Below, piece after piece: positions 1-35,502 of a DNA stretch of 35,502 bases (the stretch's first letter is position 1; each line of letters begins with the position of its first letter). The DNA comes from Luteolibacter sp. GTDB lineage: Bacteria > Verrucomicrobiota > Verrucomicrobiia > Verrucomicrobiales > Akkermansiaceae. Both the position numbers and the translations under genes were made by a program. Below the pieces are notes generated by a model. That model did no database searches and was not told the DNA's origin. It saw only the letters and a program-made list of their open reading frames with translations. Location: contig JBIHZT010000001.1 of NCBI GenBank assembly GCA_044240265.1, forward strand, positions 1 to 35,502, written 5' to 3'.

Positions 1-280
1 TGTTCAAGATAGCCCATGCTTTCCGAGTCGGGCTTGCAGTGTGACTTCACCTGCCGCGGTCCCATCGCGGAATACCTTGATCGCGTGTGCGGGTTCACTG
101 AGGACGCATGGAAATTCCTACCACCCCCGTGTCATAACAATTTGAGAAGCCCACGGTTTCCTCCGGCGGATCTTGCTGCCGCCTGATTCGCTCATCTCCC
201 TGATCATTTCGCGGGGAGATTTCCCACCCCGTCCCTAACCTTGAGCAGGCAAAGCATCTCCGCAACCCCACCCTTACCCC

Positions 281-697
281 ATGAACCTGCTGATCCATTC
301 CTCCGGAATTTCACGCCAGTTCCACCCGTGCCAGCGCTGTCATGCGCCGACCCCGGTGGATGTCATCACCGAAATTCATTCGGAAAATGACCTCACCAAC
401 TTCATCTCCCTGCAACTCAATCGTGCGCGATGCCCGTCCTGCGGAGCAGAGGTGGAAGCCCCGGCGCGTGTCACCGTGAGGTTTCCAGATTTCGCGGCGT
501 TGAACCACGACTGCGTGCCCATGGTGTTGCTGGAGGATCCGGAGATGCTCGATGAGCTTCTCCACAACAGCCCGCCGGACTCGCGCAAGGTCTATTCGCT
601 CGATGAGCTGGAACGCTCCATCGCGGCCACCCTCTGTCTGGAGATGCGCCGCAAAAGCGGAACTCCACAAGATGCCGCTTTCTCCCCAGTTCGATAG
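281..697 (+). CDS. CpXC-like zinc-ribbon protein (138 aa)
   Basis: Two CxxC motifs (CQRC, CPSC) about 30 aa apart, matching the CpXC domain layout. A terminator-like hairpin follows. Confidence 0.6.
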   Translation: MNLLIHSSGISRQFHPCQRCHAPTPVDVITEIHSENDLTNFISLQLNRARCPSCGAEVEAPARVTVRFPDFAALNHDCVPMVLLEDPEMLDELLHNSPPDSRKVYSLDELERSIAATLCLEMRRKSGTPQDAAFSPVR

Positions 698-731
698 AAC
701 TCGCCTTATCCTGGCATTCACCATCCCCACC

Positions 732-767
732 AAGGCGGCTCCCTCATCGGAGCCGCCTTTTCCTTTT
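732..767 (+). terminator. Intrinsic terminator-like hairpin
   Basis: Perfect 11-bp stem AAGGCGGCTCC-ctcatc-GGAGCCGCCTT followed by TTCCTTTT. Confidence 0.65.
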
Positions 768-821
768 CCCCTGAAAACACAAACCAACATCAAAAATTCA
801 ACATTCAAAATCAATATCACC

Positions 822-1211
822 ATGCGTCACTTCACCACCATCCAGACCCAGATCCGCGATCTGGACGCCCTCAACGACGCCTGCGCCGAAATGGACCTCA
901 AGCTCGTCGCAAACGCCAACTGCCGGAGCTACGCCGGCGTCAACCGCCAAGCACCCCATGTTATCAAGCTCAAAGGCCCGTATGACATCGCCGTCGAACC
1001 CTCACCGGAGAACGACGCCACCTACGGCCTGACCACCGACTGGTGGGACGGCCATGTCGTCAAGGAAGTCGGAATCGGCTACGGCCGCTTGCTGCAATCC
1101 TATGGCATTCACAAAACCATCCGCGAAGCCCGTTCCCGCGGACTCCGCACCCACCGCAGGCAGGAAGCCGATGGCTCAATCCTGCTGACCATGGAAGGAG
1201 GCTCGCTGTGA
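822..1211 (+). CDS. DUF1257 / Ycf35-family protein (129 aa)
   Basis: Begins MRHFTTIQTQIRDLDAL (family pattern MSHF-x-x-I-x-T-x-I-x-D). Contains YDI, DWW, LLQSY and C-terminal DGSILL. Lies next to DUF2997 and a Ycf46-like AAA gene. ATG 822 is preferred over the ORF-track start at 552. Confidence 0.85.
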   Translation: MRHFTTIQTQIRDLDALNDACAEMDLKLVANANCRSYAGVNRQAPHVIKLKGPYDIAVEPSPENDATYGLTTDWWDGHVVKEVGIGYGRLLQSYGIHKTIREARSRGLRTHRRQEADGSILLTMEGGSL

Positions 1212-1414
1212 TCCGCCGCATCCATGTCCGCGTTTCTCCATTTGGGGAAATCACCGTCGAGGCCGAAGAATTCCAAGGCAAAGGCTGCGAAGCCGCGACC
1301 AAGGCCATCGTGGACGCTCTCGGAAAAACCCGGGAACGCTCCCGCAAACCCGACTTCTTGCGGCGATCCCAGCGCCACCAGAACCCACAACAACTCGGCG
1401 AAGCAGGCGCATAA
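1208..1414 (+). CDS. DUF2997-family protein (68 aa)
   Basis: Starts at a GTGA start/stop overlap with the DUF1257 gene. VSPFGEITVEAEEFQGKGCEAATKAI matches the G-x-V-x-x-E-x-x-G-x-x-G-x-x-C pattern loosely (one Gly is Glu). Confidence 0.8.
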   Translation: MIRRIHVRVSPFGEITVEAEEFQGKGCEAATKAIVDALGKTRERSRKPDFLRRSQRHQNPQQLGEAGA

Positions 1415-1419
1415 AAACC

Positions 1420-1662
1420 ATGAGCTAAACCCTTCGCTTCAACCCCGGCGGTCACATCGACTGCCTTTACACCGAAGCGATCGATCTTCGTGAGCTCGGG
1501 AGACTGCAAGTCTTCCGGGCCACGGACATCCGCTTCTGCGAACGCACCCAACTCTGGAAGGTCCGCTGCGCTTCATCCGGCAAGCTCCTCCACTGCGATT
1601 TCTCGCGCGAGGCCTGCCTCGCCTGGGAACGCGCCAACATGCAGGTAAAAGCTGAAAACTGA
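1420..1662 (+). pseudogene. Small Ycf46-module protein with a premature stop at codon 3
   Basis: ATG AGC TAA, then an open frame TLRFNPGGHIDCLYTEAIDLRELGRLQVFRATDIRF...SREACLAWERAN to TGA 1662. I recall the LY-x-E-x-IDL-x-x-LG-x-L-x-x-x-RA and R-x-x-x-L-x-WE pattern from small proteins in PVC DUF1257/DUF2997/AAA operons. The ORF track misses it. Confidence 0.65.
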
Positions 1663-1777
1663 AATGCTGAAAGCTGAGATTAGCCGGAGGAAAGCGACTC
1701 GTCGCCACACCTCCGGCTTTTTCGAGTTTCAGACCTTCGACCTTCAGACTCTTCCCCAGTAACAAATAACAAATAAC
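1647..1777. repeat. Short (about 7-bp) tandem repeats around a GC hairpin
   Basis: CTGAAA-type repeats (1647-1679), stem AGCCGGAGG/CCTCCGGCT (1682-1690/1710-1718) plus T-run, TTCAG-type repeats (1727-1753), and TAACAAA x2.5 (1760-1777). Confidence 0.6.
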
Positions 1778-1795
1778 CACCAACTCCCCAACCCC

Positions 1796-3313
1796 ATGCA
1801 AAACCAACTCACCACCTATCTGCTCGCCGGCTACCCCGGCCTCGCCGTCATCAGTTCCGAGGAAGCGCGCGCCGAAGCGAAAATCGCCACCGCCTGCACT
1901 TCCCTCAAACGCAAGCTCCATGCCTGGTCCTCCAGCGAGGGTCTGGTCGATACCGAGGATGGCCGGGTCACCGCCTGCCCCGATCCGCTCGAAGCCCTCC
2001 AGCTCCTCAACGGCATGTTCGCCGCCGACAGCCCGCGCCACGTGGTGTTGTTCCGCGACCTGCAACTCCACATGGACCAGAGCGACCCGATGCTGGTGCG
2101 CCGCATCAAGGACATCCTGCGTCTCGCCAAGGCCAACGGTCATTCCATCATCCTGCTGGGCTGCCGGCTCAAGCTCCCCCCGGAACTCGAACACGAAATC
2201 ACCCACGTCGATTTCAGCCTGCCCGATCCAGCGCGGCTCGGTGTCGTGTTCGATGGCATTCTCAAATCCGCCAAGCTAAAGGCCCCGCATGATGCGGTCC
2301 GGGAAGCCGCGTTGCAAAGCGCTCTCGTACTCACCACCGAAGCGGAAAACGCGTTCGCCTTGTCCGTCGTTGAAACCAAGGGCATCGACCACAAGGTCGT
2401 AGCCCGCGAAAAGGCCCGAACCTTGAAGAAGAACGGGCTTGTTGAAGTGGTGGAGGCGACCACCTCCCTCAACGACATCGGCGGACTCGGCCTGTTGAAG
2501 GAATGGCTGCAAGGCCGCTGTGGAGCCTTCGGCACATCCGCGAAAGCCTATGGTCTGCCAGCTCCCAAGGGCTTGCTCATCGTCGGCATTCCCGGCACCG
2601 GCAAATCGCTCACCGCGAAAGCCACCGCCGGTGCCTTCGGACTGCCCTTGCTGCGTCTCGACATGGGACGCGTCTTCGGCGGCATTGTCGGTCAGTCGGA
2701 AGCCAACCTGCGGTCCGTCATCCAAACCGCAGCGGCCATCGCGCCTTGTGTATTGTGGATCGACGAAATCGAAAAGGGTTTCTCCGGCTCACAAAGCAGC
2801 GGCTCCACCGACGGCGGCACGTCCTCCCGGGTGTTCGGAAGTTTCCTCTCCTGGATGCAGGAGAAGGACAAGCCCGTGTTCGTCGTGGCGACGGCGAATG
2901 ATGTTTCCAAGCTCCCACCGGAGTTTCTCCGCAAAGGACGCTTCGACGAATTGTTCTTCGTCGATCTACCCGACGCCTCGGAGCGCGCGCAAATCTGGGA
3001 CATCGTCATCAAACGCCACGGCCGCAAGCCCGCCGATTTTGATACCGTCGCCCTGGCCCGCGCCTGCGAGCATTTCACCGGGGCGGAGATCGAGGCCGTG
3101 TTCATCGACGCCCTGCACGAAGCGTATGCCGATAGCCGCGAACCCCGCGCCAAGGACATCCTGGACGCGATGACCCGCACCGTTCCGCTCGCCCAACTGA
3201 TGGACGGTCAGATTGCCGCGCTGAAGCATTGGACGAAAGGCCGTGCCCCCGAAGCCGCCAGCCGGGTCCAGCCCCCGCCGCGCAATGGCCGGCGGATCGC
3301 GGAGGCGAATTGA
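1796..3313 (+). CDS. ycf46: Ycf46-family AAA+ ATPase (505 aa)
   Basis: Degenerate N-terminal AAA domain (EEARA...). Active domain has Walker A GIPGTGKS, Walker B VLWIDEIEK, VVATAN, LPPEFLRKGRFDELFFVDLP and FTGAEIE. Lies with DUF1257 and DUF2997. Confidence 0.9.
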   Translation: MQNQLTTYLLAGYPGLAVISSEEARAEAKIATACTSLKRKLHAWSSSEGLVDTEDGRVTACPDPLEALQLLNGMFAADSPRHVVLFRDLQLHMDQSDPMLVRRIKDILRLAKANGHSIILLGCRLKLPPELEHEITHVDFSLPDPARLGVVFDGILKSAKLKAPHDAVREAALQSALVLTTEAENAFALSVVETKGIDHKVVAREKARTLKKNGLVEVVEATTSLNDIGGLGLLKEWLQGRCGAFGTSAKAYGLPAPKGLLIVGIPGTGKSLTAKATAGAFGLPLLRLDMGRVFGGIVGQSEANLRSVIQTAAAIAPCVLWIDEIEKGFSGSQSSGSTDGGTSSRVFGSFLSWMQEKDKPVFVVATANDVSKLPPEFLRKGRFDELFFVDLPDASERAQIWDIVIKRHGRKPADFDTVALARACEHFTGAEIEAVFIDALHEAYADSREPRAKDILDAMTRTVPLAQLMDGQIAALKHWTKGRAPEAASRVQPPPRNGRRIAEAN

Positions 3314-3371
3314 ACACCACCAGTCAAAAAGCATCGTCCTCCACTACGGGCCTGATGCCCGAGTCTGATTG

Positions 3372-3442
3372 GAACCGCCCTGTACGGAGCCGTAAGCAGG
3401 GCGGTGTGGGACCCGGGACCTAACTACTCCCCGGGCCCCGAT
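3372..3442 (+). mobile_element. Group IIC intron 3' remnant (domains V-VI)
   Basis: GAACCGCCCTGTACGGAGCCGTAAGCAGGGCGGT fits the short IIC domain V with CGC triad. It is followed by a domain VI-like stem (CCCGGG...CCCGGG) and ends ...CCCGAT. No RT ORF or 5' domains are seen. Confidence 0.8.
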
Positions 3443-3458
3443 TCGACTCCTCCGATCA

Positions 3459-3821
3459 TCACTTTCGAAATGGATTGCCAATCGCTCGCCAAATGACGAG
3501 CAACGTTATTGTGTGAAATACTGCGATTCCGAGATTACTGATCACCACAGGGTTGTGAAACGTTCCCACAGATACAGGTGTCGTAATCTTGTAGAGTATC
3601 TGCACCGACAAGAGTACTGCAACGGAGCTTGGATCGCGAAATGCGAGCAACAGAAAAGAGGCGATTAGGATGCTTAGATAAACTGAAAGAAGAATGCCAC
3701 GTGCAGGTGTCGCGACGCCATAGCTTGCCTGTGACCAGCTCGCATCCGTGATGAGACCAGCGCAGACGGGAATGAGCACGAAAATGTTTAAAAGCAACGA
3801 GAATACAATCAGCTTTTTCAT
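3459..3821 (-). CDS. Small integral membrane protein (about 4 TM, 120 aa), gene cassette 3
   Basis: Highly hydrophobic ORF starting MKKLIVFSLLL. An R'' stub (GTCGA) interrupted by the intron lies just after the stop. Confidence 0.75.
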   Translation of the reverse strand: MKKLIVFSLLLNIFVLIPVCAGLITDASWSQASYGVATPARGILLSVYLSILIASFLLLAFRDPSSVAVLLSVQILYKITTPVSVGTFHNPVVISNLGIAVFHTITLLVIWRAIGNPFRK

Positions 3822-3889
3822 ACGGCATGTTAAGTCATCTGGAGGATGGCGCTTGATGAAGACGAGAGAGATAGAGGATCCATTTCTTG

Positions 3890-3968
3890 GCCGAACGTCA
3901 AGGTGTGGAACGCGACTTTCTGGGCACGATTGAGGCTCATGGGCGTTGCCAACACCGCCTTGTTCGAA
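3890..3968 (-). other. attC recombination site (79 bp)
   Basis: Minus strand reads TTCGAAC-aaggc-GGTGTTGGCAACGC...GCGTTCCACACC-ttgac-GTTCGGC. It has R''/R' boxes, 5-nt spacers and imperfect L arms with extrahelical bases, and begins right after the stop at 3970. Confidence 0.8.
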
Positions 3969-3969
3969 T

Positions 3970-4485
3970 TTATTTTTTGTCTTTTATTTTCAACGGGGCA
4001 CTGGATACAGTGCCTGTCCAGTATCCGAATCTTCCATCATAGAAGTCTTTCGGTGAATAGGTGACGGTGATTTCTTCCAATGGAACTGCCATCTTAAACT
4101 CTATCTTCATAGCGGCGACTTCGCCGGAACGAATATCAACCAGCCTTAAATCCTCACGTGATGGAACCACAACGGCACCCCCATCAGCAAGTGTCGTTTT
4201 TTCCATATTGAGCTTCACCTCTTGCTTGGGATCTCCAGGAGATGTTTGTTGAGACAAGCTAGCGGTCACAACCGTGAGAGGCTTCTCTGAAATATTCTTT
4301 AGATAGACCACAAAAGAGTATCCGAAGCCATCCACTTCGCCCCAAGTCTTAGCGGCATTATCATATTTCTGAATCTTGACCGGACCTTTACCCATGAGAA
4401 CTGGTGTAGAAACTTGAATTTCTTGTGCCCACGCAGAGAAGAAGGGCAGCAAGGTTGTGGCTAAAAGGAGAATTGTGTGTTTCAT
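3970..4485 (-). CDS. Secreted hypothetical protein (171 aa), gene cassette 2
   Basis: Signal peptide MKHTILLLATTLLPFFSAWA. The ATG lies 5 nt after R' GTTCGAA. The longer ORF-track start (4590) runs through the attC. Confidence 0.75.
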   Translation of the reverse strand: MKHTILLLATTLLPFFSAWAQEIQVSTPVLMGKGPVKIQKYDNAAKTWGEVDGFGYSFVVYLKNISEKPLTVVTASLSQQTSPGDPKQEVKLNMEKTTLADGGAVVVPSREDLRLVDIRSGEVAAMKIEFKMAVPLEEITVTYSPKDFYDGRFGYWTGTVSSAPLKIKDKK

Positions 4486-4490
4486 ATTTT

Positions 4491-4587
4491 TTCGAACGTT
4501 TGATGTGCGCCCACCGGCGCGATTGAATGGAGAATGAATTGAAATTGAAAAGCTTATGGCCGGTTGGTGCGTCATGACTTGTTGTGC
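4491..4587 (-). other. attC recombination site (97 bp)
   Basis: Minus strand reads GCACAAC-aagtc-ATGACGCACCAACCGGC...GCCGGTGGGCGCACAT-caaac-GTTCGAA. Confidence 0.8.
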
Positions 4588-4613
4588 CATTTGGTTCTAT
4601 TGATGCTGCGAAC

Positions 4614-4943
4614 TCAAATGGCCGTCAATGCCTCTCCATAAAATCGCCCACAGATAAAGCTTACCAGAGTTGCCACAGCCGTTGCTGCACAGAAGAACCC
4701 AAAACCGCGAGACTTGCCAGCCTTCTCGTAAGGAAAAAATGCAAGCATCGTTGTAAGGACAAGCACGACGACTCCAATAATCAAAAGGGAGGTAGGATAA
4801 AGAATGATTGCCATGACTTGAATTGTTCCAAGATACGAGGCTAATCCGGCGATGAATCCCAGAATACTTGCAAGAAACAGAGTCGATACCCTGAGCATGG
4901 GGGATTTAGTGAGTTCTTCCATCGTTCTCTGCGGTCGATCCAT
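4614..4943 (-). CDS. Small membrane protein (about 3 TM, 109 aa), gene cassette 1
   Basis: Hydrophobic ORF. The ATG lies 5 nt after the GTTGTGC core site. Confidence 0.65.
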   Translation of the reverse strand: MDRPQRTMEELTKSPMLRVSTLFLASILGFIAGLASYLGTIQVMAIILYPTSLLIIGVVVLVLTTMLAFFPYEKAGKSRGFGFFCAATAVATLVSFICGRFYGEALTAI

Positions 4944-4948
4944 TTTCT

Positions 4949-4968
4949 GCACAACATTAGTATTGAAC
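4949..4968 (-). other. Putative attI site
   Basis: Minus strand reads GTTCAATA-CTAAT-GTTGTGC: a degenerate L box, 5-nt spacer and R core. No attC-type long inverted repeat is seen upstream, and it lies at the head of the array. Confidence 0.55.
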
Positions 4969-5664
4969 GACCTGTCGGGTTTTGGGGGTGATACACGACC
5001 GGTCGTTGAACAGGGTAAAAGGCGACCCAGAAAGGCAGACTTCGTCCAGCGACTCCTGATCGGTCGTCTTCATGCATGAGGCCTATCACAGTCACCTTTC
5101 TCCCGACAAGTCCGGAGATTTCTGATTCTCCCGTAACCGCCCACCCACGCGTTGCGAATCTTCCCCCAACAAACTCCCGGCCGCCCGACACGCCCTATGA
5201 GGTGAACGGTGACAAGGAACAGGCTGGGCTTCTTTTTTACACCAGCCGACTCGATGCCAGTGGACGGCTTGAGTCGAACCATCAGAAAATCATCGGTCAT
5301 CTCGGGATCACCATCTCGCCACCCGCGCCCAATCGCTGCGACCTCGACGCTTATGCGAGAAGCTCGGCAATCATCACGTCCTTCAAAAAAGGGATTACAC
5401 CGGCTGCCTCAATGCCTTGGATACGATGCTGGCCGCCGACGGGATCTCTTCTCCCGAGACGGAGTGTGTTCTTTTCCGTTGGGATTTTGGATAGATTTCA
5501 TTGCTGGCGGGCGGGCGGACCTTGACAATTTGCCGCAACATTGCCCGTCCGCGTTCCTCCCGGGAAGTGCCTTCCAGCCGGTCCGTTTGTGCAATCGCCG
5601 GGAATGCGAGGACCAACATCGCGATCCACCCCGCAGTTTTTATTAGAACCTGAGGTAAAAGCGG

Positions 5665-8600
5665 TCATTTCGTAACACGCAGCCGGCCGAAAAGCATTCG
5701 GCCGTCGCCAGCCTCTTCTTTCGGAATACTGACTGTCACCGTGTCGGTGACAGCGTCGCTCGGCGTGCCGGCACCGACGGTGACCGTGCCCGCGCCGACG
5801 CCGACGCTGCCGCTGGCGGTGGGGATGATGATGTCCGTCCAACCGGTCAGGTCGCTGCCGTATTGGAAAACCTGGATGGTTTCCGGCGCGAGCGAGTCGT
5901 CGCGGCGCTGGTAGGTGAACTCGAAGTGGCTGGCGGTGACGGTGAGTTTCGGCAGGATGGAGGTGTCCGAAATGGAGGGATTTCCGTTGAGGGCGAACTC
6001 GAGCAGGTTGTCCATGTCGTCGTTGTCCGGATCATCGGACGGATCCTGATCGGCGAGTGCGAGGCCGAAGTCGTCGATCCACGAGGCAAGGCCGGGGGAA
6101 GGGCCGGAAGAGACCCGTAACGTGCCGCCGCCGGTGAATCTGCCCGACGCGTGTGCGCTGTTATAATCGCCACTGGCCTGCTGGATGCCGTTGATGAAGA
6201 GCCTGTCCACGGTGTCGATGCCGGAGAACGCAAGGTTGAGCAAGGCCCCGGAGGCGATGGACACGGTGGAAGTCTCGTTGGAGAAATTGACCTGTCCGAG
6301 CGTGAGCGTGCCGGCGGAAACGGTGGTGTCGCCGGAGTAGGTGTTAGCCGCCGTTAGCGACTGGCTTCCTGAACCCGATTTGGCGATGGCGAGCTTGCGG
6401 ACGCCGTCCCGGATGACGCCGCCGAAGGTCTGGGTGCCAGAGCCGTTGAGGGTAAGCGTGGCGTCGGATGCGCCGTCGTTGGTGACGCTGGCGGCGTTGT
6501 GGGTGCTGGTCAGCAGGCCGGTGCTGTTGCTGAGGCCGTTGAGATCGAGTCTGCCGTATTGGCCGATGCTCACCGTTCCGCTGCCGAGGGCCGTGGTGCT
6601 GCCGGCCTTGAGGGGCAGAACCGTGATGCCGCTGCTCGGGCTGATGGTCAGGCCGCCGGTGAAGCTGTTGTTTCCGCCGAGGGAGAGCGAACCGCTGCCC
6701 GCGGCGCTGTTGTTGTAGTTGAAGTTCACTTTTCCATCGCCTGAAATCGGAGCGTTGAAGGTGACGGTGTCAGCGGAGGCATGGCGGAATTTCAGCTCCG
6801 CGCTGCCGCTGATCGCGACGCTGTGACCGAAGCCGTTCGATTCGCCGCCGGATGCTGCATTTCCGAACTGGACGGTTCCCGCCTGGACTTGAAGTGGACC
6901 GGTGTAGGTGTTGCCCGTGGCGCTGAGGATCAGCGTGCCGGAGCCGTTCTTGACGAGTGAGGTGGCTCCGCCCGATTCGTTGCCGAGATTGGAACTGATG
7001 CGGCCGCCGGCGGTCCCGGTGGTGACCGTCAGGCTGCGCGGTCCGCTGCCGGTGAAGGCGATGGTGCTGCCGCTGATCCAAAGCTGGCCGGTGGCGGAGC
7101 TGAGGTCGAAGCCCGCGCCAGCGGTGCCGATGGTGAAGCCGCGGGACCACGTGAGGGCTCCGCCAGTGTATTTGAGCGTGCCTCCGTTGATGACGAGGTT
7201 GGAGGCGCTGCCGGAAGCCGCGCCGATGCCGCTTGGGGTGCCGCCACTGGTGAGCAGGCCGGTGCTGAGGACGCCGCCATTGATGGTGGTGACTCCGGAC
7301 CATGTGTTGGTTCCGGTGAGAGCCAGGGTTCCATTTCCTTGTTTGCGAAGGCTGCCGATCATTCCGGAAAGCTCAGTTAGATCGCGGGAAATCGTGGTGC
7401 TGAAACCCTGGGTGTCGATGATGCCGCCGCCGGTGCCCAGTTGGACGGTCCCGGTGGACGCTCCTGCGAAAAGCTCGGGAATGTCGGCGGACAAGCGGAG
7501 CGCGGCCTCGCCGGAAAGCGTGAGTTGGCCGGTGCCGGTGCCCGTGCCCCCGCTGCCGAAAACGAAACCGCGTGATGTGGTGAACGTAGCTCCGCCGGTG
7601 ACAGCTAACAGGGCGTTGCCGCTGTTGTTGTCTGCGGGGTTGATCTGGATTTCCGTCGGCCCGTTGTAAGCGAACGAAGCGCCATTCGTCACTTCGAGCG
7701 AAGCGCTGTAGCCGCCGACGCCGAGCACGGTCATCGTGCCGTTCTGTTGCCACGATGAATTCTGTCCAACGGTGGCGAGGGAACCGCGCCCGACGCTGAG
7801 GCTGCCGTGGTTGGTGACGGTGGTGATAGAGTCCGGGGAACCCATCATTTGGAAAACCCTGCTGGTGGTGCCGCTGGCCGCCGTTTCGCCGATCATGATG
7901 CTGCCGCCGCTTCCGACGACGACGCTGGTGGGCGAGGATTGCGTGGCGGATCCGATGGAAAGCGAGGTGCCGGCGGCTCTTTGGTCGATGCTGCCGGTCG
8001 CGGCGCTCTGGTCGCCGAGTAAAACCAGCGGGCCGCCTGCCAAGCTGAGACCACCGCTGTAAGTGTTGGTTCCCGTAAGGGTGAGGGTGCCGGCACCGGT
8101 TTTGGTGAGACGGGCCGCGCCGCTGATGGCGGAGGAAACCGTGAGATCGCCATTACCGACATTCCATGACTGACTGGATGCTAGGGTTAGATTGGAAAGC
8201 GAGAAAATATTGTTACTGCCGGTGATGACGATGCCGCTTGCGCCGAGCGTCAGGTTGCCGCTTCCTGATAGATTCGTGCCACCGGCCATGGTGACGCCCT
8301 TCACCGCGTAGGGGCCGTCGAGCACGGGTTGGACGGTGGCGGCACCCAACACGGCGATGTCGGTGACCAGGTCGTTTGTTGGCGGCGATCCACCCCAATT
8401 CACGGCGGCGTTCCAACTGGTGCCGACGTTGGCCCAGACGCCCGGAATTTCGATGAGATGAACATGCTCGGCCAGTCCGTGCTGGGTGGTCACGCGGAGG
8501 GTGGTAGTGGTGCCGTTGGAGGAGACGATGCTGGTGCCCGCATCCGGATTATCCAGGGTCCACGCGCCGTTGATCGTGAAGTCGAGGGTGCGGGCGCGGC

Positions 8601-11427
8601 TGGCGTCGGGGACGCCGTAGTCCGCTTGGGAACTGGAGAAATTCAGGTCGGGATCGACCAAGGAAATCCAGGCGTCGTCGCTGGTGCCGAGCTGGGTCAT
8701 GACAAGGCAGGGGCGTTGCACGGACATCAGCAGCCCTGCGTTTTGAGTGGCGGCGGGCAGGGCGGTGCTGGAGTAGAGCGCGTAGCCGGTTTGTCCGGTC
8801 GCCTTCCACTTCACGACATGGGCGGTGCTGTCATGCTGGATGACCTGATAGGGCTGGGTCGAGGGATTGGCATGGGCCGAGGCGGCGGCGGCCATGGCGG
8901 TGGCATCGGTGCCGGGGAAGACCGCATATTCGTAGCGTGCGCCGGACGGGGCGGTGCCGTGATCGATCCAAGCCTTGGCGAAATTGCCGGTGGTGGGCGC
9001 GCTGATTCCGTCATTGTGGGCGGAAGTCTGGGTGCTGCGGGTGATTTTAATGCTGTCGCCCGGCTTGACGAGGTAGCCAGTGCTGAAGGGGTCTAGCAGC
9101 CAGTTCGCAGTTGCGCCACTGACGGTGCTGGCTTGTGGGAAGCCGGTGAGGGCGGTGCCGTTGAGGGTGAGGGAGGTGGATGGAGTGGCGAGCGCGCCCT
9201 GAAGCAGGGTGGTGGCTGTCGGGTTCGTGGTATCGTTGTTGGCGATGTCCGAACCGAGGCAGATGATTTCCGAGCCGAAGGCAAACCACGATTTCCGCCA
9301 GACGAAGGTGGGATTGTGGTTGGGTCCGGCGTTCGATTCCTGGAAATTTCCGGCATAGAGGCCGCTTTGGCCGTCTTGGAAAGCGAGTGCGCCCACGAAA
9401 TTGAGCTGGGAGCGCACGTCCTCACGGTCGTTTTCCGCGACGAGTTTGGAATCGGGTAAGACGATGGTGGTGCTGCCGGCGGTGTGGTTCCAGTCCCAGC
9501 CTGCGATTTGCTGGCCCGTGAGGGTGCGGCCGCCGTGGTAGAGGATTTCCAGCGCGCCGTAGGCTTGGTAACGTCCGTAGCGGTTGGAGTTCCAGTAGAT
9601 TTCCGAGGACCAGAAGTAGCGCTGCGGGGCACGAATCGAGGCCACCCAGTTGGCGCGGCGGTAGATGCCGAGCGGACTGTAGTTGTATTGCAAAAAGCCG
9701 TCCGGCGGATCCTCGGCGCCATAAGGAGTGAACAGCGCGTAACTGCCCACGCCGAAGCGCCGGTTGTAGGCGCGGGCGATGACGGGATCGGCCGCCTGGC
9801 CGTAGAAAGCACCACCCACTTCCCCCAGTAGTTGCAGGGAACTCTGATCGACGCTCTGGAGGTCGGTCTGGAACGGGCTCCGCCCTACATGCGAGTTGCC
9901 GTGGTAGCCGACGGCGGTGCCCGAGGCATCGGCCGACATGCGCATCTGGGTGAGGTTGGCGAGACGCAGGTTTTCGTAGGTGGCCTGGTCGATCTGGAAG
10001 CCGGTTCCGCGCAAGTAGTAGAAGGTGGTGGTCGGCGGCTTGTAGGCATACATGTAGCGATTGTAATGCGAACGGTGGTGGAACCCGATGCCGTCGATTT
10101 TCAGACCATCCTCGCTGCCTTCCGAGAAGCGCCAGAAGCGGTTCATGTAGCGTTGGTAGCCCTTGAGCTGGCGCACAGCCTCGGCGTCGCTCGGAGTGAG
10201 GAAGAGGATGGCACCGAGTTCCTGGATGCTTTGCAGATAAGCCTCGTCGGTATTGCGCTCCCAAGTGTCCGTCCAGAAGTCGCCCAAGAGGTAGGCCCAG
10301 CGGAAAAACTCCCACATTTTCGCCTTGGTCGCCGCGTCGTAGGCCGGGGCGAGGAGGACGAGTGCGTTCGGCAGACCGCGGTAGTCGTAGCCGTCGGGGC
10401 CGGGCGGGGCCGTCGGGACCACGTTGCTGTTGGCGGCGTGGCCCTGGTCCATCAAGTGGCGGGCGAGTTGCAGCACTTTGTCCCGGCTGGCCGCATTGGT
10501 GGCGGAAGTGCCCCAAGCGTAGTCCCGCGCCAGGGTGAGCGGCCAACTCTCAAGGTCGGGGTTACGATGCCCTAGCGGTTGCCCGCGGATGCCATCGGCG
10601 TCTTGAACGATGTTCATGGCGGTGAAGGAGGTTCCGGCCGAAGTGACCGAAGAGGCGCTCGGAGTGGCGGTGCCTTTGATGGAGCTGAGCCAACGCGAGC
10701 GGATGGTGGCTAACTCCGCCAGCTCGGTCGGCGTCGGCGTCGGCGGAGTGACGGGATCCAGAGCGGGCGCGTAGCAGATGGAGTGGATCGTAGTGGCAGA
10801 CGTCCCCTGGATGGCTGGATTCTGCGCGTCTCGAATCCGAGAGAAACGGTCGCCGGCCCAAGTGACGTCATCGAGGAACAGGCTGCCGGTGCCGGTGGCC
10901 TGCACGGTGATACGCACCGAGGTGAAGGTGGCGGACGGGCTCGACTTTTTCGACATGTCGTTGGTGTAGCTGCGCACCGCGCGACGCCAGCCGGTGTAGT
11001 CGAGGTAGAACTCGAACCAATACTGCGCGGTGGAGCCGTTCATGAACTCGGCCAGGATTTTGCCACCGGGGACAGCGGTGCCGTTCCAGACCCAGAAGTC
11101 GCAGGTGTTTTTATAATAATCCGTGACGTCGGCTGCGGTGATGCCGGGGTTGGCGATGGTGATGACGCTGCCGTTAGTACAATTCCAGCGCAGCGACTCG
11201 GTGCCGGCCTTGTAGTGGAGCGGGGAAATCGAGAGTGTGCCGGCGGTGGCGGTCCAGTTTGGGGGCACGCTGCCTTCCAGATCGAGTTGCGCGTGAAGCG
11301 GACCGCAGATGCATGCGGCAAACGCTGCGGAAAGGAGCTGGATGGATATCAGAAAGCGCCGTCCGCCCCGGGAAACCGGCGATCCTGGCTGTTTCGACGA
11401 AGGCGTCTTGGGGGTGCGGGAAGTCAC
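5665..11427 (-). CDS. Chondroitinase ABC-type polysaccharide lyase (PL8) fused to PATR beta-helix repeats and a verrucomicrobial C-terminal domain (1920 aa)
   Basis: Signal peptide; Lyase_N-like HYKAGTESLRW and LDYTGWR; catalytic motifs DGIGFHHRSHYNRY, GRSPF and SSEIYWNSNRYGRYQ; GWDWN, KSWFAF and AWIDHG. Then KTGAGTLTLTGTNTYSG-type repeats, DPDNDDMDNLLEFAL and terminal FGRLRVTK. GTGA overlap with the upstream gene. Confidence 0.9.
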   Translation of the reverse strand: MTSRTPKTPSSKQPGSPVSRGGRRFLISIQLLSAAFAACICGPLHAQLDLEGSVPPNWTATAGTLSISPLHYKAGTESLRWNCTNGSVITIANPGITAADVTDYYKNTCDFWVWNGTAVPGGKILAEFMNGSTAQYWFEFYLDYTGWRRAVRSYTNDMSKKSSPSATFTSVRITVQATGTGSLFLDDVTWAGDRFSRIRDAQNPAIQGTSATTIHSICYAPALDPVTPPTPTPTELAELATIRSRWLSSIKGTATPSASSVTSAGTSFTAMNIVQDADGIRGQPLGHRNPDLESWPLTLARDYAWGTSATNAASRDKVLQLARHLMDQGHAANSNVVPTAPPGPDGYDYRGLPNALVLLAPAYDAATKAKMWEFFRWAYLLGDFWTDTWERNTDEAYLQSIQELGAILFLTPSDAEAVRQLKGYQRYMNRFWRFSEGSEDGLKIDGIGFHHRSHYNRYMYAYKPPTTTFYYLRGTGFQIDQATYENLRLANLTQMRMSADASGTAVGYHGNSHVGRSPFQTDLQSVDQSSLQLLGEVGGAFYGQAADPVIARAYNRRFGVGSYALFTPYGAEDPPDGFLQYNYSPLGIYRRANWVASIRAPQRYFWSSEIYWNSNRYGRYQAYGALEILYHGGRTLTGQQIAGWDWNHTAGSTTIVLPDSKLVAENDREDVRSQLNFVGALAFQDGQSGLYAGNFQESNAGPNHNPTFVWRKSWFAFGSEIICLGSDIANNDTTNPTATTLLQGALATPSTSLTLNGTALTGFPQASTVSGATANWLLDPFSTGYLVKPGDSIKITRSTQTSAHNDGISAPTTGNFAKAWIDHGTAPSGARYEYAVFPGTDATAMAAAASAHANPSTQPYQVIQHDSTAHVVKWKATGQTGYALYSSTALPAATQNAGLLMSVQRPCLVMTQLGTSDDAWISLVDPDLNFSSSQADYGVPDASRARTLDFTINGAWTLDNPDAGTSIVSSNGTTTTLRVTTQHGLAEHVHLIEIPGVWANVGTSWNAAVNWGGSPPTNDLVTDIAVLGAATVQPVLDGPYAVKGVTMAGGTNLSGSGNLTLGASGIVITGSNNIFSLSNLTLASSQSWNVGNGDLTVSSAISGAARLTKTGAGTLTLTGTNTYSGGLSLAGGPLVLLGDQSAATGSIDQRAAGTSLSIGSATQSSPTSVVVGSGGSIMIGETAASGTTSRVFQMMGSPDSITTVTNHGSLSVGRGSLATVGQNSSWQQNGTMTVLGVGGYSASLEVTNGASFAYNGPTEIQINPADNNSGNALLAVTGGATFTTSRGFVFGSGGTGTGTGQLTLSGEAALRLSADIPELFAGASTGTVQLGTGGGIIDTQGFSTTISRDLTELSGMIGSLRKQGNGTLALTGTNTWSGVTTINGGVLSTGLLTSGGTPSGIGAASGSASNLVINGGTLKYTGGALTWSRGFTIGTAGAGFDLSSATGQLWISGSTIAFTGSGPRSLTVTTGTAGGRISSNLGNESGGATSLVKNGSGTLILSATGNTYTGPLQVQAGTVQFGNAASGGESNGFGHSVAISGSAELKFRHASADTVTFNAPISGDGKVNFNYNNSAAGSGSLSLGGNNSFTGGLTISPSSGITVLPLKAGSTTALGSGTVSIGQYGRLDLNGLSNSTGLLTSTHNAASVTNDGASDATLTLNGSGTQTFGGVIRDGVRKLAIAKSGSGSQSLTAANTYSGDTTVSAGTLTLGQVNFSNETSTVSIASGALLNLAFSGIDTVDRLFINGIQQASGDYNSAHASGRFTGGGTLRVSSGPSPGLASWIDDFGLALADQDPSDDPDNDDMDNLLEFALNGNPSISDTSILPKLTVTASHFEFTYQRRDDSLAPETIQVFQYGSDLTGWTDIIIPTASGSVGVGAGTVTVGAGTPSDAVTDTVTVSIPKEEAGDGRMLFGRLRVTK

Positions 11428-12122
11428 AGGGAGATGGATTTCGGAGGCTTGGTGGAGTTGTCGTAGGCTCTCTTAAATCCAGCGGCCTTGAGATCCGCCT
11501 TGTCGAGGGCGCGGACGGAGCCGTCGAGCATGCAGGCATTCGCTTTCTGGCCGGACTCGCGTAGTCCCACGCAATCTCCATTGCTCTCGTTGATCCGGAA
11601 GACCTCGTCACCGGAGGCAGTGGATGAATCGATGACGAGCGGATAGACGCCCGGTCTCGTGACCGCCCCGATGGTCAGCGCCCAAATATTGCCGCTGCGT
11701 CCTTGGGAATCCTTGACGGAGACGGGTGCCCAAACGGCGTTGAGATCGGGCACATTCGTGAAATTGACGCCGCGGCAGTTCCAGTGCTCGTTCGTCTTCG
11801 GGCGTTCGCCCCAATGCATGATATTCACTCCCGCGGAGAAATTGGGGTCGACTCCGAGATCGGTCATGACGACCTGAAACGGACGAAATTCGAAATTGCC
11901 GGAGCCACCTTGGAAAAGCCGGCACTGGCCGTTATTCTCGCTCGCCTTGGCGAGCAGAATCGTGCCGGCCTGCCGCACGTCGGCCATGCGCTTGGCCGTC
12001 GCCGCCTTGTCTTTGAATTTTCGGGTCATCGTGACCGTCACCCCGGCGAGGACGAGGATGATCGTGATAACCACGAGCAGTTCTACCAGCGTGAATCCGC
12101 GAGATTTGATAGAGGATTTCAT
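11424..12122 (-). CDS. Prepilin-type N-terminal cleavage/methylation domain protein (232 aa)
   Basis: RGFTLVELLVVITIILVLAG class III signal. C-terminal KANACMLDGSV resembles the PVC H-X9-DG motif but lacks the His. Confidence 0.9.
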   Translation of the reverse strand: MKSSIKSRGFTLVELLVVITIILVLAGVTVTMTRKFKDKAATAKRMADVRQAGTILLAKASENNGQCRLFQGGSGNFEFRPFQVVMTDLGVDPNFSAGVNIMHWGERPKTNEHWNCRGVNFTNVPDLNAVWAPVSVKDSQGRSGNIWALTIGAVTRPGVYPLVIDSSTASGDEVFRINESNGDCVGLRESGQKANACMLDGSVRALDKADLKAAGFKRAYDNSTKPPKSISL

Positions 12123-12236
12123 GGGACTTGGACTTTTTGGTTTTGATGGATTTGATTCGTCCCGCGAGGCGGGAGCTTCTGAAAATCGAGGTTTTTCCAG
12201 TAATCATTTATGCCCCGCAACTCGCGGCGCGACAAC

Positions 12237-12252
12237 TGGGCAATCCTGCCCA
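12237..12252. promoter_or_regulatory. Palindromic operator candidate TGGGCA-ATCC-TGCCCA
   Basis: About 115 bp upstream of the prepilin gene. The motif recurs at 20141 and 23545. Confidence 0.65.
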
Positions 12253-12292
12253 TGGCAAGGAGTGGCCTGTGGGACTCGATGGAATCGATTTC

Positions 12293-15200
12293 TCAAACAT
12301 TACGGCGGCGGCGCAGCAGAAGAAGCGTGCCGAGACCGCCGAGCAGCGCGGCGACGTTTGGCTCGGGCACGACGGTGAGGGTGACGGCCGTGCCACCGCT
12401 GCTCAGGCTCGTCTCGCCGCCACCGAGGATGTCGTTGTAGTTGATGCGCCAGGTTTTGCTCTGCCAGGCGAAGGTTTCCGAGTCGGAAAGCTCCTCGGTT
12501 CCAAGCGTGAACAGGCCGGTGTTCCAAGCGCCGCTGTAATCCATGATCGTCAACCGGGAATAGAGCGCGATCAGGTCCGGTGAGCCGAAATCGACGAGAT
12601 CGAGCTTGGCGCCACTGGTGATATTGAGGTCGCCGGTAATCCCCAGCTGATCGTAGGAGGACGCGCTGTCGATTTCGACCTGAAAGATCGATCCAGCTGC
12701 CAGCGTGAGGGTTGTGGTATCGAATTGGTCGATGCTGTTGCCGGGTGCCAGCGTGCCTCCGGATTCCACGTTCACCGCTCCTGCAAAGCCGGAGCCGCCG
12801 AGGGTGCCGGTGCCGCTGACCGTGGTGGTGCTGGTGGAGATGTTGCCGTTGATGACGAGTTTGCCACCGCTGACGATGGTGGCTCCGGTGTAGGTGTTCG
12901 TGCCAGAGAGCGTGAGCGAGCCATTGCCGGACTTGGTCACGGCACCGGTTGCAAGACTACCCACCCCGAGGGCATTGCTCAAAATGACGTCATTGCCGTT
13001 GGTGTTGAACGTGGCGGTCACGCCATCATTGATCAGCACACTGCGGGCAACACCCGAGCCGCTGCCGGTGGTGATGTCCTGCGTGTTGCCGGATTCCCAG
13101 CGCAGGGTGGAGTTACCGGTGAAATTCACCACACCGCCGCCGATGGCGCCATTGGCGAAAGCCAGGGTGCCGCCGGAGATGGTCGTGCCGCCGCCGTAGC
13201 CACCGAACACGCTGGTGGTGGCATTTTGAGCCGCGCTGTTGTTGGCGTTGGTGATGACCCATGTTCCGTTGCCAGTCTTGGCGAGCGTGGTGCGCCCGCT
13301 GGTGGCTTGGTCCTGGATGTTGATGGCAAACAGGTTGTCTCCGGCATTCGAGCCGGTCAGGGTCAGCGTGCGGGCTCCGGCGGTGTCGAAGAAATCAACG
13401 TTCGCCGTGGTTTTGGTAAAACTCATGGTCGCCCCCAGAGCGCTGCCGGAGGCATCGATGGTGCCGCCTGCAGTGCCGATGCGGATGGAGCGGTTGGTGC
13501 TTTGGACGGTAGAACCGTTGTATTGCAGCGTGCCTCCCATGAAGCGTAGACCGACGTTGGTGGTGCCATCGGATGCCCGGTTGCCAAAGCTGCCATTCGC
13601 GGCGTAGTCAGAGAGGACAGCGGCATTCACGATGCCGGTCTGGAAGGTGGTCACCCCGGTGTAAGAGTTGGCGGCATTGCTCAGGGTGAGGGTGCCTGCT
13701 CCAGCTTTGGTGATGCCGCCGAGCACACCGCTAATGATGCCGGAAAACTCAGCGTCACTGGCAAGTGTCAGGGTTTTGGCCGCCGTGCCGAGGTCGAAGG
13801 TATTGGTGAAGGTCAGCTTGCCGGCGTTCGCCGCATCGCCGAGCGTAACAGCGGTGGCGGTGACGTTGAAAGCCACGGGATTCAAGATGATCCTGGGTGT
13901 CGCGCTATCCGAAGAAAGGAAGCCGCCGCCGAAGGTCAAGTTGCCTGCGCCTGTGCCAATGGCATTCGCGCTGCCAAGCTGGAGGTAGCCTTTAAACAAG
14001 TTGGTCCCGCCAGTGTAGTTGTTGTTGCCAGAGAGCAATGTGGCCCCGGCAGTATCAGCATTGCGGATGATTAACGAGGACCCGGCAGTGGTTTGGCCGA
14101 TATTGCCAGAGATTTTCAAAAGCCCGGACTGCGAGCCGATGCGGGTGCCACTGGTGGCAGCGATGGTCACGCTGCCCTGCCATTCGCTGGAGGTGTTGGT
14201 CGTGGCGGGGGTGCTCAATGCACCGAAGAATCCGCCGTTGCCCACGCCGCTGATGGTGAGTGCTTTGCCGCTCCCCGTGATGACGTTGTTCAATACCAAG
14301 GCGCTGTTATTGGTAGCGGATACCGTGATGTTGGCGCTGCTTCCGAGGGCTCCAGCGCTTTCAATCTGGAGATTGCCCGCATTGACCGCTGTGTCACCGC
14401 TGTAGGAGTTCGTGCCGCCGAGCACCTGTGTGCCCGCGCCGGTTTTGGTGAGGGTGAGGCCGGTGCCGCCGCCGGTGCGGCTGAGGTCGCCGGTGTAGGT
14501 CACGGTGCCGGAACCCGGGTTCAGCGTCAGGCTGGTGACGTTGCTGGGAAGGGCGTAGTTGGTGGCGCTGGTCAAGCCGCCGAAGGTCGGGGTGTTGGTG
14601 GTGGTGACATCGAGCATGCCCGCGCCGGAGGTGTCGAACGCGCTGCTCTGGATGGCCAGGCTGTTAGTCAGCTTGAGCGTGCCGCCGGTGACCTTGGTCG
14701 TGCCGGTATAGAGGTTGGCCCCGGAGAGTTCCAAGGTTCCCGCTCCGGCCTTGATCAGGTTGCCGGTGGTGCTTGTGCTCGCTCCCGACATGGTAAGAGT
14801 CGTGCCCCCTGTGTTGATATCAATCGTGCTGGTGGTCGCTGCGGTAAGGGTGAAGTTGCGGTCGGTAGAGGCCGTCGTGCCGGTGTATTGCAATGTGCCG
14901 CCACCAAGGACAAGATTTGCCGCGGCGTTTGTGGCGGACCCGAGATTGCCACTGACCACGCCCCCGTTGCCAATGGTCGCTACACTTAAAGTGCCGGCGT
15001 TGATTGTGGTAACGCCGGTGTAGGTATTGGATCCGGTGAGCACCCACTTGCCCAAGCCGGCTTTGGTTAAGTTGGTAAAGTTGGGGCTTGCAGCACCATC
15101 GGTAAGCGTGCCGCCGTAGGTGTTGGAACCAGCGTTCGTTCCAGTCAAGGTGAGCGTGTGAGGGACATTGGTCGCAGAGTAAGTGGGGCTTCCTGGGTTC

Positions 15201-16075
15201 GTCCAACTCATCGTGTCCGATGTGGTTGTGCCAGAGGCGTCCAAAAATGCGCCGTTAGTCCCAATTCGAAACAGGCGGTCGGTCGTTTGTGCGCCCGTGC
15301 CGATGAACTTGAGCGTGCCCCCGCTGAACAAGAGATTCGTGGCAGCGTTCGAGGACGCGCCTATACTACTGTTTTGCAAACCATTCGCCAGCTTGGTGAC
15401 GGCTAATGTGTAGCCCGTGGCTTGGAGTGTAGTGACTCCCGCGTAAGTGTTAGCCGTGTTGTTCAGCGTCAGCGTGCCGGTGGTCAGGCCGAAACCTCCG
15501 CCGCCGAGGGTGACACCAGAAGCGCCGGTGCCGGAAATCACGCCGTTGATGATGACCGTGCCGCCGCGGAAGTTGGTGCTCCTATTATTACCCAAATCGT
15601 ATTTGCTGTTGATCGTCAGCGTCCCAGCGGCGGTGCCGATGGAATTGGCCGCGCCTAGGAGCAAGGTGCCAGTGCCACCGACCCCGCCGATGACGACATT
15701 CCCCGAGCCAATCGCCGCGGCGTTGGTGCCATCGGAGTTCAAAATAAGATTTCCCAGCGTGACCGTGGAAGCATCCGTGGCACCCAACGTGACCGTGTAA
15801 CTACCGGTGCCGCCGGTGCCCGCACCGACGAAGGCGGCCTGATTGGTGGTTCCAGGCCAGGCGATTCCGACAGGGGAAAAGTTACCCGTAACGTCAGTCG
15901 TCCAGGAAGTCCCCGCGTTCCAGTCATAGCTGCTGCCATTGGTGACGCCAAACCCTGCCGTGGTGGTGTTTTGATCGAACCAGTAGTTGGCGGCGTGGGC
16001 GGCTTGGCCGAGGGTGAGGACGATGGAAGCCGCGAGGGAAGCGGAGCGCAGGAATGATGAGGAGCTTGGTTTCAT
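12293..16075 (-). CDS. PEP-CTERM surface protein with autotransporter-associated beta-strand (PATR) repeats (1260 aa)
   Basis: Signal peptide ending AAHA, many K-x-G-x-G-T-L-x-L-x-G-x-N-T-Y-T-G repeats, and C-terminal VPEPNVAALLGGLGTLLLLRRRRNV. Confidence 0.92.
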   Translation of the reverse strand: MKPSSSSFLRSASLAASIVLTLGQAAHAANYWFDQNTTTAGFGVTNGSSYDWNAGTSWTTDVTGNFSPVGIAWPGTTNQAAFVGAGTGGTGSYTVTLGATDASTVTLGNLILNSDGTNAAAIGSGNVVIGGVGGTGTLLLGAANSIGTAAGTLTINSKYDLGNNRSTNFRGGTVIINGVISGTGASGVTLGGGGFGLTTGTLTLNNTANTYAGVTTLQATGYTLAVTKLANGLQNSSIGASSNAATNLLFSGGTLKFIGTGAQTTDRLFRIGTNGAFLDASGTTTSDTMSWTNPGSPTYSATNVPHTLTLTGTNAGSNTYGGTLTDGAASPNFTNLTKAGLGKWVLTGSNTYTGVTTINAGTLSVATIGNGGVVSGNLGSATNAAANLVLGGGTLQYTGTTASTDRNFTLTAATTSTIDINTGGTTLTMSGASTSTTGNLIKAGAGTLELSGANLYTGTTKVTGGTLKLTNSLAIQSSAFDTSGAGMLDVTTTNTPTFGGLTSATNYALPSNVTSLTLNPGSGTVTYTGDLSRTGGGTGLTLTKTGAGTQVLGGTNSYSGDTAVNAGNLQIESAGALGSSANITVSATNNSALVLNNVITGSGKALTISGVGNGGFFGALSTPATTNTSSEWQGSVTIAATSGTRIGSQSGLLKISGNIGQTTAGSSLIIRNADTAGATLLSGNNNYTGGTNLFKGYLQLGSANAIGTGAGNLTFGGGFLSSDSATPRIILNPVAFNVTATAVTLGDAANAGKLTFTNTFDLGTAAKTLTLASDAEFSGIISGVLGGITKAGAGTLTLSNAANSYTGVTTFQTGIVNAAVLSDYAANGSFGNRASDGTTNVGLRFMGGTLQYNGSTVQSTNRSIRIGTAGGTIDASGSALGATMSFTKTTANVDFFDTAGARTLTLTGSNAGDNLFAINIQDQATSGRTTLAKTGNGTWVITNANNSAAQNATTSVFGGYGGGTTISGGTLAFANGAIGGGVVNFTGNSTLRWESGNTQDITTGSGSGVARSVLINDGVTATFNTNGNDVILSNALGVGSLATGAVTKSGNGSLTLSGTNTYTGATIVSGGKLVINGNISTSTTTVSGTGTLGGSGFAGAVNVESGGTLAPGNSIDQFDTTTLTLAAGSIFQVEIDSASSYDQLGITGDLNITSGAKLDLVDFGSPDLIALYSRLTIMDYSGAWNTGLFTLGTEELSDSETFAWQSKTWRINYNDILGGGETSLSSGGTAVTLTVVPEPNVAALLGGLGTLLLLRRRRNV

Positions 16076-16123
16076 AGAGCTGATGGATCGATCGAAGGAA
16101 ATGAATGGCTGGAATGAGGGGGG

Positions 16124-16161
16124 AAAGCGGGACCCGGAAACCCATTACCGGGCCCCGCCTT
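16124..16161 (-). terminator. Intergenic GC hairpin (terminator or mRNA stabiliser)
   Basis: Minus strand reads AAGGCGGGGCCCGG-taatgggttt-CCGGGTCCCGCTTT, between the two PATR genes. Confidence 0.5.
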
Positions 16162-16196
16162 TGGATTGCATCCCTCCAGAGGCAAAGTGTTACCGA

Positions 16197-19100
16197 TCAG
16201 GGTTTCACGACTTGCAGGCGGCCGAAGAGCTTGCCTGAGCCGCCGGCTTCGGTTTTCGGAATGCTGACCTTCACTGTGTCGGTGACGGCATCGCTCGGCG
16301 TGCCGGCACTGACGGTGATGGTCGCCACCCCGACCGGACCGCTGGTGGCGGGGATGACGGCGCTGCCAGGCCAGGTGGCGAGGGTGGTGCCCCACTGGAA
16401 GGTCTGGGTGGTTTCCGGTGCGACGGAATCGTCGCGGCGCTGATAGGTGAACTCGAAGTCGGTGGCGGTGACGACGAGGTCCGGCAGGATGGACGAGTCC
16501 GAAATGGAGGGGTTTCCGTTGAGGACGAACTCGAGCAGGTTATCCATGTCGTCGTTGTCCGGATCATCGGACGGATCCTGATCGGCGAGGGCGAGACCGA
16601 AGTCGTCGATCCACGATGCGAAGCCCGCTGCCACGGGACCGGTGGTGACCCGCAGGGTGCCGCCACCGGTGAATCGACCCGACGCGTGGGCACTGGTGTA
16701 ATCGGTCGCAGGCTGCTGGACGCCGTTGATGAAGAGCTTGTCCACGGTGTCGATGCCACCGAAACCGAGGTTGAGGAACGCTCCGGAGGCGATGGAAACG
16801 GTTGAACTCTCGTTGGAGGCATTGACCTGGCTGAGCGAGAGCGTGCCGGTGGAAACGGTCGTGTCGCCGCTGTAGGTGTTCAGTTCCGCGAGGGTCAAGG
16901 TGCCGCCACCGGATTTCGTCAGGCCGCCGGTGCCGGAAACGGGCACGTTGAGGGTGGTGGAGGAGCCGTTGGTGTTCACCACACCGCCGCCGGTTCCGAG
17001 GACGAAACTGCGGCTGCCGCCGGCGGTGGTGAAGAGGTCGGCGATACCTGCGGAGAGCCTGAAGGTTCCGCCATTCTCCAGCGTGATCACGGAGGCCGTG
17101 CTCGCAGGCGTGGTGGCCTCGGGATTGTGGATCCCGGTACCGGTGGTGAAGGTGCCGCCGTCGATCCTCAAATTCGTGCTCGTTCCGGCGGAACCGCTGC
17201 TGCGGAGGGTGAAATCGCTACCGGAAGCATAGGTGAAGCTGCCGCCGGCATTCACCCTGAGGGTGGCGGTATAGCCGCCGAGGGCGTGAACCGTGGCGTC
17301 GCCATTCTGGGTCCAAGCCCCGCCGACGTTTACAGTTCCAGCGCGGCCAACCGTCAGGGTCCCGCTGTTCGCCATGGTGCCATTGGCATTCAGAATCTGC
17401 GACTGGGTGCCGGTAAACGAGGCGGCTCCGAGTTGGATCGAGTTTCCACCCGCCACAGCGGCAAATGACCCGGACCCGAAGGTGGCGGTGGTGGCGGCGG
17501 AACCGAACGTGGTGCCGCTAGAACCCGCGCCCCGCAAGAGGATGCTGCCGGTGGCTCCGGAACTATTGCCGGAAACCGTCAGCGTGCCTTGATCGAGGGT
17601 GATACCGCCGGAATAGGTGTTCGTGCCTGCCAGGTCGAGCCCGCCGGCGCCGCGCTTGCTGATAGGGGTGGTGCCGGTGATCGCTCCGCTGAAGGTGGCG
17701 GCTCCTGCACCGGTGACGGCGATGGAGGCGAAGTCGTTGACCGAGCTGCCGAAGGCCGATGCTCCGGCCCCGGCGAGGGTGAGCGTGCCGGTGCCGGTGA
17801 CCGGGCCACCGAGGGTGAAGGTGCCGGCTCCGGCGAGGGTGAGCGCGTTGGTTCCGGCGTTGAGCGCGTTGAGGGTGCTCACATCGGCGGCGGCGTTCGC
17901 GTTGGTCCAGGATTGGTCGGCGGTGAGGACCACATCCACATCCTGGTTTGCCGCAGCGGAACCCATCACCACCCCGGCGGCGTCGGCGTCCAAAGTTATG
18001 CCGGACAAACCGAGGCTGAGGTCGCTCGACACTCCCCCGCCGGTGAGGGTGAGGACTGCCGGGCTGATGAAGGAGAGGCCGGCGACTGTCTGGTTGCCGC
18101 CGAGTTCCACGGTGTCGGCGGGGATGCCATTGGCACCGAAGATGGGCACGCTGGTCGCGGTGGGCGAGGTGGTCGGATTTGCCGCAGAATTCGTCGGATC
18201 GACGGTCCAGGAGGCGGCGGACGACCAACTGCTTCCGGTGGTGTCCCAGTAATACGGCACCAAATCAGCCAAACTGAGATTGTCGATCAAGCCGTTACCC
18301 GTAATCAGGGCGGACTCGAAATCCGCGCCGAGTTCGGCGATGGAATTCACGCGGCCCCACTTTCCGACGGCCGCTCCGGCCCCATCAATCACAAGCGCTC
18401 CCGACGTATCGGTGCCGACGAAATTCAGATTCAGGGTGGCCCCGGTGGTGAGATTGACTGCGGCGGAGTCGCTGAGTTGGTCGTCATTGGAAAAGGATAG
18501 AGTGCCGGCCTGCACGGATGTGGAACCGGTGAAGGTGTTCAAGGCCCCGCTGAGGGTTTGGGTTCCGATGCCCGACTTGGCGATGGAGACCTTGCTGGTG
18601 CCATCCGCGATGACGCCGCCGAAGGTCTGGGTGGTCGTCCCGTCCAAGGTGAGGGTGGCGTCGATCACCCCATTGTTAGTTACGCTGGCTGCGGGATTGG
18701 TGCTGGTCAGCAGGCCGGTGGTGTTGCTGAAGCCGTTGAGGTCGAGCTGGCCGTATTGGCCGATGCTGACGGTTCCGCTGCCGAGCGCGGTGGTGCTTCC
18801 GGCTTTCAGGGGCAGGACGTACAAAGTGGTGACAGTGCCGCTGGCAGACGGGGAGATGCTCAGACCGCCGGTGAAGCTGTTGATTCCGCCCAAGGTGAGC
18901 GAAGCGCTGCCCGATCCGCCATTGTTGTTGAAGTTGAAGTTCACCTTGCCAGCGCCTGAGATCGGGGCGTTATAGGTGACTACGTCGGCGTTCCCGTGGC
19001 GGAATTGAAGGGTGGCACCGCTGGTGATGGCAACGCTGTGACCGACGCCGGTCGATTCACCGCCAAGGCCGGCATTGCCGTATTGGACGGTTCCCGCCTG

Positions 19101-19979
19101 GATATCCAAGAGACCGGTGTAGGTGTTGGCTCCTGAACTGATCAGCGTGCCGCTTCCGTTCTTCACGAGCGAAGTGGCACCGCCTGTTCCATTGACGAGA
19201 TTGTTGCTGAGTCGTCCGCCGCCGGTGGTCCCAGTAGTGACAGTCAAGGTGCGCGCGCCGCTGCCGGTGTAGGAGATGGTGCCGCCACTGAGGTGAAGCT
19301 GACCGGTGGCAGTGCTGATGTCGAGACTCGCACCTGAGGTGCCGATGGTGAAGCCGCGGGACCACGTGAGTGCTCCGCCAGTGTATTTGAGCGTGCCGCC
19401 GTTGATGACGAGGTTGGCCGCAGAAGCCGCAGCGGCACCGATGCCGCTATTTGCCGCTCCGGCTGCCAAAAGTCCGGTGCTGATCACGCCGCCAGTGATG
19501 CTGGTGACTCCGGTGTAGGTGTTGGCGCTGGGAAGCGTGAGTGTGCCCGCGCCGGTCTTGGCGAGGCCCGCGGTGCCGGAAACGAGGGTGGAAATCGTGG
19601 CGTTGGCGGTGGCGTCGATGGTCGGTGTGGTGCCGGCCAGGTTCAGGGCGGTGCCGCCCGCGATGGTGACGGTGTCGGTGATGCTCAGTCCGTTTGAGTA
19701 AACGGTGCCGCTGACGGCGGGCTCGGCTCCGGCGGTGGCGAAGACCGCGCGGTTGGTGGCTCCGTTGGTGCTATCCCAGGGCGTGCCGGCCACGCCGGAC
19801 CAATTGGTGGCGCTGGTGTCCCAGGTGGCTCCGGCTCCGCCGGTCCAGGTGCCGTCGGCGGCATGGGCGGAACCGGCGAGATGGATCACGGAAACGGCTA
19901 GGCTGGTGACGACGATCCGGAGATTGGCGATGCTCGGGGAATTCGACTGGTTGATTAAGCGGGAGTATTTTGGTTTCAT
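16197..19979 (-). CDS. Secreted PATR beta-helix protein with verrucomicrobial C-terminal domain (1260 aa)
   Basis: Signal peptide ending SAHA, PATR repeats, DPDNDDMDNLLEFVL and terminal FGRLQVVKP. No beta-barrel or catalytic domain is recognised. Confidence 0.9.
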   Translation of the reverse strand: MKPKYSRLINQSNSPSIANLRIVVTSLAVSVIHLAGSAHAADGTWTGGAGATWDTSATNWSGVAGTPWDSTNGATNRAVFATAGAEPAVSGTVYSNGLSITDTVTIAGGTALNLAGTTPTIDATANATISTLVSGTAGLAKTGAGTLTLPSANTYTGVTSITGGVISTGLLAAGAANSGIGAAAASAANLVINGGTLKYTGGALTWSRGFTIGTSGASLDISTATGQLHLSGGTISYTGSGARTLTVTTGTTGGGRLSNNLVNGTGGATSLVKNGSGTLISSGANTYTGLLDIQAGTVQYGNAGLGGESTGVGHSVAITSGATLQFRHGNADVVTYNAPISGAGKVNFNFNNNGGSGSASLTLGGINSFTGGLSISPSASGTVTTLYVLPLKAGSTTALGSGTVSIGQYGQLDLNGFSNTTGLLTSTNPAASVTNNGVIDATLTLDGTTTQTFGGVIADGTSKVSIAKSGIGTQTLSGALNTFTGSTSVQAGTLSFSNDDQLSDSAAVNLTTGATLNLNFVGTDTSGALVIDGAGAAVGKWGRVNSIAELGADFESALITGNGLIDNLSLADLVPYYWDTTGSSWSSAASWTVDPTNSAANPTTSPTATSVPIFGANGIPADTVELGGNQTVAGLSFISPAVLTLTGGGVSSDLSLGLSGITLDADAAGVVMGSAAANQDVDVVLTADQSWTNANAAADVSTLNALNAGTNALTLAGAGTFTLGGPVTGTGTLTLAGAGASAFGSSVNDFASIAVTGAGAATFSGAITGTTPISKRGAGGLDLAGTNTYSGGITLDQGTLTVSGNSSGATGSILLRGAGSSGTTFGSAATTATFGSGSFAAVAGGNSIQLGAASFTGTQSQILNANGTMANSGTLTVGRAGTVNVGGAWTQNGDATVHALGGYTATLRVNAGGSFTYASGSDFTLRSSGSAGTSTNLRIDGGTFTTGTGIHNPEATTPASTASVITLENGGTFRLSAGIADLFTTAGGSRSFVLGTGGGVVNTNGSSTTLNVPVSGTGGLTKSGGGTLTLAELNTYSGDTTVSTGTLSLSQVNASNESSTVSIASGAFLNLGFGGIDTVDKLFINGVQQPATDYTSAHASGRFTGGGTLRVTTGPVAAGFASWIDDFGLALADQDPSDDPDNDDMDNLLEFVLNGNPSISDSSILPDLVVTATDFEFTYQRRDDSVAPETTQTFQWGTTLATWPGSAVIPATSGPVGVATITVSAGTPSDAVTDTVKVSIPKTEAGGSGKLFGRLQVVKP

Positions 19980-20140
19980 GGTTTTTTAGCTTGATGTGGG
20001 ATCTGGTAAATTGAGGGGCGATACAGTCCGCAGGGCATGGAATTGCCTTGCGGGCGGCTCTTGGGTTGGCATTGCAGGGGACGGGCGGAACTCCTTCGCA
20101 AGTTGACGACGAGCTTCTCGATTTTCAGAAATCTGGCTAC

Positions 20141-20156
20141 TGGGCAAAACTGCCCA
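20141..20156. promoter_or_regulatory. Palindromic operator candidate TGGGCA-AAAC-TGCCCA
   Basis: About 160 bp upstream of the PATR gene start at 19979. Same half-sites and spacing as at 12237. Confidence 0.65.
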
Positions 20157-20277
20157 TGGTGTCCGAAACAAGCGCTAGCCCCCGTGAAGTCGAAACGACA
20201 GGATCTCATCCCGCCTTCAGATCTCGGGTTTCGATGATGGCGGTTTATCGAACCACGGGCCATCCAAGCCACCGATG

Positions 20278-23541
<3,264 letters not shown>

Positions 23542-23544
23542 CTA

Positions 23545-23560
23545 TTGGCAGTATTGCCCA
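23545..23560. promoter_or_regulatory. Palindromic operator candidate TTGGCA-GTAT-TGCCCA
   Basis: In the divergent GH2/kinase intergenic region, with one mismatch to the other two copies and the same TG to the right. Confidence 0.6.
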
Positions 23561-23616
23561 TGCGTAAAACTCGACGCCGCTTGCCACCTGCGACGAGGAT
23601 TGGCAAGACTGCGGCC

Positions 23617-26586
23617 GTGAAACCCGTGCTCGCCCGCGTCGCCGTGACATTCCTGTGGATGTCCGGAGCTGCTGCGGCCCTGCCGGACGTCTCAGAAATC
23701 CCGATGCTTTTCCGCAGTTGGACCACGCGCGACGGGTTGCCGCACAACCGCGTCCGAACGGTCACCCGCAGCCACGATGGATTCCTGTGGCTGGCGACCG
23801 ACGCAGGTGTGGCGCGTTTCGACGGCGCGGCCAGCAAGGTGTTCGGTCTGCGGGACGGTCTGCCCGCGCCCACGGTGCTCGCCCTCCACGAGGCTGAGGA
23901 CCATTCACTCTGGTGCGGGACGCTTGGCGGTGGATTGGGCGTGCTCAAAGGCGGCCGGATCGTCCGCACCTACTCGACCGCCGACGGCCTCCCGTCTAAC
24001 TGGATCTCCAACATCGACCGGGGCACGGATGGAAACATCGTCGTCGCTACCCACAGCGGCGTGGTCCGTTTCGCCGAGGGGAAATTCCAACCGATCCCGC
24101 GCGGGGAAGCGGAACGCGAGCCCCAATCCGGCATCCTGACGGATGCGAATGGTGTGAAATGGGGCAGCCTGAACGGCAAGCTGACGCGGAAAGCATCCGG
24201 CGCAGCCTGGCAACTCGATCCTTCCGGCCCACCGGCCATCGACGCCGTCTGGGGGGACGGTCTTGCCGCGATCTGGGCCTATGGCCGAGGCAGGCTTTGG
24301 AAACACAGCGATTCCGGCTGGGAGTCCTGGGAGATTCCGTTCGAGTCGACGAAAACCATCGTGACGGGTGCGGTGACCCGCGACGGAACGGCATGGATCG
24401 CCTTCCGCCGGCGCGGTTTGATCGGCTTTCGCGACGGGCACTTCATCCGGCCGACTCCGGTCCACGGTTTCGACCCGGACATGGTAGAAACCGTCGCGGC
24501 CGTGGACGGTGACCGCGTCTGGCTGACGACGATGAACGGCCTCTATCAAATGACTCCGCCGACGATCGAGTCCTTCGCCGTGAACGACCCCGCCGGGATC
24601 CACGCCTCTAACGACATCGGCTGCCTGGCAGAGGCTGCGCCGGGCGAACTGGTCCTCGCCACCCAGGGCAGTGGTTATTTCCACTGGAAACACGGCGAGG
24701 CGACACGGATTTCCTGCGATCCGGGAGGAAATGATTCGATCATCGGAAACGCGGTGCTCAAGGACCGCGGCGGGTCCATCTGGCTCGGCGGCGGCGGTGG
24801 CGGCAGGCACGTTCTTTATGAAATCCCACCCGGAGGCGTCCCCGTGCCCCGGGATGCCGACCTCGCAGGAGTGCGCGGCGTGTGGACCATCGCGGAATCC
24901 AACAGCGGCCTCTGGGTGGGCACGGGCGAAGGCGGACTGTTTCTGAAATCCGCAGACCACTTCCAGCAAATCCCTTTCAGCGACAGCAAGGAGCCGGTGA
25001 AAGCGATCGTGGAAGACCGCGAAGGCTGCCTGTGGGTCGGCACTCGTGGCAGCGGCCTTCATGTCCGGCGCGACGGCGTTTGGAAACGATACGGCAGGGA
25101 AAGCGGCCTGCTCAGCGAGGACATCCGGGCGGTGTATGAGGATCCCGCGGGCCGCATCTGGGTCGGATCTAACGGCGGCGGTCTCGCCTGCCATGTCGGC
25201 GGGCGTTTCTTCACCGTTACAAGCCGGGAAGGACTGCCCAGCGACACGGTTTCCCAGATCGTGATGGACGATGCGGGTCGGCTCTGGGTCGGCACCCATC
25301 ACGGACTGGCCGTGGTGGAAAGCGACGAACTCGCGCTCATCGCCGCCGGTGCCGCCCCGCACATTCATCCGCGGGTGATCGACCAAACCGACGGCCTGCC
25401 AACTGATGAATTCTCGATTTCCCCGCCGGTGAAAGCCCATGACGGATCTTTCTATCTCGCCACGCTCCGCGGCTTCATCCGCGTCGATCCGGCACAAATC
25501 CAGCGCGACGAGACCCGCCCTCCCGCCTATGTCGCCGGGGTTTCCGCCAATGGCGTGCCCGCCGCGCAATTGAATGGCCCGCAAGAGTTTCCGCCCGGCA
25601 CGGACCGGATCGAAATCGCCTTTTCAGGAATCTACTTCGGCGATCACCGGCAGTTGCGTTTCCGCAGCCGCCTCGCAGACGTGGATTCCGAGTGGACCAC
25701 GGTCGCCGATCAAAGAGTGGCTGAATACCGGCAACTCGCCCCCGGCAGCTACCGCTTCGAGGTCGAGGCCTCGATCGGCAACGGCCTCTGGAGCGCCCGT
25801 CCGGCGGCGGTCGAGTTCTCGATCGCACCGTTTTTCTATCAAACCCTCTGGTTCAAGGGCGCGCTGGGCATGGCGGTGATCGGCATCGCCGCATCGGCCG
25901 CCGCCTTCCGCGAGCGGCGCATCGCCCGCCGCCGGACCGAGGCCATGGAGCGCAAGCAAGCCCTCGACGCCGAGCGCAGCCGCATCGCCCGCGACCTCCA
26001 CGACGACGTCGGCGCGGGACTCACGCAGATCGCGTTGCAAAGCCAGCTCATCGAGCGAAATCTCGCGGATCGGCCCGAGCGCGCCGCTTCATGGCTCGGC
26101 GAGATTTTCACAAACGCCAAGTCGATGACGCGCGCGCTTGACGAGATCGTCTGGGCCGTGAACCCGGAACAGGACACGCTCGAGAACTTCATCTTGTTTC
26201 TCGGCACCCTCATGCAGGATTTCGCCGAGGCCTCCGGGTTGCGCAGTCGCTTCGATGTCCCGGAAACCATTCCCGAAATGCCCATGCCCGCCGCCGTCAG
26301 GCATCACCTCTATCTGGCAGCCAAGGAGATCCTCCACAACGTGGTCAAGCATGCGGAAGCCAGCCAAGTGACCCTCCGGGTGCGGATGGATAATGACTGC
26401 CTGTCCATCACCATCAGCGACGACGGCAAGGGCTTCGTGGAAACGCCCGGCGGCCCCGGTGCCGATGGACTCGGCAACATGCGCAGCCGCCTCGAACAGA
26501 TCCACGGCACCTGCACCCGAACCAGCCACCAGGGTGCCGGCGCTTCCATAAACCTCAGCGTACCGATGTCCCGGATGCATGCTTGA
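23617..26586 (+). CDS. Sensor histidine kinase with Reg_prop beta-propellers, Y_Y_Y, HisKA_3 and HATPase_c domains
   Basis: WTTRDGLPHN and DGLPSNWI propeller repeats, YRQLAPGSYRFEV, a TM helix, H-box RIARDLHDDVG, EILHNVVKHA, ISDDGKGF and GLGNMRSR. GTG 23617 gives a signal peptide; 23560 is an alternative start. Confidence 0.9.
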   Translation: MKPVLARVAVTFLWMSGAAAALPDVSEIPMLFRSWTTRDGLPHNRVRTVTRSHDGFLWLATDAGVARFDGAASKVFGLRDGLPAPTVLALHEAEDHSLWCGTLGGGLGVLKGGRIVRTYSTADGLPSNWISNIDRGTDGNIVVATHSGVVRFAEGKFQPIPRGEAEREPQSGILTDANGVKWGSLNGKLTRKASGAAWQLDPSGPPAIDAVWGDGLAAIWAYGRGRLWKHSDSGWESWEIPFESTKTIVTGAVTRDGTAWIAFRRRGLIGFRDGHFIRPTPVHGFDPDMVETVAAVDGDRVWLTTMNGLYQMTPPTIESFAVNDPAGIHASNDIGCLAEAAPGELVLATQGSGYFHWKHGEATRISCDPGGNDSIIGNAVLKDRGGSIWLGGGGGGRHVLYEIPPGGVPVPRDADLAGVRGVWTIAESNSGLWVGTGEGGLFLKSADHFQQIPFSDSKEPVKAIVEDREGCLWVGTRGSGLHVRRDGVWKRYGRESGLLSEDIRAVYEDPAGRIWVGSNGGGLACHVGGRFFTVTSREGLPSDTVSQIVMDDAGRLWVGTHHGLAVVESDELALIAAGAAPHIHPRVIDQTDGLPTDEFSISPPVKAHDGSFYLATLRGFIRVDPAQIQRDETRPPAYVAGVSANGVPAAQLNGPQEFPPGTDRIEIAFSGIYFGDHRQLRFRSRLADVDSEWTTVADQRVAEYRQLAPGSYRFEVEASIGNGLWSARPAAVEFSIAPFFYQTLWFKGALGMAVIGIAASAAAFRERRIARRRTEAMERKQALDAERSRIARDLHDDVGAGLTQIALQSQLIERNLADRPERAASWLGEIFTNAKSMTRALDEIVWAVNPEQDTLENFILFLGTLMQDFAEASGLRSRFDVPETIPEMPMPAAVRHHLYLAAKEILHNVVKHAEASQVTLRVRMDNDCLSITISDDGKGFVETPGGPGADGLGNMRSRLEQIHGTCTRTSHQGAGASINLSVPMSRMHA

Positions 26587-26620
26587 TGAACCCGCCAACC
26601 AGCGAAACAATTCCTTCCTA

Positions 26621-27256
26621 GTGAAAAACGAAACCATCACTGTCGCCATCGTCGAGGATGACTCCGGCATCCGCGACGGCCTCATGACGATCCTGAATGA
26701 GGAGTCCGATCTCGAATGCGTCGGCGAATTCGCCACCGCCGAGGAGGCTTTGCAACAACTGCCCAAGCTTCGGCCCAAAGTCGTCATCATGGACGTCAAT
26801 CTGCCGGGCATGAACGGCATCGAATGCGTGCGCAGGCTCTCCGCTGCCGCCAATCCGCCACAAATCATCATGCTCACCGTGCGCCAGGATTCCGAAGTCA
26901 TCTTCGATTCGCTCGCCGCCGGGGCCTGCGGATATCTGCTCAAGCCGCCCACCGTCCACCAACTCGTCAGCGCCGTGCGCGACGTGTTTTCCGGCGGTGC
27001 GCCGATGACCGCCTCGATCGCCCGCCGCGTCGCCCAGTCGTTTCAAAAGGCCCGCGCCAAAACCCCGGAAACCGAAGCCCTCTCGCCCCGCGAAGTGGAA
27101 GTGCTCGAACTGCTCGTCAAGGGATACGCCTACAAGGAAGTCGCCTACGAACTCGCCATCAGCTACTCGACTGTCCAGCGCCACATCGAGAGCATCTATC
27201 GAAAACTCCACGTCCACTCGCGGACCCACGCCGTGTCGAAATACCTCGGCGCGTGA
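26621..27256 (+). CDS. NarL/LuxR-family response regulator
   Basis: REC domain (IVEDD, MDVNLPG, GYLLK) and HTH LSPREVEVLELLVKG...HIESIYRKLHV. Confidence 0.93.
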   Translation: MKNETITVAIVEDDSGIRDGLMTILNEESDLECVGEFATAEEALQQLPKLRPKVVIMDVNLPGMNGIECVRRLSAAANPPQIIMLTVRQDSEVIFDSLAAGACGYLLKPPTVHQLVSAVRDVFSGGAPMTASIARRVAQSFQKARAKTPETEALSPREVEVLELLVKGYAYKEVAYELAISYSTVQRHIESIYRKLHVHSRTHAVSKYLGA

Positions 27257-27274
27257 CCGGGGGCTTCGATTGAT

Positions 27275-27433
27275 TCCGCCACAACGAAGAATCCAAACGT
27301 GCGCCGCGTCACCCACATTGTGCTCTACGAATACAGGATATGGACCAATACGGAGGGCAAGCCGCTGGATGCCAAGCTCCTTGCGTTTGAGGATCTCGTC
27401 GCGGAAACACCGATGGGAGACGCCGAAGATTGA
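27275..27433 (+). pseudogene. Gene fragment with an SHD1-like motif
   Basis: A frame with no obvious start reads YRIWTNTEGKPLDAKLLAF, like the R-x-W-T-x-x-x-G-x-x-x-x-A-x-L motif common in PVC secreted proteins. Confidence 0.35.
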
Positions 27434-27535
27434 GTCCCAGGAGTTTTCTGAAATTCCGGGCCCGACCCCTTCAAACCGGAGAACCGCAAGCCTGGCGTCT
27501 CCATCGACTCTCTTACTAAACGCTACGAAATCGCC

Positions 27536-28030
27536 ATGACCCTGGCTTGGGGACATCGCGTCAGCATTCAAACGAAAGAGCCTAAATTTATCGGATGTGA
27601 TTTTCATGGCATGCAAGCCGACTGGATCGGCTTTCTGAAAACCAACGAACCGGAGTTTCCGGGCATCACCGGCACCGCACGACTTCTCTGGGCGACATTG
27701 GCGTTCGGCCTTCAGCTGATGGTCAATGTAATGCCACCACCGGCGGGTTGTGTTCTTCACACCGGGCATTGTTTCGCGCTCGCACGCTTCCTCGTCCACC
27801 GCATGCTCAACGCCCGCGCCGTGATGCTGCACAACGCCGAGGACGCCCGCAGGCAACAACGGCAGGAGGCCATTCTCGTCAAGCTCGCTGACGGGCCACA
27901 GCCCCCCCCCGCGGACTCGCACGCCGATTCCACAAGCTCCCTACCCAGCAATGCCGCAATTTGCTCGAACAGCTGAAAATCGCAGGCCGCGTGACCTGCA
28001 TCGACAAGCTGTGACAGCTTGCGGAATCCG
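27536..28030 (+). pseudogene. Frameshifted remnant with a C-terminal winged-helix-like segment
   Basis: The frame ...EAILVKLADGPQPP continues after a C9 run (27902-27910) in another frame as RGLARRFHKLPTQQCRNLLEQLKIAGRV, then an in-frame TGA. Confidence 0.4.
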
Positions 28031-28638
28031 AGGTCCTCGCCACCCAACGCGACCAAGCGCTCGAACGGATGGCCGCCGAGAGACTGATCGATCTCGATGC
28101 CAAGAAGGTGACTGCGGTACCACTGGCCCATTTCATCCAGTCGCTCCACGCGCGACCGGACCTTGGCGAGCCGCAGTATGTCTGTCCAACCATCATGGAG
28201 ATGGCGGATTTCTCGGAGATCACTGACACTCCCACTTTGAAGCAGTTGCTTCAGAGATAAACCCCGAGAGGGAGATGGTCTCGGAGGGAGGCCCGGGGTT
28301 ACGGGCTGTCATCCGCCTTTGAGGGGGACAACCCTTGGAAACATAAGGGCTGCAGATGCCTGGGGGTGCGTTGATTCCGCAAACTGTCATCCAAATCAGC
28401 CGCCTTCCTTCATCACCCCGAAAAACACCCGCTGACAACGCTGACACCACGGCTACAAGCTGCGCAGCCCGCTGCGGGTTGCTGCCTGTCTGCGGGTGGG
28501 GATGTGCCGTCCATTCCATCCACCTTCGAGGAAGGCAGATTAATTTAGACATGCCACATGGGGAACACCTGCTGCTGTTCGGCGCGCGACGTAAAATAAA
28601 GCCGCCCTACTCAACCTCGAACAACAAAGTCATGTGAA

Positions 28639-28660
28639 AAGTGGCCGAGAAGTGGCCAAG
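28639..28660. repeat. Tandem 11-bp repeat AAGTGGCCRAG (possible integrase arm-type sites)
   Basis: AAGTGGCCGAG-AAGTGGCCAAG, about 60 bp from the tRNA 3' end in an AT-rich patch. Confidence 0.5.
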
Positions 28661-28721
28661 ATTGTGTTACTTCGATTTAAATAAATCCGCAACCATCACT
28701 CTTAACTCATTGAAAAAGAAC

Positions 28722-28796
<75 letters not shown>

Positions 28797-28884
28797 TGGG
28801 TTCTTCGAAGGCGAACGCCTCGTCAAGAGGCGAGTTGGTTAATGTCGGGCGGGAGGATTGTCCACCGGAATTTCGTTAAAAATC

Positions 28885-31473
28885 TCACTCCCGCCGTGCC
28901 AATGCCCGCCCGGTGGGCGACACTCGATTCTGCCGGATCACCTCCGGCGGTCCCTCGGCCACCAGCAGTCCGCCATGAATCCCGCCACCCGGACCGAGCT
29001 CGATCACCCAGTCGGATACGGCGATCACGTCCAGATGATGCTCCACCACCAGCACGCTGTGGCCCGCGTCACGCAACCGGAGAAACGCAGCCAGCAGCTT
29101 TTCGACATCGCCGAAATGCAGCCCGGTCGTCGGCTCGTCAAAGAGATACAACGTGTGCGGCGCCTGCGGTTTCGCCAGTTCCACCGCCAGCTTCAGCCGT
29201 TGCGCTTCACCACCGGAAAGTGTGTTCGCCGGCTGCCCGAGCTGCAAATACCCGAGCCCGAGATCCTCCAGCGTTTCCAAAATCCGATGAATCTTGGGAA
29301 TCGGCCGGAAAAAAGCCCGCGCCTCGCTCACGGAAAGCGCCAGCACCTCGGCGACGGATTTCCCCTTGTAAGTCACCTCCAGCGTCTCGCGATTGAACCG
29401 CCGCCCGCCACACGCAGGACAAGCCACCCACGCGTCCGGCAGGAAATGCATCTCGATTTTCAACCGCCCGTTCCCCTGGCAGCGCTCACAACGCCCGCCC
29501 GCCGCGTTGAAACTAAAGCGCCCCGGCCCGTAGCCGCGCTGCTTCGATAAATTCAGCTTCGTGAACAGATCCCGCACCAGATCGAACACCCCGGTAAACG
29601 TCGCCGGATTCGACCGCGGGCTTCTCCCGATCGGCGACTGGTCCGCCACCACGAATTTCTCGATCAACTCCAGCCCCTCGATCGCGTCATGAGCCCCCGG
29701 AGCCTCGCCCGAGCCATTGAAATGCCGCGCCAGCACCCGCCGCAGGATGTCATCCGCCAGCGTGGATTTCCCGCTCCCGCTCGGCCCGCTCAAGCAAACC
29801 AGCCGCCCCAGCGGACTCACCACATCCAAATTCCGCAAATTATGCTCCCGCGCCCCCCGGATCACCAACTCCCCGCTCTTCTCCTTCTTGAATCTGGATT
29901 CTTGCCTCTGGTTTCTCCCCCGCAACCACTCCCCCGTCGGCGAATCAATCTCCCCCGGCACTCCCGCCGCCAGCAGCTCGCCGCCCGCCGCGCCCGCACC
30001 CGGCCCGATATCGATCAGCCAATCCGCCGCCCGGATGATCTCCTCGTCGTGCTCCACCACCACCACCGTATTTCCCAAATCCCGCAACCGCGTCAGCGCG
30101 CCGATCAACCGCGCCGTATCCGCCGCGTGCAGCCCGATGCTCGGCTCGTCCAGCACGTAAATCACCCCGGAAAGCCCCGCGCCCAGCTGCGTCGCCAGCC
30201 GGATCCGCTGTGCCTCGCCTCCTGATAGCGTCCCGCTCGTCCGTTGCAGCATCAGGTAATCCAGCCCCACCTCCACCAAAAACGCCAACCGCGTCCGCAC
30301 ATCGTTTGCAAGCCGCCTGCAAACCTCCGCCTTCCCCGGCTCAAACGCGATCCCCTCCATCCACCGCATCGCATCCGCCACCCCCAGCTCACAGAAATCC
30401 TGAATCCCCAGCCAATCTCCGCCCGCTCCTGCGATCTTCACCGCCAGCCACTCCGGCTTCAACCGCCGCCCGCCACACACACCACACGGCCGGTGCGCCA
30501 TGAACTTCGCCAGCTTCCGCCGCGTGAGCTCCGACTTCGCCTCGCGGTATCTTAAGAGCGTCTTCTCCGCATCCTCCCCCTCGCCTAGCAGCGCCGGATC
30601 GCAAAACATCTCCGTCCCCAGCCCCTCGCACGCCTCACAAGCTCCGAGGTGCGAGTTGAAGGAAAAATGCTTCGGCGAAAGCTCCTCCACCACGAACCCC
30701 GTCCGCGGATTCCGATAACTCGTCTGGAACGCCAAATCCCGCCACGCATCCCCACCCGGCTCCTGCACCGCCGCCCGCGCCTCCGCCCCGCACAGCCGCA
30801 GCGCCGTTTCCACCGAGTCCGCCAGCCGCGACTCCACCCCCGGCCGGATCACAAACCGATCCACCACGATCTCCACCGCCGCCGGAAACTCCGGCCACCG
30901 CGCCGCCGCCTCCTCGATTTCCAACACCTCCCCGTCCACCCGCACCCGGATGTATCCCTGCCGCTGCAAATCCCCGAGCAACCTCGCCGGCTCCCCCAGC
31001 TCCTCCGCCGGCAGCGGTGCCAGCAAAACCACCTTCGTCCCCTCCGCCATCGCCGCCAGCACATTCAAGATGTCCGCCGCGCTCATTCGCTCCAGCCGCT
31101 CGCCCGTCACCGGATCGTGCGGAATCCCCGCCGCCGCCCACAGCACGCGCAGGTAGTCGTAGATCTCCGTCGCCGTCGCCACCGTCGAGCGCGGGTTCAG
31201 CCCGCCGCCGCGCTGCTCGATCGCGATCGCCGGGCTCAGCCCCTCGATCGAATCCACGTCCGGCTTCTCCAATTGATCCAGAAACTGCCGCGCATACACC
31301 GACAGCGATTCCACATACCGCCGCTGCCCCTCCGCGTACAGCGTGTGAAATGCCAGCGACGATTTCCCCGATCCGCTCGGCCCCGTGATCACCACGAGTT
31401 TCCCGCGTGGGATGTCCACGTCGATGTTCTTCAAATTATGCTGCCGTGCCCCACGGATTCGGATCGCGTCCAC
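28885..31473 (-). CDS. uvrA: Excinuclease ABC subunit A (compact, about 862 aa)
   Basis: [41 protein letters not shown], two LSGGEAQR signatures, [15 protein letters not shown] and [11 protein letters not shown] 31473 is the preferred start. Confidence 0.95.
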
Positions 31474-31548
31474 GCGCCCACAACAATCCGCCAGGCAGAA
31501 ACTTCCAAGCCTCAAACGTCCGCTGCGGTTTCCCGAAAGAGGGCCGCC

Positions 31549-31995
31549 TTAGAATTTCGGACTCTGGTTGAGCAGCAACCAATACAACCCGAGGTGTTGG
31601 ACCGCAGCCGCGAATCCTTCGAAATCGACGGGTTTGGCGATGTAGCTGTTGACCCCCAGTTGGTAACTTTCCACCAAGTCGGTCTGCTCCTTGGAAGAGG
31701 TGAGCACGACGACCGGGATCAGGCGGGTGCGCGGATCGCCTTTGACGCGTCTGAGCACTTCCAAGCCGCTGATCTTCGGAAGTTTCAGGTCGAGCAGGAT
31801 GATCTTGGGCGTGAAGTCGAGGGTTCGACCGGCATGCGGACCTTCGCAGAAAATGAAATCCAAGGCTTCCTCGCCGTCCCGCGCGACATGGATGCGATTG
31901 CAAAGATTGGCTTTTTTCAGGGCCCGCAGTGCGAGTTCCAGATCATCCGGGTTGTCTTCCACGAGGAGAATATCGACGGGTGAAACTTGATTCAT
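31549..31995 (-). CDS. Single-domain response regulator (Rcp1-like, 148 aa)
   Basis: [38 protein letters not shown] and LGLYW. ATGA overlap with the kinase gene. Confidence 0.92.
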
Positions 31996-33542
31996 GAGTT
32001 GGTGAGGTTTTCGAGGGTGAACGAAAAGGTGGCTCCTTGTCCCAGAGTCGCGGCGACCCAAATGCGCCCGCCGTGGCGATGGACGACACGCTGGACGATG
32101 GCGAGTCCGACGCCGGTCCCTTCGTAATCCTCCATCCGGTGCAGCCGCTGGAAGACGCCGAAAAGCTTGTCGGCATAGCGCAAGTTAAAACCGGTGCCGT
32201 TGTCGCGGACGAAATAGACCGTGCCTTCGGCGCTCATTTCGAAGCCAATCTCGATCTGCGCGGGATCGCACTTGCGGGTGTATTTCAGAGCGTTGGAAAG
32301 CAGGTTCACCCACACTTGGCGGAGCAGCGCTTCATCGCCGGTGCAGTCGGGGAGCTCGTCGACGCTGAACACGATCGGGCGATTCTTTTCATGAACCATC
32401 AAGTCAGCGAGCACGGCGCGCACGAGCTCGGCGGTCACCACCGCTTTTTGGTGAATCGGCTGGCGGCCGAGGCGGGAGAAGGCCAATAAATCATCGATGA
32501 GGGTGCCCATTTTCTGGGCCCCTTTTCGGATTTTCTCGAGATCGCGCCGGCCCTCCTCGGGCAGCAACTCGGTGTAATCCTCGACCAGCGCTTGGGAAAA
32601 ACCGTCCACCGCGCGCAGCGGCGCGCGCAAGTCATGGGAGACCGAGTAGGAAAACGCCTCGAGTTCCTTGTTGGCGGCTTCCAACTGCGCGGTGCGGTCG
32701 ATGACGCGCTGCTCAAGCTCGGTGTTCAGGGTTTGGATGATTTCCTCCGCTCTTCTGCGCTCGGTGATGTCACGGATCATTGCCAACAAATTGCCATCCG
32801 GCATCAGACTGGCGATCACTTCCGCAGGGAACGTCGATCCGTCCTTGCGCCGGAATAGCCAAATCCGGTGGTAGTCCGGACTGGACTTGATCAGTTCCAG
32901 TGCCGCTTCGATGTGCTGGATTTCCTCCAGAGCCAGAATGCCGCCGAGGTCCATGCCGATGATTTCCTCGCGGGTGTAACCGAGCATCCGGCACATGCTG
33001 GCGTTGGCGTCGAGATAGGAGCTGTCATCGGTGATGACGATGCCGTCCGGCGCATACTCGAACAGAGCCCGGTAGCGTGCCTCGCTCTCTTGCACTGCTG
33101 CTTCGGCCCGTTTGCGCTCGGTGATGTCGGCGCGGATGGCCACGTATTGACGCGGTCTCCCCGCATCGTCGAGAAACGGCACGATGGTGGTGTCCACCCA
33201 GTAGAAAGAGCCGTCCTTGGCGCGGTTCTTGATTTCCCCGTGCCAAACTTGGCCATGGGTGATGGCGGTCCACAGCTCGCGAATGAATTCCTTGGGGTGG
33301 TGGCCGGAGTTGATGATGCGGTGGTCCCGGCCGATGAGTTCGGCGCGGGAGTATTGCGAAATCGCGCAGAACTTGTCGTTGACGAAGGTGATGCGGCCCT
33401 GCGGGTCGGTGATGGCGACGATGGCGTGCTCGTCGAGCGCGTATTTCAGGTCGTTGATTTCCCGCAGCGAATCGCGCAATTGATCCACGGAAGAGGCGGA
33501 GCCGGCGGAGGGCTTGCCGGCGGAAAGGTCGGCCGAGATCAT
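31992..33542 (-). CDS. PAS-PAS sensor histidine kinase (516 aa)
   Basis: PAS/PAC motifs ([20 protein letters not shown]), H-box [29 protein letters not shown] and GTGVGLA. Confidence 0.92.
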
Positions 33543-33575
33543 TGGGGTGATGAGGAGCTAGAGGCAGGAGGAATT

Positions 33576-35502
33576 TCACTTGGTCTCAAGGACTTGCCGT
33601 ATAGCCCCCAGCAAAGTGGCCACCGCGTAGGGTTTGGTGAGGAACCGGTGGACGCCAAGGTCGGCAATGCGGGCGATACACTCGTCAGGGGCGAGCCCGC
33701 TGACGACGATGATGCGCAATCCCGGGTCGACTCCGCGCAGGAGTTCAATGGTTGCCGGACCATCCATGACAGGCATGTTCATATCGATCAGAACGAGCCC
33801 GATTTCCTCGCCACGGCTGACATAGAGCGAGACAGCCTCGGCACCGTTGGAAGCGAGCAGCACGCGGTAGCCGGAGACTTCAAGCGTGTGGCGGGTGATT
33901 TCGCGCACTGTGGCTGCATCGTCCACGACCAGGATCAGTTCACCCTGGCCCTGGGGCATTGCAGCTGCGAGGACAGTGGGGGTGGCGGCCGCCCCGCTCC
34001 AAGCGGGCAAATAGACCAGAAACTTGCTGCCGTTGCCTGGCTCGCTCTCGACTTGGAGAAATCCGCCATGATTTTTGACGATGCCCAGCGAGGTGGAGAG
34101 CCCGAGTCCGGTGCCGTGGTCGACTTCCTTGGTGGTGAAAAACGGGTCGAAGATTTCGCGGAGGATTTCCGGCGTCATCCCGGTGCCGTTGTCGTCAATC
34201 CGGATCAGCACATAGGGGCCGGAACGGGCGCCGGGATCGAGTGTGGCGAGGGCGTCATCGAGCGTGATGTTCTCGGCGGAAAGTGTCAGCGTGCCGCCGC
34301 TGGGCATCGCATCGCGGGCGTTGACGCAGAGGTTGAGCAACACCTGGTGAAGCTGGGTGGGATCGCCCTGCACCATCCACAGGTCGGGTGGAAGGTGGGT
34401 GCGGACCTCGATGTTCTTGAGGAAAGTCTCATTGACGAGGCTCTCGATTTCCAAAATCAGGCGGTTGACCTGCACTTCGATGCGCCGCCCTTCCCCGCCG
34501 CGGGTGAACGACAGCACCTGCCGGACCATTTCCATGCCGTGCTGCGCGCTGGCTTCGATGATCGAAACCACCTCTTGGCCCGAAAGATCTGGAACCCGCG
34601 GCTTGAGCAACGCCACCGACATCATGATCGGTGCCAACACGTTGTTGAGATCATGGACTATGCCGCTGGCCAGTGTCCCGATGCTCTCCATGCGCTGGGC
34701 TCGCAGAAACCGTAGTTCGAGATTTTTGAGATCGGTGAGATCCACCACGAAGCAGACGCTCTCATCGGGATCGTATTCGAAAGCGGCCGCGCCGATGAGC
34801 ACGGGGACTCGCGAACCGTCGCGGCGATGGTATTCCTTTTCGTAGTGGGCGCAGACGCCGACAGCGGCGAGTTCCTGCAGGCAGCGCAGGTCGAGGGGCG
34901 CAAACTCGACCGGCGTCAGGTCGCTCAAGCTGAGCCCTCCGGCCTCCATCTCTTCGCGGCTGTAGCCGATGATTTTCAGAAACGCGTCGTTCGCGCCGGT
35001 GATCTCGCCAGTGGTCCTGCGGAAGACGACGCCTTGGCCGCTGGAATCGACCAACCGACGGAAGCGCTCATCGGTACGTTTGCGTTCGCTGATATCGCGC
35101 ACGACCGCCACGATGTAGTCGCGCTCTTGGCGGAACCAATTAGCGCTGAACTCCACCGGGAACTTGCTGCCATCTTTGCGGCGATGGGAACTTTCCCACG
35201 TGAGGGCCCCGGCGAGGCGGATTTTATCAGTGAGTTCGCGCCAGGTTTCGTCGGTAAGCGTCGGATCGATGTCGATGAGGCGCAGTTTCAGGAATTCCTC
35301 GCGGGTGTAACCGAGGCCGGCCGGGCCTTGTTGGTTGACGTTAAGAAACAGCGCGGTTTCCGGATCGACGGTCCCGATGGTATCGCCGGAGTGGTCCACC
35401 AAGGTGCGGAACAACGTGAGCGAGCGCTCCGCCTCAGCGCGGTCGCGCCGCAACTCTGCCTGTTCCATCGCCTGGTAGATCGCTGGAGCCAGTCGGCCGA
35501 GG
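33576..35502 (-). CDS. Hybrid PAS-PAS histidine kinase/response regulator (CckA-like), 5'-partial
   Basis: The frame is open to the window edge (LGRLAPAIYQAMEQ, like the end of a REC domain). Two PAS domains, H-box GTLASGIVHDLNN, NLCVNARDAM, FDPFFTTK and a C-terminal REC domain. Confidence 0.9.
   Translation of the reverse strand, partial: LGRLAPAIYQAMEQAELRRDRAEAERSLTLFRTLVDHSGDTIGTVDPETALFLNVNQQGPAGLGYTREEFLKLRLIDIDPTLTDETWRELTDKIRLAGALTWESSHRRKDGSKFPVEFSANWFRQERDYIVAVVRDISERKRTDERFRRLVDSSGQGVVFRRTTGEITGANDAFLKIIGYSREEMEAGGLSLSDLTPVEFAPLDLRCLQELAAVGVCAHYEKEYHRRDGSRVPVLIGAAAFEYDPDESVCFVVDLTDLKNLELRFLRAQRMESIGTLASGIVHDLNNVLAPIMMSVALLKPRVPDLSGQEVVSIIEASAQHGMEMVRQVLSFTRGGEGRRIEVQVNRLILEIESLVNETFLKNIEVRTHLPPDLWMVQGDPTQLHQVLLNLCVNARDAMPSGGTLTLSAENITLDDALATLDPGARSGPYVLIRIDDNGTGMTPEILREIFDPFFTTKEVDHGTGLGLSTSLGIVKNHGGFLQVESEPGNGSKFLVYLPAWSGAAATPTVLAAAMPQGQGELILVVDDAATVREITRHTLEVSGYRVLLASNGAEAVSLYVSRGEEIGLVLIDMNMPVMDGPATIELLRGVDPGLRIIVVSGLAPDECIARIADLGVHRFLTKPYAVATLLGAIRQVLETK

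What the first reader, a model, noticed from the sequence alone, without database searches (positions are those of the whole stretch)
3372..3460. Group IIC intron end fused at the attC bottom-strand GT|T target: footprint of a IIC-attC intron
Seen: the intron ends ...CCCGAT at 3442 and the next bases are TCGAC, which is the bottom strand of an R'' box (GT|TCGAC) just after the cassette 3 stop. The intron is antisense to the cassettes. The two intact attCs show the matching unoccupied target CTTGT|T (3959-3964, 4578-4583). Known: IIC-attC introns insert at TTGT|T on attC bottom strands. Inference: such an intron inserted here, and a later deletion removed its RT gene and joined it to the end of the Ycf46 gene. 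I know this intron class mainly from Proteobacteria.
Basis: partly seen in the sequence, partly recalled or inferred. Interest (0 to 1): 0.7.

Follow-up and report, generated by a model that had tools for sequence, protein, structure and literature searches.

The report
Intron stub anchoring swappable gene cassettes
The stretch is the last 110 bases of a decayed self-splicing intron at the far end of a small gene-cassette array; four related genomes share the same stub but each has a different gene fused to it, likely because later copies of the intron recombine with the stub and swap the last cassette.

Summary
Confirmed and extended. Window 3333-3442 is the 3' 110 nt (12 RT codons, domains V and VI) of a Verrucomicrobia class C intron. 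Relatives with both ends sit at TTGT|T in 35 of 39 cases, inside attC sites. A homologue of cassette 3 has an intact CTTGT|TCGAC site. The stub lies 19 nt behind the Ycf46 stop, not fused to the gene, and three catalytic positions are mutated. The scan has reported such relics on other DNA; a truncated IIC-attC intron is also in print.

The new point: the same Ycf46-spacer-stub junction occurs in 4 of 209 genomes of the genus. All share the attI-side flank, yet no cassette is shared, and the switch falls exactly at the intron's 3' end. Sister stubs share private mutations, so at least two terminal cassettes were replaced after the intron died. Two stubs carry the two commonest domain VI haplotypes of full-length introns.

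Best reading (inferred): recombination between the stub and later intron copies deletes or swaps distal cassettes without an intact attC. Rivals: integrase at a non-canonical site; repeated truncation at one spot.

The parts
822..1211 (+). DUF1257 gene of the host mobile module
   Evidence: Pfam PF06868 E 3.7e-7
1208..1414 (+). DUF2997 gene of the host mobile module
   Evidence: Pfam PF11211 E 2.8e-12
1796..3313 (+).
   Evidence: Pfam AAA E 1.4e-29; in 45 of 209 genus genomes; slot contents vary
3314..3332 (.). 19-nt spacer, left side of the truncation junction
   Evidence: same length and 13-18 of 19 identical in the four same-junction loci
3333..3368 (+). Intron stub: last 11 RT codons plus stop (IVLHYGPDARV*)
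   Evidence: matches the C-terminus of the intact RT of L073
3372..3407 (+). Intron stub: domain V, class C type; CGC triad 3376-3378 kept, bulge AC changed to AA (3395), G.U wobble changed to G-C (3402)
   Evidence: both changes absent from 21 full-length copies
3408..3442 (+). Intron stub: domain VI and 3' end; branch-point A changed to C at 3436, two C.C mismatches in the stem
3443..3447 (+). Remainder of the R'' box (bottom strand) of cassette 3's attC; 3' exon
   Evidence: homologous cassette with intact CTTGT|TCGAC in run X2
3459..3821 (-). Cassette 3 ORF (terminal cassette, 120 aa, no family)
   Evidence: no Pfam or NCBIfam hit
3890..3968 (+). Intact attC (bottom strand given)
   Evidence: detector score 42.4
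3970..4485 (-). Cassette 2 ORF (171 aa, no family)
4491..4587 (+). Intact attC (bottom strand given)
   Evidence: detector score 38.8
4614..4943 (-). Cassette 1 ORF (hydrophobic, no family above cut-off)
4949..5035 (-). attI-like primary site (GTT core at 4953-4955); the label attI is inferred
   Evidence: in 36 of 151 genus genomes; IntI-like sequence lies on its outer side in 5 of 30 loci; no IntI in the window
5036..5195 (.). Outer flank and conserved module motif shared by all arrays in this slot
   Evidence: 80-99% identical among the four same-junction loci

Best explanation
The stretch is a 110-nt, mutated 3' stub of a class C attC-targeting group II intron that ends an integrase-less cassette array in four related genomes, each with a different last cassette, which was likely swapped by recombination between the stub and later intron copies. 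Steps: (1) An intron of this family reverse-spliced into the bottom strand of the last attC at TTGT|T (target shown for relatives, inferred here). (2) One old deletion removed the rest of that attC and ~1.74 kb of intron, leaving the stub 19 nt behind the ATPase stop (inferred). (3) The stub cannot splice or move (inferred from the missing domains I-IV and three catalytic changes), and its cassette has lost the site that IntI normally uses. (4) New cassettes would still enter at attI by an integrase in trans (inferred). (5) When a new intron copy lands in a more proximal attC, or a copy exists in another element, its 3' end is a direct repeat of the stub. A crossover, or a template switch of the nascent cDNA, within the last ~50 nt removes the old terminal cassette and joins another precisely to the intron end (inferred).
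For: Identity and target. Same junction in 4 of 209 genus genomes, 0 control matches, one genome being a single contig (G214). The arrays at the four loci, and at two more in this slot, share no cassette by blastn or tblastx, while spacer and attI flank are shared. Homology to G277 stops one base past the intron end. Sister stubs share changes absent from 21 full-length copies: window and G277 at -48 and -105; G214 and G234 at -51 and -104. None is shared in the last 47 nt. Domain VI of G277 (last 31 nt) and of G214 match the two commonest full-length haplotypes (7 and 6 copies), which differ at four sites including a compensatory pair. In each sister pair one stub has a clean 3' end (last 31 nt in G277, last 50 nt in G214). 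The predicted intermediate, a stub with a second same-strand intron piece further into the array, is seen at 6 of 72 stubs (3 of 42 with 2 kb or more in view). Stubs mark array ends: 0 of 53 have an attC within 1.65 kb upstream, against 7 of 21 two-ended copies. Intact integron integrases lie elsewhere in G214 and G277.
Against: Only one such group of loci was found among 72 stubs, four members in all. No full-length donor intron was found in G214 (complete), G277 or G234, nor in the window's genome (76% complete), so donors must have been lost or met in earlier hosts. The homology available is short (47-50 nt). The window's own stub and that of G234 carry several private changes in the last 30 nt, so they show no recent refresh. 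The clean 3' ends are weak evidence alone (my rough reckoning: about 1 in 6 by chance for each). The module is mosaic (window vs G277: attI flank 99%, ATPase fourfold sites 68%), so relative ages are uncertain. No single contig of the runs laid spans the whole window locus.
Confidence: 0.62

Rival explanations
1. An integron integrase recombines at the stub/R'' junction (top strand AA|T in place of AA|C), treating it as a non-canonical site, and so replaces the terminal cassette without any second intron copy.
For: The switch point is also compatible with a cut one base into the 3' exon, since that T is near universal (137 of 146 ends). IntI accepts unusual sites (PMC12901181, passages). Integrases are present in trans in G214 and G277. 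A GTCRAAC-like box lies in the spacer of three of the four loci.
Against: It does not explain why two stubs with one left junction carry two different full-length-intron haplotypes in domain VI. The site has no attC-like L-box pairing that I could see (by eye). Top-strand recombination is about 1000-fold weaker even for true attCs (PMC8946536, passage).
Confidence: 0.13
2. There was no swap: different full-length introns, each on its own cassette, were truncated independently at the same base through a short microhomology with the spacer.
For: The slot was truncated independently at least once more (G186, 84-nt stub, other junction). It would explain the two domain VI haplotypes. A few bases of microhomology sit at the related C65 junction (read by eye).
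Against: Other stubs break at scattered points from 62 to 1796 nt. Sister stubs share private, function-breaking mutations, which independent truncations would not. At most it could account for the split between the two pairs.
Confidence: 0.08
3. The stub is kept by selection as a functional element (terminator, insulator or RNA) between the ATPase operon and the convergent cassettes, and cassette turnover is incidental.
For: It persists across hosts whose ATPase fourfold sites are 54-68% identical, at 83-94% identity itself.
Against: The non-coding attI flank is about as conserved (80-99%). Changes hit stems and catalytic sites without compensation. Most copies of the module have no stub.
Confidence: 0.07
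4. The differing terminal cassettes are assembly artefacts at a repeated sequence.
For: Intron 3' ends are a deep repeat in metagenomes (depth peak at 3322-3440); three of the four loci are from fragmented assemblies.
Against: All four loci return to the same attI-side flank. G214 is a single-contig genome. Stubs carry private mutations that tell them from other copies. A contig of run X1 crosses the ATPase-stub junction at 100% identity (X1 may be the source sample).
Confidence: 0.05
5. Stubs are born truncated by abortive reverse transcription, or by template switching onto mRNA 3' ends or terminators.
For: Lengths are skewed short (median 156 nt). One stub is 99.7% identical to a neighbouring full copy.
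Against: Short 5'-only stubs also occur (8 of 61 5' ends; one in this genome), as do internal deletions (10 of 29 two-ended copies). The host attC half is kept upstream in only 1 of 58 stubs. Upstream genes show no strand bias (22 sense, 25 antisense, 4 none). Short-read assembly favours short stubs. It does not explain the cassette swap.
Confidence: 0.05

Closest known systems
Group IIC-attC introns (S.ma.I2 of Serratia marcescens pSCH909 and relatives in class 1 integrons; PMC3001079)
   Same: Class C RT, short CGC-type domain V, insertion at TTGT|T in attC bottom strands, antisense to cassettes, often in the last cassette. The best plasmid hits of the family RT are these introns (44-50% identity).
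   Different: Verrucomicrobia hosts; a separate well-supported RT clade whose grouping with S.ma.I2 is neither shown nor rejected (p-AU 0.29); here only a 110-nt stub with no RT and no 5' region.
5'-truncated IIC-attC intron UHB.F1 and truncated introns in CALINs (PMC7923331, passages)
   Same: Truncated intron end at a cassette; that paper names a Verrucomicrobia RT as UHB.F1's best hit (80% identity).
   Different: UHB.F1 keeps its RT domains; no shared-junction series and no cassette swap are described in the passages read.
Leon and Roy model of cassette formation by recombination between two IIC-attC introns (paper not held; known from the summary in PMC7923331)
   Same: Recombination between intron copies joins a different gene to one flank at the intron boundary.
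   Different: Here every 3' exon is already a cassette end with an R''-like box, the left flank has no attC, and the intron is non-functional; no new cassette is made.
Exon shuffling by recombination between group II intron copies in Thermosynechococcus elongatus (TeI4f/TeI4g; PMC2882425, passage)
   Same: Flanks exchanged across homologous intron copies.
   Different: One inferred event between full-length IIB introns; no integron, no persistent stub.
CALIN elements (PMC4889954, passages)
   Same: Two or more attCs with no neighbouring intI.
   Different: This array keeps an attI-like site and rides in a variable slot of a multi-copy AAA-ATPase / WGR-ligase module.

Membership tests
Group IIC intron | Short domain V with CGC triad, 2-nt bulge and G.U wobble | tested here: met
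   Family: CGC in 18 of 19, bulge AC or AT in 19 of 19 full copies. Window keeps the fold and triad but has bulge AA and G-C in place of G.U.
Group IIC intron | Domain VI with bulged A seven bases from an AT 3' end | tested here: met
   A in 19 of 19 full copies; the window has C at 3436, a private change.
Group IIC intron | Class C RT/maturase without endonuclease | tested here: met
   Intact relative L073: TIGR04416 388 bits over cut-off 300, RVT_1 plus GIIM only; closest solved structure GsI-IIC RT. The window keeps only 11 codons.
Group IIC intron | Match to Rfam RF00029 Intron_gpII | tested here: not met
   No hit in the window nor in intact copies L073 and L101, which do hit RF02001 at ~100 bits; the model does not fit this lineage.
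Group IIC intron | Self-splicing and retrohoming activity | not testable with these tools
   The stub lacks domains I-IV; activity of full copies needs a bench assay.
Group IIC-attC intron | Insertion at TTGT|T in the attC bottom strand | tested here: met
   35 of 39 two-ended copies; 38 of 58 listed 5' exons kept as clean attC halves; empty homologous site; ACAA in the EBS1 loop.
Group IIC-attC intron | Antisense to the cassettes | tested here: met
   Window and the five other arrays in this slot.
Group IIC-attC intron | RT monophyletic with S.ma.I2 and kin | tested here: inconclusive
   Both groups lie outside the clade of 11 other class C RTs (100/96); held together p-AU 0.29 (7 of 27 rows left out, six near-duplicates and one outgroup); root fork open.
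Group IIC-attC intron | Outward promoter in the 5' region | not tested
   That region is missing from the stub.
Terminator-targeting IIC intron | 5' exon is an intrinsic terminator hairpin | tested here: not met
   5' exons are attC halves with an R'-like AAC box; no sense-strand bias of genes upstream of stubs.
CALIN / integrase-less integron array | [quoted passage not shown] | tested here: met
   Two attCs; no IntI match in the window by tblastn; the genome's IntI genes are elsewhere and broken.
CALIN / integrase-less integron array | Recombination at the attI-like site by IntI | not testable with these tools
   Inferred from position next to intI in 5 of 30 relatives and from cassette turnover.

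The most novel reading that the evidence does not exclude
A dead intron stub acts as a permanent backstop that turns a small integrase-less array into a conveyor: cassettes enter at attI, and each new attC-homing intron insertion recombines with the stub (possibly by the cDNA annealing to it during retrohoming) to purge or replace the distal cassettes. This would be a second, integrase-independent route of cassette turnover and a natural record of the intron-to-intron recombination step proposed for cassette formation.
Probability: 0.35. Interest if true: 0.65.

Novelty: new variant of a known kind. Interest (0 to 1): 0.45.

Why it matters
Intron-disrupted attC sites are usually read as locking a cassette in place. 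Here one junction has carried four unrelated terminal cassettes, so the lock is leaky, and the exchange falls at the intron boundary. If intron homology does the work, attC-homing introns shape array size and content without integrase, and the recombination step of the intron model of cassette origin has a natural example that can be rebuilt in a laboratory strain. The relic itself is ordinary; the family is widespread in Verrucomicrobia (31 of 201 family genomes).

Tried and rejected
Rfam search of the window: no group II hit; uninformative, as intact copies also miss RF00029.
A defined ~90-nt element with a fixed 5' end: rejected; ends scatter from 62 to 1796 nt.
Template switching to mRNA ends or terminator insertion: no strand bias upstream.
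Insertion of the unit with a target duplication: seen only at C65; 3 of 35 junctions scored 28 or more against 3 of 136 controls, and the other two are attC-like or cassette-end matches.
The outer end of the attI-like site as a mobile end: rejected, the flank continues in relatives.
A designed trans-splicing pair with the 5' stub on C296: stub lengths vary too widely; not tested further.
Two early attC detectors were discarded (one search missed the known sites; one search gave 175 mostly false hits). The domain V counts came from a faulty pattern and were replaced.
More same-junction loci: the metagenome scan gave one locus, a duplicate of one already held; viral scans gave none; the family search added only a chance match.
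Expression: no RNA holder listed. Contig X1-7 mixes two alleles of cassette 3 and may be an assembly path; not interpreted.

Full report
1. Observation. The coordinates hold. 3372-3442 folds as two hairpins (z -3.98), ends in CCCGAT and is followed by TCGAC, 11 nt before the stop of an antisense ORF. Rfam gave no group II hit, but RF00029 also misses two intact copies of the family, which do match RF02001 at about 100 bits. Alignment to full-length relatives moves the start to 3333: the stub is 110 nt, 91% identical to L073, and keeps the RT tail. It starts 19 nt after the ATPase stop.

2. The family. The 3' end matched 31 of 201 genomes of the family. In the final set of 168 distinct 3' ends, 39 have both ends, 72 are stubs with at least 150 nt of other DNA upstream, and 57 run into a contig or locus edge and were set aside. 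Of the 39, 35 read TTGT|T. Of 58 5' exons listed, 38 were kept as clean attC halves after filters on score and length and nine rows dropped by eye. The EBS1 loop reads ACAA. The RT is class C. Its best plasmid hits are integron introns. In a 27-row tree the Verrucomicrobia RTs (99/98) and the S.ma.I2 group (99/99) both fall outside the other class C RTs, with an open fork; holding them together is not rejected (p-AU 0.29) and not shown.

3. State of the stub. It has bulge AA, G-C in place of the G.U wobble, and C at the branch point. It is the only one of 141 scored ends with three such changes (8 ends did not match the anchor). That it cannot splice is inferred from this and from the absence of domains I-IV.

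4. Setting. The array reads, on the minus strand: attI-like site (4949-5035), three cassettes, two intact attCs, stub. No IntI is in the window; the genome's integrase genes on C76 and C65 are broken. The array lies in a variable slot behind an AAA ATPase gene of a multi-copy module with DUF1257, DUF2997 and, in relatives, a WGR-domain ligase. Of 51 such loci looked at, 6 carry an attI array; 8 had under 700 nt in view. In G349 the array ends in an intact attC. In G186 the same slot sequence is joined to an 84-nt stub, with the attC gone. This supports deletion as the origin of stubs. Across the set, 0 of 53 stubs have an attC within 1.65 kb upstream against 7 of 21 two-ended copies; downstream the figures are 15 of 47 and 11 of 20, so the detector finds about half. 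5'-only stubs (8 of 61) and internal deletions (10 of 29) show decay from all sides.

5. The unexpected result. The exact junction (stop, 19-nt spacer, 110-nt stub) is in 4 of 209 genus genomes, with no control match: the window, G277, G214 (one contig) and G234. All share the outer attI flank (80-99%; the attI core is partly replaced in G234), but no cassette, and each has a different 3' exon joined at the intron's last base. Against 21 full-length copies, window and G277 share private changes at -105 and -48, and G214 and G234 at -104 and -51; no private change is shared in the last 47 nt. So at least two terminal cassettes were replaced after the stub had died, with the exchange in the last ~50 nt or at the junction. 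The four domain VI sites that separate G277 from G214 are the four that are polymorphic among full-length introns, and each stub carries one of the two commonest haplotypes, including a compensatory pair. Drift in a dead sequence is unlikely to give that (my reasoning, not a computed test). The window is mixed: type 2 up to the loop, the type 1 letter at -11, which may be a crossover or a single mutation.

6. Mechanism. Most likely, later intron insertions supply a direct repeat of the stub's 3' end, and recombination or a cDNA template switch deletes what lies between. Six of 72 stubs have a second same-strand intron piece further into the array. Against this: only one series of four; no full-length donor in these genomes today; short homology; a mosaic module; and two of the four stubs show no recent refresh. 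Integrase acting at the junction is the main rival. Class C introns using replication-fork primers is stated in PMC4424553 (passage); the switch onto the stub is my inference.

7. Literature seen. PMC3001079: first of six parts plus passages. Passages only: PMC7923331, PMC8876359, PMC4889954, PMC12901181, PMC4424553, PMC2882425, PMC8946536. Leon and Roy 2009 was not held; Quiroga and Centron 2009 was seen only as a citation and may list Verrucomicrobia members. No supplements were read; those of PMC7923331 may bear on UHB.F1. Searches found no report of terminal-cassette exchange across an intron stub; the library lacks most subscription papers, so this is weak. The scan's earlier notes describe similar relics on other DNA, none on this sequence.

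8. Verdict. The relic is a known kind in a barely reported host group. The shared-junction series with swapped cassettes is a variant I did not find described, rests on four loci, and is directly testable. Interest 0.45.

Noticed in passing
G000:C65:3731-5733 (L222): A second 3' stub (~90 nt), one cassette, an attI-like site and a broken intI lie between two copies of a ~35-nt repeat that includes the end of a 4-alpha-glucanotransferase gene; in G235 that gene is followed directly by a sucC-like gene (name by recall), and several other relatives have other DNA at this spot.
   Followed up: partly
G000:C296:433-882 (L223): A 450-nt 5' stub of the same intron behind an intact attC half, joined to the end of a convergent metallo-beta-lactamase-fold gene.
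   Followed up: partly
G000:C456:2184-2602 (L002): An apparent ORF-less group II intron of another class, about 420 nt: RF00029 47 bits at 2528-2602, a GTGCG start read by eye, no RT on the contig.
   Followed up: no
window 4949-5035; G000:C491:2502-2573; G000:C160:330-420: A genus-wide attI-like element with an internal inverted repeat; IntI-like sequence was found on its outer side, co-oriented with the cassettes, in only 5 of 30 loci.
   Followed up: partly
L095 (position 246, minus strand): An intron 5' end joined directly to the 3' end of another copy (CCGAT|GTGTG), a tandem or nested insertion.
   Followed up: no
L034, L036, L040, L059: A short repeated element interrupts the RT gene of several copies at more than one site.
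   Followed up: no
window 1644-1754: Short intergenic repeat upstream of the ATPase, also on C141 and C36 and at several places in G235.
   Followed up: no
window 28725-28796 (-): tRNA gene with a CAU anticodon (Rfam 63 bits), next to a short uvrA-like fragment (name by recall).
   Followed up: no
G000:C39:3877-5172 (L001): The genome's only RT: RVT_1 without a maturase domain, not a group II intron protein.
   Followed up: no
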